A DNA stretch of 64,000 nt, from NCBI GenBank assembly GCA_031384605.1, contig JANNAT010000142.1, positions 6,367 through 70,366 of the forward strand. The letters run 5' to 3'. A program made the position numbers and the translations under genes. Below, one piece after another: positions 1 to 64,000 of this stretch; the stretch's first letter is position 1; the number at the start of each line of letters is the position of its first letter. Origin of the DNA: Cypionkella sp. Its GTDB lineage: Bacteria; Pseudomonadota; Alphaproteobacteria; Rhodobacterales; Rhodobacteraceae. The notes under the pieces were generated by a model, which made no database searches, was not told the DNA's origin, and saw nothing but the letters and a program-made list of their open reading frames with translations.

Positions 1-1254
1 GCCTTTTTCGCGAACGGTGGCTTCGTCAATCGGCACCATGCCCGCCTCTGACCCGGCGATCAGCAACCCATCACCGGTGACGACATAGCGCATGGGCCGA
101 AGTCCGTTGCGATCAAGACCGCCGCAAACCCATTGGCCATCGGTCATCGCCAATGCCGCCGGGCCATCCCAAGGTTCAATCACCGAATTGCAATAGGCAT
201 ACATATCGGCCCAGGCCGGTTTCATATCTGTGGTGGCTTTGGACCACGCCTCTGGCACCAGCATGGTTTTGGCCAAGGGGGCGTTGCGCCCCGACCGGAC
301 CAGCATTTCAAACACCGCATCCAGCGCGCCGGAATCGGATGTGCCTGCCGGAATGATCGGTTTGATATCTTCGGCGGCGTCGCCAAAATTATTCGACGCC
401 ATGCGAATTTCGTGGGATTTCATCCAGTTGACGTTGCCCTTCAGGGTGTTGATTTCGCCGTTATGGGCCAACATGCGAAACGGTTGCGCCAGCCACCACT
501 GCGGAAAGGTGTTGGTGCTGTATCGTTGGTGGTAGATCGCAAAAGCGGATTCAAACCGGTCGTCCATCAAGTCGGGGTAGAACGTGGCCACCTGTTCGGC
601 CAGCATCATGCCTTTGTAGATGATGCTGCGGCACGACAGGCTGCACAGATACATGCCCTGAATCTGGCCCGCCAAGGCCGCCTTTTCGATGCGGCGGCGG
701 ATGATATACAGCTCTCGTTCAAACTGTTCTTCGGTGATGTCTTTTTCGTTGCGGATCAGAATCTGTTCAATTTCTGGGCGGGTCGCGTTGGCCTTGTCGC
801 CCAGAACTGACACATCGACCGGCACGTGCCGCCAGCCATAGATATAATGGCCCATCCGCAAAACTTCGGATTCCACAATGGTGCGCACGCGTTCCTGCGC
901 GCCAAAATCGGTGCGGGGCAGAAAAACCTGGCCCACCGCAATCAGCTTTTTGGTGTCGGGTTCATGGCCGGTGCGACGGACCTGATCGTAGAAAAACTTG
1001 ACCGGGATTTGCACATGAATGCCCGCGCCATCGCCGGTTTTACCATCGGCATCAACAGCCCCGCGATGCCAAACCGCCTTTAGCGCCGCGATGCCGTTTT
1101 CAACAACCTTGCGCGACGGCTTGCCCGAAATCGCCACAACCAGACCGACGCCGCAAGACGCATGTTCGTCTTCAGTCTTATACAGACTGTTGGCGTCCAT
1201 CCAGGCGCGCTTGGCTTCCTCGGCTGCTACCCAGGCGTCGTTGTATTGGGTCAT
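1..1254 (-). CDS. gltB: glutamate synthase large subunit, N-terminal part (open at window start)
   Basis: Hand translation of the minus strand from ATG 1254 gives MTQYNDAWVAAEEAKRAWMDANSLYKTEDEHASCGVGLVV... It carries the Ntn-amidotransferase Cys (HASCGVG) and later QRYSTNTFP and HNGEINT motifs. AAGGA RBS upstream. Missing from the ORF track because it is open at the window edge. Confidence 0.9.
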   Translation of the reverse strand, partial: MTQYNDAWVAAEEAKRAWMDANSLYKTEDEHASCGVGLVVAISGKPSRKVVENGIAALKAVWHRGAVDADGKTGDGAGIHVQIPVKFFYDQVRRTGHEPDTKKLIAVGQVFLPRTDFGAQERVRTIVESEVLRMGHYIYGWRHVPVDVSVLGDKANATRPEIEQILIRNEKDITEEQFERELYIIRRRIEKAALAGQIQGMYLCSLSCRSIIYKGMMLAEQVATFYPDLMDDRFESAFAIYHQRYSTNTFPQWWLAQPFRMLAHNGEINTLKGNVNWMKSHEIRMASNNFGDAAEDIKPIIPAGTSDSGALDAVFEMLVRSGRNAPLAKTMLVPEAWSKATTDMKPAWADMYAYCNSVIEPWDGPAALAMTDGQWVCGGLDRNGLRPMRYVVTGDGLLIAGSEAGMVPIDEATVREKG

Positions 1255-1292
1255 GGCGGTATCCTTTGGCGTAAACGGTTATGCTTGGACCG

Positions 1293-2000
1293 TCAGTTTG
1301 CTTGGCGGATCAGGCTTAGTTGCGGCATGGGCAACGATGACGTCACCACATCACAATCGAAAATAGGCTGGGTGGCTGCAAAGCCTTTTTCGCCGGGCAG
1401 GATGAATTGCCGGGGAGAGCTTGCCATCGGCAACCAGTTGGTGCCGTCATACCATTCTGAACTGCCGGAAAAGAAATTGCGCCATTCAGGGCTGATGAAT
1501 TCGCGGCCGCGCGCCTGACGCAGAATGGTGCCTGAGTTATCGGTTTCGGTGTATTCGAATTCGGTTTGTGACAGTGTTACACCGTCTATCACCGCTGTCG
1601 TTCCCGTCAGTTTGTCAAAACCGCGGATGTTTGTGTGTTCACCGTTATCTTTGGTCAGGCTGAACACAAAGCTGTCATAGCCCGTGGACAGCAGATCAGA
1701 GAACGAGGCCGGATCAACCGGGTTGGGATCAAGGGTTTGCTTGACCGCCGGGTTCATATCATAGCTTTCGATCCACTGGGTTTCGCGGTCGATCTTGGAC
1801 AGATAAAACGGGCCTTCCTGATCGAAGTCCGCGCGCCATTGATCGCCGGGATTGTCGGCCTCACACCGGTAATAGTTTGCGACGTAACAGCCTTGCGATT
1901 GCACGGTCAGATACGCGGTGCAGCCTGCAGGCGGAGTAAAGCTGCCTGCGAAGGCAGGGGCCGCTGCAAAGATCACGGGAAATACCAAAAACAGTTTCAT
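1293..2000 (-). CDS. secreted hypothetical protein between gltD and gltB
   Basis: ORF 1293..2114 trimmed to ATG 2000, where a clear signal peptide begins (MKLFLVFPVIFAAAPAFAGS). No recognisable catalytic motif. Confidence 0.6.
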   Translation of the reverse strand: MKLFLVFPVIFAAAPAFAGSFTPPAGCTAYLTVQSQGCYVANYYRCEADNPGDQWRADFDQEGPFYLSKIDRETQWIESYDMNPAVKQTLDPNPVDPASFSDLLSTGYDSFVFSLTKDNGEHTNIRGFDKLTGTTAVIDGVTLSQTEFEYTETDNSGTILRQARGREFISPEWRNFFSGSSEWYDGTNWLPMASSPRQFILPGEKGFAATQPIFDCDVVTSSLPMPQLSLIRQAN

Positions 2001-2032
2001 ATGTTTGCAACCTTTATGCGGGGGTTTGACCA

Positions 2033-3469
2033 TCACTCTGCCGCAACGGCGGCGGGTTGCGCCAGATAGCCAAGGATCGACTCGGCGGCTTCGCGCCCGT
2101 CGCGGATGGCCCAAACTACCAGACTTGCACCGCGCACGATGTCACCTGCGGCATAGACGCCGGGCAGTGACGTGCCGTGGGTGCGAAAATCACCCTTGAT
2201 CGTGCCCCAACGGGTGACGGCCAGTTCGGGCACCCCCCACAGCGTGGGAATCGCTTCAGGTTCAAACCCCAGCGCCTGAATGACCAGTTCTGCAGGTTCG
2301 ACATAATCCGCGCCTTCGATGATCTCAGGTGATTGGCGGCCCGAGGAATCCGGCGCACCAAGACGCATTTTCTGCACGATCACGCCATCCACATCAACGC
2401 CGCCGGTAAAGCCTTTGGGGGCGGTCAGCCAGACGAAATCAACGCCTTCTTCTTCGGCATTTTGCACTTCGCGTTGGCTGCCGGGCATGTTGGCTTTATC
2501 GCGGCGATACAGGCATTTCACTGATAACGCCCCTTGGCGAATGGCGGTGCGCACACAGTCCATCGCGGTGTCGCCACCGCCGATGACCACAACGCGTTTG
2601 GCTTCGGCATTTAGGGCGCCATTGTCGAATTCGGGCACATCATCGCCAAAACTTTTGCGATTGCTGGCGGTCAGATAATCCAGTGCGGCCACAATACCTT
2701 TTGCACCGACGCCGGGGGCGGCAATGTCGCGTGCTTTATAGACGCCGGTGGCAATCAGGATGGCATCATGTTGGCCGCGTATGGCGTCAAAGGTCAGATC
2801 GACACCGATATTGCAGTTCAAGACAAACTTCACGCCGCCCAGTTCCAATTGTTCGATGCGCTGCATCACAACCGGCTTTTCCAGCTTGAAGCCGGGGATG
2901 CCATAGGTCAGCAGACCGCCCGCACGATCATAGCGATCATAAACGGTGACCTGCACACCCCGGCGGCGCAGCACATCGGCCGCCGCCAGTCCGCCCGGCC
3001 CAGCGCCGATAATGCCCACGGATTCGGGGCGTTCGGCATGCGGGCGGATCGGTTTGACCCAACCCATTTCCCAAGCCTTATCTGTCAGGTATTTTTCAAC
3101 CGCGCCAATGGTTACCGTGCCATGGCCCGATTGTTCAATCACGCAATTGCCTTCGCAAAGCCGATCCTGGGGGCAGATGCGGCCACAGATTTCGGGGAAG
3201 GTATTGGTGGCCTGGCTTAACTCATAAGCCTCTTCCAGACGGCCTTCTGCCGTCAGGCGCAGCCAATCGGGGATGTTATTGTGCAGCGGACAATGGGTTT
3301 GGCAATAGGGCACGCCGCATTGGCTGCACCGGCTGGATTGTTCGGCGGCTTTGCTTGCGGCAAAATCGCGATAGATTTCATCAAAATCGCTGGTGCGCGC
3401 ATAGGCATCGCGCTTCTGGGGCATCTCTTTGCCCAAGTTCACGAATGTCAGCATTTTTTGGCCAGCCAT
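2033..3469 (-). CDS. gltD: glutamate synthase small subunit (NADPH)
   Basis: 478 aa. Cys-rich Fe-S region (CSQCGVPYCQTHCPLHNNIP, CPQDRLCEGNC) and two dinucleotide-binding GxGxxG motifs (IIGAGPGGLAAA, VIGGGDTAMDC). Confidence 0.92.
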   Translation of the reverse strand: MAGQKMLTFVNLGKEMPQKRDAYARTSDFDEIYRDFAASKAAEQSSRCSQCGVPYCQTHCPLHNNIPDWLRLTAEGRLEEAYELSQATNTFPEICGRICPQDRLCEGNCVIEQSGHGTVTIGAVEKYLTDKAWEMGWVKPIRPHAERPESVGIIGAGPGGLAAADVLRRRGVQVTVYDRYDRAGGLLTYGIPGFKLEKPVVMQRIEQLELGGVKFVLNCNIGVDLTFDAIRGQHDAILIATGVYKARDIAAPGVGAKGIVAALDYLTASNRKSFGDDVPEFDNGALNAEAKRVVVIGGGDTAMDCVRTAIRQGALSVKCLYRRDKANMPGSQREVQNAEEEGVDFVWLTAPKGFTGGVDVDGVIVQKMRLGAPDSSGRQSPEIIEGADYVEPAELVIQALGFEPEAIPTLWGVPELAVTRWGTIKGDFRTHGTSLPGVYAAGDIVRGASLVVWAIRDGREAAESILGYLAQPAAVAAE

Positions 3470-3630
3470 ATCATCGCCTCGTGGGTCAATTGTCTTCGCA
3501 GCGGCTTGATACGACTGTCCGCTTCGAATTAAAAGGCAGTAATGCTGACCTATTATCGGATTTTTTGCGTTGCTTTGCTGTAGACTGGCTAAAATCCGGC
3601 AATAAAGGTCAGTAAGAGTTACCTAACGCC

Positions 3631-4431
3631 TTAGAGCCCTGCCCAAAGCGCCAGTAAAGCGGCGGATCCCACGATGATTCGCCACCAGCCAAACAGGGCA
3701 AATCCATGTTGGCTGACATAGCCGAGCACCCAGCGCACAACGATCAAGGCGGTGATGAACGCACAAACGAACCCGACGGCAATGTCGGACAGGGCGGAAA
3801 AATCCAACACCTCGCGGTTTTTATACAGATCATAGGCAAAAGCCCCCGCCATCGTGGGCATCGACAGAAAAAACGAAAACTCGGCAGCGGCGCGCCTGTC
3901 AACACCCAGCATCAGCGCCCCCACGATGGTAGAGCCTGACCGCGACACGCCGGGCACCAAGGCCAGACATTGAATGAACCCAATGGCCACAGCTTTGCGA
4001 AACGGTATCTCGGTGGCGTCGTGGTGCACGGGCGCAGGTGCCGCACGATCAACAAACAACAACACGATGCCGCCAAGGATCAGCATGACTGCGATCAGCC
4101 TTGGCGATTCGAACAGCACGGATTTAATGAAATCATGGGCCAACACTCCGATTACAACGGCGGGTATAAACGCCAATGCCACCGAGACGATGAACCGGAA
4201 CGCCGCGGGATCGCGGTGGGCAGTGGAAAACACCTGCCACAGCTTGGCTGCATATAGGGTTATAATGGCCAAAACAGCGCCCAGCTGAATAACCACTTCA
4301 AAGGTTTTTCCAGCACTTTCAAAACCCATGAAGTGCCCGGCCAGCAATAGATGCCCGGTAGACGAAACGGGAATGAATTCGGTCAGGCCTTCGATCAGAC
4401 CCAAGACAGCGGCGACAACGGTATTGGTCAT
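3631..4431 (-). CDS. uppP: undecaprenyl-diphosphate phosphatase
   Basis: 266-aa polytopic membrane ORF. The N-terminus [19 protein letters not shown] is the UppP/BacA signature. Confidence 0.9.
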
Positions 4432-4434
4432 ACC

Positions 4435-5421
4435 TTAGTTGCGCTTCAGATTTTTGGCGGAATCCTTGATCGCCGCATATTGCCCCGATGGGCGGTAACG
4501 CCACAGATATTCCGGGATCACCGCATCAATCGGCGTTGCCACAATGCCCAGATCAGCCAAGGTTTTCGCCCCCGGAGCCACCACATTGTCAGACCGCAAA
4601 GAGGTAACCTGATCGCGCGTCAGCAGCCCGTTCTTGATCAGCCCACCTGTTGCTATCGATCCAAAATCCAACAGCGTTGCCATGATGCGCGCCACAAAGA
4701 ACGGCACATTCAGCACAAGGCGGCGGCGGTGAATGACGGCCAACATGCGGTGCATCAAGCCCTTAAAGCTGTCGACATCAGGGCCACCCAGTTCATAAAC
4801 ACCCGGCGCTGCCCGCCCCGTTACGCCCTGAACCGCGGCTTGGGCCACGTCATCAACAAACACCGGTTGAAACTTGGTGCCGCCGCCGACTACGGGAAGG
4901 ATTGGGCCAAGGCGGGCCATCCCGGCAAAGCGGTTAAAGAAGCCGTCTTCGTTGCCGAAAATCACCGATGGTCGCAAGATCACCGCCGAAGGGAAAACCG
5001 CCAGAATAGCCGCCTCACCCGCGCCCTTGGATTGCGCATAAAGGCTTGCACCTTCGGGATCGGCACCGATGGCGGATATATGCACAAGGTGGCCAACCTT
5101 CAAACCGGCGGCAATGCGGGCAATGCGGGCGGCCCCTTCGGTCTGGACGGCGGTAAAGTTGTTCTTACCGCCACGATCAAAGGTGCCAACGCAATTTACC
5201 ACGGCATCTGCGCCCAACATCGCCATCCGCACCGACGCGTCATCGCGGATGTTGCAAAACACAGGCTCCACCTGCCCAACCGTTCCGTATGGCCTGACAA
5301 ACAGCGCTTCGTTCGGCCGGCGCACGGCCACACGCACGCGCCAGCCCTCTTTGGCCATACGCCGGGCGATATAGCGGCCGACAAAACCGCCGCCGCCGTA
5401 GATCGTTACCAGCTTGCTCAT
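4435..5421 (-). CDS. NAD(P)H-binding SDR, complex I NDUFA9-subunit-like family
   Basis: Start moved to ATG 5421 (AAGGGG RBS), giving MSKLVTIYGGGGFVGRYIA with a Rossmann motif. About 328 aa, as is typical of the alphaproteobacterial NDUFA9-like family. Confidence 0.75.
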   Translation of the reverse strand: MSKLVTIYGGGGFVGRYIARRMAKEGWRVRVAVRRPNEALFVRPYGTVGQVEPVFCNIRDDASVRMAMLGADAVVNCVGTFDRGGKNNFTAVQTEGAARIARIAAGLKVGHLVHISAIGADPEGASLYAQSKGAGEAAILAVFPSAVILRPSVIFGNEDGFFNRFAGMARLGPILPVVGGGTKFQPVFVDDVAQAAVQGVTGRAAPGVYELGGPDVDSFKGLMHRMLAVIHRRRLVLNVPFFVARIMATLLDFGSIATGGLIKNGLLTRDQVTSLRSDNVVAPGAKTLADLGIVATPIDAVIPEYLWRYRPSGQYAAIKDSAKNLKRN

Positions 5422-5577
5422 GCGGAACCCCTTGTCGATGTATTTCACTTACAGCTTGAATAATCTTCACAAGCCGAACCAGCAAGGCCAATCACTGCGG
5501 CGAATTTTCCTGACTTCGGCCTTACCATGTGTTGACTTAGCCCAAACGCGTGGGCTACATCGCCCTCACGACACTGG

Positions 5578-5662
5578 GCCCTGGTGGCGGAATTGGTAGA
5601 CGCGCTGGTTTCAGGTACCAGTGTTGCAAGACGTGGAGGTTCGAGTCCTCTCCTGGGCACCA
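5578..5662 (+). tRNA. tRNA-Leu (anticodon CAG), CCA encoded
   Basis: GCCCTGGTGGCGGAATTGGTAGACGCGCTGGTTTCAGGTACCAG...GGTTCGAGTCC...GGGCACCA. It has the long variable arm and Leu-type D arm, and the anticodon loop TTCAGGT gives CAG. One U-U mismatch at 5:68 in the acceptor stem. Confidence 0.85.
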
Positions 5663-5803
5663 TGTCGACCCTTCCGGGGGGTTCTTTGGAAGGGCAGCGC
5701 TGTTTTACAGGCGTTGACCCAAACCAGCCGCAAAACGCGGTGTCCAAGTCAGCAAATCATTGTCATTGCACTGTTAAAGCGGCATAACGGATTTTACCGG
5801 CCC

Positions 5804-6580
5804 CTAGCCTGTCGCCAACGCTTTCATCTGCAGGGCCAATGTTGATGCCGCTTTTGCCAGCAAAGCCACATCGCTGCCCACGCCGACAAAAGTAACGCCC
5901 AGTTTCAGATAGTGCGCAACGGCCGCGGTATCGAACGTCAGAATCCCAGCGGCTTTGCCCGATGCAACAATCTGGCCCAACGCATCGTCGATCGCCGCTT
6001 GCACCTGGGGGGCGGCGGAATTTCCCGGATAACCCATATCGGCAGCCAAATCCGACGGGCCGACAAAGACGCAATCCACGCCGTCCAGTTCCAGAATTCC
6101 GGGCAGTGCGGCCAGCCCGGCACGGCTTTCGACCTGCAAGATCAGACAGATTTCGTCATTGGCATTTTGAACATAGTCGGCCATCTGGCCAAAGTTTGAG
6201 GCCCGCGCCGAACCCGCGCCAACGCCCCGGATGCCTTTTGGCGGATAAAGCGTTGCCGCGATCACCGCTTTGGCGTAATCGACGCTTTCAATCATCGGGA
6301 TCAAAAGTGTTTGCACACCAAGATCAAGGATCTGCTTGATCATCCAGGCCTCGCCTGTCGGGGGGCGCACGACCACGTTGGTGCGCGTGCCAATGGTTTG
6401 GGCTTGGGACAGGATGGTAGGAATGTCATTCGGGCCATGTTCGGCATCAATCAAAAGCCAATCAAAGCCAACATCCGACAGCAGCTCGGATGAATAGGGG
6501 CTGGCAAGGCTGATCCAAATGCCGATTTGCGGCATTTTCGCTGCCAGAGCGGCCTTCAGGTGGTTGGTTGGCACAGGCAT
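5804..6580 (-). CDS. HpcH/HpaI family aldolase (2-keto-3-deoxy-acid aldolase type)
   Basis: 258 aa. GIWISLASPYSSELLSDVGFDWLLIDAEHGPNDI and LIPMIES motifs are typical of the HpcH/HpaI aldolase / citrate lyase beta family. Confidence 0.8.
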   Translation of the reverse strand: MPVPTNHLKAALAAKMPQIGIWISLASPYSSELLSDVGFDWLLIDAEHGPNDIPTILSQAQTIGTRTNVVVRPPTGEAWMIKQILDLGVQTLLIPMIESVDYAKAVIAATLYPPKGIRGVGAGSARASNFGQMADYVQNANDEICLILQVESRAGLAALPGILELDGVDCVFVGPSDLAADMGYPGNSAAPQVQAAIDDALGQIVASGKAAGILTFDTAAVAHYLKLGVTFVGVGSDVALLAKAASTLALQMKALATG

Positions 6581-6693
6581 GACGCATCCTTAGGGCAAGC
6601 GGCGCAAAGTCTTTTGCCCGCCCGCTACCCTTGTTAAACAAATCAGCCCGGTCAAGCCCAGCGGGCTGCCAATGCGGTGCTGGATATTTGAAT

Positions 6694-6770
6694 GTGGTGC
6701 CCCTAAACGTATTCGAACTGCCGACCCCATCATTATGAATGACGTGGGGAAGCAACTTTACCACTTGATT
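6694..6770 (-). other. tRNA-like 3' fragment (not a foldable tRNA)
   Basis: Minus strand reads ...CGTCATTCATAATGATGGGGTCGGCAGTTCGAATACGTTTAGGGGCACCA. This gives a CAT anticodon-loop-like hairpin, a GTTCGAAT T-loop and an acceptor 3' strand plus ACCA. The T-stem 3' half does not pair and no matching 5' acceptor strand (GCCCCTA) exists. Confidence 0.35.
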
Positions 6771-6836
6771 TAATACGGTTTTTCGACGGACGCAAACCGC
6801 TTTACAAGGATGTCACAGGTTTTGCGGTTTGTGACG

Positions 6837-7286
6837 TCACTTCAGATCGACGCCGTCGATCTGCACATACCATTGGGCAGCATCCCTGAGACCCTTCTCT
6901 TGCGCGCCTTTGAACTTCTTGGCTTCGTCCTTGCGCCAAACTTCTCCATGATAGGGGTTATCAGGAAAGTTTGGATCATCCTTGATGGGGGCGTAACCAA
7001 CCATGAGGTCTAGGGAGCGAATGCTTTCCGCCGTAAATGACACGGCACCTTGAAAATCAGGTGTAATCACATACTCCCGTGGGTCCAGTTCAGCATTCTG
7101 GATCAACGCCTCAATGTCCACGGACATGCCAGCCTTGGGACTCGAAGACTTACTATAGAGACCTTTTGAAATTCGCTGCCTGCGAACCTCTCCATTGTCG
7201 TCCCAGACAAGCTGATGCTTAGGCACACGGCGGACGATCACATCCGCTGCGGAGATTTCCTCTTCATCGTAAGGATCCACCGTCAA
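6837..7286 (-). CDS. hypothetical protein C of three-gene cassette (149 aa, candidate effector)
   Basis: ORF with TTG start at 7286 (GTG alternative at 7280) and GAGGG about 10 nt upstream. In the same frame as upstream ORF B, separated from it by a TAG and two codons. Motifs RRVPKH, GMSVD and DNPYHGEVW. No family assignable from memory. Confidence 0.6.
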   Translation of the reverse strand: MTVDPYDEEEISAADVIVRRVPKHQLVWDDNGEVRRQRISKGLYSKSSSPKAGMSVDIEALIQNAELDPREYVITPDFQGAVSFTAESIRSLDLMVGYAPIKDDPNFPDNPYHGEVWRKDEAKKFKGAQEKGLRDAAQWYVQIDGVDLK

Positions 7287-7292
7287 GGAACA

Positions 7293-7799
7293 CTAGCCCT
7301 CGACCTGCATCAGGGCAGGAATCCGCTTTGCCGCGAGGGCGGAAACCCATTTAGACAGTTCAGTGAAATCAGTCTGAACTTCGATTTCTTCCTCTTCATC
7401 AGTCATCAAATCGGTTCTGCAAGCAACTACTTCATAAGGCGCAAGCACTTCAATCTCGAGATCATACTTGTTCATGTGCCACTCCAAACGGAGTGTGCCG
7501 TCGGACATTGGTACCAACTGCGGAGGAGGCAGCGCTTGGGTGTAGAGACTTTCAATAATGTTTGCCGCAAATTGCGCGCAGGTGAATGAGACAGGCAAAC
7601 CGGCATATCCATCCCAACCCTTACGGAGGGATGTTAAAGTGTTGAAATCACCTTCTAGTTCCCTGACCCAAGGGGACCGCGGATTCGAAACGCGCACCCG
7701 CGCTTGCCTCACGGGGAGCGACGAGATCGGATCATCAACCTGAAAGAAGTTCGCGACTTCGTCCTGGTACACGGTCGAAAATGCTGATCGAGCGTTCAT
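7293..7799 (-). CDS. hypothetical protein B of three-gene cassette (168 aa, acidic C-terminal part)
   Basis: ATG at 7799 shares one base with the TAA stop of ORF A (TAATG). Motifs LRKGWDGYAGLPV and PPPQLVPMSDGTLRLEWH, plus the acidic run TDEEEEIEVQTD. Confidence 0.65.
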   Translation of the reverse strand: MNARSAFSTVYQDEVANFFQVDDPISSLPVRQARVRVSNPRSPWVRELEGDFNTLTSLRKGWDGYAGLPVSFTCAQFAANIIESLYTQALPPPQLVPMSDGTLRLEWHMNKYDLEIEVLAPYEVVACRTDLMTDEEEEIEVQTDFTELSKWVSALAAKRIPALMQVEG

Positions 7800-8596
7800 T
7801 ATAGCCTCCCCCAGATCGTGTGGGCTTCAGAAGTTGTAATTTCAGAGAACCTGGTAACGATTGCGTCTCGGCCTGCTGCAAGAAATTGCATAGCTGCATC
7901 CACGCCATTGCCCGCTGGCTTGCCTTTAAACGTCAGAGACAGCCTAAAGACCTTTTGCTTCCCATCGACCGTGAAGGCCGACTGTAACTGGTGAGTGAGG
8001 CGGGCATATGGCTTGCCATTGGCCGATCTCATGACCTGACCAAAACTAACATTCAACCCTTCCATCTCGAACGATCCCGTCCAGATGCGAAACCACTTCT
8101 CAGCTTGCGAAAATTCGTCCACGGGGATGATGTTGATATAGGCCACTTCGGCTTGATTTATGTCAATTTTATAGGCGAAGTCGGACGCAAAGTGCTTTTC
8201 CAACCGGCGCAACTGGGTTTCCATCGCTCCCGACAGCCCCTCGAAATGCGGGTAGGGCTGAGTATTGGGCTGCCGCCGCCAGTTTGTGATAAAGCGGTCC
8301 GGTTGAAACTGTAACAGGTGGTTTTCGTCTTCTGAAACGAACCAGAGTCTGCTCCCAACCGGAGGCGCACCTACAATGAACTGCGGGCCGATTTGCAGGT
8401 TTGCGCCGCCAAAGGTCTCGAACTGGGGGTCGATGACTGAATGCTCTTGGACCTTGGGGAACTCTTGGCGAAACAGGTCCCAAATGCCCTTTGCATAAAC
8501 CGACGCATACGCGGGAACCGACGCGAATTGCACGCCCAGAACAACCTCATCCAACGGAGGTCGCGAGTAGTCTGGAAGGTGGTCAGGCCGTATCAT
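7799..8596 (-). CDS. hypothetical protein A of three-gene cassette (265 aa, TIGR04255-like by recollection)
   Basis: GGGAGAG RBS 7 nt before ATG 8596. The N-terminus PDYSRPPLDEVVLGVQFASVP and the length of about 260 aa match my memory of the uncharacterised TIGR04255 family. Confidence 0.7.
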   Translation of the reverse strand: MIRPDHLPDYSRPPLDEVVLGVQFASVPAYASVYAKGIWDLFRQEFPKVQEHSVIDPQFETFGGANLQIGPQFIVGAPPVGSRLWFVSEDENHLLQFQPDRFITNWRRQPNTQPYPHFEGLSGAMETQLRRLEKHFASDFAYKIDINQAEVAYINIIPVDEFSQAEKWFRIWTGSFEMEGLNVSFGQVMRSANGKPYARLTHQLQSAFTVDGKQKVFRLSLTFKGKPAGNGVDAAMQFLAAGRDAIVTRFSEITTSEAHTIWGRL

Positions 8597-8673
8597 CGAA
8601 AATCTCTCCCAAGACCTTGTAGCGCAGGGTTGACTCGCGTGACTAGCGCTAACTGCACCTCATAGATAAAAAT

Positions 8674-8693
8674 CCTTGACACTCCGTTCAAGG
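8674..8693 (-). terminator. hairpin followed by a T-run, downstream of tRNA-Thr (overlaps a possible cassette promoter)
   Basis: Minus strand reads CCTTGA-ACGGAGTG-TCAAGG followed by ATTTTTAT. A TTGAAC-N17-TATCTA sigma70-like pair (8691..8663) overlaps it and could drive the cassette. Confidence 0.4.
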
Positions 8694-8729
8694 TGAGTCC
8701 CGTGCCGAGTCGATTGTGTCGGAAGCGCG

Positions 8730-8802
8730 TGCCGCACGAGGGACTCGAACCCCCTACCCCCTATTTACGAAACAGGTGCTCTACCGGATGAGCTAGTGCG
8801 GC
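8730..8802 (-). tRNA. tRNA-Thr (anticodon CGT), no encoded CCA
   Basis: Hand-folded 73-nt cloverleaf: GCCGCAC TA GCTC ATCCGGTA GAGC A CCTGT TTCGTAA ATAGG GGGTA GGGGG TTCGAGT CCCTC GTGCGGC A. All stems pair. The 3' flank is CGC, not CCA. Confidence 0.9.
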
Positions 8803-9144
8803 CACGCGTTTGTGCATGTAAACGACGAGGGTGAATCCTGCAAGTCAAATACCTGCAGCGGAAGAACGAACGGGCCTCAGGCAACAAACCGGAGCAGCGA
8901 TCCGAAGGCCAGCGTCAGAAGCGTCTTGATTATGGGAGGTCCACGTCAGTGATGCGACGTCCTACGCTCACCCAGCGCGCACATTTCCCTGTGTCTCGTG
9001 TTTTCGCCTGCCATGATGGGGCGCGACCAATGAACCGCCATGCGCCTACGCGCTCCTGCGGACGGCATCACGACGTCAAACTCCTGCCCCAATGTCTTGC
9101 TAAACCGCCCAGAAAATGGAGTAGAAGCCGTGAGTTCATGGAGA

Positions 9145-9507
9145 ATGCAAGACAGGCCTTACTGGCCAACCTTGATCGAACGCGTTGAAGTGATGGTTGC
9201 GAATGGCGAACATCGCCACTCCATCAGCGAAGCTATCTTTAAGGAGTTCGGCCTTCCTCGTCAGTCGTTCGGTATCGCCGTCCGCCGTGGGGACATTCCC
9301 GCCATGCCTGCAAAAGACAAATTGCGGGCGGCTGCGCGCAAGGCGGGTGAAACGACATATCGCTCGGAGACCTGCGTGACGTGCGGCAGTCTTATCCGGT
9401 ATGTAGCAGACTACCGCTGCGTGGCCTGCGACATGAAATATGCAAAGACCTACGCCCCAATGGCTGAAACGACGATGGACCGCCCTCATGCCACCCAGCT
9501 GTTATAA
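9145..9507 (+). CDS. hypothetical protein with C-terminal CxxC...CxxC zinc ribbon
   Basis: ORF 9040..9507 trimmed to ATG 9145 (GTG 9130 also possible, with GGAG upstream). Contains CVTCGSLIRYVADYRCVAC. Confidence 0.5.
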   Translation: MQDRPYWPTLIERVEVMVANGEHRHSISEAIFKEFGLPRQSFGIAVRRGDIPAMPAKDKLRAAARKAGETTYRSETCVTCGSLIRYVADYRCVACDMKYAKTYAPMAETTMDRPHATQLL

Positions 9508-9528
9508 CCGAATTATCAGGCCTGCGGC

Positions 9529-9762
9529 TCAGTCCAAATCTCCGAAGCAGTCTGACTCGGTCATAAACCCTAACGCATGGGCGCGCCGTTGCTCGTTCAG
9601 CGGGTCATCCACGAACTTGCCTTCCAGCGGGTAGGCCGTGGCCTGCGCGCCGTCGGCGAAGATCACCAGCCACACGCCGGGGTCTAGCTGCTCGACACGG
9701 GCAATTTCCGGCAGGCCCGAGAACATGCCCCGAACGCCTTCGTCTGTGTCAGGGTGTGGCAT
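9529..9762 (-). CDS. small hypothetical protein
   Basis: ORF 9529..9870 trimmed to the first ATG (9762); ATG 9726 is preceded by GAAGG. Convergent with the zinc-ribbon ORF. No recognisable domain. Confidence 0.35.
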   Translation of the reverse strand: MPHPDTDEGVRGMFSGLPEIARVEQLDPGVWLVIFADGAQATAYPLEGKFVDDPLNEQRRAHALGFMTESDCFGDLD

Positions 9763-10090
9763 TCGGCGGCGATCCTGTAGGGCGTGGGGCGCACGGTCTT
9801 GGGGCGCGATGCAATGATGGCCAAGGCACGACGGCGACCGAGGCGCGGGTTGGGTCGGTCGCAGCGCCACTCCTCGCGCAAAACAAGCGGGAAGTCACGC
9901 TCTGGCAGCGAGGGGGTGGGTCGGATGAAGAACATGCAGAAGCCTCCGTTGCTGATCGAGGCTCATGCATAAGTTCCATTTTTGTTCTTGCTCAACCAAA
10001 GTTTTTGCACCACCTTCCGCCTTCACCGTTTGTTAGCCTTGGACAACCGATAGTGGCTTGCGATAGTCAATATGTAGCGAAGGAGCGACC

Positions 10091-11236
10091 ATGCCGCACA
10101 CTTACTACGATTTCTTCGCGGGCGGCGGCATGGCTGGATTCGGCCTTGGCACGGACTGGAAGTGCTTGTTCGCGAATGACATTGACGCAAAGAAAGCGGC
10201 CAGCTACCGCGCGAACCATTACGGCGGCAAAGAGCTGTTGCTCAAGGACGTCGCGACAGTGACGCCGGATGAAATACCCGGTTACGCCGATCTCGTCTGG
10301 GCATCGTTCCCATGCCAAGACTTATCACTGGCTGGTAAAGGCGCTGGGCTGGCGGGCAAACGCTCAGGCATGTTCAAACCGTTTTGGCAGCTTGTCCGCG
10401 ACCTTCATGCCGAAGGGCGTGGCCCAAAGATGGTGGCCGTTGAGAATGTCTATGGCGCGATTACCAGCAATGGCGGGCGCGACTTTGCCACGCTGGCCGC
10501 ATCGTTCTCGGGACTCGGGTATCGGTTCGGGGCAGTCGTCGTCGATGCGGTTCACTTCTTGCCGCAGTCACGCCCGCGCTTCATCATCATCGGAATTAGG
10601 GGCGATCTTCGTATCCCAGACGGTTGCATACAAGATGCACCGTCGTCGGTCTGGCACCCACCCGCACTGATCGAAGGTCACAACCTGCTTTCGGTAACGG
10701 CAAAAGCACGTTGGGTATGGTGGAATCTGCCCGTCCCACAGGCGCGGGGAACCAAACTATCCGACCTGATTGAGGACCACCCGAAAGGTGTGAAGTGGCA
10801 CACAAAAGCCGAGACGCAATACCTGCTCGACATGATGACCGACCTCAACCGCAAAAAGGTGGAAGCGGCAAAACAGCTTGGCACAAAGGCTGTCGGCACG
10901 ATCTATCGGCGCACGCGACTCGACGAGAATGGAATCAAACGCCAGCGGGCAGAGATACGGTTCGATGAGGTAGCCGGATGCCTGCGAACCCCTGCGGGCG
11001 GATCAAGCCGCCAGACCATCATGATCGTTGAAGGGGACAAGGTGCGGTCGCGCCTCCTGTCGCCGCGTGAGGCTGTATCGCTGATGGGCTTGCCGCCGTC
11101 CTACATTCTGCCTGAGCGGTACAATGACGCCTACAAGCTGGCTGGTGACGGCGTTGCCGTGCCTGTTGTCAGACATTTAGCAGAGGCGATCTTTGAGCCG
11201 CTGCTAATGCGGAATCGACTCGCTTTGGTCGCGTAA
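10091..11236 (+). CDS. DNA (cytosine-5)-methyltransferase
   Basis: 381 aa with GAAGGAG RBS. C5-MTase motifs are present in order: FAGGGMAGFGL (I), SFPCQDLSLAG (IV), AVENV (VI), QSRPRFIIIG (VIII), GDGVAVPV (X). Confidence 0.92.
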   Translation: MPHTYYDFFAGGGMAGFGLGTDWKCLFANDIDAKKAASYRANHYGGKELLLKDVATVTPDEIPGYADLVWASFPCQDLSLAGKGAGLAGKRSGMFKPFWQLVRDLHAEGRGPKMVAVENVYGAITSNGGRDFATLAASFSGLGYRFGAVVVDAVHFLPQSRPRFIIIGIRGDLRIPDGCIQDAPSSVWHPPALIEGHNLLSVTAKARWVWWNLPVPQARGTKLSDLIEDHPKGVKWHTKAETQYLLDMMTDLNRKKVEAAKQLGTKAVGTIYRRTRLDENGIKRQRAEIRFDEVAGCLRTPAGGSSRQTIMIVEGDKVRSRLLSPREAVSLMGLPPSYILPERYNDAYKLAGDGVAVPVVRHLAEAIFEPLLMRNRLALVA

Positions 11237-11255
11237 TTTCCAGTAAGTATCGGTC

Positions 11256-11975
11256 ATGACTGACCGAAACCCAGATGATACCAATTTCCCGCCATTCGAA
11301 ACCGAAGACCTTCGGACGAATTTGGCTGCATTTTTATCTGTCCCTTTTGACGACCCAATATTGGGTCGCGCGCGACCTGTCGGGTCGTTCACTTGGGGCG
11401 TGTATGCCTTCTTCGATTATGACGGTGAGCCGATCTACGTGGGGCAGACCAAAGAGAAGATCAGCACGCGGATTCGGAGGCACCTGACAAACCAACGCAC
11501 AGATGCTGTCGCAATGTCGGTGCTTGATCCGTTCGAGGTTTACGAGATCGAGGTGTGGCCGCTGCCGCAGTTTGAGAAAACGCCGAAAGGCGATCTTGCC
11601 GCCAAGGCTCACTTGGATGCGCTGGAACATTTCGTCTATAGCAACGCCGTGACCAACAGCACATTTAGGGCCGTGCTGAACGAGAAAGACCCGCCCGCAC
11701 CCACGGTGGCCGTTACAGCCCCACCCTCCCTGCGCTATTGCATCGTGTCGGAGCACGTCCACAAGATCAGGTCGCACCCTGATTTCCGCACTGCGCGCCG
11801 CGCGCTGATCATATCGCGTCTTGCGCAAGTAATCGCTGAACGGAAGGTGCAAGGCGGTTTGCGCCGCGTGCTGCTGACACAGGCCAAGCGCCTGCAATGG
11901 CTTGCTGATCGCCGCTACAATGCCCTTGGTGGTGCGGCATCGGTCGAAACCGAAGCCAGCGGCGAGGACGAATAG
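11256..11975 (+). CDS. GIY-YIG nuclease family protein, putative restriction endonuclease partner
   Basis: 239 aa, 19 nt downstream of the methyltransferase gene on the same strand. Contains GVYAFFDYDGEPIYVGQTKEKISTRIRRH, followed by YEIEVW (GIY..YIG, conserved Arg and Glu). Confidence 0.7.
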   Translation: MTDRNPDDTNFPPFETEDLRTNLAAFLSVPFDDPILGRARPVGSFTWGVYAFFDYDGEPIYVGQTKEKISTRIRRHLTNQRTDAVAMSVLDPFEVYEIEVWPLPQFEKTPKGDLAAKAHLDALEHFVYSNAVTNSTFRAVLNEKDPPAPTVAVTAPPSLRYCIVSEHVHKIRSHPDFRTARRALIISRLAQVIAERKVQGGLRRVLLTQAKRLQWLADRRYNALGGAASVETEASGEDE

Positions 11976-12140
11976 CAGCCAACGCAGAACGCGTCGTGGC
12001 TTAGGCGGTTCGATGATCGCGCCCCATCACGGTAGGGCGAAACACCACAATCGCAGTGCTACCCCGGTTCTGCTGCGTCTCTCGTGGCGTTCAAGGTGCA
12101 ACGGCCCAGTCGGTCAACATGAACGAAGGGACAGCGCGCG

Positions 12141-12323
12141 TCAGAACGGGCTTTCGTTCGGATCGGACGGGGGCACCTTCGGGTTGGGCTGGTGCTGTAG
12201 TCCATACTTCTTGAGCATCTCAGGATGAACGGTCAGGCCAAGTGACAGGGCTTCAAGAATAAGCTTGTGCTCTTTCTGCTTTACTTTGTCGTGCACTGCT
12301 CGAAGCAGCCTCACCATCGCCAA
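12141..12323 (-). CDS. small ORF, possibly the tail of a decayed larger gene
   Basis: 60 aa with TTG/ATG start. The same frame stays open and protein-like for about 28 more codons upstream (HERLSKALASATQAYGYNTLFEP) with no start codon. Confidence 0.3.
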   Translation of the reverse strand: MAMVRLLRAVHDKVKQKEHKLILEALSLGLTVHPEMLKKYGLQHQPNPKVPPSDPNESPF

Positions 12324-12465
12324 TGGCTCAAACAGTGTGTTGTAACCATATGCTTGGGTAGCACTCGCAAGCGCCTTGCTTAACCGCTCATGACGTCGTG
12401 ATGATCGGTCCTATCCCGAGTTCGCTGCAACCGAGAGTTGAGTTGTTGTGCCCTCGTTCGTTGTC

Positions 12466-12837
12466 TTAACCGAGTAATGGTATGGACGCCGACAACTGCA
12501 ACACGTCGCGCCACCAAGGCGCGCCCGCTATTTGCTTCATCCAGTGGACCAACTGATCCGCCTCAGGCGGACCGTCGGCGGGCAGATACTGTCGCGGGTG
12601 AGCCGTCTGGCTCTCGATCAGGCTGTCCAGCGCTTGCACTGGCTCGTCCCAGACCGGATGGCCGTTCAAGGCGCGGTTCCAAGAACTGTAGTCCTTCGCC
12701 TCGTCGAACCAGTCCGCCTTAAACGGGGTGTTGCACAGATCAACGATCCGTTGCTTCGTGACGTTGAACCGCAAGAGTCGTGCTGCGTCATTCGGATGAA
12801 ATTGCGCGACTTCGCGTTCTTCTTTTTGCTCCCGCAT
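12466..12837 (-). CDS. hypothetical protein translationally coupled to the Xis/AlpA-like gene
   Basis: 123/124 aa. Its ATG overlaps the TGA of the upstream gene (TGATG). No recognisable domain. Confidence 0.5.
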   Translation of the reverse strand: MREQKEEREVAQFHPNDAARLLRFNVTKQRIVDLCNTPFKADWFDEAKDYSSWNRALNGHPVWDEPVQALDSLIESQTAHPRQYLPADGPPEADQLVHWMKQIAGAPWWRDVLQLSASIPLLG

Positions 12838-13070
12838 CACTGATGCTCCTTCAAGAAGGTCACCAGATCATCGCGCAGGTAGCGAACAATGCGGGTATTT
12901 GGCTGGCTGTATTTCGGACCGGTCTTGTCTTTGCGCCAGCGAAACAGCGTTTCGGTTGTGACCCCGACATACTCGGCTGCTTCCGCAGGGGTCATCACTG
13001 CGGGTTGATGCGACCGGATAAGATCACGGTGCAGGTCAGCAAGCTGCTGGCCGATCATTTCGATTTTCAT
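12837..13070 (-). CDS. AlpA/excisionase-family helix-turn-helix DNA-binding protein
   Basis: 77 aa. MTPAEAAEYVGVTTETLFRWRKDKTGPKY is the MerR/AlpA-type excisionase HTH. It lies directly downstream of the integrase on the same strand. Confidence 0.75.
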   Translation of the reverse strand: MKIEMIGQQLADLHRDLIRSHQPAVMTPAEAAEYVGVTTETLFRWRKDKTGPKYSQPNTRIVRYLRDDLVTFLKEHQ

Positions 13071-13207
13071 AAGAGTTATCCAACGATGGGAGGTTACAGG
13101 GATATGCCCTCGTGGGGGCGATTTTCTCTGCGTTACCGTCGCTGGCCTTACTTCCCCTCAGGGCTAGTTTGGCCGTGCCGCACCGCTACACCGTTGATGT
13201 GATTGAA

Positions 13208-14440
13208 TTAGGCGGTCGCTTGGCGAATTTCAACAACATTGATAGGAGACAATCCGAATTGATTGTTGACGGAATTCGCAATCGCGTCTGCTGACCGCTT
13301 CTGCTCCTCCTGTGTCGGTTCGCCATAGTGACCGAGCATTCGCAGATCGTCGTCGGTCATGGTCTGCTGTGCAAGCCAGCGGTGAACGTGACGGGGCGCA
13401 ACCTCGCGGGCGGTGGACATCCACAGGTGGCGCAAATCGCCCGCCGCCGTCTTGGGCAAGCGGTCAAGCGCGTCCAGATGCCCACGTTCTTCGCCGATGA
13501 TGCGACGACTTGGAAATACCCAGTTGCAATCATCGGCCCGAATGTCGTGGAGGCGTTTAAACAGGCGCACCACGTCGTCGGCAATCGCGATGGTGCGCGA
13601 CACTTCCTGCTTCTTGAGCCTGTCGAACGTGACCGTGCCAGCGGCAAGGTTCACCTGATCCCATGTCAGCGAACGGAGCGAACGCCCCCTGAAACCCGTG
13701 TACCAAGTGATCAACCATGCAAGGCGGATATGTTCGTTTTCGATGTCGTCAATCTCGGCCTTCCGCACTTTCCAAGACACTCCCATGTCCAGCTTGCCTG
13801 TCTAGATCCGGCTTTTCATTTGGGTGTTGTCGAGCAAAGCGGGTATGGGCAGGGCAAGGGCGCACAGGCGATTGACGAACCGAACAACCGCGCCTGCAAA
13901 CCTTCTACGTCAACAAGTGGCACCCGACGGCGCAGAAAACGCGCGCGGTCAAACTCGGCCAATGGGCGGCATAGTGCACGCATTGCGCTTGGGCAAAGAA
14001 GCAGGTCGGAAAGGTCGTCCTCGACATTCAGGAGGGCAATGTTCGGACCAAGGAGGAGAAGGCCGTCGAGGCCGAGGCGCTGGGCGTGCCGACATTCCGC
14101 GAGGCGCTGGATCAATACATCGCGCATCGGACAACTGCCCGCGCATCTGGTAAGGCGCGCATTATCGAAGCGACCTCCAAGGACTATCAGCAGTCGTTCG
14201 ACAAGCATTTGGGCAAGTGGGAAAAGGTGCTGGTGACGGACCTGCCCGTTTTGGAGATCAATCGCTACCTGAACGCATTGCAGGTTGCGCACCCTCATGC
14301 TGCCCACCGCGCGGCGTCGATTTCGTCCCTCCCGACGTGACGCACAACCTCAACCCCTTCACGTCGGGATCGGTGAACCAAGTGGTCTTGTCCGCGCTCA
14401 GGGTGCGCAGGTTCGTGTCGGTGAACTTGATCGCGGGCAT
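13208..14440 (-). pseudogene. tyrosine integrase (DUF4102 Arm-domain type) disrupted by an internal inversion and two in-frame TAG codons
   Basis: The Arm-domain N-terminus MPAIKFTDTNLRTLSADKTTWFTDPDVKGLRLCVTSGGTKS lies on the minus strand (14440..14315). The middle part ...TFYVNKWHPTAQKTRAVKLGQW...TFREALDQYIAHR...INRYLNALQ... lies on the PLUS strand (13888..14314). The catalytic part VVRFVNRL...YTGFRGRSL...DLRHLW...LGHY lies on the minus strand (13887..13208). The pieces total 1233 nt, or 411 codons. Confidence 0.8.
13888..14314 (+). other. inverted internal segment of the integrase gene, bounded by a 6-bp inverted repeat
   Basis: CCGCGC at 13888-13893 and GCGCGG at 14309-14314 are exact reverse complements. 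Flipping this 427-bp segment joins all three coding pieces in one frame (checked by coordinate arithmetic mod 3 at both junctions). Confidence 0.7.
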
Positions 14441-14486
14441 TTTGTGGTTCCTTGTAACGCCGTTGGATTTACAGGGCCGACGATAC

Positions 14487-14565
14487 GATCTAACACCACC
14501 GTGACACAACCGAATGTTGGTCGGTTGCCTTATTTCATTGGGTAATGTTGATCTAACACCACCGT
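14487..14565. repeat. two 16-bp direct repeats GATCTAACACCACCGT just upstream of the integrase start
   Basis: Exact copies at 14487-14502 and 14550-14565, 63 bp apart start to start. AATGTTG is also duplicated next to them. The position fits arm-type integrase sites or an att region. Confidence 0.6.
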
Positions 14566-14668
14566 ATGTTGCCACAGTTTACGCATTACGAATGATGTGC
14601 TCTACGAGCTGAACTATTCGGGCAGTGAGCGTTTATTTATCAGCCTGTCACTGCCAGCACAAGATGCG

Positions 14669-16117
14669 CTAATTTGCGCCGCGCGCGACGGCGGCCAGAT
14701 CAATAACCTCTGCGTCAGGCGCGATGACGACTGGTTTTGGCGGCGGGTTAACCAAAAGGGGCAAAAGTTCAGATCCAGTGGCGCTTGGCCCGGTTGTCTC
14801 GGCGGGTTCACGCCATGACAGCGTGTCAAACCCGGCGCAGTTTTCGCAGATTGGGGCCCAGGTGGAATGGATGGCCTGACATTTATCACAACACCATTGC
14901 GGGCCGCGCGGGGCCGTCAGCGCCCGCGCCAGCCAGCCCCGCACCACGGATTCGTCACTGCCTTCGCCACGCTCTATCGCCGCCATGATGGCAAGACTGC
15001 GCTGGGTTGGGTGACGGGTGATCAGATCAGCCAGGGCACGGCGCGCCTGCGGGAAATCTTCCGCCGAGATATTCAGTTCCGCCAAAAGCATCAGGGTTTC
15101 ATCATTATTGGGTTGCGCTTGGGTCAAAACCTTGAACCGTTTCAACCGCGCGGTGGGAGTCTCATCAGGCTCTATCATGGCAAAAGCGGCGGCAAGATCG
15201 GGGTGCGGGCGCACGTCCCATGCCTTTTTCAAGACGCGGGTGGCAGCTTTCTTATCGCCTTTGTCGATCAGGCTGCGCGCGGCCATCGCGGCAGCAGGGA
15301 TCAGATCGGGTGACAAACGGTTTGCCTCAATCGCGGCCTCACGCGCGTCGATGCTGGCGCTGTCATCCATCACCATGCGCGCCTCTTGCAAGGCCAACAC
15401 GGCATCGCGGCGGCGGTAAACCTCTTTGGGCAGCGCGCCCGCCTTCATCTTCGCGCCTAAAGTGGCGCGCGCGCCTTTCCAATCAGCGGATTCAGACTGA
15501 AGTTTCAGCAAAATATCCTGCGTTTCGGAATGTTTTGGCTTCAGTGCAAAAGCCTTTTCTGCCAGCTTCAGAGCCATATCCGTGTCACCTTCTGCCAGTT
15601 TTTGACGCAAAAGCCCCCGCACCCCAACAAAGCGCGTGGTGTCATCGGCAAGCAGCGCTTTATAGGCGTCCGTCGCGCGCTTACCGTCACCTGCGGCTTC
15701 GGCGGCTTGGGCGATCAGCAGGGTGGTCAGGGCTGGTTTGGCCAAATATTTCTCGGCCCGCTGCGCCCGCATCAACGCAAGCCGCCCATCCCCAGAGGCC
15801 AAAGCAAGCAGGCCGTCATTCAACGCCTGATAGCCTTTGCGTTCACGGTTGCGATCAAAATAGCGCGAGATCGCCGTTTCGTCACCATTCAGAAACCGGA
15901 TCACCGCCACAACCAAGCCGACCAGTTTCATCACAGTCCACAACAAAACCACCAAAACCAGCAAGACAATTGCCGTTTGCAGCGGCCCCAGGGTAAATTC
16001 CCAACCGGCAGCGGCGATGCGAATGCCCTCATCGCTGTGCAGCAAGATATCCGCGCCAAACGTGATGCCCGCAATTGCGGCGATGAACAACAGAACCTTG
16101 ACCAATGACCAGATCAT
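14669..16117 (-). CDS. HemY N-terminal-domain / TPR membrane protein (heme biosynthesis-associated)
   Basis: Start moved to ATG 16117 (MIWSLVKVLLFIAAIAGITFG, with two TM segments). TPR-like Ala-rich body and a C-terminal CDKCQ...CENC zinc ribbon. Sits in the usual position next to hemD. Confidence 0.75.
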   Translation of the reverse strand: MIWSLVKVLLFIAAIAGITFGADILLHSDEGIRIAAAGWEFTLGPLQTAIVLLVLVVLLWTVMKLVGLVVAVIRFLNGDETAISRYFDRNRERKGYQALNDGLLALASGDGRLALMRAQRAEKYLAKPALTTLLIAQAAEAAGDGKRATDAYKALLADDTTRFVGVRGLLRQKLAEGDTDMALKLAEKAFALKPKHSETQDILLKLQSESADWKGARATLGAKMKAGALPKEVYRRRDAVLALQEARMVMDDSASIDAREAAIEANRLSPDLIPAAAMAARSLIDKGDKKAATRVLKKAWDVRPHPDLAAAFAMIEPDETPTARLKRFKVLTQAQPNNDETLMLLAELNISAEDFPQARRALADLITRHPTQRSLAIMAAIERGEGSDESVVRGWLARALTAPRGPQWCCDKCQAIHSTWAPICENCAGFDTLSWREPAETTGPSATGSELLPLLVNPPPKPVVIAPDAEVIDLAAVARGAN

Positions 16118-16125
16118 GTTGCCCC

Positions 16126-17235
16126 CTATTCGCCGAATGTTGCGGCAAGGGCCGCGATTGCGTGTTCTGCGGCAAGCCGTGTTTCCGCCATTTCCTGCCA
16201 CGGTGCAAGGGCCGCCACCGCCTCTGGTGGCAGGGCCTGCAACTCTGTCAGTGCTGTGGCCAAGTCGCCGGTGCTCACGGCCACCTCGGCGCGCGATAAA
16301 ACTGCGTCAGGATCGCTGCCTTCGCGGGGTTCCAGAGATCGCGCGCCGGTTTGACTGCGCAAAAAGCTTGCCGCCCGCTCTGACCAGCTTTCCCCCATAT
16401 TGGCCCGCAACGCCGCGTCCAATGCCAGCCGGGCCGCAGGCGGAAATGCTGTTTCAAGGTCGGACAATGTGGGCAGGCCACCATCGGCATGATCCATCAA
16501 AACTGCGGGAACAGAGCCTGTTTGCGTCGCCAATTCGGCCAAAGTGGGCGCATAACCGGCCCCCGTATCGAAAGCCGTCCGAAGTTGCCCAAGGGCGGCC
16601 AGCCGACGCACGGACTTTGCCAATTCATCGGCGTTCTTTGTCGTTTCCGCAGCAATTGTCTGGACTTCTTTCAACTGCGCTTCGGTTTCCGCTGCCGCCC
16701 CTTGGGTGTTTTGTGCCGCGACGGCCTGACGCAAGCCCTGCATGTCTGCTTGCAGCGCCGCGACGGCGGCGGCTGTGGCACCTGACCCATCCGCCGGCAG
16801 TTTTTCAATCGCCAACAGCCGGGATTCAAGCGCCGAAATTCGATCTTCAAGCGGCATTGGATCAAAGCCTTGCTTGCCTTCCAATACCGTCAAACGGTCT
16901 AAAACAACAGGATCCGTCGCGGTTGTTTTTGGCGCAATGGCCATTTGATCGCTCAAAGCGTTAATTTGCACGGCTTGCGCCGCGACTTGGGTTGAAAGCG
17001 TCTTGGTCGCCGCCGAAGGCCAGCCATTTGGCACAACTTGCGCCAATGCAAACCCTGCAATTGCAGCGACAATCCCGCCAAAAACCGCACCACCAAAAGC
17101 GTTGCTTTTGGGTTTTGGGCGGGCGGGCAAAATTTCGGGTGCGGGTTCGGGTGCTTTGGCTTCAATCACCTCGGCATTGATTGGCTCATCGGTCGGTTCT
17201 TTGGCGTCTGTTTGCATCATCATCGGCCTTTTCAA
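16126..17235 (-). CDS. mitofilin-family (alpha-proteobacterial Mic60-like, COG4223) membrane protein
   Basis: 369 aa. One TM segment (FGGAVFGGIVAAIAGFALAQVV), an Ala/Gln-rich coiled-coil body and a C-terminal VSTGDLATALTELQALPPEAVAALAPWQEMAETRLAAEHAIAAL mitofilin-like end. Located in the hemD/hemY neighbourhood. Confidence 0.7.
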   Translation of the reverse strand: MKRPMMMQTDAKEPTDEPINAEVIEAKAPEPAPEILPARPKPKSNAFGGAVFGGIVAAIAGFALAQVVPNGWPSAATKTLSTQVAAQAVQINALSDQMAIAPKTTATDPVVLDRLTVLEGKQGFDPMPLEDRISALESRLLAIEKLPADGSGATAAAVAALQADMQGLRQAVAAQNTQGAAAETEAQLKEVQTIAAETTKNADELAKSVRRLAALGQLRTAFDTGAGYAPTLAELATQTGSVPAVLMDHADGGLPTLSDLETAFPPAARLALDAALRANMGESWSERAASFLRSQTGARSLEPREGSDPDAVLSRAEVAVSTGDLATALTELQALPPEAVAALAPWQEMAETRLAAEHAIAALAATFGE

Positions 17236-17292
17236 ATGCCAAGCCGTCAGGCCTGCGTCAGCCCTCAGACTAAAGCGTTGCAGAGCAATGTT

Positions 17293-18033
17293 TCAAGGCG
17301 CAGCAAGCGACGACACCAGTCCCCGCACCGCCAAAATCATCGCGTTGCTGTCGGGGTGGTGGGCCGTTCCAAGGCCAGCAAGCGTTTTTGGATCAAAGGC
17401 CGCGGCAATTGCCGGGCTAAGGGCGGCAACCCAAAGGGGGGCCGTTGCCGAAATCCGGGTGATTTCTGCCTGAACAAGTCCTGCCGACCGCGCGGAAAAA
17501 ACCGGCAGGATCACGGGTTGATTGCCTTGCAACAAGTCAATCGCGCCGGGGTTCAGAGGTGCGCCTTTCTGCTGATATACTATCAGCGAAACAGTCTCTA
17601 TTCGCGCCGAAAGCAGATTTTTCGCGATGTCCGCGCTGCTGTCGCGACCGCGTAAGAAAAGCAGCCGTCCAGTTGGTTGATCGGCTTTGATCATCGCCAA
17701 CAGATCTGCCGCATCGCCTTGGGCTGACAAGGCTTGAAAGCCCAAGACAGTGGCTGCGGCGGCCGTTCGATTGCCAACACAATATGCCAGAGCTGGCAGT
17801 TTTGCCCCTGTGGCGGAAATCCGCTTTGCCGCCTCGACAGCCGCCACCGATACCAAAATGACAGCGCTGAAATTATCGGGTGGAATCGGCGGGTTCAGGT
17901 AGTCCGGCACCATAAGCGGCGAGATGATGATGGGAACATCAGGCAATGCCTGCTGAAGTTCGCTGGCAAAGCGTAAGCTTTGCGCCGCTGGTCGCGTCAG
18001 CAAGATCGTCATATCGCGGGATTGTTTGACCAT
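17293..18033 (-). CDS. hemD: uroporphyrinogen-III synthase
   Basis: 246 aa. The [10 protein letters not shown] start and two-lobed HemD-like sequence fit, as does the context with the HemY-like gene. Alternative start at 18012. Confidence 0.7.
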
Positions 18034-18078
18034 GCCCTTGGTGTTACCTGCAGTTTAACCTTCAATCAACGGCAGACC

Positions 18079-19176
18079 ATGGCAGATACGCTGACCTTTC
18101 TTGGCATTGAGTCAAGCTGTGATGATACCGCTGCGGCAGTGATCAGGCATTCCGTTGGGCAGGATCCGACGATTTTATCGTCGATTGTCGACGGGCAGAC
18201 AGATCTGCATGCCGCGTTTGGCGGCGTTGTGCCGGAAATCGCGGCGCGCGCGCATGTGGAACGGTTGGATCATTGTGTTGAGCGGGCTTTGACACAGGCG
18301 CGGGTTTCGCTGTCCGATCTGGATGGCATTGCGGTAACGGCGGGGCCGGGGCTGATCGGCGGGGTTTTGTCCGGGGTTATGCTGGCAAAAGGGCTGGCCA
18401 CGGGTTTGGGAATCCCTTTGGTTGGGGTGAACCATCTGGCGGGGCATGCCCTGACGCCGCGCCTGACAGACGCGGTGGCGTTTCCGTATCTGATGCTGTT
18501 GGTATCGGGTGGGCATTGCCAGTTTTTGATCGCGCAAGGCCCGCAGACGTTTCGCAGGTTGGGCGGCACGATTGATGATGCGCCCGGCGAGGCGTTTGAC
18601 AAGACGGCCAAACTGTTGGGGCTGCCGCAGCCGGGCGGGCCTGCCGTGCAGGCCGAGGCCGCGTTTGGCGATGCGAAAAGATTTGTATTTCCAAGGCCGC
18701 TGCTGGATCGCCCCGGCTGCGATATGTCTTTTTCAGGGTTGAAGACCGCGTTGTTGCGCGCGCGCGATGCGATCATTGCTGAAAAATCCGGCCTGACTGT
18801 GCAGGATCGCCGCGATCTATGCGCCGGTTTTCAACGGGCTGTGGCCGAGGTGCTGGCCGAAAAAACCCGACGGGCTATTGCGATCTATCTGGAGGAAAAC
18901 CCAAAGGTTGCCGCGTTCGCGGTGGCGGGCGGGGTGGCCGCGAATACTGAGGTTCGGGCGGTGTTAGAAACTGTTTGTGCAGACGCTGGCGTTCAGTTTT
19001 TTGCCCCGCCGTTACAATTATGCACAGACAACGCGGCGATGATTGGCTGGGCCGGGATTGAACGGTTTCGGGCAGGCGGGCGCGATGACATGACATTGGC
19101 TGCGCGCCCGCGTTGGCCATTGGACCCAACCGCAGCCCCGATGATCGGGTCTGGCAAGAAGGGGGCAAAAGCATGA
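18079..19176 (+). CDS. tsaD: tRNA N6-adenosine threonylcarbamoyltransferase
   Basis: Start moved to ATG 18079 ([21 protein letters not shown]). The HLAGH metal-binding motif is present. Confidence 0.92.
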
Positions 19177-20132
19177 TCGGCGTATTGGGTGCGGGGGCAT
19201 TTGGCACGGCGCTGGCAGTGGTGCATGGGCTTTACGACCGGCCAGCGGTGCTTTGGGGCCGGGATGCTGCCGCAATGTATCAGACGGCGCGCACCCGGTT
19301 GACCAACCGATTGCCGGGTGTCGACATTCCTTTGGCCGTGAGCGTTACCGCTGATCTGGACGCGCTGCACGATTGCGACGTTCTGGTTTTGGCGATGCCG
19401 ATGCAAGCCTTGCGCGGGTTTGTGGCCGAACACGCCGCATTTCTGAATGGTCGGGTGTTGGTGGCCTGCTGCAAGGGCGTTGATCTGAAAACCTTGCAGG
19501 GGCCGACGGCCATTATCCGTGCCGCCTGCCCTGATGCGGTGCCGATGATTTTGACCGGGCCTAGCTTTGCCGCCGATATTGCGCGCAGGCTGTCAACGGC
19601 CTTAACGCTGGCCTGTGCCGATGATGCGGCGGCGGTGGTTGCCCAAAAATCCTTGTCCGTCCCATCGCTGCGGCTTTACCGCAACACCGATGTTATCGGG
19701 GCCGAATTGGGTGGGGCGTTGAAGAACGTAATTGCCATCGCGTGCGGGGCCTGCATTGGGATCGGTATGGGCGAAAGCGCCCGCGCCGCCCTGATGACGC
19801 GCGGATTTGCTGAAATGCAGCGGTTTGCGGTTCGGTTGGGGGCGCGGACGGAAACGCTGATGGGGCTGTCGGGGTTTGGCGATCTGGTGCTGACCTGCAC
19901 GTCAGAACAGTCGCGAAACTATCGGTTCGGTTTGTCCCTAGGGCGCGACGATGATTTTGACAAGGCCATCACGGTTGAAGGTGTCGCCACGGCGAAGGCA
20001 GTGGCTCAACTGGCAAAATCACTTGGCGTAGAGATGCCCATAACAACGGTGCTGGTGGAATTGTTTGATGGAACCTCTAGCGTTGCCGAAGCTATTCAAA
20101 ATCTTTTGTCCCGACCCTTAAAACAGGAATAG
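19173..20132 (+). CDS. gpsA: NAD(P)H-dependent glycerol-3-phosphate dehydrogenase
   Basis: ATG 19173 overlaps the tsaD stop (ATGA). [15 protein letters not shown] Rossmann motif and [12 protein letters not shown] motif. Confidence 0.9.
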
Positions 20133-20135
20133 AAC

Positions 20136-20408
20136 ATGCGTTTTGCTTTGATTTGTATTGATAAACTGGCCGCTCTTCAAATTAGGCTGGATAATCGCGC
20201 CGCGCACCTGGCGCATATTCAGGCCACGGGTGTGGTTGAATCGGCGGGGCCGTTTCTGGATGGCGACGGGCAGATGACCGGCAGTTTGATCGTTTTGTCG
20301 GTGGAAAGTCTTGATGCTGCCAAGGATTGGTCTGCTGCCGATCCCTATGCGCGGGCAGGATTGTTTGCATCTGTTGATATCCGCGAATGGAAGAAAGTCG
20401 TCGGATGA
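20136..20408 (+). CDS. YciI family protein
   Basis: 90 aa. RAAHLAHI...GPF...DPY signature of the YciI-like fold. Confidence 0.75.
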   Translation: MRFALICIDKLAALQIRLDNRAAHLAHIQATGVVESAGPFLDGDGQMTGSLIVLSVESLDAAKDWSAADPYARAGLFASVDIREWKKVVG

Positions 20409-20824
20409 AATACTGGCTGTTCAAATCCGAACCTGACACCTGGGGTTGGCCCGATCAGGCGGCCCGCGGTGCGGCGGGCGAGGAATGGCACGGCGTTCGC
20501 AACTATCAGGCCCGCAACAACATGCGCGCGATGCAACTGGGCGATCTGGGGTTTTTCTATCATTCCAACATCGGCAAAGCGGTGGTTGGCATCGTTGAGG
20601 TGTGCCGGTTGTCAGCGCCGGACAGCACCACCGATGATCCTCGCTGGGATTGTGTGATGATCAGAGCCGTCAGACCATTTGCGCGCGCCGTCACTTTGGA
20701 TGCCTGCAAAGTTCAACCCGGATTGGAAAACATGGTTCTTATCAACAATTCAAGATTGTCGGTGCAACCCGTGACTGCTGACGAATGGCAGATTGTTTGC
20801 GCGATGGGTGCCACGCAGGCGTGA
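20405..20824 (+). CDS. EVE domain-containing protein
   Basis: ATG 20405 overlaps the YciI-family stop (ATGA). MKYWLFKSEPDTWGW...HGVRNYQARNNMRAMQLGDLGFFYHSN is the EVE/PUA-like signature. Confidence 0.85.
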   Translation: MKYWLFKSEPDTWGWPDQAARGAAGEEWHGVRNYQARNNMRAMQLGDLGFFYHSNIGKAVVGIVEVCRLSAPDSTTDDPRWDCVMIRAVRPFARAVTLDACKVQPGLENMVLINNSRLSVQPVTADEWQIVCAMGATQA

Positions 20825-20875
20825 TTTTTCCTCGTTCCAACTGTTTTTCAACCCATACTGGTAAAAAACCATGAA

Positions 20876-21283
20876 ATGGAGGGACAAATGGAAATTCTGA
20901 ATGTTTTGGCTGCGGCTGTTGGTGCCTATGCGTTTTCGGCCGTTTGGTACATCGTGCTTTCAAAGCAATGGGTGGCCGCCACCGGGATGCCAATTGATCA
21001 AAATGGCAAACCGACAGGGAACGGCAGCCCAATGCCGTATGCGATCGGCCTAATTGCGATGATCTTTGTGGCGGGCATGATGCGCCATATCTTTCAGATG
21101 GGCGCCATTGATACGCTTGGTAAAGGGATTGGCGCGGGTTTTGGGATAGGCGCGTTTATCATCACGCCTTGGATGGTGATGAACTATACGTTCGGGATGC
21201 GTAAACCAATGCTGATGCTGATTGATGGGGTGAATTCGGTTGTCGGCTGCACCATCATGGGTTTAATTCTACAGCTGTTTTGA
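20876..21283 (+). CDS. DUF1761 family membrane protein
   Basis: 135 aa with four hydrophobic segments. AAVGAYAFSAVWY... is a typical DUF1761 start. Confidence 0.65.
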   Translation: MEGQMEILNVLAAAVGAYAFSAVWYIVLSKQWVAATGMPIDQNGKPTGNGSPMPYAIGLIAMIFVAGMMRHIFQMGAIDTLGKGIGAGFGIGAFIITPWMVMNYTFGMRKPMLMLIDGVNSVVGCTIMGLILQLF

Positions 21284-21289
21284 AAAAAT

Positions 21290-21319
21290 GGAGGGTCCTG
21301 CACCCCTACGGGACCCTCC
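21290..21319 (+). terminator. GC-rich hairpin after the DUF1761 gene
   Basis: GGAGGGTCC - 12-nt loop - GGACCCTCC, starting 7 nt after the stop codon. No clear T-tract. Confidence 0.4.
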
Positions 21320-21481
21320 ACTACCCCACGCGCTCCCCTAGCACCGCACGTGTTCTGAAAAGGTCCCAGACGTCCTGCCCTGTTCATTGGGTATAGCCCG
21401 AATCTGGCCCCCATAGCAAAGCCCAAGCGCCAACAGTTTGATGCAATAGTTTGTTCTTTTGGCAAGGGCCCGTAAAGCATA

Positions 21482-21510
21482 ACGCCCGACCTATTCAGGT
21501 GCGGGCGTTT
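21482..21510. terminator. hairpin with flanking T/A runs, possible terminator for the DUF2853 gene
   Basis: ACGCCCG - 13-nt loop - CGGGCGT followed by TTT on the plus strand. On the minus strand it lies about 110 nt downstream of the 21621 stop. Confidence 0.35.
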
Positions 21511-21620
21511 GCAACCTTTAGATCGGTCTTAAAGCACTTTGCGTTTATCATGAATCCCAATTCAGCCCAAGAACTGGCTGACTTGGGATGTTGGTTGCGC
21601 CAGATAAAACGCAAAATTCG

Positions 21621-21962
21621 TTAGTTATAGACGGCTTCTTTGCCGAAATGCTTGGTCAGCATGTAATAGACCACCGCGCGATGCTTGTTCCGCTCACCCC
21701 GGCCATAGGTGTCGATCACCGCATTGATAGCCTCCATCAGCTTGGGGCTGTCCGCCAGACCCAGCTTTTTCATCAGGAAGTTCTTTTTCACGGTTTCAAG
21801 TTCCGATTCGTCGGACCCGGCAACGGTGGAGGAATCCGCATTATAAATCGCCGGGCCGCAGCCGATTGTGACTTTGGTCAACAGCGCCATATCGGGGTTC
21901 ATCTTGCACTTGGTCGTAAGATCGTCGGCGTATTTAGCGATAAGATCGTCGCGCTTGCTCAT
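21621..21962 (-). CDS. DUF2853 family protein
   Basis: 113 aa. MSKRDDLIAKYADDLTTKCKMNPDMALLTKVTIGCGPAIYNADSSTV matches the conserved DUF2853 N-terminus as I recall it. Confidence 0.75.
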   Translation of the reverse strand: MSKRDDLIAKYADDLTTKCKMNPDMALLTKVTIGCGPAIYNADSSTVAGSDESELETVKKNFLMKKLGLADSPKLMEAINAVIDTYGRGERNKHRAVVYYMLTKHFGKEAVYN

Positions 21963-22090
21963 TCGTTATTTCCCTTTTCCCTGTCGAAAACAAAACTTCA
22001 TCAGTGGTTCTTTGGCTTGATTGTCGCCGAAGCTTAGGCGATTGCGCAAAGGCGTCAAAGGGAATTGTAACGCCGCATTCCCCCTTGGGC

Positions 22091-22123
22091 CACAAATGCA
22101 AAAGGCCCGGAAGATCCGGGCCT
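22091..22123 (-). terminator. rho-independent terminator of ahcY
   Basis: 8-bp stem AGGCCCGG / CCGGGCCT (22103-22123) with a 5-nt loop, followed on the minus strand by TTTGCATTTG. It lies about 120 nt after the ahcY stop. Confidence 0.55.
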
Positions 22124-22245
22124 CTGCGCCAAAATTGATACCCTTAGAGCGGGATGGATTTACATTGAATCAGAAATCGCTGCCTCTCGCATGCGCTCGA
22201 ACGCGTTTTCCGATATCAGATGTTTCCATGAAAACCCAACCCGCT

Positions 22246-23634
22246 TTAGTAGCGGTAATGTTCTGACTTGAACGGGCCTTCTACGGCAACGCCGATGTAA
22301 TCGGCCTGATCCTTGCGCAGTTCGGTCAGCTTTACGCCAATTTTCTTCAAATGCAGACGGGCAACTTTTTCGTCCAGCGCCTTTGGCAGAATATAGACGC
22401 CGGGCTGATAGTCGTCGCCCTTGGTCCACAGTTCAATCTGCGCCAGAACCTGATTGGTGAACGATGCTGACATCACGAACGACGGGTGGCCAGTGGCATT
22501 GCCAAGGTTCAACAGGCGGCCTTCGGACAACAGGATAATACGATTGCCATTTGGCATTTCGATCATATCGACCTGATCTTTGATGTTGGTCCACTTGTGG
22601 TTCTTCAGCGCCGCCACTTGGATTTCATTGTCGAAGTGGCCAATATTGCCAACAATCGCCATGTCTTTCATTTCGCGGATATGTTCCAGACGGATCACAT
22701 CTTTATTTCCGGTGGTGGTGATGAAGATATCAGCGGCGGAAACCACGTCTTCCAGCAACACCACTTCAAACCCGTCCATCGCGGCCTGAAGCGCGCAGAT
22801 CGGATCGACTTCAGTCACCTTCACGCGGGCACCAGCCCCTTGCAAAGACGCAGCCGAGCCTTTGCCAACATCGCCATAACCGCAAACCACAGCAACTTTG
22901 CCCGCCATCATCGTATCGGTTGCGCGGCGGATGCCGTCGACCAGCGATTCCTTGCAGCCGTATTTGTTGTCAAACTTCGATTTGGTGACAGAGTCGTTAA
23001 CGTTGATCGCGGGGAAAGGCAGTTGGCCTTTTTTGTGCAGATCATAAAGCCGGTGCACGCCGGTCGTGGTTTCCTCGGACACGCCCTTGATCGCGGCGCG
23101 GGTCTTGGCAAACCAGCCGGGGCTTTGTGCGATACGTTTCTTGATCTGAATCTTGATCACTTCTTCTTCTTCTGACTGCGGCACGGCAAGAACGTCTTCG
23201 CCCGCCTCCATCCGTGCGCCCAGCAACACATAAAGTGTGGCGTCGCCGCCATCATCAAGGATCATGTTTGCGCCTTCGGGGAACATGAACGAGCGGTCAA
23301 GGTAATCCCAATGTTCGGTCAGGGTCTGACCCTTGACGGCGAAAACAGGGGTGCCGCTTGCGGCAATGGCCGCCGCCGCGTGATCTTGGGTTGAGAAGAT
23401 ATTGCACGACGCCCAGCGCACATCGGCACCAAGGGCGGTCAGCGTTTCGATCAACGCGGCGGTTTGAATCGTCATGTGCAGTGATCCGACAATCCGCGCG
23501 CCGGCAAGCGGTTTGCTGGTGCCAAATTCTTCACGACACGCCATCAGGCCGGGCATTTCGGTTTCCGCGATAACCAGTTCCTTGCGGCCAAATTCGGCCA
23601 GCGCGATGTCTTTTACGATGTAATCCTTCGGCAT
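22246..23634 (-). CDS. ahcY: adenosylhomocysteinase
   Basis: Start moved to ATG 23634 (AAGGAG RBS), giving [32 protein letters not shown]. The NAD-binding motif [10 protein letters not shown] is present. Confidence 0.95.
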
Positions 23635-23740
23635 TTGCCGCACTCCTTGATCCTGTGGTTGTGGGGCAGATAGCACTAGTTGTTGCACTCGACAACTGAT
23701 CGCGCGAATGGCAAGAAAAGAAGGCATTTTTGGGGGCCAA

Positions 23741-24328
23741 ATGAAACAACCACGCGCGTGGCAACGCATGCTTTCGGGACGCAGATTAGACCTGCTGGAC
23801 CCGACGCCTTTGGATATTGAGATCGAAGATATCGCGCATGGGCTGGCGTTTGTGGCGCGCTGGAATGGCCAGACGCGGGGCGATTGGCCCTATTCGGTGG
23901 CAGAGCATTCGTTATTGGTTGAGCAGATATTTGCGCGGCTGGGTGATCCGCCAGCGAAATGGTGTTTGGCGGCATTGCTACATGATGCGCCCGAATATGT
24001 CATCGGGGATATGATCAGCCCGGTGAAAGCCGCCGTTGGACCGGGATATGGAGAGTTGGATCTGCGGCTGACCGCTGCCGTGCATTTGCGGTTTGGATTG
24101 CCGGCGGTTTTGCCGGTTGGCGTCAAGAAAGCGATCAAGGTTGCTGATAAGGTTTCGGCGTGGCTGGAGGCTGTGCAGATTGCGGGGTTTACCGAACCAG
24201 AGGCTGATAAACTGTTCGGGCGGCCTGCAACGGCCGTTCTGCGCGGATTGGAAATAAAACTGCGCCCGCCCGCAATTGTGCGGGCGGCCTACATTGCACA
24301 GCACACAAACTTGCTGGCGCAGCTTTAA
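23741..24328 (+). CDS. HD-domain phosphohydrolase
   Basis: Start set at MKQPRAW (23741). SVAEHS...[12 protein letters not shown] carries the H..HD..D metal ligands. Confidence 0.7.
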
Positions 24329-24330
24329 GT

Positions 24331-24645
24331 TCAGATCGCCATCTGTTCGGGCTTTTTACCCGAAGCCAGTGCTGCCACAAACCAACGTGGTTTGCGCCCA
24401 CGGCCAGACCAGGTTTCAACTGCGTCAGATGGATTTGCGTATTTGGCAACCGCTGGCGAACGTTTGCGCACTGCGGCAGATCCCGTAAGTTCAGCCAGAG
24501 TAAATCCCATTTCGCGAGCTTTATCTTCCAGCTCTGCAAGGGCTTGCTTTCTTTTACGATCCCCAAAACCAGAAATCGCTTTGGCAACTTGCGACTGAAG
24601 GTCTTTTAACTCTTTAAGCGACATTACACCAAGATTGACAGTCAT
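24331..24645 (-). CDS. hvrA: H-NS family nucleoid-associated protein (HvrA-like)
   Basis: 104 aa. N-terminal coiled coil (SLKELKDLQSQVAKAI) and a C-terminal TWSGRGRKPRW H-NS DNA-binding motif. Lies directly downstream of regA, as in Rhodobacter capsulatus. Confidence 0.7.
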   Translation of the reverse strand: MTVNLGVMSLKELKDLQSQVAKAISGFGDRKRKQALAELEDKAREMGFTLAELTGSAAVRKRSPAVAKYANPSDAVETWSGRGRKPRWFVAALASGKKPEQMAI

Positions 24646-24715
24646 AAAGCTTCCCCATCTGGAATTTGATAATTCCTTTTAGGATAAGAAAATACGCAAT
24701 GCAATAAACTCTGGT

Positions 24716-25270
24716 CTACTTTGGGCTGCGTTTTGCCAAAATACGCTGTAAAGTGCGCCGGTGCATTGACAGCCGACGTGCCGTTTCTGATACATTCCGC
24801 TCACACATTTCATAGACCCGCTGAATATGTTCCCACCGGACGCGGTCGGCAGACATCGGGTTTTCGGGCGGCAATGGCAGCGCATCATTTTTGGATAGCA
24901 GTGCGTTTGTAACATCATTTGCATCGGCGGGCTTGGATAGATAATCGCTTGCGCCAATCTTTACCGCGGCCACTGCTGTTGCAATTGCGCCGTATCCCGT
25001 TAACACAACAATCCGACAATCGGGGCGCCGCTCTCGCAGAACCTCGACGACATCCAACCCATTGCCATCTTCCAGCCGCAGATCAACAACCGCATAGGCG
25101 GGGGGGCGCGCGATGGCAATGGCACGGCCAGCCGCAACACTTCCCGCCGTTTCAGGAATAAAGCCGCGCTTTTCCATGGCCTTGGCAAGTCTTTTTACAA
25201 ATGTTTCGTCATCGTCAACCAAAAGCAGGCTGCGGTCCGGGCCGATTTCTGCGCCAAGGTCGTCTGCCAT
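24716..25270 (-). CDS. regA: redox-responsive two-component response regulator RegA/PrrA/ActR
   Basis: Start moved to ATG 25270 (AGAGGGA RBS), giving MADDLGAEIGPDRSLLLVDDDETF. Receiver Asp (VVDLRL) and the invariant C-terminal HTH NVSETARRLSMHRRTLQRIL. Confidence 0.92.
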   Translation of the reverse strand: MADDLGAEIGPDRSLLLVDDDETFVKRLAKAMEKRGFIPETAGSVAAGRAIAIARPPAYAVVDLRLEDGNGLDVVEVLRERRPDCRIVVLTGYGAIATAVAAVKIGASDYLSKPADANDVTNALLSKNDALPLPPENPMSADRVRWEHIQRVYEMCERNVSETARRLSMHRRTLQRILAKRSPK

Positions 25271-25338
25271 TTCATCCCTCTTTTCCATAATCTTATTGCG
25301 CATCTAGGCCGCTATGGCCTTTTGGTCAAATCTTGACG

Positions 25339-25953
25339 TTACGTTTTAGAAATTATGCAAGCTGCGTGTTTGGCGATCGTATCAGCGGTTTCATCGCGGT
25401 TATAGAAATCAACAAACCCCAGGTTTGGCAGCATCAGGTAAGTGAAGGTCATATGATCCATCAAATAATACTGATCTGTTGAAGCCTGTTTTTTATAGTA
25501 GTTCTTGTAAGAATCGGATGCCGCCTTGACCTGTTCCACCGTGCCGGTAAGACCAATCATTCGCGGGTGCAAATTATCCGTGAATTCCGCCAAAACCTGC
25601 GGCGTATCGCGTTCAGGATCAATAGTGATAAAGACAGGCGTTACTTCAAGGCCTTGCTCTTCCAGAATATCAACCGCCTCGGCATTGCGCGTGGCATCAA
25701 GGGGGCAGACGTCGGGGCAGAATGTATAGCCAAAGTAAACCAGCGTCGGCTTGGTGATAATATCGGCATCGGTCACGGTTTTGCCGGTCTCGTCCACCAG
25801 CGTAAAGGGGCCGCCTATCGCACCACCCGCTGTCTGCCCATTGCGGCAATCGGCAAACGGATCACTGGCGCTTTGATATTGCACAAAGGCGTACGTGCCG
25901 CCCAAAAAGGCCAGCACTATTGCCAAGGCCACACCGGCGTATAGTTTTGACAT
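25339..25953 (-). CDS. senC: SCO1/SenC family copper chaperone
   Basis: Start moved to ATG 25953 (GGAGAG RBS). One TM segment, then the FGYTFCPDVCP CxxxC motif. Lies upstream of regA. Confidence 0.88.
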   Translation of the reverse strand: MSKLYAGVALAIVLAFLGGTYAFVQYQSASDPFADCRNGQTAGGAIGGPFTLVDETGKTVTDADIITKPTLVYFGYTFCPDVCPLDATRNAEAVDILEEQGLEVTPVFITIDPERDTPQVLAEFTDNLHPRMIGLTGTVEQVKAASDSYKNYYKKQASTDQYYLMDHMTFTYLMLPNLGFVDFYNRDETADTIAKHAACIISKT

Positions 25954-26045
25954 GATCGACTCTCCGATTGTTGCGCATTGATCCGCCAAGATGGTGCACA
26001 TATCAATCACAAACCGAACGAAAGCGCTGTTACCTATGCCCGCAG

Positions 26046-27428
26046 ATGACTGATCACTTTATTCCCCCGGCTTTGCGCCCTGTGCGTGCGAACTGGCTGC
26101 GCTTGCGCACCTTGATTTTTCTAAGGTGGATGGCAGTGGCTGGCCAACTGGCCGCTTTGACGGTTGCCGATTTATATTATGGCATGCTTTTGCCGTTAGG
26201 GTTCTGCTATCTGGCGGTTGGCACGGCGGTGATCGCCAATTTGGTGTCGGTTTTTGTCTTTCCGGCAAACAAGCGTTTGAGCGAAATGCAGGCAATGCTG
26301 ACGCTGTTGTTCGATTTATCGCAGCTTTCGTTGCTGTTGTATTTGACGGGCGGATTGACCAACCCCTTTGCCTTGTTGCTGTTGGCCCCCGTTACCGTTT
26401 CGGCAAGCGCGCTTGAGTTGCGCACGACCCTGATGTTGGGGCTGCTTGCGGCGATTTTTGTGACCCTTCTGGGATTGTTCAACTTTCCGCTACGCTATGC
26501 AGATGGGGTGTTGTTTGACATACCCGCCCTGTTCGAGTTCGGTTTTTGGCTTTCCATCCTGATCGGGATTGCGTTCATTGGCCTGTATTCCCGGCGGGTT
26601 TCAACCGAAATGCATTCGATGTCCGACGCATTGTTGGCCACACAAATGGCTTTGGCGCGGGAACAAAAGCTGACAGATCTGGGTGGTGTGGTCGCAGCGG
26701 CGGCGCATGAGCTGGGCACGCCGTTGGCCACAATCAAGCTGGTCAGCAGCGAGATGATTGATGATCTTTCGGCGCATCCTGATCTGCAAGACGATGCGCG
26801 GCTGATCCGGGATCAGGCAGACAGGTGCCGCGATATTTTACGGTCTATGGGCAAGGCTGGCAAAGATGATTTGCACATGCGCCAGGCACCTTTCAGCACC
26901 GTGCTGCGAGAGGCCGCAGAACCGCATCTTTCGCGTGGCAAAGAGGTTGTGTTTTCAATTGCGCCAAGCCCCGGCGAGGCCAGCGCAGAGCCATTGGTGC
27001 TGCGCCGCCCAGAGTTGATTCACGGTTTGCGCAACCTGATCCAGAACGCCGTGGATTTCGCGCACAGCAAGGTCTGGGTTGATGGCCAGTGGTCGAAAGA
27101 TCGCCTGTTGATCCGTATCCTTGATGACGGCGACGGTTTCCCGACGCAGGTTTTGGGCCGGATCGGGGATCCGTTCGTGCGCTCTCGTCGATCAGATCAG
27201 GCAACCCAATTGCGCCCGGGATATGAAGGCATGGGTTTGGGGCTGTTTATTGCCAAGACCCTGCTTGAACGCACGGGTGCAGAACTGTCGTTCGCAAATG
27301 GTGCCGACCCCTTTCTTTCGCCACTTGAACGCTCTGAACGGCGCGGTGCCATTGTTGAACTGGTTTGGCCAATTGACGCTCTTGTTGTAACCAGAGGTGG
27401 CGCTTTGGGTGAAAACCAGCGGTTTTAG
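26046..27428 (+). CDS. regB: redox sensor histidine kinase RegB/PrrB/ActS
   Basis: Start moved to ATG 26046. Six TM segments, H-box AAAAHELGTPL, the redox-box cysteine region (DRCRDIL) and N/G boxes (NLIQNAVDF, GMGLGLFI). Divergent from senC-regA. Confidence 0.9.
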   Translation: MTDHFIPPALRPVRANWLRLRTLIFLRWMAVAGQLAALTVADLYYGMLLPLGFCYLAVGTAVIANLVSVFVFPANKRLSEMQAMLTLLFDLSQLSLLLYLTGGLTNPFALLLLAPVTVSASALELRTTLMLGLLAAIFVTLLGLFNFPLRYADGVLFDIPALFEFGFWLSILIGIAFIGLYSRRVSTEMHSMSDALLATQMALAREQKLTDLGGVVAAAAHELGTPLATIKLVSSEMIDDLSAHPDLQDDARLIRDQADRCRDILRSMGKAGKDDLHMRQAPFSTVLREAAEPHLSRGKEVVFSIAPSPGEASAEPLVLRRPELIHGLRNLIQNAVDFAHSKVWVDGQWSKDRLLIRILDDGDGFPTQVLGRIGDPFVRSRRSDQATQLRPGYEGMGLGLFIAKTLLERTGAELSFANGADPFLSPLERSERRGAIVELVWPIDALVVTRGGALGENQRF

Positions 27429-27536
27429 GCAAGTCTTTTGGCATATAAGCATCTTTAGGTTGAAATTTTAATTTCTCATTAAGGAAACTTCCCTTAGGTT
27501 CAGACTATCGGAATAGACTTTACTCTGAGGTTTTGA

Positions 27537-29114
27537 ATGCCGTTTGATTGGATGATTGTTCTTTGGCTATGTCTAATTTCAACGCTTGCGGCGGTGGTTG
27601 GCATGATGACGGTTGCCCGACTGCCCCAAAGAAACGCTGTCCGTGCGCATAGTGTCTTCGATCAAACCACTGTGGGATCGGTGTTCTTGTTCGACGGAGA
27701 GGTGCTGATCGACAGCACGCCCAGTGCGCGGGCGCTGTTGGCAAACGGTGTGTTTCGCGGCGGGCACTGGCACAGGCTGATGGCTTTTCTTGCCCCAAAG
27801 TTTGAGGATCTTGAAGCACAGCTGCTGCGTTTGCCCACTGACGGCGCGTTGACGTTGACATCGGCAAAAGCGCGCGGGCGCGCTATCCTTTTGCAGGCTG
27901 AACACGCTGGCGGTCTTACGCGCATTGCTTTGGTCGATCTGGAAAAAGCCGTTGGGCTTTATGCGGTGGATCCCCTTATCCATCGCGCCACAACAGATGA
28001 ACTGGATCTGCTGCGCAATGCCGTTACCCATGCGCCAATCCTGGCCTGGCGCGAAAATGCGGCGGGCGATATTGTCTGGGCAAACGGCGGCTACCTTTTG
28101 TTGGCCGGCGAAATGCTGGTTGACGGCCAGGATCTGACTTGGCCATTGCCCCGCCTTTTTGACCGCAAGGCCACAACACAGGGGCACAAGGGGCAACGGC
28201 AAAGTGTTACAACGCCGTCCATCGCAACCAAATGGTTTGATTTGCACAGTCAAGCAGACGACGATGGCAGATTGTCTTATGCGTTGCCGGCAGATCAGGC
28301 GGTTGGTGCGGAAACTGCGTTGCGCGACTTTATGCAGACGCTGACCAAAACTTTTGCGCAATTGCCCATCGGGCTTGCGATCTTTGATCGCGACAGGAAA
28401 TTGCAGCTTTTCAACCCGGCATTGCTGGATTTAACCGGCTTGCCCGCTGATTTTCTATCGTTGCGCCCGACGTTGGTTTCGGTGTTGGATGCCTTGCGTG
28501 ATCGCAACATGTTGCCTGAACCCAAAGATTATCGCGGCTGGCGACGCCAAATTCTTAGCATGGAAAAAGCAGCGGCATCCGGGGTGTTCGAAGAGACGTG
28601 GAATCTGGCAGATGGCCAGACATTCCGGGTGGTAGGCCGCCCGCATCCCAATGGGGCGCTGGCCTTGATGATTGAAGACATATCGACAGAAATGCTGCGG
28701 ACGCGGCGCTATCGCGCTGATCTGGAGCTGGGCCAATCGGTGATTGATGAACTGGACGAGGCGATTGTCGTTTTTTCGCAATCAGGCCAGTTGGTGATGT
28801 CAAACGCAGCCTACGGTCAGCTTTGGGGCGAGGATCCTGCGCTGAACATGGACGACTGTTCCGTTCGCCGTCTTTCGGCCAAATGGCGCGCTTTGTCGGC
28901 GCCAAGTTCCGTTTGGGCCGATGCCGACGATTATGTGGCGACGGTTGGCGATCGCGCGGTCTGGCGGGCCGAAGCGCGGCTTCTGGATGGCCGGATGCTG
29001 ACGTGTCGGTTTGCGCCATTGGCGGCGGGGGCCACTTTGGTGGCCTTTCGGGTCATGGCCATATCCGACGCGGAACAGCCGCTTATCGCCGATGCGGCAC
29101 GGCTGCGCGCCTGA
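27537..29114 (+). CDS. membrane-anchored PAS-domain sensor protein
   Basis: 525 aa. N-terminal TM segment and PAS-like repeats (LPIGLAIFDRDRKLQLFNPALLDLTG..., AIVVFSQSGQLVMSNAAYGQLWG). I see no H-box or ATPase motifs. Confidence 0.6.
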   Translation: MPFDWMIVLWLCLISTLAAVVGMMTVARLPQRNAVRAHSVFDQTTVGSVFLFDGEVLIDSTPSARALLANGVFRGGHWHRLMAFLAPKFEDLEAQLLRLPTDGALTLTSAKARGRAILLQAEHAGGLTRIALVDLEKAVGLYAVDPLIHRATTDELDLLRNAVTHAPILAWRENAAGDIVWANGGYLLLAGEMLVDGQDLTWPLPRLFDRKATTQGHKGQRQSVTTPSIATKWFDLHSQADDDGRLSYALPADQAVGAETALRDFMQTLTKTFAQLPIGLAIFDRDRKLQLFNPALLDLTGLPADFLSLRPTLVSVLDALRDRNMLPEPKDYRGWRRQILSMEKAAASGVFEETWNLADGQTFRVVGRPHPNGALALMIEDISTEMLRTRRYRADLELGQSVIDELDEAIVVFSQSGQLVMSNAAYGQLWGEDPALNMDDCSVRRLSAKWRALSAPSSVWADADDYVATVGDRAVWRAEARLLDGRMLTCRFAPLAAGATLVAFRVMAISDAEQPLIADAARLRA

Positions 29115-29160
29115 CCGTTTCCCGCTTTGCAGTGGCAGCACAGCCCGTTAAACTGGGCTG

Positions 29161-29643
29161 ATGACTGACTTTGATCAAGCCGTTTTATTTCATCTTGACG
29201 ACGAGGCGGCCACAGCGCGGCTTGGTGCCTGGCTGTCTGGGTATCTGGGCCGCGGCGATTGCGTGCTGTTGTCTGGCCCAATTGGTGCTGGAAAAAGCCA
29301 TCTTGCCCGCGCATTCATCCGGGCACGGCTGGGCCGGATGGAGGATGTTCCATCGCCGACCTTTACGTTGGTTCAGACCTATGACGCGGATGTGGAAATC
29401 TGGCACGCTGATCTTTATCGGTTGTCGCATCCGGACGAGGTTATCGAGCTGGGATTAGAAGATGCCTTTTCCAGTGCCATTTGCCTGATCGAATGGCCGG
29501 ACAGACTGGGCGATCTGGCCCCAAAGGATGCCATTCGGATCACTCTTTCAGACGAAGGCGTGGGGCGTCGCGTGTTCATTCAATGTGCAGGACGGCCCGG
29601 GCTGAGTGCGGCCTTGCGACAGCATTGGACGCGACATGATTGA
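29161..29643 (+). CDS. tsaE: tRNA t6A biosynthesis ATPase TsaE
   Basis: 160 aa. Walker A motif LSGPIGAGKSHLARAFI and the SPTFTLV motif. Confidence 0.88.
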   Translation: MTDFDQAVLFHLDDEAATARLGAWLSGYLGRGDCVLLSGPIGAGKSHLARAFIRARLGRMEDVPSPTFTLVQTYDADVEIWHADLYRLSHPDEVIELGLEDAFSSAICLIEWPDRLGDLAPKDAIRITLSDEGVGRRVFIQCAGRPGLSAALRQHWTRHD

Positions 29644-30646
29644 TCGGCACACACTTTCGATGTCTTTTTTGGCGGCAGCCGGATGGGGCGGCGCAGAGCG
29701 GGTCTTTCTGGCCGGCGATGCATCTGATCGCAGTTATGACAGGCTGCGCCTTATCGACCGCACCGCCGTTTTGATGGATGCCCCGCCCGGCCAAGGGGAT
29801 GATCCGGCACAGTTCCTTGCAATTGCCAAGTATCTTTCAACCTTGAACCTTTCCGCCCCGGCGTGCCTTGCGCAGGACCTTTCCCATGGGTTTTTGCTGT
29901 TGGAAGATCTGGGCGATGACGTCTATGCAAAGCTGATTCTGCAAGATCCCGCCGTTGAGCAATCGCTTTATGAGGCGGCTGTTGATGTGTTGGCACATCT
30001 GCAGTGTTTTGCGCCACCGCCGGGGCTGCCAAACCTGACGGCGTCGGATTGGGCGAGCGCGGCAGAGTTTGCCTTGGACTGGTATGCGTTTGCAATCACC
30101 GGGGATCGCGCCTTGACGACAGATTTCCATGCCGTTCTGGCGGACCTTATGCACCGCTATGCCGACGGACCGCGCGTTATGATTTTGCGCGATTACCATG
30201 CCGAGAACCTGCTTTGGTTGCCGAACCGGGCCGGCCTTGGCAAGGTTGGTCTTTTGGATTTCCAGTTGGGGCAAATGGGGCAACCGGCATATGATCTTGT
30301 ATCGCTGCTGCAAGACGCGCGGCGGGACGTATCCGGGCAGATCGAACTGGCGATGAAGGCGCGGTTTGTTGTGGCAACCGGGGTGGAAAACGCCCCCTTT
30401 TTGACGGCTTATGCGGTTCTTGGTGCGCAGCGCGCGTTACGTATTTTGGGCATATTTGCACGCCTATGCCTGAAGGGCGCAAAGCCCGGATATTTGTCGT
30501 TGATTCCACGTGTCTGGGATCATCTGCAGCGCAATCTGGCTGAGCCTGACCTTGCACCTTTGGCTAAAATCTGCGCCGACTTATTGCCCGAACCGACGCC
30601 CCAAGCCCTTGCCCTGATAGGTTCTAAATGCGGCCATTTCCGCTGA
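29636..30646 (+). CDS. amgK: aminoglycoside-phosphotransferase-fold kinase (AmgK-like MurNAc/GlcNAc anomeric kinase)
   Basis: ATG 29636 overlaps the tsaE stop. GDASDRSYDRL and RDYHAENLLW (Brenner/APH motifs). Paired with a downstream nucleotidyltransferase, as in the AmgK-MurU recycling pathway. Confidence 0.7.
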   Translation: MIDRHTLSMSFLAAAGWGGAERVFLAGDASDRSYDRLRLIDRTAVLMDAPPGQGDDPAQFLAIAKYLSTLNLSAPACLAQDLSHGFLLLEDLGDDVYAKLILQDPAVEQSLYEAAVDVLAHLQCFAPPPGLPNLTASDWASAAEFALDWYAFAITGDRALTTDFHAVLADLMHRYADGPRVMILRDYHAENLLWLPNRAGLGKVGLLDFQLGQMGQPAYDLVSLLQDARRDVSGQIELAMKARFVVATGVENAPFLTAYAVLGAQRALRILGIFARLCLKGAKPGYLSLIPRVWDHLQRNLAEPDLAPLAKICADLLPEPTPQALALIGSKCGHFR

Positions 30647-31335
30647 TGCTGTTTGCTGCCGGTTTTGGCACCCGCATGGGCGCGCTGACAGCCCATACGC
30701 CAAAACCATTGATTTCGGTGGGTGGTCAAACCCTGATAGACCGGGCATTGGCATTGGCCAGCACGGCCCAAGTTGATCGTATCGTGGTCAATCTGCATTA
30801 TCTGGGCGATCAGATCGTTGCCCATTTGCACGGCCGCGCCGTTCAGTTTTCGTATGAGCGCGATGGTATTCTTGAAACCGGCGGCGGCCTGCGGGCGGCG
30901 TTGCCCTTGCTGGGTGCCGGGCCGGTGATCACGCTGAACACAGATGCGGTCTGGACCAACCAAACAGGCCTGATGCAACTGTTAAAGGCCTGGGATGATA
31001 CCAAAATGGACGCGTTGGTTTTATTGTTACCGGCACATCTGGCGACGGGCCACGCAGGTAGGGGTGATTTTGCGCTGGCCGCAGACGGTAGAATTTCACG
31101 CGCAAACGGGACATCGGGGATGGTCTATCTTGGCGCGCAAATTATCCGGACTGATGTATTGATAGCCGTTGCGGCGCCCGCGTTTTCGCTGAACCTGATC
31201 TGGGATCAGATGATCGGCAACGGGCGGGCGTATGGGGTGATTTATGATGGCGGATGGTGTGATGTCGGCAGCCCCGCAGGCATTGCGCTGGCTGAAGCGA
31301 TGCTAGGCCAGTCACCGGAACCCGGCGATGTTTGA
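30628..31335 (+). CDS. murU: nucleotidyltransferase (MurU-like N-acetylmuramate-1-phosphate uridylyltransferase)
   Basis: 235 aa. LFAAGFGTRMG sugar-nucleotidyltransferase P-loop. Overlaps the kinase gene's end. Confidence 0.7.
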   Translation: MRPFPLMLFAAGFGTRMGALTAHTPKPLISVGGQTLIDRALALASTAQVDRIVVNLHYLGDQIVAHLHGRAVQFSYERDGILETGGGLRAALPLLGAGPVITLNTDAVWTNQTGLMQLLKAWDDTKMDALVLLLPAHLATGHAGRGDFALAADGRISRANGTSGMVYLGAQIIRTDVLIAVAAPAFSLNLIWDQMIGNGRAYGVIYDGGWCDVGSPAGIALAEAMLGQSPEPGDV

Positions 31336-34282
31336 AGGGGGGCGTCCGCATGTTTACGCCTTGCCGCCGGGCGCTGATTTTCCGGCGCATTTGGTGGCAG
31401 GCCTACAGGACCGCATGGCTGGCCAGCCGCCAGAAGCCATGGCGCGGGTCAAGCTGTATGTGAACACTGCCAGAATGCGGCGGCGTATTATTGATCTGTT
31501 TTCGACAAAAGGGGCGGCGTTTTTGCCGCAAATACTGCTGATTACGGATCTGGCAAATGATCCAACTTTGGGGCTGCCGCCAGCAACCTCTGCGTTGCGC
31601 CGCCGGTTGGAGTTGGCGCAGTTGATCGGCGGGTTGTTGGATGCACAGCCTGATCTTGCGCCGCGCACGACGCTTTACGATCTGGCCGACAGCCTTGCCA
31701 CATTGATCGACGAAATGCAGGGCGAAGGTGTGCCGCCACAGGTGGTTGCGGGCTTGGATGTTTCCAACCATTCAGAACATTGGCGGCGAACACAGGCGTT
31801 TTTGCAAATCATAGCACCGCTTTTCGCGGACAGCCTTGATGGCGAGGCGCGTCAGCGGCTGGCAGCTTTGCGCATGGTCGAGATTTGGTCGCATAGCCCG
31901 CCAAACACGCCGGTCATCGTTGCCGGATCGACGGGATCGCGCGGAACCACGGCTGCGTTCATGGCTGCGGTGGCAGCCCTGCCAAACGGGGCCTTGGTGT
32001 TGCCGGGTTTTGATGCGAATACACCCAGCGCGGTTTGGGACGCGATGAACGATGCGTTTACCGCCGAAGACCACCCCCAATACCGGTTTCGCAGGCTGTT
32101 GGATCTGTTGCAGATCACCGCCGATGATGTGGCACCATGGCGCGATATTGCAGCACCCGACCCTGAACGCAATCGGCTGATATCGCTGTCATTGCGCCCG
32201 GCACCCGTGACCGATCAATGGTTGATCGAAGGGCCGATGTTGCCAGATCTGATTCTGGCAACCAAGGACATGACCCTGATCGAGGCCGCCTCGCCCCGCA
32301 ACGAGGCGCTGGCGATTGCGTTAATCTTGCGCGAAGCTGCGGAAAACGGCACCAAGGCGGCGTTGATCACCCCGGACCGCAATCTGACCCGACAAGTTGC
32401 TGCCGCCTTGGATCGGTGGGCAATTTTGCCGGATGATTCTGCGGGAAAACCGCTGGCCTTGTCAGCGCCGGGGCGGTTTCTTTCGCATGTCGTCGAGTTG
32501 TTTTGCGAAAAACTGACACCGGATCGCTTGCTGACGTTGTTAAAGCACCCACTTGCCGCCACCGGGGGCGACCGGGGACAGCATTTGTTGTTTACGCGCC
32601 ACCTTGAATTGAAGCTGCGCAGACACGGCCCCAGTTTTCTGACGGGGCAGGACTTGATCGCCTGGGCAAAGTCGCGGGACGACGTTGGCATCGTTGAATG
32701 GGCCGAGTGTCTTGCCAATGCGCTGGATCGTATCGCGGGTTTTGACTGCAACGCATTGCCTGACCGGGTGGCGGGCCATCTGTGGTTGGCAGATGCCCTT
32801 GCGCGCGGAACTGCGCCGGACGGATGCGGCGATTTGTGGGGCAAGGCTGCGGGGGCCGAAGCGCAAGCCCTGATGGCAGACCTGACAACCGAGGCCCCGC
32901 ATGGCGGTGCTTATTCGGCAACGGAATACCGGGACTTGTTCAAGTCTTTGCTGAACAAAGGTGAGGTGCGGGAACCCGTTCTGGCCCATCCGAATGTGAT
33001 GATCTGGGGCACGCTAGAGGCACGGGTGCAAGGTGCTGAACTGGTCATTCTTGGTGGATTGAATGATTCCGTCTGGCCTAAATTGCCAGAACCGGACCCG
33101 TGGCTTAACCGCCAGATGCGCAAGGCGGCTGGTTTGCTGTTGCCCGAACGCCAAATTGGGCTGTCTGCGCATGACTATCAGCAGGCAGTCGCGGCACCCC
33201 GGGTGATCTTGTCGCGCGCGGTGCGAAATGCGGATGCAGAAACCGTGCCGTCGCGGTGGCTGAACCGTTTATTGAACCTGATGGACGGGCTGCCGCAGCG
33301 CAATGGCCCCGCTGCAATGGCCAAAATGCGCGAAAAGGGGGCGGCGTGGACAAGCATGGCCCAGATGCTGGAGCGGCCGACCACGGCAATGCTGGGTGAT
33401 CCGCGCCTGATGCCAGCCAAGCGGCCAGCACCGCAGCCGCCGGTTTCAATGCGGCCTGATCGACTTTCGCTGACCAATATCGCGCGGTTGATCCGCGATC
33501 CTTATGCGATTTATGCGCGCCACATTCTGCGGCTTTATCCGCTGGACCCTTTACACGCGACACCTACCACGCGTGAGCGGGGGAAAATTGTGCACAGCGT
33601 TCTTGAAGAGTTTGTAAAATCGCGCCCCGCACAAGAAACCCGCGTCAAGGCCCGGCAACGACTTTTGGATATTGCGGTGGCCGTGCTTAATGCGGAAACC
33701 GCGTTTCCGTCGGCGCGCGCATTGTGGCTGGCACGGCTGGACCGGGCGGCGGATCACTTTCTGACGCAAGACGCCAAGCAGGACGGCACCGCTTTGGTGG
33801 TGGAAACAAAAGGATCCGTCCGGCTTGATCCGCTGAACTTTACCTTGTTCGGCACGCCTGACCGGATTGACCGGCTGCCAGATGGGCGGTTGCATTTGAT
33901 TGATTATAAAACCGGGTCACCACCGTCAGCGGCACAACAAAAAGCCTATGAAAAACAGCTTCTACTGGCGGCGGCCATGGCCGAACGTGGTGGGTTTGCG
34001 GATTTCGGCCCAACAGACGTTGCCACGATCAGCTATGTTGGGTTGGGGTCAGGCGAAAAGGTTGTTGATACCACGATGACGCCCGAACTGATCGCCGTTG
34101 AATGGGCGAAACTGATAACGCTTGTGTCGCGGTATCTGACGCGGACCACCGGCTATACCTCGCGCCGGGCAATGTTTGAGCAGCGTTTCCCCGGCGATTA
34201 CGACCATCTTGCACGATTTGGGGAATGGCAGATGTCAGACCGCGCCGTGCCGGAATCCGTTGGCCCACAGGATTTGCCATGA
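31328..34282 (+). CDS. addB: double-strand break repair protein AddB (alphaproteobacterial type)
   Basis: 984 aa, directly upstream of and overlapping addA. C-terminal PD-(D/E)xK nuclease region (GTPDRIDRLPDGRLHLIDYKTG). Confidence 0.88.
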   Translation: MFEGGRPHVYALPPGADFPAHLVAGLQDRMAGQPPEAMARVKLYVNTARMRRRIIDLFSTKGAAFLPQILLITDLANDPTLGLPPATSALRRRLELAQLIGGLLDAQPDLAPRTTLYDLADSLATLIDEMQGEGVPPQVVAGLDVSNHSEHWRRTQAFLQIIAPLFADSLDGEARQRLAALRMVEIWSHSPPNTPVIVAGSTGSRGTTAAFMAAVAALPNGALVLPGFDANTPSAVWDAMNDAFTAEDHPQYRFRRLLDLLQITADDVAPWRDIAAPDPERNRLISLSLRPAPVTDQWLIEGPMLPDLILATKDMTLIEAASPRNEALAIALILREAAENGTKAALITPDRNLTRQVAAALDRWAILPDDSAGKPLALSAPGRFLSHVVELFCEKLTPDRLLTLLKHPLAATGGDRGQHLLFTRHLELKLRRHGPSFLTGQDLIAWAKSRDDVGIVEWAECLANALDRIAGFDCNALPDRVAGHLWLADALARGTAPDGCGDLWGKAAGAEAQALMADLTTEAPHGGAYSATEYRDLFKSLLNKGEVREPVLAHPNVMIWGTLEARVQGAELVILGGLNDSVWPKLPEPDPWLNRQMRKAAGLLLPERQIGLSAHDYQQAVAAPRVILSRAVRNADAETVPSRWLNRLLNLMDGLPQRNGPAAMAKMREKGAAWTSMAQMLERPTTAMLGDPRLMPAKRPAPQPPVSMRPDRLSLTNIARLIRDPYAIYARHILRLYPLDPLHATPTTRERGKIVHSVLEEFVKSRPAQETRVKARQRLLDIAVAVLNAETAFPSARALWLARLDRAADHFLTQDAKQDGTALVVETKGSVRLDPLNFTLFGTPDRIDRLPDGRLHLIDYKTGSPPSAAQQKAYEKQLLLAAAMAERGGFADFGPTDVATISYVGLGSGEKVVDTTMTPELIAVEWAKLITLVSRYLTRTTGYTSRRAMFEQRFPGDYDHLARFGEWQMSDRAVPESVGPQDLP

Positions 34283-37200
34283 CCCGCGCCGATGCTTTTG
34301 TGCGCCAAATTCAGGCCTCGGATCCGATGGCCACGACATGGCTTTCGGCGAATGCCGGGTCGGGGAAAACCCGCGTGTTGACAGACCGCGTTGCCCGCCT
34401 GTTGCTAAGCGGCGTGCAGCCGCAACACATATTGTGCCTGACCTATACCAAAGCCGCCGCAACCGAGATGCAAAACCGGCTGTTTCGCAGGTTGGGCGAA
34501 TGGGCGATGAAGCCCGATGTCGCGCTGCAAAAAGCCTTGGCCGAGTTGGGCGATGAGGGCAGACATGCGCCCGGTGCTTTGGCCCGCGCGCGGCAATTGT
34601 TTGCGCGCGCGATTGAGGCGCCGGGTGGGCTGCGCATACAGACCATTCACAGTTTTTGCGCCACCTTGTTGCGCCGCTTTCCGCTGGAGGCCGGGGTTTC
34701 CCCGCAATTCACCGAGCTGGACGACCGCGCCGGACGGCTGTTGCGGGCGGCATTGGTTGAGGAAATGGCGGCGGTTCACGCCCCGGATATCATCGCTGAT
34801 GTCGCGCAAGCCTATTCTGGCGAGGATTTTACGGGTTTAATGGAACAGGTTGTTCGCAACCGACCCGGGTTTTCCCTGCCTTTAGACCAAGAGCAGGCAA
34901 ACCAGCTGTTCGGTCTGCCAAAGGATGATAGCGTTGAATGCGTTTTGGGGGATGTGTTTCTTGGCTATGAGGCGGCTTTGGTTGCCAAAATCAGCCCTGC
35001 GATGCTGGGCTGCAAAGACACCGACATTAAAATCGCAACGCGGTTGGCGGCGTTAGATCTGGCGTTGCCAACGCTGGGGGCTTTGGCCGCGCTGGAAGAT
35101 ATTCTGTTATTTGGTCCAAAGACGGCTGCGCCTTATGGTGCGAAAATCGGCAAGCTGCCAACCAAGGATTGCCGCGCTGCCATTGCCGCAGACCTGCCAC
35201 AACTTGAGGCCCTGATGCTGCGTGTCGAAGCCGCGCGGCCCCGCCGACTTGCACTGTTGGCCGTGCAAAAGACCCTTATCCTGCACCGCTTTGCCGCAGT
35301 GTTTTTACCTTTGTACGAACAGGCCAAGGCCGCGCGCGGTTGTCTGGATTTTGACGATTTGATCGCCCGCGCCAAAGGGTTGTTAACCGATCCATCCGTC
35401 GCGGCCTGGGTTTTGTTCCGGCTGGACGGCGGTATAGATCATATTCTGGTGGACGAAGCCCAAGACACCAGCCCTGACCAATGGCGGGTGATCGAACTGT
35501 TGGCGGCTGAATTTGCTGCTGGCGAAGGCACACGCGACGGCGGCCGCACTTTGTTTGTGGTGGGCGACAAAAAACAGTCGATCTATTCATTTCAGGGTGC
35601 CGATATTGCCGTATTTGATGAAAAGCTTGATCAGTTCAGCCAAGGGTTTCAGGCCGCCGATCTGGCATTTCAAAGCCTGAAGCTTGAATATTCGTTCCGC
35701 TCTTCGCCTGCGATTTTGCGGCTGGTGGACGAAACTTTTGGCGCGCGTTTCCCCGCAGCGTTGGGCGATACGGTTTTGCACCATGCGTTCAGGGCCGACA
35801 TGCCCGGACGGGTTGATCTGTGGCCCATGATCACATCAGCCCCGGAAAAGACCGATGAAAACTGGGAAGATCCGGTTGATCTGGTGGCCGAAACGCATCA
35901 TTCGGCACAGCTGGCCGAGGCCATTGCGCAAGAGATCAAGCAGCTGATCGCGGCGGGCGTGCAAATTCCGACCGGTGAGGATCCGGCGCAATCGCGTCAG
36001 GTTCATGCCGGAGATTTTCTGATTTTGGTGCAACGAAGATCGGCGTTGTTTGAACAGATCATCCGGGCCTGCAAAAAGGCGGGTCTGCCCATTGCCGGCG
36101 CGGACCGGCTAAAGCTGGGTGCGGAGCTGGCGGTGAAAGACCTTGCGGCGTTGCTGGCCTTTATTGCCACGCCAGAGGATGACTTGTCTTTGGCGGTAAC
36201 CCTGCGATCCCCGTTGTGTAGCTGGACCGAAGCCGAGCTTTTTACGCTTGCACAGGGTCGAAAAGGCTTTCTGTGGGAGGCGCTGCGCCACAGCGTGATA
36301 CATTCGGAAACGCTGGCGATGCTGGCAGATCTGCGGGATCAATCTGATTTCTTGCGCCCGTTTGATTTGATCGAGCGCGCCCTGACGCGGCATGATGGTC
36401 GGCGGCGGTTGTTGGCCCGCCTTGGCCCCGAGGCAGAAGACGGTATTGACGAATTGCTGTCACAGGCCTTGGCCTATGAGCGAAACGAAGTGCCAAGCCT
36501 GACGGGGTTTCTGGTTTGGCTTGAAACGGATGATGTCGAGATCAAGCGGCAAATGGATGGCGCGGGCCACCTGATACGGGTGATGACGGTTCATGGTGCA
36601 AAAGGCTTGGAAGCCCCGATTGTTATCTTGCCAGACACCGCCACCCGCAATCCGCCGGATTATGATGAGATTTACCGCCTGCCGGGTGGCGTGCCGATCT
36701 GGAAAACCACAGCCGACCACAGCCCACCCTTGATTCAAGGCCTGCGCAGTGGCCGCAAGATCAAGGCTGAACAGGAAAGCCTGCGGTTGTTGTATGTGGC
36801 AATGACACGGGCGAAATCATGGTTGATCGTGGCGGGCGCTGGCAGTGCGGATGCAGATGGGGCTTGGCACAGGTTGATTTCTCAAGGCATGCAGGCTGTT
36901 GGCGCAATGCCCATTTCTGACGGGCGGCAGCGGTATGAGTTTGGGCAATGGCCTGAATCGTCGGAAAAACAGTCGCTGATACAGCCTGATCTGGCCCAAC
37001 TGCCCGCATGGACGGCCGTGGATGCAACAAGTCTCGCCCGGCCCGATCAGCCGGTTTCTCCGTCTGATCTTGGGGGGGCAAAGGTGCTGGCCGGTGAGCT
37101 GGATGGGTTGACTGAGAAGGACGGCAAGCAACGTGGAACCGCCCTGCACCTGCTTTTGCAACACTTGCCCCGGGCACCATCGCAGGAATGGGCCGATATT

Positions 37201-37647
37201 GCGCGGACTTTGATTTCCGACGGGTTGGTGCGCGAAAGCGTTCTGCCCGAGGCGTTGGCCCTGCTGAATGCCCCAGATCTTTCCTGGGTGTTTGCGCCTG
37301 AAACCCTTAGCGAAGTGGCTGTTACCGGGCAACTTGGCGCGCGCCGCATGGTGGGTTCCATTGATCGTTTGGTTGTAACGGATGCCTGCGTGACGGCGGT
37401 TGACTACAAGTCAAACCAAAAGATACCATCTTCGGCTGCGCTTATTCCGGAAGGAATTTTACGCCAATTGGGGGCCTATCTGATTGCCCTGCAAGACATC
37501 TATCCCGATCGCCGGGTCGAGGTGGCGGTGCTTTGGACCAAGACCGCGCAGCTGATGGCGGTTCCTCACGATATCGTGCGGGACGCCTTCGCGCGGACCA
37601 CGATATCTTGCGGTTGGCCACTTGACGACAGCTTGTCGGACCCATAG
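34279..37647 (+). CDS. addA: double-strand break repair helicase-nuclease AddA
   Basis: ATG 34279 overlaps the addB stop (ATGA). UvrD-type motifs ANAGSGKTRVL, LVDEAQDTS and VMTVHGAKGLEAP. C-terminal nuclease region SIDRLVV...AVDYKS. Confidence 0.92.
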   Translation: MTRADAFVRQIQASDPMATTWLSANAGSGKTRVLTDRVARLLLSGVQPQHILCLTYTKAAATEMQNRLFRRLGEWAMKPDVALQKALAELGDEGRHAPGALARARQLFARAIEAPGGLRIQTIHSFCATLLRRFPLEAGVSPQFTELDDRAGRLLRAALVEEMAAVHAPDIIADVAQAYSGEDFTGLMEQVVRNRPGFSLPLDQEQANQLFGLPKDDSVECVLGDVFLGYEAALVAKISPAMLGCKDTDIKIATRLAALDLALPTLGALAALEDILLFGPKTAAPYGAKIGKLPTKDCRAAIAADLPQLEALMLRVEAARPRRLALLAVQKTLILHRFAAVFLPLYEQAKAARGCLDFDDLIARAKGLLTDPSVAAWVLFRLDGGIDHILVDEAQDTSPDQWRVIELLAAEFAAGEGTRDGGRTLFVVGDKKQSIYSFQGADIAVFDEKLDQFSQGFQAADLAFQSLKLEYSFRSSPAILRLVDETFGARFPAALGDTVLHHAFRADMPGRVDLWPMITSAPEKTDENWEDPVDLVAETHHSAQLAEAIAQEIKQLIAAGVQIPTGEDPAQSRQVHAGDFLILVQRRSALFEQIIRACKKAGLPIAGADRLKLGAELAVKDLAALLAFIATPEDDLSLAVTLRSPLCSWTEAELFTLAQGRKGFLWEALRHSVIHSETLAMLADLRDQSDFLRPFDLIERALTRHDGRRRLLARLGPEAEDGIDELLSQALAYERNEVPSLTGFLVWLETDDVEIKRQMDGAGHLIRVMTVHGAKGLEAPIVILPDTATRNPPDYDEIYRLPGGVPIWKTTADHSPPLIQGLRSGRKIKAEQESLRLLYVAMTRAKSWLIVAGAGSADADGAWHRLISQGMQAVGAMPISDGRQRYEFGQWPESSEKQSLIQPDLAQLPAWTAVDATSLARPDQPVSPSDLGGAKVLAGELDGLTEKDGKQRGTALHLLLQHLPRAPSQEWADIARTLISDGLVRESVLPEALALLNAPDLSWVFAPETLSEVAVTGQLGARRMVGSIDRLVVTDACVTAVDYKSNQKIPSSAALIPEGILRQLGAYLIALQDIYPDRRVEVAVLWTKTAQLMAVPHDIVRDAFARTTISCGWPLDDSLSDP

Positions 37648-37683
37648 CTTTAAAGATCGCAGTTATTTTCAGGAGTTCCCACT

Positions 37684-38010
37684 ATGGGTGCCAATACCGT
37701 CGTCGTAACCGACGCCACGTTCGATGCCGAAGTTCGCAAATCGGCTATCCCGGTTGTGGTGGATTTTTGGGCCGAGTGGTGTGGTCCATGCCGCCAGATC
37801 GGCCCGGCCTTGGAAGAGTTGGCGGTGGAATATGCTGGCCGCGTCAAGATCGTCAAGGTCAACGTAGACGATAACCCTGACAGCCCGGCGATGTTGGGCG
37901 TTCGTGGAATTCCGGCGTTGTTTTTGTTCAAGAATGGCGAAGTGGTGTCAAACAAAGTTGGCGCGGCACCGAAAGCCGCTTTGGCCAGCTGGATTGCGTC
38001 AGCAATCTAA
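37684..38010 (+). CDS. trxA: thioredoxin
   Basis: 108 aa with the WAEWCGPCR active site. Confidence 0.95.
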
Positions 38011-38033
38011 TCGCCCGCCGGATTTCGATTTAA

Positions 38034-38059
38034 AGGCACCCCCTACCGGGTGCCTTTTT
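38034..38059 (+). terminator. rho-independent terminator of trxA
   Basis: 8-bp stem AGGCACCC / GGGTGCCT with a 6-nt loop, followed by TTTTTCGTTT. Confidence 0.75.
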
Positions 38060-38171
38060 CGTTTGCCGGCAATGGTTGTGGATCAGGCCGTTTCGCTGGC
38101 TGCTGCCATCGCAACCGCTTGTGCAACTGGCAACCGGGTTCCATATAGAAAGCTTGTGCGGAGGGCGACGT

Positions 38172-38729
38172 ATGGCCGATGAAAAATTTCTCGGATGGCA
38201 TGGCACCACGATTTTGGCCGTGCGACGCGGCGGTGAGGTTGTGGTGGCCGGTGATGGCCAGGTGTCGCTGGGCAATACGGTGATCAAGGGATCAGCCCGA
38301 AAGGTGCGCAGGCTTTCGCCCGGCGGGCATCATGTGGTGGCGGGGTTTGCCGGATCAACTGCGGATGCCTTTACTCTGCTGGAACGGCTGGAGAAAAAAC
38401 TGGAGGCCGCGCCGGGACAGCTGGCGCGCGCCTGTGTTGATCTGGCCAAAGACTGGCGGATGGACAAATACCTGCGCAATCTTGAAGCGATGCTGATCGT
38501 GACCGACGGGGCCGATTTGTATGTGATTACCGGGGCGGGCGATGTGCTGGAACCTGAACATGATGTCGCGGCGATTGGATCGGGCGGGAATTTCGCGCTG
38601 GCGGCGGCGCGGGGGCTGATGACAACCGATCTGGGGGCCGAAGATATCGCACGGCGCGCCATGGCGATTGCCGCCGAAATTTGTGTGTTCACCAATGGCA
38701 ACCTGACGGTTGAACGGATTTCAAAATGA
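38172..38729 (+). CDS. hslV: ATP-dependent protease subunit HslV
   Basis: Start moved to ATG 38172. [13 protein letters not shown] carries the N-terminal Thr nucleophile context, and GSGGNFA is present. Confidence 0.92.
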
Positions 38730-40021
38730 CCGATCTGACCCCGCGCGAAATTGTCCTTGAACTTGACCGCCATATCATCGGGCAGAATGACGCCAAGCGC
38801 GCGGTGGCCGTGGCGCTGCGCAATCGCTGGCGGCGCAAGCATCTGGCGGATGATTTGCGGGATGAGGTTTATCCCAAAAACATCCTGATGATCGGGCCTA
38901 CCGGGGTTGGCAAAACCGAAATCTCGCGTCGGTTGGCCAAGTTGGCAAAAGCGCCGTTTCTGAAGGTTGAGGCCACAAAGTTTACCGAAGTGGGTTACGT
39001 TGGCCGCGATGTTGACAGCATCATTCGCGATCTGATGGACACGGCCATATCTGACACCCGCGCGCGGATGCGGGATGATGTAAAGGCGCGCGCGCAGGCC
39101 GCCGCCGAAGATCGGGTGATCGAGGCATTGGCCGGTAAAGATGCCCGCGATCAAACCCGCGAGTTGTTTCGCGGCAAGCTGCGGCGCGGCGAAGTGGATG
39201 CAACCATGATCGAGATCGAGGTGGCCGATGCAGCCCCGGCGGGGATGATGCCCATGGGCAACGGCATGGATATGCAGATGCAAGGGCTGCAGGATCTGTT
39301 CAAGGCCTTTGGTGGAAAATCCAGCCGCAAGCGGCTTTCGGTGGCTGACAGCTATGATATTTTGATCAGTCAAGAAGCCGACAAGCTGTTGGATGATGAG
39401 GCGGTCAAGTTGGCGGCGCTTGAGGCAGTGCAGGAAAATGGCATCGTTTTTCTGGATGAAATCGACAAGATTTGTGCCAAGGCTGATGCCCGCGGTGCTG
39501 ATGTTTCACGTGAAGGCGTGCAACGCGATTTGTTGCCATTGATTGAAGGCACGACCGTTTCCACCAAATATGGTCCGGTCAAGACCGACCATATTCTGTT
39601 TATCGCATCGGGCGCGTTTCACAGTGCCAAACCGTCTGATCTGCTGCCGGAATTGCAGGGGCGGCTGCCCATTCGAGTTGAACTGTTGCCGCTGACCGAA
39701 GGCGATTTCGTGCGCATCCTGACAGAAACCGATAACGCCCTGACGTTGCAATATGCGGCATTGATGGGAACCGAACTGGTAGATGTGGCGTTTACCGAAG
39801 ATGGCATTGCGGCCTTGGCCAAAATCGCCGCCGACGTTAATCGCAGTATCGAAAATATCGGCGCGCGGCGGCTGTATACGGTGATGGAGCGGGTGTTTGA
39901 AGAGTTGTCGTTCACAGCGCCGGATCGAGCTGGCGAAAAAGTAGTCATTGACGCTGGTTTTGTAGAGGCGCGCTTGGGTGAAATGTCACGGTCTGCCGAC
40001 ATTTCCCGATACGTGTTGTAG
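38726..40021 (+). CDS. hslU: ATP-dependent protease ATPase subunit HslU
   Basis: 431 aa. Overlaps the hslV stop. Walker A motif [15 protein letters not shown], and [10 protein letters not shown]. Confidence 0.95.
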
Positions 40022-40075
40022 GCTGGTAAGCAACGTCAAAAACTGAACAATGCTGTTTTAATTTGAAAGGCTTAC

Positions 40076-41179
40076 ATGCCGCGCACGCTGTTGATTTTGG
40101 TTTTGACGGTCTTGATTTCTTGCAGCCCGCGCGGTCAATTGGCCTTGGCGCCCGAAGGTGCCCGGCTTGGCGATATCACTCCCGTGTTCGTGGCCACCAC
40201 GCGCGATGTGAAGGATGGTGCCTTTGACACTGGCAGATCAGAGTCTGTGCATTTTGCCCGTTATGATATCTCGGTGCCGCCGCAACGCGAGCTGGGAGAA
40301 ATCAATTGGCCGCCACGGGGGGCCAAGCCGAACCCGGCCAAGCATTTTGTAACTGCAAAGCAAGTTCTTTTCGCGGGTGAGCCTGATTTCCGCAGCGATC
40401 TGTCAAGGTCGTTGTCTGTCAACGGCAGCGAGGCGGTTATCTTCGTGCATGGCTACAACACCAACTTTTCTGAAGGGTTATACCGCATCGCCCAGTTTGC
40501 GCATGATCTTGAGCTGCCCGGCACAGTTGTGCATTACGCCTGGCCATCCGCCGCCATTCCGCTGGGCTATGTCTACGACCGCGATTCGTCATTGTTTGCG
40601 CGCGACGGGCTGGAGGCGCTGATCCGCGAGGTGAAGGCATCGGGTGCCACGCGCATTCTGCTGGTCGCCCATTCCATGGGGGCAAGCCTGACCATGGAGG
40701 CGCTGCGGCAAGCGGCCATTCGGGGCGACAAGGGGTCGTTGGCCGCAATCGGCGGCGTTATTCTGATCTCGCCCGACATTGATGTTGATGTGTTTCGCGC
40801 GCAGGCGCATGCAATTGGCAAGCTTCCACAACCGTTTGTTATTTTCGGGTCCGATCGGGATCGGTTTTTGCGGTTGTCGGCGCAACTGACGGGACAGGCC
40901 GAACGGCTGGGGTCGCTTTCTGATGTGTCCAAGGTGGCAGATCTTGAGGTAACCCTGCTGGATGTCAGCCAATTTGCCGAAGGTGCTGGACATTTCACAC
41001 TTGGCGATTCGCCGGCGTTGATTTTGCTGTTGGACCGGATTGGCGATCTGGAAGGCGCCTTTGAAAAAGACCGGATTGCGCGGCTCGGCTTGGTCTCGGG
41101 GGTGGTGCTGACAGTGCAAAACGCCACACAGGTCATTTTGCGGCCGGTGGTAGGTGTTGCCAACGAATTTACCCGCTAG
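40076..41179 (+). CDS. DUF900-type alpha/beta hydrolase lipoprotein
   Basis: Lipobox LISC after a signal peptide. VHGYNTNF and AHSMGA nucleophile-elbow motifs. Confidence 0.7.
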   Translation: MPRTLLILVLTVLISCSPRGQLALAPEGARLGDITPVFVATTRDVKDGAFDTGRSESVHFARYDISVPPQRELGEINWPPRGAKPNPAKHFVTAKQVLFAGEPDFRSDLSRSLSVNGSEAVIFVHGYNTNFSEGLYRIAQFAHDLELPGTVVHYAWPSAAIPLGYVYDRDSSLFARDGLEALIREVKASGATRILLVAHSMGASLTMEALRQAAIRGDKGSLAAIGGVILISPDIDVDVFRAQAHAIGKLPQPFVIFGSDRDRFLRLSAQLTGQAERLGSLSDVSKVADLEVTLLDVSQFAEGAGHFTLGDSPALILLLDRIGDLEGAFEKDRIARLGLVSGVVLTVQNATQVILRPVVGVANEFTR

Positions 41180-41252
41180 ATCGGGTCAGGTTTGCGCGAA
41201 GCGAGACGCTGTGATTTCCGATACCCCTGTTTCCGTCTAAACCTGCACCGCT

Positions 41253-41864
41253 TCAGGCCCGCCGCAGGTAAACATAAAACGCCCCGGATCCGCCGTGTTT
41301 CAGGTGTGCTTCTGATATTTGCAGCACAGTCATCCCCAAGGGCGGCAGGCGCAGCCATTGTGGCACCTGATGGCGCAACACACCCATCTTTTGCGGAATG
41401 GGCCCGATATCCTGGCCGCGCTTGCCCTTGCCGGTGATGACCAGCACCAGCCGCAGCCCGTGGGATTGCGCATTCAGGATGAAATGGATCAACTCGGGGT
41501 GGGCTTCGGACAGGGTTAGCCCGTGCAGGTCAATACGGGCTTCGGGGGCCAGTCTGCCACGAGTCATCTTGGCGTGCTTTCTGGCGTCCATTTGCAAAGC
41601 GGCGGCTGCCAAAGTCTGCGGCAACGTGGGGGCCAGATCATGCGTGTGCTTAACCCGCGATTTTTCTCCAAGACGAAACAGCGGCATGCGGGGGGTTGGC
41701 GCCGCCAGCGGCACAATCGTTTCTGGTTGAAACGGCGTTGGGTGCGGCGGTGTTTCAACCTTTTTCAAAAACACATGCCCCATTGCATGCATCGGCTTGG
41801 CTGTGCGCGCCACAGCCTGCCAGATTTCTACTTCATCGGGGCGAAGGGTGCGACGGCGCGCCAT
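41253..41864 (-). CDS. Smr domain-containing protein
   Basis: 203 aa. C-terminal IDLHGLTLSEAH...VITGKG Smr domain. Confidence 0.8.
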   Translation of the reverse strand: MARRRTLRPDEVEIWQAVARTAKPMHAMGHVFLKKVETPPHPTPFQPETIVPLAAPTPRMPLFRLGEKSRVKHTHDLAPTLPQTLAAAALQMDARKHAKMTRGRLAPEARIDLHGLTLSEAHPELIHFILNAQSHGLRLVLVITGKGKRGQDIGPIPQKMGVLRHQVPQWLRLPPLGMTVLQISEAHLKHGGSGAFYVYLRRA

Positions 41865-41867
41865 AGA

Positions 41868-42899
41868 TCAGCCCTCTGGCAGCATCGCGTAGGCGCGATC
41901 AATTGGCAAAAGCACGATCAGCCGCCCGCCGTCTTTTATTGTGCCCGCATCATTACCCGCCTGCTCACCCGTACCGTAGAAAATATCCGCACGCTGCGGG
42001 CCTTTGATGGCCCCACCGGTGTCTTGCGCCACCATCAAGCGCCGAAACGGGTTTGCCCCGTCTTTTTCAATCCAGACCGGAGCACCAAGCGGGGTAAAAT
42101 CAGGATCAATTGCGACAGATCGCAGCGTCGTAATCGACTTACCCATCGCCCCAATCGGGCCTTTGTCGGCAGGCAAACCGGCAATTTTGCGGAAAAAGAT
42201 ATAGGACGGGTTGATGTTCAAAAGAGCGGCCCCAACCGCCGGGTTATTGCGCACGAAGGCCCTGATGCCTTGGGCCGATACCTGATCCGCCGACATCGTG
42301 CCGCGCGCCACCATTTCTTTGCCAACGGATACATAGGCATGGCCGTTGCGCCCTGCATAACCCACACGCATCACCCGACCATCTGTCATCTTGATACGAC
42401 CGGACCCTTGGATATGCAAAAAGAATACCTCTACCGGGTCTTCAAGCCATGCCAGTTCAAGGCCCCGGCCACGCAGAACACCCCGTTCTATTGCGGCACG
42501 GTCATAGAAAACCTGCCCGTCCTGCAATTCGGGTGGGCGGGCATAAATCGGATAGGCATATCGGGGGGTTCGGGAGGGCGATCCGCGCAGTTCGGGTTCG
42601 TAATATCCGGTGAACAGCGCCGGTGTCGTCCCGATCTGAACCGGTTTGAAGACAAGTTCAAAAAAGGCCTTCGCCGATGCATCTGTGGCACCTGCATCGG
42701 CGGCCAGTCGGCAAATCGGCGCCCAATCATCAGGCAAACTTTGGCAGGTCTTCAGAAACGTCAGAAGTGCCGCGCGATGATCGTCGTCCTGCCAGCCGTC
42801 CAAGCCCTCAAAATCCAGCATTTGGGCGGAAACCGGGGGTGCGGCAGTCATGAAAAGCACAAAGGCACAAAGCAACGCACGCATCCGCCCCCGCCTCAA
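41868..42899 (-). CDS. mltA: murein transglycosylase A
   Basis: 343 aa with a signal peptide. GYYEP, FLHIQGSG and DTGGAIKG (3D domain) motifs. Confidence 0.88.
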   Translation of the reverse strand: MRRGRMRALLCAFVLFMTAAPPVSAQMLDFEGLDGWQDDDHRAALLTFLKTCQSLPDDWAPICRLAADAGATDASAKAFFELVFKPVQIGTTPALFTGYYEPELRGSPSRTPRYAYPIYARPPELQDGQVFYDRAAIERGVLRGRGLELAWLEDPVEVFFLHIQGSGRIKMTDGRVMRVGYAGRNGHAYVSVGKEMVARGTMSADQVSAQGIRAFVRNNPAVGAALLNINPSYIFFRKIAGLPADKGPIGAMGKSITTLRSVAIDPDFTPLGAPVWIEKDGANPFRRLMVAQDTGGAIKGPQRADIFYGTGEQAGNDAGTIKDGGRLIVLLPIDRAYAMLPEG

Positions 42900-43555
42900 T
42901 CGCCGGTGGCGACCAATTGCCAGTTTGGATCTTGCCCACCCATGGTGCGTGCAAAGGTCCAGCTGTCCCGCTGCCGCTTGATTTCGGTGGTCGAGCCCTC
43001 GACAACCTGACCCGCCTTATCCCGAACCGCAGACGTCAGCTCACCTACAAACCGCAAAGTGATTTCACCGCTGCGGGTGGCGGTATCATATTCGGCCTCA
43101 GACACGGTGATTTCGCGCAAACCGACAAAGTTCGCGTCAACCGTCCGGCCGTCGCGATTTCGGGTGCTGATGACTTCGGCAAAGCTTGCACCTACCTCGT
43201 CTGACAGAAACGGCCGGATGCTGTCCAGATCGCCACGCTCAAACGCCATCAGGATCATTTCATAAGCACCGCGTGCGCCACGCATGAATTCGCCCAAATT
43301 GAAACCGGGTTCCGCCTGTTTCATCGCAGCCAAAGCAACGGCGGCTTCGGATCCTTCGGGCACATGATCGGTTATGTCGCGATCTGGTCCACCCTGAATA
43401 ACCTCAAAATCCCGCTTGGCCTTTGGCCGCGCGGCGTCGACGGGCACGATTGGCTTTTCAAAACCTTCGCGGGTGCCCAAAACAGAACGCAGTTTCAGGA
43501 TTAAAAACACCGCAATCCCTGCCAGGACAAGAAGCTGAAGCACGGAAGAATTCAT
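42896..43555 (-). CDS. Tim44-domain-containing membrane protein
   Basis: Start moved to ATG 43555 (GAGGG RBS). N-terminal TM segment, then the C-terminal Tim44-like domain (...ERGDLDSIRPFLSDEV..., WTFAR). Overlaps the mltA start. Confidence 0.75.
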   Translation of the reverse strand: MNSSVLQLLVLAGIAVFLILKLRSVLGTREGFEKPIVPVDAARPKAKRDFEVIQGGPDRDITDHVPEGSEAAVALAAMKQAEPGFNLGEFMRGARGAYEMILMAFERGDLDSIRPFLSDEVGASFAEVISTRNRDGRTVDANFVGLREITVSEAEYDTATRSGEITLRFVGELTSAVRDKAGQVVEGSTTEIKRQRDSWTFARTMGGQDPNWQLVATGD

Positions 43556-43669
43556 CTGACCCTCAAAACTTGCCCGGGGGGTTGGCGGCCCGAGCTTTGG
43601 CACCTTATGTAGGGGTTGGGTGCGCCCAAGTCTACCTTTTGGGACATCACTAATTGAGGGGCTGCGACA

Positions 43670-44152
43670 ATGTGGATATTTGCGCTGTTTTTGCTGGTGC
43701 CGTTGGTCGAAATTGCGCTGTTTATCACGGTTGGCGGGTGGCTTACGCTGTGGCCGACGCTGGGGATTGTGGTGCTGACCGGGGTGTTGGGGGCATTTTT
43801 AGTGCGCTGGCAAGGCATGGGTGTGCTGCGTGACCTTCAGCGGGCCGGGGCAACCGGCGATCCGATTTCGCCGCTGGCACACGGAGCGTTGATCTTGATC
43901 GGCGGCTTTATGCTGATGCTGCCGGGATTTTTTACCGACAGCATCGGATTTTTGTTGATGGTGCCGCCGTTGCGCCGGGTTTTGATCCGCATTTTGGCGC
44001 GGCGCATGAAGGCAGGCGCGATGCGCATGCGCGGCTATGCTGCTTATCAATCGCGGCCCACCGCAGCCGATGATTGGGTGGATGCCGAGTTTGAGGACGT
44101 GGCCCCTGACCCCGACAAACTTGGTGGCCCTTCGAAATGGACCAACCATTGA
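43670..44152 (+). CDS. fxsA: FxsA family membrane protein
   Basis: MWIFALFLLVPLVEIALFITVGGWL and LMLPGFFTD motifs. Confidence 0.85.
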   Translation: MWIFALFLLVPLVEIALFITVGGWLTLWPTLGIVVLTGVLGAFLVRWQGMGVLRDLQRAGATGDPISPLAHGALILIGGFMLMLPGFFTDSIGFLLMVPPLRRVLIRILARRMKAGAMRMRGYAAYQSRPTAADDWVDAEFEDVAPDPDKLGGPSKWTNH

Positions 44153-44206
44153 GCGCCGCCGCATGACCTGCTAGGACGGTGCAGCGATTTTACGGGAGTG
44201 GGTTGG

Positions 44207-44692
44207 ATGGCAGAAGAAACTGGCGGCGCGCCGCAAATCAAGATGTCTGTTTTGGCGCAATATGTGCGTGACATGTCATTTGAAAACATGGTGGCCCAAA
44301 AAGGTCTGACGGGCGGCGATGTGCAGCCTGATATTCAAGTGGCCGTCAGCCTTGACGCCCGCAAGCGGGCACAAGACCACCAGTTCGATATTGTGACCAA
44401 GTTCAAGGTGACGTCGAAGAACAAGGTCAATGGTGACACGCTTTTCTTGATGGAGCTGGACTATGGCGGCATTTTCCACGTCGAAGGCGTGCCCGAGGAT
44501 CAGTTGCACCCGTTCTTGTTGATCGAATGCCCAAGGCTGTTGTTTCCCTTTGTGCGCCGGATCATTTCGGATGTGACACGCGATGGGGGCTTTCCGCCAT
44601 TGAACATCGACACCGTCGATTTCCTCGCTCTATACCGCACCGAATTACAGCGCCGCTCGGCTGCGCAAGTGCCGCAAGGCCAACCGAACTAG
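44207..44692 (+). CDS. secB: protein-export chaperone SecB
   Basis: ATG 44207 has GGGAG 8 nt upstream. VLAQYVRDMSFEN and CPRLLFPFVRRIISDVTRDGGFPPL motifs. Confidence 0.92.
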   Translation: MAEETGGAPQIKMSVLAQYVRDMSFENMVAQKGLTGGDVQPDIQVAVSLDARKRAQDHQFDIVTKFKVTSKNKVNGDTLFLMELDYGGIFHVEGVPEDQLHPFLLIECPRLLFPFVRRIISDVTRDGGFPPLNIDTVDFLALYRTELQRRSAAQVPQGQPN

Positions 44693-44744
44693 AATCGTGC
44701 ATGACGCCTGATTTTGCCGTGGCAAAGTCCGGCGTTTACGCAGC

Positions 44745-45443
44745 CTATCCGCGCTTTGACCAGATCGCGGTTTCCCCGATGGCCGCTACGAATCCAACAT
44801 GTGCCGCAGTTTCATCGGCGGTCAGCCGCGATGCCAGCGGGTTTGGCCGTGGCATGGGCCGCCAGTCTGACGCGGATTGCGATACGCCGGATGAATTGGA
44901 TTGGGTGGCAGGGTTAAGGCCAAAATCGGGTTGCCTGCCCCCGATCAGTTCAAGATAGACCTCTGCCAAAATCTCGGAATCCAGCAAAGCCCCATGTTTT
45001 TCGCGGGCAGAATTATCAACGCCAAAGCGACGGCACAGTGCATCAAGCGACGCCGGAGAGCCGGGAAATTTGCTGCGGGCCAGCATCAGCGTATCTGTTG
45101 CGCGGGCGAATGGCAGTGGTGCCAAACCGGCGGATTTAAGTTCAGCGTTCAGGAATTTCATATCGAACGCCGCATTATGGATGACCAGTTGGGCATCGGC
45201 GATGAAATTCAGAAAGGCTTGCGCTGCGGATTTGAACAGCGGCTTGTCGCGTAGAAAATCATTGCCAAGGCCGTGCACGTCGAAGGCCTCTTTTGGCATG
45301 GGGCGTTCGGGATTCAGATACTGATGATACGTGCGCCCGGTTGGCAGATGATTGAAAAGTTCGACCGCGCCAATTTCGACGATGCGGTGGCCTTCGCTGG
45401 GTTCAAAGCCGGTGGTTTCGGTATCAAGCACGATTTCACGCAT
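44745..45443 (-). CDS. dnaQ: DNA polymerase III subunit epsilon
   Basis: Start moved to ATG 45443. [12 protein letters not shown] (ExoI), HNAAFD (ExoII) and [14 protein letters not shown] (ExoIII). Confidence 0.92.
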
Positions 45444-46029
45444 GGGCGATCCTTTGACGAATATCTGCAAGGATAGCCTTCACCGCATCGCGCGCCAAGT
45501 CCATCGACAAGGTTTCGATGATCCAGGTGGCGCGGGTGCGCTTTTCGGCATCGGGCATCTGGCGGGACAGAAGTGTTTCATAATCGGCGTCTGTCATCTC
45601 GCCGCGTGCCAGCACCCGCGCGCGCTGCACATCGGCGGGCGCGGACACAACGACCACCCCATCGCAAAGCGCATCGGCCTTGGTTTCGTAAAGCAGCGGG
45701 ATATCCAGCAAAACGATATCCTGCGGATGCGATGCCAGAAACGCTGCACGATCTGCGGCGACCAGCGGGTGAACGATGGTTTGGATAAGGTCCAGATTGG
45801 TTTTGTCATCAGCGATAAGACCACGCAGCGCCTGCCGCGAAACGGCACCATCAATGATCGCCGCTGGCCAGATGCGCGCTATTGCGAGCGTCGCGGGCTG
45901 TCCGGTGGCATAAAGTTTGTGAACCGTGGCATCGGCGTCCCAGACAGGCACGCCTTCATCAGCAAACATCTGTGCCGCCGTGGACTTGCCCATGCCGATC
46001 GAGCCGGTCAGGCCAAGGCGGTAGGTCAC
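45436..46029 (-). CDS. coaE: dephospho-CoA kinase
   Basis: 197 aa. [14 protein letters not shown]-loop. Overlaps the dnaQ start. Confidence 0.9.
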
Positions 46030-46865
46030 AGGCCTAAAACGGCATTGCGGGTGGCGTCATCAACATCCGGGCGTTGGCCAAACCAACGTTCAAACCCCGG
46101 CGCGGCTTGATGCAACAACATGCCAAGGCCATCAACTATCGTACAGCCCCGGTGTTGTGCATCTAGCAAAAGCTGTGTTTTCAAGGGGTTATAAACCAAA
46201 TCGGTGACAATCGCCGATTTTTCCAAGGCATCAAGCGGAACCCGAAAGTCAGGCTTACCCGCCATACCCAATGAGGTGGTATTCACCACCGTTGCTGCCC
46301 CTTCCAGCATATTGGCGGCTTGCACCCAATCAAAGACGGTCAGCTTTGCGCCAAAATCGGCCCGCAGTGCCTCGGCGCGCGGGCGGGTTCGATTAGCGAT
46401 GCGAATTTCGGGAACGCCCACTTCGATCAGGGCGGCCACCACGGCACGTGCAGCACCGCCGGCACCAAACACGACGGCCGGGCCGCCGGCAGGCACCCAC
46501 TGGGGGGCGTTCTGACGCAGGTTGGCCATAAATCCCGACCCGTCAGTGTTATCCGCATGGATGCGGCCATCTTTGCGGAAAATCAAGGTGTTGGCAGCCC
46601 CAATCAGGGCCGCGCGATCTGTCACGATGTCTGCAAGGTGAAGGACGGTTTCTTTGTGAGGGATGGTCACGTTCAGCCCGACAAAGCCCAGCTTTGGCAG
46701 GGTGACAAGGGCGTCTTTAAGATCAGCCTGACCGACATCCATTGGGATGTAATGGCCCTTGATCCCGTACCGGCGCAGCCAGTAGCCATGCAGCTGCGGT
46801 GATTTGCTGTGCGCAATGGGGTGGCCAATGACGCCGGCCAAGGGGATACGGGGAAGGTCGGTCAT
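46026..46865 (-). CDS. aroE: shikimate dehydrogenase
   Basis: 279 aa. [19 protein letters not shown] and GAGGAARA motifs. Confidence 0.92.
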
Positions 46866-47461
46866 GTTGCGATGAACCCTCTTTGACCAAGGTAGCCAAG
46901 CAGCGGAAGCAATGGCAAGCCGAGGACTGTAAAATAATCACCCTCTACCTTTGAGAACAAACGAACACCTTCCTCTTCCAGTTTATAAACCCCGACAGAG
47001 TGCTGCGCGCTGAGCCAGTTTCTATCAAGATACTCTTCAAGATAAGCATCTGTCACAGCGCGCATGGTGAGGCTGGCCACTGATACATGACGCCAGATCG
47101 GTCTTGCGTGATCATAAAGTACGGCCGCAGAGACAAGGCGATGGGTTTGGCCCCGAAGATCTTGTAACTGTTTGCGGGCCGTGTCGCGTGTGTCGGGCTT
47201 GGCAAACACGCAGTCTTTAAGGGCGAGCACCTGATCACATCCAAGAACCAGTGCCGATGGGTTCTTATCGGCCAGTTTGCGGGCTTTAAGCTCGGCAAGG
47301 GCATCCGCGATGTCTTGCGGTGACGCGTTGGCGGCCTGCAGGCCGACACGGATCGTCTCTTCGTCAATTCTGGCTGCGCATGCTGTCACTTGCAGTCCGG
47401 CCGCCAACAGCAGGTTCAGCCGGATCTGCGAGGCTGACGCCAGAATTAGGGGGCGGGTCAT
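46862..47461 (-). CDS. maf: Maf family nucleoside triphosphate pyrophosphatase
   Basis: Start moved to ATG 47461 ([14 protein letters not shown]). The longer track ORF would run through a consensus DnaA box. Confidence 0.85.
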
Positions 47462-47880
47462 TGGGGCAGCCTTGTGGATAATCTGGGTTTGTTCTGGCGA
47501 GTGGATTTGGGGAGAAGCCACGGTTTGATCGCCAAGAGGCCGCAGCAAAGGCAGTTTGTCAAGAACGGCGCGTCTTCCAACGGGATAATCCACAAGGGGA
47601 TAAGCGATTTTTCGCGGTGTGAGAAAGACTGGATATCCAGAGGCTGTGGAAAAGTTCGATTCCCGTCCGAATCAAATATGTGATCTCTAATTATCTGTTT
47701 TTAATAAACTAAATTGATGATTTGAGATATCGAATGTCGATGCCGAGGGGTTACGCACAGCTTTCATGATGGGGACAAGTGGCGGGACGAAAGCAACTAT
47801 CCTGATATCCACGCCCCCTACTACATCATCTTCCTTTCTAGAATCTTTTCTTTAAGAAGAAGAAAACAAGGGAAAACAAG
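47462..47880. other. candidate chromosomal replication origin (oriC)
   Basis: Non-coding gap of 419 bp. Perfect DnaA box TGTGGATAA at 47473-47481. One-mismatch boxes TAATCCACA (47586-47594) and TGTGGAAAA (47645-47653), plus weaker GATATCCAC (47804-47812). AT-rich stretch at about 47681-47735. Three GANTC sites (47658, 47669, 47841). Synteny matches the Caulobacter Cori neighbourhood. Confidence 0.65.
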
Positions 47881-48330
47881 ATGGCTGACTTTTTGGCGAG
47901 TTACTATCCATGGATCAAAGCTGTGCATGTGATTGCGGTGATCACCTGGATGGCGGGGTTGTTCTATCTGCCACGGCTATATGTTTATCATGTTGAACAG
48001 GTTGAAGCCGGGTCTGCGACTGACAAGATGTTTCAGGTGATGGAACGACGGCTGCTGAAGGGCATTATGAACCCTTCCATGATTCTGGTTTGGATTTTTG
48101 GCATGGCGCTGGTCTTCACGCCGGGGATCATTGATTGGAGCGCCGTCTGGCCTTGGACCAAGGCTGCATCAGTTATTGGAATGACGTGGTTTCATATTTG
48201 GCTGGGAATAAAACGAAAGGGCTTTGTTGGTAGCCAGAATGGGTTAAGCGGGCGTAGCTATCGTTTGATGAACGAGGTTCCGACGGTGCTGTTGTTGGTG
48301 ATCGTGTTTTCGGTGATTGTGAAGTTCTGA
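47881..48330 (+). CDS. hemJ: protoporphyrinogen IX oxidase HemJ
   Basis: 149 aa with 4 TM segments. YPWIKAVHVIAVITWMAGLFYLPRLYVYH is the HemJ (UPF0093) signature. Confidence 0.85.
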   Translation: MADFLASYYPWIKAVHVIAVITWMAGLFYLPRLYVYHVEQVEAGSATDKMFQVMERRLLKGIMNPSMILVWIFGMALVFTPGIIDWSAVWPWTKAASVIGMTWFHIWLGIKRKGFVGSQNGLSGRSYRLMNEVPTVLLLVIVFSVIVKF

Positions 48331-48448
48331 AAGGTTGACTTTGGGCGGTGCTGGGCTTAGTTGGCCCACAGCGCGGTCATCCGACCATCCCGCTTTTCAC
48401 TTACATGCAGCTGTTGCCCTGACCTGTTGGGCCGGTTCTTAGGATATT

Positions 48449-49723
48449 TTGATGACTGTTGAACATTTGAACCTTGCCGATCTGAAAGCAAAAACACCAG
48501 CCGAGTTGCTGGCGATGGCTGAAGAATGGGAAATTGAGAATGCCCCTTCGATGCGGAAGGGCGAGATGATGTTCTCGATCTTGAAAGAACATGCCGAAGA
48601 AGGCTGGGAAATTGGCGGCGACGGTGTTCTGGAAGTGCTTCAAGATGGATTTGGGTTTTTGCGATCGCCGTCTGCGAATTATTTGCCCGGACCTGATGAT
48701 ATCTATGTTGGTCCAGAAATCTTGCGGCAGTTCAGCTTGCGCACGGGCGATACGATTGAAGGCGTGATTGCCGCGCCGCGCGAAAACGAAAAATACTTCT
48801 GCATGACGAAGGTGACCCGGATCAACTTTGATGATCCGGAAAAAGCCAAGCATAAGGTCCATTTTGACAATTTGACGCCGCTTTATCCGGACGAGCGGTT
48901 GAAAATGGAAGTGGAAGATCCGACGATCAAGGATCGGTCTGCCCGGATTATTGATCTGGTGTGCCCGATTGGCAAAGGTCAGCGGGGGTTGATAGTGGCC
49001 CCGCCGAGGACAGGCAAGACAGTGCTTTTGCAGAATATTGCGCATTCCATCGCCACCAATCATCCGGAATGCTATTTGATCGTTCTGTTGATCGACGAGC
49101 GGCCGGAAGAAGTGACGGACATGCAGCGGTCAGTGAAGGGGGAAGTTGTGTCGTCGACTTTTGACGAGCCTGCAACACGGCATGTGGCTGTGGCCGAAAT
49201 GGTGATCGAGAAGGCAAAGCGTCTGGTTGAGCATAAGCGGGATGTGGTGATCTTGCTGGACAGCATCACACGGCTTGGGCGGGCTTTTAACACGGTGGTT
49301 CCGTCATCAGGTAAGGTTTTGACCGGCGGCGTTGATGCCAATGCGCTGCAGCGGCCAAAGCGGTTCTTTGGTGCTGCCCGAAATATCGAAGAAGGTGGTT
49401 CGCTTACGATTATCGCAACGGCGCTGATTGATACGGGAAGCCGGATGGATGAAGTGATTTTTGAAGAATTCAAAGGCACCGGCAATAGTGAGATCGTACT
49501 CGACCGCAAAGTGGCAGATAAGCGGGTATTCCCAGCGATTGATATCTTGAAATCGGGCACACGTAAGGAAGATTTGTTGGTTGAAAAGACCGACCTTCAG
49601 AAAACTTATGTGCTGCGGCGTATTCTGAACCCGATGGGGACAACTGATGCGATCGAGTTCTTGATTGGAAAACTGAAGCAAACCAAGAGCAACGGTGAAT
49701 TTTTTGATTCGATGAATGCTTGA
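48449..49723 (+). CDS. rho: transcription termination factor Rho
   Basis: 424 aa. FGFLR RNA-binding motif, Walker A motif APPRTGKT, and [10 protein letters not shown]. Confidence 0.97.
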
Positions 49724-49750
49724 TTCTGAATTCCTTTCAACAGGTTAGTG

Positions 49751-51034
49751 ATGGATACGATTTTTGCTTTGGCCACTGCGAGGGGTAAAGCGGGTATTGC
49801 CATTATACGGCTGTCTGGACCTTTGGCGCATGAAGCTGTTGGCGGTTTGTGCAAGCTGCCTCGGCCGCGCGTCGCAGGTTTGCGTAATCTCGTATGGCAA
49901 AAGCAGGTTTTGGATCAGGCCTTGGTGATCGTGTTTGAGCCCGGAGCAAGCTTTACAGGAGAGCCGGTAGTAGAGCTTCATTTGCACGGCAGTTTGGCTG
50001 TTGTTAGCGCGGTGATCGCGATTTTATCCGGGTTTGGTGGCTTGCGACAGGCCGAACCGGGTGAATTTACGCGGCGGGCCCTTGAGAATGGCCGGTTGGA
50101 TTTGACCCAAGTGGAGGGCCTTGCGGATCTTATTGATTCCGAAACGGAGTCTCAACGAAAGCAAGCGATGCGCGTGCTGTCGGGTGCGATCAGCAGGAAG
50201 GTTGAGACATGGCGGAAGGACTTGATCCGTGCCGCCGCGCTGATCGAGGCGACAATTGACTTTGCCGATGAAGACGTACCCGTTGATGTATTACCAGAAG
50301 TTAAAGGGTTGATTAAAAGGCTGCTGTTCGAGTTGAGGCAAGAATTGGATGGATCTGTTGCGGCTGAGCGGATCAGGGATGGGTTCGAAGTGGCGATAAT
50401 TGGTGCGCCCAACATCGGGAAGTCCACGCTTTTCAATGCGCTTGCCAAGAGGGAGGCCGCGATTACGTCGGAGTTTGCCGGAACAACGAGAGATGTAATT
50501 GAACTTCGGATGGATCTTGGGGGATTGGCAGTTACACTGCTTGATACCGCAGGCCTCCGTGAAACCGTTGATGTTGTTGAAAAAATCGGGGTGTCCTGGG
50601 CAATCCAACGTGCTCAGTCAGCGGATTTGCGGGTGTTCTTGGTCGGCAGGCTTGATGAAACGTTGATGGTGAAACCGCTAGAAGGTGATATCGTGGTTTT
50701 GGGAAAAGCCGACACTTTGGCAAACAAAGATCGCGCCGTTTCCGGTAAAACGGGAGAGGGCATTGCTTGGTTGACCAGCGAGATAGCCGGCAGGTTAAGT
50801 ATAAAGGCGGCGTCCGCTGGGATTTTGATACGTGAACGACATAAGCGGGCTATCTTGTTGGCGATCACGGGTTTAGAGGCTGCCGCATCGGGTTTGAGTC
50901 GCGGGGTGCATCTGCCGGAATTGATCGCCGCTGATCTTCGCGCAGCGTCTGATGCACTTTCAGTGATTTTGGGGCGTATTCATGTTGAAGATCTGCTGGA
51001 TGAGATATTCCTAAGCTTCTGCATTGGGAAATAG
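49751..51034 (+). CDS. mnmE: tRNA uridine-5-carboxymethylaminomethyl synthesis GTPase MnmE
   Basis: [24 protein letters not shown]1 motif GAPNIGKST and C-terminal FCIGK. Confidence 0.95.
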
Positions 51035-51037
51035 GGG

Positions 51038-52909
51038 GTGTTTCACGTGAAACAATTTGACGTGATTGTCATCGGTGGAGGCCACGCGGGTGTAGAGGCA
51101 GCCGCCGCGTCTGCGCGAATTGGCGCACGAACAGCCTTGATTACTTTGCGAAAGGCAACCATCGGGGTGATGTCTTGCAACCCGGCTATTGGCGGTTTGG
51201 GTAAAGGCCACTTGGTTCGGGAGATTGATGCACTTGATGGGTTGATGGGTTTGGCGGCAGATCAGGCCGGTATTCAGTTTCGATTGCTCAACAGGCGCAA
51301 AGGCCCAGCAGTGCAGGGACCGCGTGTGCAAGCGGATCGGAAATTATACCGCTTGGCGATTCAGAGCCTACTGGCGCGGGAGAAAAATCTGCACGTTTTG
51401 GAGGCTGAAGTGGCGGGCGTGCTGGTGAACGAAGGCCGCTTAAGTGGCGTAAGGCTTGTAGACGGGGTAGAAATTGCTGCTTTATCGGTGGTTTTGACTG
51501 CCGGAACGTTCTTGAACGGCATAATTCATGTTGGAGATCAACGGCACCCGGGCGGGCGGGTTGGCGACCGACCGTCTGTGTTGTTGGCTGCGCAGTTGAT
51601 GGATTTGGGCTTGGCGAAAGGACGACTAAAGACGGGAACACCACCGCGGCTTGATGGTAAAACGATAAACTGGACTTTGGTCGGAAGTCAGCCGGGCGAC
51701 GAAGAGCCGGTCATGTTTTCATTTTTGAATAAAGCGCCTACGGCGAAACAAGTGTCGTGTGGGATTACGCATACAAATGAAAAAACCCATGACATCGTTC
51801 GCCGTAACTTGGCGCGATCTGCGATGTATGGTGGGTTTATAGAGGGGATCGGCCCAAGATACTGCCCATCTATTGAAGACAAGGTTGTTCGGTTCTCAGA
51901 GAAAACGTCCCACCAAATTTTTTTGGAGCCTGAAGGCCTTGATGACAGTACCGTGTATCCAAACGGGATTTCAACGTCTTTACCGGCTGATGTTCAAGAT
52001 GACTATGTTCGCAGCATCCAAGGCTTGGAGGATGTGGTGATCACGCAAGCCGGCTATGCCATCGAGTATGACTACTTTGACCCGCGCCATTTGAATACGG
52101 CGTTGGAGCTTAAGGCGATGCCGGGCCTTTTTCTTGCTGGTCAGATAAATGGTACGACGGGCTACGAAGAAGCGGCAGCTCAGGGATTGGCTGCGGGCAT
52201 TAATGCTGCAAACAGATCGTTGGGTAGGCCAGCTGTAGTATTTGGACGAAGCAGAAGTTATATTGGCGTGATGATCGACGATCTGACGACACAGGGTGTT
52301 ACTGAGCCCTACCGAATGTTCACGTCGCGGGCCGAATACCGGCTGGCCATACGTGCCGATAATGCCGACCAACGACTTACCCGAGATGGCATCAATATTG
52401 GCTGCGTTCGCGCCGATCGTAGGCAAGCATTCGAAGATAAACTGGAGATGCTTACAACCGCGAAAGATTTGTTGCATCTGATGTCATTTTCATCGAAAGA
52501 GTTATCAGTTGTTGATATTAAAGTCAGCCAAGATGGGGCGAGGCGGAGCGCCATGGAGGTCCTTGCACTTCCACACGTTCAAATAGCGCAGGTGTTAGGA
52601 TTAGTGCCAAGGTTTGGTGAGTTCGACAACGTAATTCAACTTCAGGTGGCAAAGGACGCACTTTATGCGCCCTATTTAGCCCGTCAAAAAAACGAAGTTG
52701 CCTCATTAACTAAGGAAGAAAACACCACAATTACGACTGGGTTTCAATATTTGGGCATGCCAGGACTTTCGTCAGAGCTGGCTGTTAAGCTTGATCGAAT
52801 TCGTCCATCAAGCATAGCTCAGGCAGCCAGAATTGAAGGAATAACCCCAGCAGCGCTGACGCTTATTCTGGCGCACTTGCGCAAAAATCGCCGTGAAATC
52901 TCAGCGTGA
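51038..52909 (+). CDS. mnmG: tRNA uridine 5-carboxymethylaminomethyl modification enzyme MnmG
   Basis: 623 aa. [19 protein letters not shown]-binding motif and [11 protein letters not shown]. Confidence 0.97.
51039..51054. promoter_or_regulatory. parS site 1 (perfect TGTTTCACGTGAAACA)
   Basis: Exact 16-bp palindrome matching the canonical ParB-binding consensus. It overlaps codons 1-6 of mnmG (GTG TTT CAC GTG AAA CAA). Confidence 0.85.
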
Positions 52910-53532
52910 TTGACTCTGTCCAAGCTTTTCCCGAATGGCTGGATGTTTCACGTGAAACAGAGTTAAGAATGTTGGCCTTTTGTGAAATTGTCAAAAAGTG
53001 GACACCAGTCGTTAACTTGATTTCAAAATCAACGATACCAGACATCTGGCGACGTCATATTATCGACTCGGCGCAACTGTTTTCTTTGGCACCCCTTCAT
53101 GCGAGCCATTGGTTGGATCTCGGCAGTGGTGCGGGATTCCCGGGTCTTGTGGTTGCGATTTTGGCGAAAGAGTTTCGTCCTAGTCTGGCTATAACGCTGG
53201 TGGAGTCAGACCAACGCAAGTCTGTTTTTTTAGCTGAAGCAGCAAGGGTAATTGATGTAAATGTAACGATTATCTGTGCGCGGGCAGAGTCCATGCTGCC
53301 ACAGGCTGCAGACGTTGTTTCATCTCGGGCGCTTACATCGCTCAATGGCCTTTGTCGGCACGCAAAAACGCACCTGCATGCAGATGGCGTTGCTATTTTT
53401 CCGAAAGGATCAAATGCCAATATAGAAATAGTTGCCGCCCGCAAGAACTGGCGGTTTTCTTTAGACCGTCACGCCAGTAGAACAGACCCAACCGCTTCTA
53501 TCCTTTTACTGAGAAACATCTTAAATGCCTGA
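52906..53532 (+). CDS. rsmG: 16S rRNA (guanine527-N7)-methyltransferase RsmG
   Basis: 208 aa. GTG overlaps the mnmG stop. [16 protein letters not shown]-binding motif. Confidence 0.92.
52944..52959. promoter_or_regulatory. parS site 2 (perfect TGTTTCACGTGAAACA)
   Basis: Exact 16-bp palindrome inside the 5' part of rsmG (encodes ..DVSRET..). Confidence 0.85.
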
Positions 53533-54334
53533 TTCAATTCGAGTTAAAAAGCCGATGATTCTGGCAATCGCAAACCAGAAGGGCGGCGTTGGCAAAACAA
53601 CTACAACAATAAATCTTGCCGCGGCACTGGCGGAACTTGGTCGGCATGTTTTGATCGTCGATCTTGATCCGCAAGGAAACGCGTCGACCGGTCTCGGGGT
53701 GCCGCCATCAATGCGCTTGAAGACAAGCTATGATGTGATCATCGAAGAGCTTCCGCTGGCTGACGCGGTAATGTCGACGTCAATAGACCGCCTGCTAATA
53801 TGCCCGTCGAACGCAGATCTTTCGTCTGCGGACCTAGATCTTGTGTCGAACGCTAAACGTAGCTATTTGCTTCATGATGCGCTTAGAGATCCTTGTGTTG
53901 AAGGTTTGGATTTAGACTTCATCCTTATTGATTGCCCGCCATCGCTCAGCCTGCTTACAATAAACGCATTGGTCGCAAGCCACGCTGTTCTGGTGCCACT
54001 TCAGGCTGAGTTTTTTGCGCTTGAAGGGCTTTCGCAACTCTTGCTTACAGTGAGAGAGGTCCGTCAATCTGCCAATCCGACGCTAAGAATAGAGGGCGTG
54101 GTTCTCACCATGGTTGACGGTCGAAATCGATTGGCGCAGCAAGTCGAAGCGGACGCTCGCAAGACGCTGGGTGATCTGGTGTTTGCTACGGTGATTCCAA
54201 GAAATGTAAGGTTAAGCGAAGCACCTTCTTACGCTCAATCTATACTTACCTATGATTCCAACTCAAAGGGCGCAGATGCATACCGAAGTCTTGCCGATGA
54301 AATCCTTAAGCGCCACCCACAACAGATAGAATAG
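53525..54334 (+). CDS. parA: chromosome partitioning ATPase ParA
   Basis: 269 aa. Deviant Walker A motif ANQKGGVGKTTT. An alternative start at 53555 is possible. Confidence 0.93.
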   Translation: MPDSIRVKKPMILAIANQKGGVGKTTTTINLAAALAELGRHVLIVDLDPQGNASTGLGVPPSMRLKTSYDVIIEELPLADAVMSTSIDRLLICPSNADLSSADLDLVSNAKRSYLLHDALRDPCVEGLDLDFILIDCPPSLSLLTINALVASHAVLVPLQAEFFALEGLSQLLLTVREVRQSANPTLRIEGVVLTMVDGRNRLAQQVEADARKTLGDLVFATVIPRNVRLSEAPSYAQSILTYDSNSKGADAYRSLADEILKRHPQQIE

Positions 54335-54347
54335 AACTGGAGCCGTA

Positions 54348-55256
54348 ATGGAAAAGAAATCTGAGCGGCGCGGCCTAGGTAGGGGTCTTTCGGCCTTGAT
54401 GGCGGATGTTAGCCTTGATCAAGCAGTCACGGGGCCAGAACAGCAAAAGAATTCAGAGACTCTTGTTCCAATAGAACGGATATCCCCAAACCCCAATCAG
54501 CCACGCCGCGATTTTAACCCCGAAGCTCTGCAAGAGCTTGCCGATTCTTTAGCGAAAAAAGGAGTAATTCAGCCCCTGATCGTTCGGCAACTGGGTAAAG
54601 ATGAACGCTATGAAATTGTTGCGGGAGAACGCCGTTGGCGCGCTGCACAGATGGCAAATCTACATGAGTTGCCCGTAATCATCAGACAATTCAGCGATTC
54701 CGAAGTTTTAGAAATCGCAATTATTGAGAACATTCAACGCGCCGAACTTAACGCGATAGAAGAGGCACAGGCTTACCGACAGTTGATGCAGCGGTTTGGG
54801 CATACGCAAGAAAAAGTTGCTGAAGCTCTGTCCAGAAGTCGTAGTCATGTCGCCAATCTTCTTCGTCTTCTGACTTTGCCCGAAGACGTCCAAGCCCTTG
54901 TAACAAAAGGTAAGATATCGGCCGGGCATGCGCGTGCCTTGATAACTTCCGCCGCAGCGTCGGAACTTGCACGGCAAATCGTTGCCCGGGGACTGTCTGT
55001 CCGAGAGACCGAAGAACTTGTCCGAAAATCGGCTGCGGAACCGCATAATCGGCGTATTTCGAAAGAACGCAAATCCAAGGACGCGGACACCAGAGCAATT
55101 GAGATGGATGTATCGGCTAATCTGAACATGAATGTGCAGATTGATCACGAACCCGGCGGTCCAGGCGGAAAAGTGACAATCACGTATCGGTCGCTCGACG
55201 ACCTTGATCTGCTGTGTCGTGCGCTTTCGCAGATACCCCGGGATGGTACGTTTTAG
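54348..55256 (+). CDS. parB: chromosome partitioning protein ParB
   Basis: 302 aa. PNPNQPRRDF, IVAGERRWRAA (the arginine patch) and an HTH region. Confidence 0.95.
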   Translation: MEKKSERRGLGRGLSALMADVSLDQAVTGPEQQKNSETLVPIERISPNPNQPRRDFNPEALQELADSLAKKGVIQPLIVRQLGKDERYEIVAGERRWRAAQMANLHELPVIIRQFSDSEVLEIAIIENIQRAELNAIEEAQAYRQLMQRFGHTQEKVAEALSRSRSHVANLLRLLTLPEDVQALVTKGKISAGHARALITSAAASELARQIVARGLSVRETEELVRKSAAEPHNRRISKERKSKDADTRAIEMDVSANLNMNVQIDHEPGGPGGKVTITYRSLDDLDLLCRALSQIPRDGTF

Positions 55257-55371
55257 AGAACTGGCCTTATTTCGTTGCAACCACGCGCCGATGCAAAAAA
55301 GTCCGGCGTCGTTCACACATTTTCAAGCGGACCTTGCTCTAGTTTTTTCCCGATTTGTTGCCAAAACCTCT

Positions 55372-56535
55372 CTATACGTCTGAAAGTTCCCGGATGATTG
55401 CATTCAACACCATCCGACCCTTGGGCGTCGCGATTACTCTTGCGGTATCGGATGTGATCATGCCCAGATCTTTCAGATAATCAGTCTGAGTTGTGCTTAG
55501 AGGTGTAGGAGAAATGGCATTGTAGCGGCGTAGATCCATACCTTCTTGCAGCCGAAGTGACATCATCAGATATTCCAACGCATGATCACGCGACGAAAGG
55601 GCATGACGAGGCATTTCCCCATGGTGCCCAGAAAGCACCGTCTTTATCCAAAGCGCTGGAGATTTGGCGACCTCCGTAGCCCACCTTGTGCCATTGATGG
55701 TCAGCCTGCCATGCGCTCCAGGTCCAATGCCAATATAGTCGCCGCCGCGCCAATAGATCAAGTTATGGACAGATTCCGCATCTCTGTGGGCATGATTTGA
55801 GACCTCATAAGCAGGAAGTCCGGCTTTGTCGGTCAAGTCCTGCGTCACGTCATACAGCTCAGCCGCAACATCGTCTTTCGGCAACCCTTTCAGGCCACCA
55901 CGCGCCAGCCGATCCGCAAAAGCAGTGCCATCTTCAATTGTCAGTTGATACAAAGAAAGGTGATCGGCAGCCAAAAGCAGCGCCGACCGCAGTTCAGCTT
56001 TCCATTGAGCGATGTCTTGGTCTTGCCGCGCATAAATCAAATCGAAACTGACGCGATCAAAACAGCCCTTTGCGATCTCGAACGCGCGCCTTGCCTCGCT
56101 TGCTGTATGCTTACGACCCAGTTTCCGAAGATCTGCATCATTCATTGCCTGCATGCCCATCGAAATGCGCGTAACCCCAGCATCCCGATAACCTGCAAAT
56201 CGTCCTGTCTCAATGGATCCGGGATTGGCCTCGAGGGTAATCTCGGGGTTGTTTCGCATGGTCCAGGTTGTCTTTATGCGCGCAATGACCGCAGCAACAA
56301 GGTCGGGGTGCATTAAGGATGGCGTCCCACCACCAAAAAAGACGGTATCAAGTCGACGACCTGTGGTTTCCAGCCCAATGCGGTCAATCTCGATAAGATA
56401 GGCCTTCTCCCAGTCGATCTGATTGATGCCCGCCGCAACATGGCTATTGAAATCACAATAGGGACATTTCGACTCGCAGAAGGGCCAATGAATATAAAGG
56501 CCAAAGCCACCGTTCCGCCAGTCTTCCATAGTCAC
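55372..56535 (-). CDS. hemW: radical SAM family heme chaperone HemW
   Basis: 387 aa. LYIHWPFCESKCPYCDFNS CxxxCxxC motif and FFGGGTPS. Confidence 0.9.
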   Translation of the reverse strand: MTMEDWRNGGFGLYIHWPFCESKCPYCDFNSHVAAGINQIDWEKAYLIEIDRIGLETTGRRLDTVFFGGGTPSLMHPDLVAAVIARIKTTWTMRNNPEITLEANPGSIETGRFAGYRDAGVTRISMGMQAMNDADLRKLGRKHTASEARRAFEIAKGCFDRVSFDLIYARQDQDIAQWKAELRSALLLAADHLSLYQLTIEDGTAFADRLARGGLKGLPKDDVAAELYDVTQDLTDKAGLPAYEVSNHAHRDAESVHNLIYWRGGDYIGIGPGAHGRLTINGTRWATEVAKSPALWIKTVLSGHHGEMPRHALSSRDHALEYLMMSLRLQEGMDLRRYNAISPTPLSTTQTDYLKDLGMITSDTARVIATPKGRMVLNAIIRELSDV

Positions 56536-56623
56536 GCCTTTTGTTCTGCAAGGCCCATCTTGCCGGAGATTGCATCGCTTGCACGCCTCGGGTCGGCGTA
56601 TTTATTGACTAGATGTCGATTTG

Positions 56624-56639
56624 TGTTTCACGTGAAACA
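56624..56639. promoter_or_regulatory. parS site 3 (perfect TGTTTCACGTGAAACA)
   Basis: Exact 16-bp palindrome overlapping the last codons and the TGA stop of rdgB, next to the hemW upstream region. Confidence 0.85.
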
Positions 56640-57239
56640 CCCCTTGATCAACTTATGAAACGCATCTGCCCGGTGGCTTATTTGATTTTTCTGCCAGCGA
56701 TCCATTTCCCCCAGCGTTTGACCATAGCCGTCCGGTAGAAAGATGGGATCATATCCGTGCCCTTGATTGCCACGCTTTGGCCAAACGACCTGACCCGCCA
56801 TCACGCCCTCAAAAACCTCGTCATGCCCATCGGGCCAGGCCAAAACAAGCGTACATCGAAACTGCGCATACCTCGGGCAGGGGGCCCGCGCCGCTTCAAG
56901 CAAATCCCATGTTTTCTGCATCGCCAAACCAAAGTCCCGCCCGGTCGGGGTTTCGGCCCAATCGGCCGTGTAAACGCCAGGCGCACCGCCAAGCGCATCA
57001 ACGCTGATACCGGAATCGTCGGCCAAAGCAGGAAAACCGGATGCGTCGCTTGCGGAATGTGCCTTCAGGCGCGCATTTCCAACAAAATTATCTTCAGTTT
57101 CGACCGGCTCTTTCAGCCCAAGCGCGCCAGCGGAGACGATGGCAACGCCATACGGCTCAATCAAGGCGCGTATTTCTTCCAGCTTCCCAAGGTTATGCGT
57201 TGCAATCAGCAGCGTGTCCCCAGCGAACTTTCGCATCAA
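56628..57239 (-). CDS. rdgB: XTP/dITP diphosphatase (RdgB/HAM1 family)
   Basis: 203 aa. [28 protein letters not shown] and GYDPIF motifs. Confidence 0.92.
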
Positions 57240-57955
57240 AACATTCCCAATGCGGCCTTTTGGCTTGCGACCAGTTGCGCCACGCCCGCCTCAGCCAGAT
57301 CCAACAACTCTCCCATTTCAGCACGCGAAAATGTTGCCCCTTCAGCAGACATTTGCACCTCTACCATCCGACCGCGCCCCGTCAGAATAAAGTTACCGTC
57401 TGTCCCTGCAGTCGAATCCTCGGCATAGTCCAAATCCAGAACCGTTTGACCCGCATAAATCCCACAAGACACAGCAGCAATGTGATCAATGATCGGATCA
57501 CTGACAATCGCACCGCTTTTCAGCAGCCTGTTCATTGCCAACCGCAAAGCAACCCAACCGCCAGTTATTGATGCACAGCGCGTGCCACCATCGGCTTGCA
57601 GCACATCGCAGTCGATCACAATCTGCCGCTCACCCAATGCCGAACGATCAACACCGGCACGCAAGGCTCTACCGATAAGCCTTTGAATTTCTTGTGTTCT
57701 TCCAGATTGTTTGCCCGCGGCTGCTTCGCGCCGTGTCCGCGAGTTTGTGGCTCTCGGCAGCATGCCATATTCCGCCGTAACCCAACCCAGGCCGGTATTC
57801 TTCAAAAACTGCGGGGCCTTATCTTCGATCGTGGCTGAACATAGAACATGGGTTTCCCCCATCTTGATCAAACAAGAGCCTTCGGCATGTTTCATGATGC
57901 CGATTTCGATTGTCACCGGTCGCATTTCGTTCAATTTACGGGCAGAAGGGCGCAT
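57236..57955 (-). CDS. rph: ribonuclease PH
   Basis: Start moved to ATG 57955 (AAGGA RBS). [14 protein letters not shown]..., [16 protein letters not shown] and [12 protein letters not shown] motifs. Confidence 0.93.
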
Positions 57956-58070
57956 AAGATTTTCCTTATTTTTCACCTCCCAAATAGTCCTTAGCGCCGG
58001 CATGATGCAACCCTCATTGACGCCGGGCGCGTTCCCTCGTTAATGTGGTCATCCCCTTGGAAATCAGGCA

Positions 58071-59141
58071 ATGAGCGAAGGCGCACGAATCCTCTCTGAA
58101 ATGAACGACCGCTCCCGCGAAGTCTTTCGGCGGGTGGTCGAAGGCTATCTCGCGTCTGGTGATCCTGTCGGGTCCAGAACCCTAAGCCGCAGTCTGACAG
58201 AACGCCTCTCTGCGGCAACGGTGCGCAATGTGATGCAAGATCTTGAACTGATGGGGCTGCTGGACAGCCCGCATGTGTCGGCTGGCCGTATCCCCACACA
58301 AATGGGCTTGCGAATGTTTGTAGATGGCCTGTTGGAAGTGGGCACAGTTGCCACCGAAGATCGTCAGGTCATGGACGCTGTCGTCACCAGTGGCGATCAA
58401 GATGTAACGGCGCTGCTGGATCATATAGGCGCAACACTTTCGGGCATTACCCGCGGCGCAAGCGTGGTTTTGGCGCCAAAGCACGAAGCACCCATCAGAC
58501 ATATTGAATTTGTCAGCCTTGCCCAGGATCGCGCCCTTGTGGTGCTGGTCTTTGCAAACGGACATGTTGAGAACCGCATTTTTACCCCGCCACCCGGCCA
58601 AACTCCGTCGTCCATGCGTGAGGCGGCGAATTTTCTCAACGCATTGGCCGAAGGCAAAACCTTGTCCGAACTGCGCAGATCGATTGGTGCTGACATCGCA
58701 CGCCGTCGGCAAGAAATTGATTCGCTTGCCCGCGCGCTGGTAGAAAGCGGCTTGGCGCTGTGGGAGGGCGGCGAAGAGAACAGCGAACGGCTGATCGTGC
58801 GCGGCCGCGCAAACCTGATCGACAACAGCACCGAATCCCAGGACATCGACCGCATTCGAAGCCTTTTCGATGACCTGGAACGCAAGCGCGACATTGCGGG
58901 TTTTCTGGAACTGGCCGAAACCGGCGAGGGTGTGCGCATTTTTATTGGCTCTGAGAACAAGCTTTTTTCACTTTCGGGTTCCTCTCTGGTGGTCTCTCCC
59001 TATATGAACGCTGATCGAAAGATCATTGGCGCTGTGGGCGTGATTGGACCGACTCGGCTGAACTATGGCAGGATCGTTCCGATTGTGGACTACACAGCGC
59101 AATTGGTTGGCAGGCTTTTGACGGAACGTGCAACCGGCTAG
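58071..59141 (+). CDS. hrcA: heat-inducible transcription repressor HrcA
   Basis: 356 aa. N-terminal winged-helix region REVFRRVVEGYLASGDPVGSRTLS. Lies upstream of grpE. Confidence 0.92.
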   Translation: MSEGARILSEMNDRSREVFRRVVEGYLASGDPVGSRTLSRSLTERLSAATVRNVMQDLELMGLLDSPHVSAGRIPTQMGLRMFVDGLLEVGTVATEDRQVMDAVVTSGDQDVTALLDHIGATLSGITRGASVVLAPKHEAPIRHIEFVSLAQDRALVVLVFANGHVENRIFTPPPGQTPSSMREAANFLNALAEGKTLSELRRSIGADIARRRQEIDSLARALVESGLALWEGGEENSERLIVRGRANLIDNSTESQDIDRIRSLFDDLERKRDIAGFLELAETGEGVRIFIGSENKLFSLSGSSLVVSPYMNADRKIIGAVGVIGPTRLNYGRIVPIVDYTAQLVGRLLTERATG

Positions 59142-59181
59142 TGCGTTTGCTGCAAGACAGAAAGAAAAGACAAGGAAAACG

Positions 59182-59724
59182 ATGATGGCGCAGGAAAACA
59201 CCTCTGCAGACGATATCGAAATCGAAGAGTTTATCGCGGCAGAAGAACTGGACGCGTTGCGCGCAGAGCGCGACGATATGCGGGATCGGTTCATGCGTGC
59301 TTTGGCCGATGCCGAAAACAGCCGCAAACGGTCTGAACGTGACAGGCGCGAAGCCGAACAGTATGGCGGATCCAAGCTCGCCCGTGATTTGCTGCCGGTT
59401 TATGATAACTTGCGCCGCGCGTTAGACGTGGCCACGGACGACACCCGCACCCAAGCCGCCGCCCTTATCGAAGGGGTTGAACTTACGTTGCGGGAACTTA
59501 GCACTGTCATGACCAAACACGGCGTCACCCCAATCACGCCTGCCATCGGCGACCAGTTTGATCCGCAAATACATCAAGCCATGTTCGAAGCAGCCCTTCC
59601 CGGCACCAAAGTAGGTCAAATCATCCAGGTGATGGGGGACGGCTTCATGCTGCATGACCGCCTTTTGCGTCCTGCACAGGTGGGTGTATCGTCCAATACG
59701 GCCAAAACCGATGCGCCGGCCTAG
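59182..59724 (+). CDS. grpE: nucleotide exchange factor GrpE
   Basis: ATG 59182 follows AAGGAAAA. RALADAENSRKRSERD and FDPQIHQAM motifs. Confidence 0.92.
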   Translation: MMAQENTSADDIEIEEFIAAEELDALRAERDDMRDRFMRALADAENSRKRSERDRREAEQYGGSKLARDLLPVYDNLRRALDVATDDTRTQAAALIEGVELTLRELSTVMTKHGVTPITPAIGDQFDPQIHQAMFEAALPGTKVGQIIQVMGDGFMLHDRLLRPAQVGVSSNTAKTDAPA

Positions 59725-59740
59725 GGCCGACATTTCAGAC

Positions 59741-62386
59741 CTATTCGCGCAGCAGCCGTTGCAATTCGTAGACCAGCTGTAGCGCGTCGATCGGGCTTAA
59801 TTCGTCGGGCAGGATGGATCGCAAAAGCGCCTCGGCTGCAGAGGTTTTCGCAACAGTCTTGGCTGCCGGTGCCATTCGCGGCACAGACTGAAACAGCGGC
59901 AGATCGTCGATCAGCGTTTTCTGCCGCCCGCCCCCTTCGCGTTCACCCGATTCCAGCGCTTCCAGAACAACCTTTGCCCGCTCTATCACCGACGCTGGCA
60001 GCCCGGCCAGTCGTGCCACTTGCACACCATAGCTGCGATCTGCGGCCCCCTTCCTGACTTCGTGCAGGAAAATGACATCCCCCGCCCATTCCTTGACGGT
60101 GACCGTTGCGTTCTCTACGCCCGCCAACTTGCCTGCCAGTGCTGTCATCTCATGGTAATGCGTTGCAAACAGCGCACGGCAACGATTGGTTTCGTGTAAA
60201 TGCTCCAGCGTTGCCCAGGCAATTGACAGGCCGTCATAGGTCGCCGTGCCGCGTCCGATTTCATCCAAAATCACCAAAGCTCTGTCATCGGCCTGGTTCA
60301 GGATTGCGGCGGTTTCTACCATTTCAACCATAAAGGTTGATCTGCCCCGCGCCAGATCATCAGATGCGCCGACACGGCTGAACAACTGGCTGATCAACCC
60401 GATATGCGCCGATGCGGCCGGAACAAAGCTGCCCGCCTGCGCCAACAACGCAATCAGCGCATTCTGCCGCAGAAACGTCGATTTCCCCGCCATATTGGGT
60501 CCGGTCAACAGCCAGATCGCAGGCACGACGTCGTTCGTCAGCGCACAATCATTTGCCACGAACGCCCCGGCCCCGGCGCGGCGCAGCGCCCGCTCTACCA
60601 CCGGATGCCGCCCGCCTGTGATCGAAAACGCGTGGCTGTCGTCAACCCGCGGCTCTGTCCAGTTTTCGACTGTCGCCAGATCCGCAAGCCCACATGTCAG
60701 ATCAATTTCGGCCAGCGCGCGTGCAGTGGCTCCAATAGGGCCACTCTGTACCACAACAGCCTCGCGCAACGATTGAAACTGCGCCTTTTCAATCTCAAGC
60801 GCTCGATTGGCGGCGTTCAGGATTTTGGTTTCAATTTCGTTCAGCGCCAGCGTGGTAAATCGCACTTGATTGGCTGTGGTCTGGCGGTGAATGAATGTTT
60901 CCGACATCGGGGTGCTTCGCAGTTTTTCGGCATGGGCTTCTGTTGTTTCGATGAAGTAGCCCAGCACATTGTTGTGCTTGATCTTCAGACTTTGAATGCC
61001 GGTTTGCGTCACAAATGTCGCCTGCATTGCCGCGATGACGCTGCGCCCTTCGTCCCGCAAGCTGCGGGTTTCATCCAGATCCGCGTCAAACCCCGCAGCG
61101 ATAAACCCGCCATCGCGCACCAGTATCGGCGGTTCTGCAATTACAGCGGCGTCCAGCAAAGCGATCAAACCCGCATGGCCGGTCAGGTCGGCGGCGGCGG
61201 TTGCCAACAGCGCTGGCACCGACGTCATGCGCCCCGCCACTTGCTCGGCGCAGGCCAGTCCATTTCTGATTGACGCCAAATCGCGCGGCCCGCCTCGATC
61301 AAGCGCCAATCGGGAAAGCGCGCGGTCCATATCAGGCATATGGCGCAACTCAGCGCGCACCTCTTGCCGCAGTCGGCTCTGTTCCAGCATAAACCGGACA
61401 GACTCAAGTCGGGCATGAATTGCGCCAAGATCGCGCGATGGGCTTGAAAGCCGGCGCTCCAACAGCCGCCCACCCGCCGCCGTCACACTGCGATCTATCG
61501 CAGACAACAACGATCCATCGCGCCCGCCCGTCAAAGCGGCGGTAATTTCAAGATTGCGCCTGGTTGCGGCATCAATCTGAACGGTTCCGCCAGAGGTTTC
61601 TTGAACCGGCGGGCGCAACAGCGGAAGTTTTCCCCGCTGGGTAAGGTCGAGGTAGTCAACCAATGCCCCCATCGACGAAACTTCTGCCCGCTGAAATGCG
61701 CCAAAAGAGTCTAACGATGCCACGGCGAACAGCTGACACAACCGTTTTTCTGACCCTGCAGAATCAAAGCAGCCGCGCGCCAATGCGGTTATCGCAGCGC
61801 CTGATTCAGTCACTGTTGCTGCCAAATCGGCCTCAGAGACCTCAGAAACCAAAACCTCACGCGGTGCCAACCGCGCCAGCTCGGGGCCCAGCCGCACCGG
61901 CGGGCACATCATAACGCGCAGCTCTCCGGTTGAAATATCGGCCCAAGCCAACGCACCCTCATCGCGCACTGACGCATAAGCGCAAAGATAGTTGTGCCGC
62001 CGGGCGTCCAGCAAACTGTCTTCGGTCAGTGTCCCCGGCGTTACCAACCGCACCACATCGCGGCGCACAACAGATTTATAGCCGCGCTTTTTTGCCTCGG
62101 CCGGATCTTCCATTTGCTCGGCAATGGCCACCCGAAAACCCTTGCGGATCAGGGTTAACAAATACCCTTCGGCGGCATGATGCGGCACGCCACACATCGC
62201 AATCGGATCACCTTGGTGAAATCCGCGCTTGGTAAGGGCAATATCCAGCGCCTCAGATGCCGCAACGGCGTCCTGAAAGAACATCTCGTAAAAATCACCC
62301 ATCCGGTAGAACAACAACGCCCCCGGATATTGCGCCTTTATCTCCAGATATTGCGCCATCATCGGCGTGGTGGCGTCTTCGGTCAC
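59741..62386 (-). CDS. mutS: DNA mismatch repair protein MutS
   Basis: 881 aa. [22 protein letters not shown], Walker A motif [10 protein letters not shown], and [10 protein letters not shown]. Confidence 0.97.
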
Positions 62387-62471
62387 GGCAGGCTCCCCTA
62401 TGTCAGGCCGATCCTACAAAACTGGGGCGATAACGAAAAGGGATTATCGGCGCGTCAATCCTCGTGTGCCG

Positions 62472-63083
62472 TTAATGCGTAAAAGCAGCCTCTTTGCCCC
62501 AAACCGCTTTAACGCGCGCATCGCGGCCACAGGCATCGCGGTAAAACTTGTAAGCGCTCGCTTTTTGTTTTGGGCCGCGCCGGGTGATAACAATTTCGGT
62601 GCTGCGGTAGTAATTCTGGTGATAATCTTCGGCGGGCCAGAATGTTTTCGCACCCACAACCGGAGTTACAATTTTTTGCCCCAGCGCGGCCGAAGCATCC
62701 GCAACGGCGGCCTTGGCGGCGATCTTTTGATCGGCATTAAGCGCAAAAATCGCCGTGCGATAGGCATTGCCGCGATCACAAAACTGACCGCCCGCATCGG
62801 TGACATCGACCGACCGCAAGAACTTTGCGATCAAGTCCGCATAGGAAATCTTTGCGGAATCAAATGTAATCTTGACGGCCTCATAATGGCCCTCATGGTT
62901 GTCATAGGATGGGTTTTCGGAGGATCCGCCGGTATAGCCCGACACCACAGAGATAACCCCGGGCACGGATTCGAAATCCGATTCAACGCACCAAAAGCAC
63001 CCACCCGCCACGATGGCTTTTTCAGTTTTTGCAAATGCTGCGCTTGCGAAACCAAGCGAAAGGATAAGGGCCAAGCGTAACAT
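62472..63083 (-). CDS. msrA: peptide-methionine (S)-S-oxide reductase, secreted form
   Basis: Start moved to ATG 63083, giving a signal peptide MLRLALILSLGFASAAFA followed by the GGCFWC active site. Confidence 0.88.
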   Translation of the reverse strand: MLRLALILSLGFASAAFAKTEKAIVAGGCFWCVESDFESVPGVISVVSGYTGGSSENPSYDNHEGHYEAVKITFDSAKISYADLIAKFLRSVDVTDAGGQFCDRGNAYRTAIFALNADQKIAAKAAVADASAALGQKIVTPVVGAKTFWPAEDYHQNYYRSTEIVITRRGPKQKASAYKFYRDACGRDARVKAVWGKEAAFTH

Positions 63084-63231
63084 GTCTGCTCTCCAATGGG
63101 GTTCGATGACCATGAAAGCCTGCCCGCGCTGGCGCAACACACTGCCGCGTGAGGTAACGCTAAGGTGATTGTCCCTATTGGCCTTATCCGCTGTCCGCCG
63201 TAGCTTGATCGCGCATCAAACGAGGGCCGCC

Positions 63232-64000
63232 ATGACAGACCACGTCTCTACCCATCAAGCAGATGAAGACAGTCGAAACGCAACCATTCTGATTTATGTT
63301 AATGGTCGGATCGTGCCCAAAGCCCGGGCGATGGTGTCGGTCTATGATTCCGGCTTTATGCTGGGCGATGGTGTTTGGGAGGGTATTCGCCTTTACAATG
63401 GGCGTTGGTCGTTTCTGGACGAACATATTACGCGGCTATTTGAAGCCGCCAAAGCGATTGATCTTGATATTGCAATGACGCCTGATCAAGTCGTTGCCGC
63501 TGTGTCAAAGACACAATTGGCCAATGATATGACGACCGATGCCCATGCCCGGCTGATGGTGACACGTGGCGTAAAAACCCGGCCATTTCAGAATCCCAAA
63601 CTTTCACAGCAAGGCCCGACCGTGGTGATTATCATGGAACATTCGCGCCAAAAGCTGCCACGGCCGATCCGCCTTGCCACCGTTCCGCACCTGCGCGGCC
63701 TGCCGATGACCCAAGACCCCAAGCTGAATTCGCATTCCAAACTGAACTGTATCCTGGCCTGTATTGCCGCGCAAAAAGCCGGCGCGGATGAGGCATTGAT
63801 GCTGGATGTGCATGGTTTCGTGAACACCACCAACGCCTGCAACTTCTTCATCGTGCGCAAAGGCCAGGTTTGGACCAGCACCGGCGATTACTGCATGAAC
63901 GGGATCACCCGGCAAAAGGTGATCGACCTGTGCCGCGCCAATGATATCCCGGTGTTTGAGCGTAATTTCAGCCTGGTAGACACCTATTCGGCAGACGAGG
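63232..64000 (+). CDS. class IV (branched-chain amino acid / D-amino acid) aminotransferase, 5' part (runs off window end)
   Basis: Hand translation from ATG 63232: MTDHVSTHQADEDSRNATILIYVNGRIVPKARAMVSVYDSGFMLGDGVWEGIRLY...HSKLNCILA... This is the fold-type IV PLP enzyme pattern. Open at the window edge, so absent from the ORF track. Confidence 0.8.
   Translation, partial: MTDHVSTHQADEDSRNATILIYVNGRIVPKARAMVSVYDSGFMLGDGVWEGIRLYNGRWSFLDEHITRLFEAAKAIDLDIAMTPDQVVAAVSKTQLANDMTTDAHARLMVTRGVKTRPFQNPKLSQQGPTVVIIMEHSRQKLPRPIRLATVPHLRGLPMTQDPKLNSHSKLNCILACIAAQKAGADEALMLDVHGFVNTTNACNFFIVRKGQVWTSTGDYCMNGITRQKVIDLCRANDIPVFERNFSLVDTYSADE

Follow-up and report, generated by a model that had tools for sequence, protein, structure and literature searches.

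Tripartite toxin-antitoxin operons are exemplified by the toxin-antitoxin-chaperone (TAC) operons and by PaaR-PaaA-ParE. PDC-M32, a computational candidate defence system listed in PADLOC, comprises two genes, PDC-M32A and PDC-M32B; the literature that we searched mentions it once, incidentally, and yields no report of a test. The protein family TIGR04255 has no assigned function and no mention in the literature searched. CIMEs, finally, are known from decayed streptococcal ICEs and IMEs. Each of these bears on a compact operon in the window examined here, by which we mean the whole 64,000-nucleotide stretch of a Cypionkella sp. contig that was analysed. On its minus strand the window carries gene A (7799-8596; 265 aa, ATG start), gene B (7293-7799; 168 aa, ATG start) and gene C (6837-7286; 149 aa, TTG start), coordinates that bear out the three packed frames reported in an earlier note on this DNA. 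We propose that A, a TIGR04255 protein, is a sensor or regulator, that the acidic B is a partner or neutraliser of C, and that C is an enzymatic effector.

With type II and tripartite toxin-antitoxin operons the triad shares small co-directional genes whose frames overlap or nearly touch, an acidic and partly disordered protein upstream of a putative enzyme, and a sporadic, mobile distribution on prophages, plasmids and islands. It differs from them in placing its largest protein, A, first and in showing no sequence or fold similarity to a known toxin, antitoxin or SecB-like chaperone; it also differs from type II operons in having no recognisable antitoxin DNA-binding domain (HTH, RHH, AbrB or Phd), Pfam and NCBIfam searches of A and B having found no domain of the kind typical of antitoxins.

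The relation to PDC-M32 runs through B. Only B matches PDC-M32A, its residues 52-153 aligning with the C-terminal third of that profile (positions 262-362 of 375; E 3e-10), a partial match where assignment to PDC-M32A takes a full-length one. A genuine PDC-M32 pair, on a Sinomonas plasmid, is arranged much like B and C: the gene bearing this domain overlaps the small gene that follows it, which encodes 153 aa. PDC-M32B is weakly matched by two divergent relatives of C, L090 and L094 (E 0.008 and 0.015), whereas C of the window gives no match at E up to 1 and hhalign comparison of PDC-M32B with the C profile returns probabilities of 0.1-0.7%, that is, no detectable kinship; judged by eye, the order of motifs is the same as in C. 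PDC-M32 has two genes against three here, A being without a counterpart: the idea that PDC-M32A is a fusion of A and B was rejected for the A part, as its N-terminal 220 aa align with A at an hhalign probability of 0.5%.

Like a CIME, the element that holds the triad is flanked by att-type direct repeats from the 3' part of a tRNA gene, has no integrase or transfer gene inside, and has a related copy in an integrase-bearing tRNA island, in Sulfitobacter. The triad element differs in measuring only 2 kb, in containing a single specific operon, and in its recurrence across several alphaproteobacterial families, where its boundaries are almost the same each time. A belongs to TIGR04255 over its full length, and the obligate pairing of this family with the B and C families appears to be undescribed in the literature searched.

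Organization of the locus

The three genes follow one another almost without spacing, as had been read earlier: the stop codon of A and the start codon of B share a single base (ctaTAATGaac), and 6 nt separate the stop of B from the start of C. The ribosome-binding site named for A, GGGAGAG, is present at 8604-8610 on the minus strand, 7 nt before the ATG, and GAGAGG or GGGAGA is kept at this position in sister loci. A begins 133 nt from the 3' end of a tRNA-Thr(CGT) gene (8729-8802, minus strand; called by ARAGORN, 61 bits with the Rfam tRNA model), close to the 130 nt estimated before; this tRNA gene forms the attL-like left boundary of the element.

The promoter that had been proposed upstream of A, TTGAAC-N17-TATCTA, did not survive examination: a sigma-70 scan gives 0 sites, and the bases in question coincide with a hairpin plus T-run (CCTTGA..TCAAGG; 8693-8664 on the minus strand) that scores as a terminator-like site. 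This hairpin, at 8664-8693, probably serves the tRNA gene as its terminator and lies within the element; an equivalent hairpin, GGACTC..GAGTCAAGCATTTTT, is conserved in sister loci. An upstream inverted repeat, GACTC..GAGTC, was considered as an operator and set aside; it occurs at 5 of 80 loci, all in one clade, and because a T-run follows it directly after the tRNA we read it as a terminator as well.

The AT-richness of the block had been put at 48% GC against more than 60% in the surrounding genes. The dip is real and modest: the element has 52.4% GC compared with 56.1% for the whole window, and 14% of 2-kb windows are equally low. A C5 methylase, a GIY-YIG protein and an integrase fragment do lie nearby, as described; the tie drawn between this restriction-modification/integrase block and the triad is not supported. 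The block sits across the tRNA from the triad and looks like a separate insertion.

Conservation of the triad

Searches with A alone retrieved 80 genomes whose A proteins are 35-68% identical to that of the window, and every one of the 80 also has B and C, with gene order and strand preserved. This set spans Alpha-, Beta- and Gammaproteobacteria, one Pirellulaceae and one Chloroflexia. No fourth conserved gene is found among the triad neighbourhoods, whose contexts differ in nearly every genome, and the order A-B-C is constant across roughly 100 unrelated bacteria, prophages and plasmids. It persists at greater distances: a Mycobacterium plasmid carries a triad whose A is 28% identical and whose B and C are recognised by hhalign at probabilities of 97% and 96.6%, and a distant member of the C family (L102) likewise has A and B directly upstream.

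The genes are also maintained. About 95% of loci retain all three intact, and A itself is intact in 78 of 80; A, B and C are all under purifying selection; and the overlap of A with B, a single base in the window, is 4 nt in 54 of 65 loci. The earlier note had treated A, B and C as one unit and had suggested looking for same-order co-occurrence in unrelated genomes; such co-occurrence in all 80, with no other neighbour conserved, strongly supports that view, and both the unit and its conservation are seen directly in the genomes compared. The distribution is sporadic, a pattern scan of 185,579 species genomes having returned 135 relatives.

Mobility and boundaries of the element

In four genomes, perfect repeats of the 3' half of a tRNA gene (48 nt in L006, 52 nt in L007, 45 nt in L011 and 46 nt in L065) enclose segments of 2.05-2.3 kb in which A, B and C stand alone, no integrase or transfer gene being found between the repeats. 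Longer flanking repeats, of 87 and 234 nt, occur at other targets, and the targets number at least four: tRNA-Thr CGT, tRNA-Thr GGT, the 5' part of tRNA-Ser, and a non-tRNA site that has the 234-nt repeat. The right repeat follows the end of C at a constant distance of 79-116 nt, and tRNA-Thr(CGT) lies 127-151 nt upstream of A in six loci (L006, L007, L010, L011, L058 and L099).

Neither exact nor short-BLAST searches found an exact att repeat within the window; the remnant there was recognised only through alignment with sister loci, which places a decayed 48-nt copy of the 3' half of tRNA-Thr(CGT) at 6695-6742 on the minus strand, extending from the anticodon loop to the CCA and about 79% identical to the copy in L007. 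Relative to C it occupies the position at which the intact repeats stand in L006, L007 and L011. This copy forms the attR-like right boundary, and the stretch 6695-8802 is a small integrated mobile element whose sole cargo is the three-gene operon. A tRNA gene on the same strand lies within 1 kb upstream at 13 of 81 loci, to be compared with 12 tRNAs in about 1.18 Mb of flanking sequence; about 85-90% of loci have neither a tRNA nor flanking repeats.

Other copies travel inside larger elements. A 10-kb Sulfitobacter island that has a P4-type integrase and, at tRNA-Leu, a 45-nt att repeat carries the triad as its cargo nearest the tRNA; on prophage-like contigs the triad follows the portal and Bbp19 genes (L088) or gpD and HicB (L087); on the Mycobacterium plasmid it stands directly after a MobF relaxase; and in KLH11 it follows TraG/VirD4, beside IS66 and BrnTA. 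In L090, by eye, the triad adjoins ArdC-like and HigBA-like genes. The horizontal acquisition that had been suggested earlier is borne out by the att-type half-tRNA repeats and by the presence of the triad in prophage-like contigs, in a conjugative element and on a plasmid; the mobility of the triad, shown like its boundaries by comparison of the loci, is strongly supported. Copies within phages and plasmids are scarce in the collections searched: close copies are present on just 4 of 2.9 million IMG/VR contigs, none is found among 50,697 GenBank phages, and plasmid records yield one entry, with a distant relative of A. Most triad copies are chromosomal and outside recognisable transfer or phage modules, many of them lying amid housekeeping genes with no mobile-element trace within 10 kb.

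Properties of the three proteins

The earlier note likened A to the family TIGR04255, and correctly so: A scores 92.2 bits with the NCBIfam model, where the cut-off is 30 (E 4.3e-26), with residues 10-263 covering profile positions 2-252 of 252. Pfam, PADLOC and PHROG scans of A give no match, and no sequence relative of A is found in the PDB even with a broad profile, which returns chance-level matches only.

B has a disordered N-terminus (residues 1-25 in the AlphaFold model, pLDDT 80) followed by an alpha/beta core with a GWDGY motif, and a median pI of 4.5 across loci. Besides PDC-M32A it matches phrog_30544 in the PHROG scan; profile searches, broad profiles included, match no Pfam, NCBIfam or PDB entry, and Foldseek comparison of the model with the PDB gives no significant fold match.

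C is modelled by AlphaFold as a compact alpha/beta protein with high confidence (pLDDT 93, pTM 0.88), and a Foldseek search of the PDB and BFVD gives no match with E below 0.08, so that the predicted fold is without a known structural relative. Profile searches, again including broad profiles, give no Pfam, NCBIfam, PADLOC or PDB match, and Foldseek and PDB profile searches detect no similarity of C to known toxin folds; the earlier note could name no family for C, and database and structure searches found none either. The family comprises 473 cluster representatives at 50% identity, nearly all of them standalone proteins of 140-160 aa, and is not basic (median pI 5.8). Ser55 occurs in all 116 diverse members compared (100%), Arg90 and His113 each in 98% of them, and Arg19 in 97%, a pattern from which C looks like an enzyme with Ser55/Arg90/His113 as its candidate centre. 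The lack of a described function for any of the three proteins, likewise claimed before, agrees with our Pfam, NCBIfam, PDB and literature searches.

Several assignments were considered and rejected. An ADP-ribosyltransferase fold for C was suggested by an R...S...HxE pattern and by weak matches to AvrPphF and NarE; the best of these are at noise level (AvrPphF E 0.48, TM 0.30; NarE E 4.1), and the catalytic Glu of such enzymes ([QE]xE) is absent as an invariant residue, position 115 being E, Q, D, A or G. An SspB-like C, an idea taken from an Acetobacter locus where a B-like protein precedes the SspB gene, found no similarity in its favour. A serine or tyrosine recombinase among A and C was dropped as well: neither matches in Pfam or NCBIfam at E up to 1, neither has a PDB sequence match, and C has no fold match.

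Possible functions of the triad

The reading that we prefer, at a probability of somewhat under one half (about 45%), is that the triad may be a mobile toxin-antitoxin-like or abortive-infection-type module. The architecture of an addiction or phage-defence module, proposed in the earlier note, stands in so far as the three genes form one mobile unit, while the role itself is argued by analogy, from the acidity of B, the translational coupling of A with B and the domain that B has in common with PDC-M32A. The triad occupies accessory-gene positions in prophage-like contigs, near other toxin-antitoxin genes, and its HigB, HicB and BrnT neighbours suggest that it uses the same kind of genomic niche as these modules. 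A consistent embedding in defence islands does not emerge: immediate neighbours are mostly housekeeping genes, with defence genes in the minority. Among the 140 nearest neighbours (raw counts) there are three ResIII, three PbeA and two type IV REase genes, and type I, type IIG, DpdE and ZorD genes once each, most of the 140 being housekeeping singletons. Also counting against the preferred reading are a C that is not basic and resembles no known toxin fold, A and B in which Pfam and NCBIfam searches detect no antitoxin-type DNA-binding domain, and a PDC-M32B without detectable kinship to the C profile.

In the mechanism that we infer for the three proteins, C would be a growth-arresting effector enzyme whose active centre, Ser55/Arg90/His113, sits on a fold not seen before; the acidic B, translationally coupled to its neighbours, would bind C through its GWDGY alpha/beta domain and restrain it; and A, translated ahead of B from their common message, would sense a trigger or regulate the B/C pair. 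Candidate triggers for A are phage infection and loss of the element, and any toxicity or phage phenotype would likewise belong to the prediction. The module travels with islands that integrate at tRNA genes, with prophages and with conjugative elements, and the copies, in several genomes, in which the triad alone is left between att sites could reflect resistance to deletion or an integrase acting in trans, to which the integrase-bearing Sulfitobacter island points indirectly.

A narrower account, which we regard as unlikely, makes the triad a pure addiction cassette that stabilises islands, prophages and plasmids by post-segregational killing and has no anti-phage role, the 2-kb att-flanked forms being remnants of decayed islands that persist because deletion kills the cell. 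In its favour are the four genomes, and the window with its decayed repeats, in which nothing but the triad lies between the att repeats; the copies found in prophage-like contigs, in a conjugative element and on a plasmid; the weak association with defence islands; and the intact state of all three genes in about 95% of loci. Against it, many copies have housekeeping neighbours and no mobile-element remains within 10 kb, and the distances from tRNA to A and from C to the repeat vary too little from genus to genus to have arisen by independent decay events. The present evidence does not separate addiction from a defence role, and many modules serve both. Less probable still is that the triad helps its mobile element in another way, through anti-defence, entry exclusion or establishment after transfer, and leaves the host unharmed. 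The position directly after the MobF relaxase in Mycobacterium, that after TraG/VirD4 in KLH11, the ArdC-like and HigBA-like neighbours noted by eye in L090, and the accessory-gene positions within prophage-like contigs are all compatible with such a service, which is hard to reconcile with a majority of chromosomal copies outside recognisable transfer or phage modules, with the rarity of the triad on viral contigs (4 of 2.9 million in IMG/VR), GenBank phages (0 of 50,697) and plasmids (one record), and with att-flanked 2-kb forms that have no remaining element to serve.

We give very little credence to the view that makes the triad an autonomous, miniature integrative element, with one or more of A, B and C excising it and inserting it site-specifically beside or into tRNA genes without a known integrase, C then being a new Ser/Arg/His phosphoryl-transfer enzyme of new fold and the whole a new recombinase system. 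Repeat-flanked segments of 2.05-2.4 kb with A, B and C only, at no fewer than four targets, the constant 79-116 nt between C and the right repeat, and an invariant Ser accompanied by Arg and His, as in a phosphoryl-transfer enzyme, would all fit; yet some 85-90% of loci lack both tRNA and flanking repeats, no recombinase or DNA-binding domain is detected in A, B or C with Pfam or NCBIfam, none of the three proteins is basic, and the triad also rides within other elements. Moreover, the att sites extend from the anticodon loop to the 3' end, as is classical for tyrosine integrases, and the Sulfitobacter island contains such an enzyme. It is equally improbable, in our estimation, that the genes form a chromosomal accessory pathway, for metabolism or for RNA or protein modification, that was transferred horizontally by chance: predominantly housekeeping neighbours, purifying selection on all three genes and enzyme-like invariant residues in C would be expected of such a pathway, whereas the sporadic distribution (135 relatives in 185,579 species genomes), the occurrence on islands, plasmids and phages with toxin-antitoxin genes as neighbours, and contexts that vary nearly genome by genome with no conserved metabolic partner or transporter would not.

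If the toxin-antitoxin-like or abortive-infection-type reading is true, it would provide a first functional clue to TIGR04255 and to two unnamed protein families. Should C prove toxic and be neutralised by B, it would represent a new toxin family, and should the triad block phages, it would be a new three-component defence system. C offers a confidently predicted fold without a structural neighbour together with a clear candidate active site, and the compact, obligate triad crosses phyla on islands, prophages and plasmids and links to the candidate system PDC-M32. Its 2-kb att-flanked copies are a clean setting in which to ask how cargo persists or moves when it has no integrase of its own. 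One prophage-like contig, L092, departs from the common arrangement in that it retains an intact C but lacks A and has a truncated B, a combination that would be awkward if C were a constitutively lethal toxin.

A conserved three-gene unit beside tRNA-Thr

The three packed minus-strand ORFs lie exactly where the earlier note had placed them: gene A at 7799-8596 (265 aa), gene B at 7293-7799 (168 aa) and gene C at 6837-7286 (149 aa, TTG start). Direct reading of the sequence bears out their spacing as well: the A stop and the B start have one base in common (TAATG), B and C are 6 nt apart, GGGAGAG stands 7 nt ahead of the A start, and the A start is 133 nt from the 3' end of the same-strand tRNA-Thr(CGT) (8729-8802, minus), earlier estimated at about 130 nt. 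The promoter proposed ahead of A (TTGAAC-N17-TATCTA) does not survive, failing a sigma-70 scan; its bases belong to a hairpin (CCTTGA..TCAAGG) and T-run at 8693-8664 on the minus strand, directly after the tRNA, a structure better explained as the tRNA gene's terminator. The AT-richness that had been noted is present as a GC dip but is modest (52.4% in the inserted element, 56.1% in the window), and GC as low as the element's occurs in 14% of 2-kb windows.

That A, B and C form one unit is evident from other genomes. An A alignment run against 185,579 species genomes returned 135 relatives, and in the best 80 of these 135 the order is A-B-C on one strand in every case (80/80); A is 35-68% identical to the window protein across these Alpha-, Beta- and Gammaproteobacteria, one Pirellulaceae and one Chloroflexia. 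Clustering of all flanking ORFs gave no fourth conserved gene. The 4-nt A/B overlap is retained in 54 of 65 loci, and true disruptions are rare (A in L060 and L065, C in L080). More divergent versions occur on a Mycobacterium plasmid, directly 3' of a MobF relaxase gene (TIGR04255 at 28% identity; B and C homologues at hhalign probabilities of 97% and 96.6%), and on the IMG/VR contig L090, and A and B likewise precede a remote member of the C family (L102).

Insertion at tRNA genes

In the sister loci L006, L007 and L011 the triad begins 144-150 nt after tRNA-Thr(CGT), and a perfect 45-52-nt copy of that tRNA, from anticodon loop to 3' end, follows 94-114 nt after C; L065 has the same layout at tRNA-Thr(GGT). 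The 2.05-2.3 kb between the repeats of these four loci holds A, B and C only, with no integrase. A decayed half-tRNA-Thr at 6695-6742 in the window, 95 nt after C, aligns with these repeats; the triad is a mobile insert, and the element here therefore spans about 6695-8802. Of 81 loci, 13 have a tRNA gene on the same strand no more than 1 kb ahead of A, compared with 12 tRNAs in about 1.18 Mb of remaining flanks. In Sulfitobacter sp. D7 (L097, 9678-19822) a 10-kb island at tRNA-Leu(CAG) carries the triad as cargo at its tRNA-proximal end, together with IS66, a CDI-toxin-like gene, AlpA, a P4-type integrase and a 45-nt att repeat. Copies without an integrase therefore fit a cis-mobilizable element, defined as retaining attL and attR after loss of the integration genes (PMC5704250).

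Other copies are flanked differently: in L037 by 234-nt direct repeats (97% identity; 9476-9709 and 11829-12062) at a target that is not a tRNA 3' end, and in L017 by 87-nt repeats (91% identity; 9686-9772 and 11848-11934) that cover the 5' part of a tRNA-Ser on the opposite strand; both repeats are unusually long. The hairpin and T-run after tRNA-Thr fall within the inserted element, which seems to arrive with a terminator for the adjoining tRNA gene, and a counterpart (GGACTC..GAGTCAAGCATTTTT) is kept in L006-L011. The window also has a tRNA-Leu(CAG) at 5578-5662, 1.2 kb from C, the same tRNA as the attachment site of the Sulfitobacter island; in the Marivita locus L008 it lies 842 nt after C.

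The three proteins

Protein A belongs over its full length to TIGR04255, an NCBIfam family without assigned function (92 bits, cut-off 30), of which a literature search found no mention. Protein B has no Pfam or NCBIfam match; its residues 52-153 resemble the C-terminal third of PDC-M32A, from a PADLOC candidate defence system (E 3e-10), and weakly match phrog_30544. The AlphaFold model of B (pLDDT 80) runs from a disordered N-terminus through two helices and a five-stranded sheet to a final helix, with no significant structural neighbour in the PDB, and the family is acidic throughout (median pI 4.5). On the Acetobacter persici plasmid NZ_CP014688.1 (L095, 403-6252) a 297-aa protein consists of two tandem B-like domains, its gene overlapped downstream by an SspB-like gene (PF04386); 3.5 kb upstream a second pair joins a 342-aa protein without known identity to an SspB-like gene. 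These pairs suggest that a B-type domain can combine with various small partners.

Protein C has no match in Pfam, NCBIfam, PADLOC or PHROGs, nor among PDB sequences even with a 62-sequence profile. Its AlphaFold model is confident (pLDDT 93, pTM 0.88), and neither the PDB (best E 0.45) nor BFVD (best E 0.08) offers a structural neighbour. An exhaustive profile search yielded 473 cluster representatives, almost all of them free-standing proteins of 140-160 aa. Across 116 diverse members Ser55 never varies, conservation is about 98% for Arg90 and His113 and 97% for Arg19, and it is at least 90% for each of Ser40, Gly53, Pro100, Asn110 and Trp117. Because these residues are so strongly conserved, C is predicted to be an enzyme, the pattern suggesting an active site. 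An R-S-E ADP-ribosyltransferase assignment was dropped because position 115 is variable. On a 1.7-kb metagenome contig one ORF (L103, 823-1644) matches both the A (E 9e-60) and C (E 4e-32) profiles with B missing, explicable as a deletion derivative or as an assembly artefact.

The triad is only a partial, split relative of PDC-M32, for which we found no experimental test in the literature. A Sinomonas plasmid has a genuine PDC-M32 pair (components A and B at E 3.5e-26 and 5.9e-24), adjoining a type I restriction subunit gene: a 337-aa protein with a B-like domain as its C-terminal ~100 aa, and an overlapping 153-aa gene. By profile comparison the N-terminal part of PDC-M32A is unrelated to A, and PDC-M32B has no detectable relation to the C profile, although divergent C relatives match it weakly and the motif order looks similar by eye. 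The two systems thus appear to share a conserved core in which a small C-like protein comes after a B-domain protein, the upstream part being variable.

Proposed role and genomic company

Our preferred reading, at a probability of roughly 45%, is that C would act as an effector enzyme, B as its binding partner or neutraliser and A as a sensor or regulator from the same message, the module serving mobile elements that carry it as a device for addiction and/or abortive infection. Operons of this general kind, compact, mobile and toxin-antitoxin or defence-like, are familiar; the A-B-C system itself is undescribed, and it links an orphan NCBIfam family with two unnamed families, one with an apparently new fold.

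Close copies of the triad, or parts of it, are present on four IMG/VR contigs, where genuine phage genes lie no more than 10 kb away. The triad comes after portal and Bbp19 genes in L088 and after gpD and a HicB antitoxin gene in L087; A relatives are absent from GenBank phages and present on only one plasmid. In the genome KLH11 the triad follows TraG and adjoins IS66 and BrnT/BrnA, and in a Thiolinea MAG (L101, 11293-12058) an IS element (DDE_Tnp_1) splits B from C, with a HigB toxin gene after C. A role in addiction alone is conceivable but rather unlikely, and some other service to the mobile element is less likely again. That the triad moves itself through a new recombinase is highly improbable, and a plain accessory pathway is equally so; the rest of the probability falls to none of these readings. 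Defence-island placement is not established because the genes immediately beside chromosomal copies are mostly unrelated housekeeping genes, with defence genes in the minority.

In a prophage lysogeny module (L092, 145-4246) with tRNA-Phe, a truncated B (3009-3206) and an intact C (3206-3646) lie, with A absent, between integrase and excisionase genes and a CI-like S24 repressor, a caution against taking C as constitutively lethal.

Between tRNA-Thr and hemY (14669-16201) the window carries a putative 155-aa ORF (9040-9507) that has two CxxC pairs and hits nothing in Pfam, a C5 cytosine methylase gene (10091-11236), a GIY-YIG protein gene (11256-11975) and an integrase fragment (13208-13786). 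Because hemY lies immediately upstream of the tRNA in sister genomes such as L006, the stretch 8803-14600 looks like a second, separate insertion 5' of the tRNA, outside the triad's element.

Follow-up and report, generated by a model that had tools for sequence, protein, structure and literature searches.

A tyrosine-recombinase-type integrase gene in the window (the whole 64-kb stretch of DNA that we analysed) is broken into three pieces that lie on alternating strands, and its reading frame is further interrupted by TAG at codons 65 and 213; the gene is a pseudogene. We put at roughly 85% the probability that this gene, the integrase of an island integrating at tRNA-Thr(CGT), was inactivated by a one-off illegitimate recombination which became fixed, and that the island around it is decaying. 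The inversion inside the integrase is ordinary gene decay, a known kind of thing, and not a switch. It provides a clean and well-dated case in which a mobile element lost its integrase to a small balanced inversion. Taken alone it matters little, but it marks the 7.85-kb island as immobile and illustrates that six-frame tracks of open reading frames can conceal pseudogenes of this sort.

One integrase in three pieces

The original prediction of one integrase in three collinear pieces on alternating strands is borne out by both protein and DNA comparisons. In tblastn against the window, an intact integrase of 410 aa (P0001) aligns with its aa 1-41 at 14440..14318 (minus strand, E = 1e-20), aa 40-183 at 13897..14328 (plus strand, E = 7e-78) and aa 181-410 at 13900..13211 (minus strand, E = 4e-148), and the same query detects no second copy of this integrase elsewhere in the window. 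The Logan contig that encodes P0001, which serves as our intact reference locus (L001), aligns by blastn in three corresponding blocks: nucleotides 2-293 with 14612→14322 (minus), 291-717 with 13897→14322 (plus) and 716-1832 with 13899→12782 (minus). These blocks meet at 13897-13899 and at 14322. At both junctions integrase joins integrase directly, with 0 inserted bases in blastn and in the codon alignment. The peptides quoted in the original prediction are also reproduced when the three stretches are translated.

The exact extent of the inverted segment, however, had to be revised (Table 1). A flip of 13888..14314, as proposed at the outset, does keep the frame and yields 411 codons, but its boundaries are wrong, by 12 bp on the left and by 6 bp on the right: relative to all nine aligned homologues, STPRLQ is inserted after GGTK and AASIAG is lost before AVVRFVN. 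The plus-strand frame runs beyond 14314 (…HRAASI) through 14322, and the minus-strand frame runs above 13885, reading AGAVVRF… from 13897. With the true boundaries the flipped junctions read …GGTK/TFYV…AASI/AGAVV… (slashes denote breakpoints), and the protein is collinear through both of them with all nine homologues; this comparison with intact integrases was one of the two refutation tests that had been named beforehand. The position of the breakpoints is ambiguous by 2 bp, as AA at 13898-99 and TT at 14321-22 constitute a 2-bp inverted microhomology.

Once flipped at the true boundaries, 410 of 410 positions align without a gap to P0001 and L001 (92% identity in DNA, 96% in protein), with 0 gaps and 95 mismatches over the 1233 nt of the L001 integrase gene. 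Among the codons that differ from L001, 72 are synonymous and 16 non-synonymous, both CAG→TAG changes being counted in. As a query with X at both stops, the flipped protein retrieved 91 homologues, the best of which is P0001 itself (410 aa, 93% identity, 100% coverage). Flipping does not restore the gene, because TAG at codons 65 and 213 remain in frame. The claim that a normal 411-codon integrase would result is accordingly withdrawn; both stops had fallen within ellipses of the translations on which it was based. Reassignment of the stop codon at the two TAGs was also considered and rejected, since each is a single C-to-T change from CAG, one of them is polymorphic, and the gene is broken anyway.

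The reconstructed protein matches PF00589 at residues 236-318 (E = 1.2e-8; 35.4 bits against a cut-off of 27.1) and gives a weak profile match to XerA (5hxy). Across the aligned homologues, R251, R337-H338 and H371-Y372 do not vary. The first His of the HxxR motif is replaced by an invariant Gly (G334), which is a family-wide peculiarity, and the sole candidate Tyr directly follows a His. The description as a DUF4102-type integrase is weakly supported: PF13356 (DUF4102 / Arm-DNA-bind_3) is below threshold on the reconstructed protein, with no match at E <= 0.1, and is listed for some homologues only, being weak wherever a strength is given. We found no literature on this integrase family; our searches returned papers on invertons and on Islanders.

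Table 1. Coordinates of the integrase pieces, the island and related features in the window
Feature	Position	Strand	Remarks
5' 40 nt of native tRNA-Thr(CGT), attL side	14584..14623	-	Core repeat CACATCATTCGTAATG at 14599..14584
Two exact 16-nt direct repeats GATCTAACACCACCGT	14487-14502, 14550-14565		Between attL and integrase start
Integrase codons 1-40 (MPAIKF...GGTK)	14321..14440	-	Original orientation; tblastn, blastn, homologue alignment
Inverted block, integrase codons 41-181	13900..14320 (strict, 421 bp); equivalently 13898..14322 (425 bp)	+	blastn against L001, gapless post-flip alignment, tblastn
Codon 181, split by junction	14320; 13899-98		a at 14320 plus tt at 13899-98
Right hexamer GCGCGG of the original prediction	14309..14314		Within true block; chance
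In-frame TAG, codon 65	13972..13974	+	CAG in L001; polymorphic, run X3 has C at 13972
Left hexamer CCGCGC of the original prediction	13888..13893		Outside true block; chance
Integrase codons 182-410 and stop codon (catalytic half)	13208..13897	-	Original orientation; blastn, tblastn, PF00589
In-frame TAG, codon 213	13802..13804	-	CAG in L001; kept in every inverted allele checked (X2, X3, X8)
HTH_17 excisionase-like gene, intact	12837..13070	-	87% identity to L001 counterpart
Scar, portal-to-terminase module missing	12282..12782		Corresponds to L001 1832-6757, about 4.9 kb
GIY-YIG nuclease-domain protein	11256-11975	+	Island cargo
C5 cytosine methyltransferase	10091-11236	+	Island cargo
Complete 74-nt tRNA-Thr(CGT), no encoded CCA	8729..8802	-	Inside island; conserved motif GTCGTTTACATGCA upstream
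attR side	6695..6746	-	Core CACGTCATTCATAATG at 6746..6731, then native tRNA-Thr 3' half at 6730..6695

The inversion in public metagenomes

An 801-bp stretch of this sequence occurs in many public metagenome runs. We aligned independently built contigs of eight of these runs (X1-X8) to the window; two studies are represented, the first on freshwater sediment and the second on sediment. Both junctions are present on a single contig in X1 (4044 nt, 0 differences from the window), X2 (1897 nt, 7 differences), X3 (2507 nt, 5 differences) and X6 (1280 nt, 2 differences). In X4, X5 and X8 separate contigs cover each junction singly, with 0-1 differences each, and a 229-nt contig of X7 covers the right junction only, with 0 differences. 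Contig depth is approximately 3-15x overall, and 10-15x where one contig spans both junctions, equal to that of the flanks. No strand-changing joints are reported in any of the eight runs, and a same-strain uninverted form is absent among their contigs. In X1, X2, X3 and X6, moreover, there is neither a graph branch nor an uninverted contig of the same strain. This comparison was made on contigs, without raw reads, and contigs drop rare variants, so that a same-strain uninverted form in the minority is possible.

The assembly graph of X4 has a branch exactly at 13899/13900, consisting of a 203-nt contig at a depth of 3.5. Its first 30 nt are identical to 13870-13899, and the remainder matches 14320…14152 in reverse complement, apart from 17 mismatches. 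This branch represents the ancestral junction in a co-occurring relative that is about 10% diverged, not a reversion within the strain itself. A more distant relative with an ancestral GGTK/TWYV junction is present in X7 and X8. The inversion is real and is fixed in a small population cluster (<=0.4% divergence). An exact scan of the contigs of species-representative genomes for the derived left junction gave 0 matches; this lineage is therefore absent among those genomes. JGI metagenome contigs were likewise scanned for the derived junction and for an ancestral junction rebuilt from the flanks in the window, with 0 matches for both; as the positive control was negative too, these scans are uninformative about an uninverted allele in this lineage.

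When did the integrase break? Run X3 has CAG at codon 65 and yet is inverted, which implies that the inversion predates the codon-65 stop. It may nevertheless not have been the first inactivating lesion, as the codon-213 stop could be older. When differences are polarised with two outgroups, 40 synonymous and 15 non-synonymous changes fall on the window branch, and 12 and 4, respectively, on the L001 branch. The low non-synonymous share indicates that most of the divergence accrued under purifying selection and, consequently, that inactivation is comparatively recent. GC→AT changes make up 35 of the 55 changes on the window branch; GC3 is 0.735 in the window integrase, 0.793 in L001 and 0.654 in the host hemY gene. 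Such a drift towards AT fits amelioration and/or unselected decay.

Origin of the inversion

How might the segment have been reversed? We envision a single non-homologous (illegitimate) recombination that turned round the 421 bp carrying codons 41-181. The inversion is balanced, with no base gained or lost and with the 2-bp AA/TT as the sole match between the breakpoints, and it is fixed in the lineage as one among several lesions of a decaying island. Conceivably, two breaks were rejoined in reversed orientation, or the template was switched during replication, or subunits were exchanged by a topoisomerase; the sequence cannot separate these candidate routes. The ancestral breakpoint sequences read GGGACGAAA/ACCTTC and GTCGATT/GCAGGC and, in inverted register, share only the 2-bp AA/TT, the breakpoint flanks having nothing in common beyond it. 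Neither an IS copy nor a transposase is found at the breakpoints, and no other recombinase or invertase gene is present among the open reading frames of 6.7-14.6 kb. Breakpoints that share 2 bp, with no IS or repeat, are like those of microhomology-associated illegitimate recombination in bacteria. Most documented cases of that kind are deletions or duplications, and reports of exactly balanced inversions like this one of 421 bp are less common. An inversion without loss at either junction is also tidier than typical products of end joining, which makes a concerted enzymatic mechanism conceivable.

A tyrosine recombinase, possibly the integrase itself, might have acted aberrantly on two cryptic sites inside the gene. 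In its favour, recombinase products are exactly conservative and so is this inversion, and parts of the att core and arm in L003 (TTCGTAATG / CGCAAACC) are similar to TTTCGT on the right (14321-14326) and to GCAAACC on the left. We nevertheless regard this as very unlikely, because tyrosine recombinases require a matching overlap of 6-8 bp and the two ancestral sites share 2 bp in inverted orientation, and because the similarities to att do not exceed chance for the number of comparisons made (estimate about 0.2). A different scenario is a programmed, reversible inversion that toggles the integrase in the manner of inverton phase variation. Intragenic invertons have been described, and there as here the inverted segment lies wholly within a coding sequence (Chanin et al., bioRxiv 10.1101/2023.03.11.532203); a rare opposite orientation would also be compatible with the contig data. 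The present case differs from them, however, in that inverted repeats of more than 2 bp do not flank the segment, the island offers no invertase or other recombinase gene, and a second orientation is absent from the contigs of the eight runs, where X1, X2, X3 and X6 show neither an uninverted contig nor a branch and the branch in X4 belongs to the diverged relative. In addition, neither orientation encodes a complete protein, and a gene flipped back would keep one or two stop codons. Phase variation is very unlikely on these grounds. Alternatively, the inversion could be a selected or reversible lock on an island that split the host tRNA-Thr(CGT) and supplies the working copy. Such a lock might be released by rare re-inversion, as in an inverton devoid of long repeats, or might reflect selection for immobilisation after decay of the tRNA halves; we deem it decidedly improbable.

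An error of assembly or a chimera would confine the inversion to this assembly. The source is probably metagenome-derived, and amplification chimeras can yield small inversions, but contigs with the inverted junctions come from eight separate run assemblies, covering two studies, at a depth equal to that of the flanks, and some of these contigs carry 2-7 single-nucleotide differences from the window and hence represent other strains. An artefact, which the original prediction had listed as one option, is therefore extremely improbable. Least credible of all is recombination between the 6-bp inverted repeats CCGCGC and GCGCGG, which had been put forward as the elements bounding the segment and to which we give next to no credence. 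The hexamers are indeed present at 13888 and 14309, and a flip between them stays in frame, but it entails a 6-aa insertion and a 6-aa deletion relative to every homologue, and in the DNA alignment the breakpoints fall at 13898-13900 and 14320-14322. Since only the right-hand copy is within the true block, the hexamers were direct repeats in the ancestor, not inverted ones. CCGCGC occurs 151 times on both strands of the 64 kb, against 124 ± 11 expected, that is, about once per 420 bp, and six copies fall within 13888-14397. As judged from these alignments, the two hexamers match by chance, do not sit at the breakpoints and took no part in the inversion. We thus retain a single illegitimate recombination as the preferred reading.

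A decaying island in a split tRNA gene

The island extends over 7853 bp (6731..14583). The host is a Cypionkella-like freshwater bacterium of the Paracoccaceae; its hemY protein and that of the metagenome-assembled genome Cypionkella sp. GFS_8474 share 92% identity. In the corresponding locus of GFS_8474 (L008), and in many relatives, hemY is followed by an intact 76-nt tRNA-Thr(CGT). Synteny between the window and L008, the closest relative, breaks off exactly at 14584 (tRNA position 40) and picks up again near 6594; the empty site with an intact tRNA is found in L008 and in at least 12 other relatives. The core repeats at attL and attR are identical at 14 of 16 positions, and the native 3' half differs from the L008 tRNA by 3 mismatches. 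Along the minus strand from attL, the GATCTAACACCACCGT repeats are followed by the broken integrase, the HTH_17 gene, the scar, the GIY-YIG gene and the C5 methyltransferase gene, and then by two small genes common to L001, the complete tRNA-Thr(CGT) and three open reading frames, one of them TIGR04255. An Rfam scan of 8-16 kb detected tRNA only. The GATCTAACACCACCGT repeats are partly conserved in relatives and may be arm-type binding sites of the integrase; the C5 methyltransferase and the GIY-YIG protein probably form a restriction-modification pair.

Apart from the inversion, the lesions of the island comprise the two CAG-to-TAG changes, the loss of the portal/terminase region and point mutations that affect each half of the split tRNA. 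Without an integrase the island cannot excise, and it is thus a locked-in remnant. It resembles other decayed or domesticated integrative islands and defective prophages in several ways: its integrase pseudogene carries more than one lesion, structural genes have been lost, the cargo (methyltransferase, nuclease, tRNA) has been kept, and the element is fixed in the lineage. Decayed islands usually lose their integrase by frameshift, stop codon, deletion or IS insertion, whereas here a small, exactly balanced intragenic inversion is involved.

For integration into the anticodon loop of a tRNA gene, phage P22 at thrW provides a comparison. The integrase lies between the split halves of the tDNA, with direct repeats at the ends, which is the arrangement by which Islanders are defined (PMC4383910). 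Islander-type islands of the anticodon-loop class, as presented in the citation of Williams 2002 by PMC4383910, likewise have a tyrosine integrase next to an att site in the anticodon stem-loop of tRNA-Thr, with an excisionase-like HTH gene alongside. The island described here departs from them in three respects: the block of att identity is about 16 bp (tRNA positions 25-40), the tRNA is not regenerated, and a separate complete tRNA-Thr(CGT) is present.

Islands normally restore the split tDNA by means of a fragment carried in attP (PMC4383910). Here, restoration from attP seems, on the basis of sequence comparison, to be replaced by a whole extra tRNA-Thr(CGT) gene. ARAGORN predicts no tRNA at either island junction of the window, at the junctions of the intact island of Tabrizicola sp. 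SY72 (L070/L105), or at attL of L001, L003, L034, L088, L089, L093 and L102-L112. A truncated junction, in which the 5' half ends in …TTCGTAATG and element sequence follows, precedes intact integrases of the subfamily at no fewer than 14 loci. This integrase subfamily appears to interrupt tRNA-Thr(CGT) at the anticodon stem-loop, to leave the gene unrestored and to bring along a complete replacement with a promoter-like motif of its own. We also considered whether the tRNA at 8729-8802 could be a hybrid of an island-borne 5' half and the native 3' half. This was rejected, because base pairing in its acceptor and anticodon stems is internal to the gene and these stems do not match the displaced 5' half.

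A split target combined with a replacement tRNA is at odds with the textbook view, in which islands that integrate into tRNA genes rebuild the target, and such a layout would defeat island finders that need a full tDNA plus a displaced fragment. The tRNA arrangement of this island family is a more promising lead than the inversion of the integrase, and a proper survey is needed. The pattern currently comprises two complete examples and one remnant. ARAGORN found no second tRNA within 10 kb downstream of the integrase at 26 loci, a distance to be read against intact islands of about 12-15 kb with the tRNA at the far end, and no direct repeats marking island ends were found in relatives within the 10-kb flanks. 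In Tabrizicola sp. SY72, an intact island of about 14.6 kb has both its ends on one contig, which holds both the hemY-anchored locus L070 and L105. One end consists of the native 3' half, the core and the shared island arm CTTCCCCACGTCATTCGTAATG. Some 90 nt inwards from there is a complete tRNA-Thr(CGT), with the motif GTCGTTTAAACGCA upstream of it; the far end holds the integrase and the 5' half. A decayed version of the SY72 layout is found in L023. Integrases of a sister subfamily, by comparison, adjoin an intact, regenerated tRNA-Thr(TGT).

Split target tRNA and the island-borne tRNA

The island family inserts into tRNA-Thr(CGT) at a split point in the anticodon stem-loop, and the core repeat of about 16 bp corresponds to tRNA positions 25-40. 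The tRNA is regenerated at neither of the two island junctions. A second, complete tRNA-Thr(CGT), differing in sequence, lies inside the island close to attR, the end far from the integrase, and is preceded by a conserved GTCGTTTAAACGCA-like motif. We find this layout in the window, in an intact island of an isolate and, as a remnant only, at one further locus (see table). Metagenome word depth rises from ~10-15x to ~85-270x over the tRNA fragment (window 14584-14616), as read in a single 74-nt depth bin (14554-14627). Conserved tRNA words are common to other community members, and it is for this reason that Logan contigs such as L001, which encodes an intact relative of the integrase, break at the tRNA fragment.

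Features of the island family, with coordinates and strand
Feature	Location	Strand	Remark
Split tRNA and internal complete tRNA-Thr(CGT)	window 6695-6746, 8729-8802, 14584-14623		
Split tRNA and internal complete tRNA-Thr(CGT)	L070 7513-7760 with L105		intact island, isolate Tabrizicola sp. SY72
Split tRNA and internal tRNA-Thr(CGT) layout	L023 6390-6600		remnant only
C5 cytosine methyltransferase (TIGR00675), then GIY-YIG-domain protein	window 10091-11975		methyltransferase intact
CAG to TAG nonsense codon 65	window 13972-13974	+	integrase
CAG to TAG nonsense codon	window 13802-13804	-	integrase
Two exact 16-nt direct repeats GATCTAACACCACCGT	window 14487-14502 and 14550-14565		between attL and integrase start

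The integrase, its candidate sites and its decay

Where tyrosine recombinases usually have H-x-x-R-H, the integrase family has G-D-L-R-H throughout (alignment A1; window codons 334-338), and its sole candidate catalytic Tyr immediately follows the conserved His, as LGHY (alignment A1; window codons 371-372). Within the catalytic domain, only the first half is matched by Pfam. The GATCTAACACCACCGT direct repeats are candidate arm-type integrase binding sites; relatives carry related repeats (…GGTGTTAGAAC…) at the same position.

Both nonsense codons of the window integrase adjoin another non-synonymous change (QG to stop-C and VQ to I-stop), and the codon-65 stop varies among samples, being CAG in X3, a public metagenome run that carries the inverted integrase. 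Since the common ancestor, the window branch has accumulated ~3.4x the substitutions of the L001 branch over the whole gene; 64% of those on the window branch are GC to AT, and GC3 is lowered toward the host value. Loss of selection alone leaves the synonymous excess of the window integrase unexplained.

Module and cargo

In intact relatives, a compact phage-like module, ~12-15 kb in all and similar to a small prophage or satellite, comprises the integrase, HTH_17, a DUF4055 portal-like protein and Terminase_6N. The window is deleted for this module (window 12282-12782 versus L001 1832-6757). The methyltransferase and GIY-YIG protein of the window island probably form a restriction-modification pair, as part of its cargo; in L001 the corresponding place is taken by a DUF3800 gene.

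A different MAG holds another decayed copy at the same hemY/tRNA-Thr site (L009 7746-8510), in which the integrase ends near codon 177 and is fused to a gene normally situated beyond the terminase. This truncation is close to the window breakpoint at codon 181, a proximity that may be coincidence.

tRNA-Thr(CGT) beside hemY in other genera

At five relative loci from several genera (L011, L023, L037, L060, L074), a tRNA-Thr(CGT) bearing the island-type promoter motif lies ~100-450 nt downstream of hemY, convergent with that gene rather than co-directional. In these genera, tRNAs brought in by islands may have taken the place of the native tRNA-Thr(CGT). Encoded CCA is absent in L011 and L023, the loci at which the 3' end was read.
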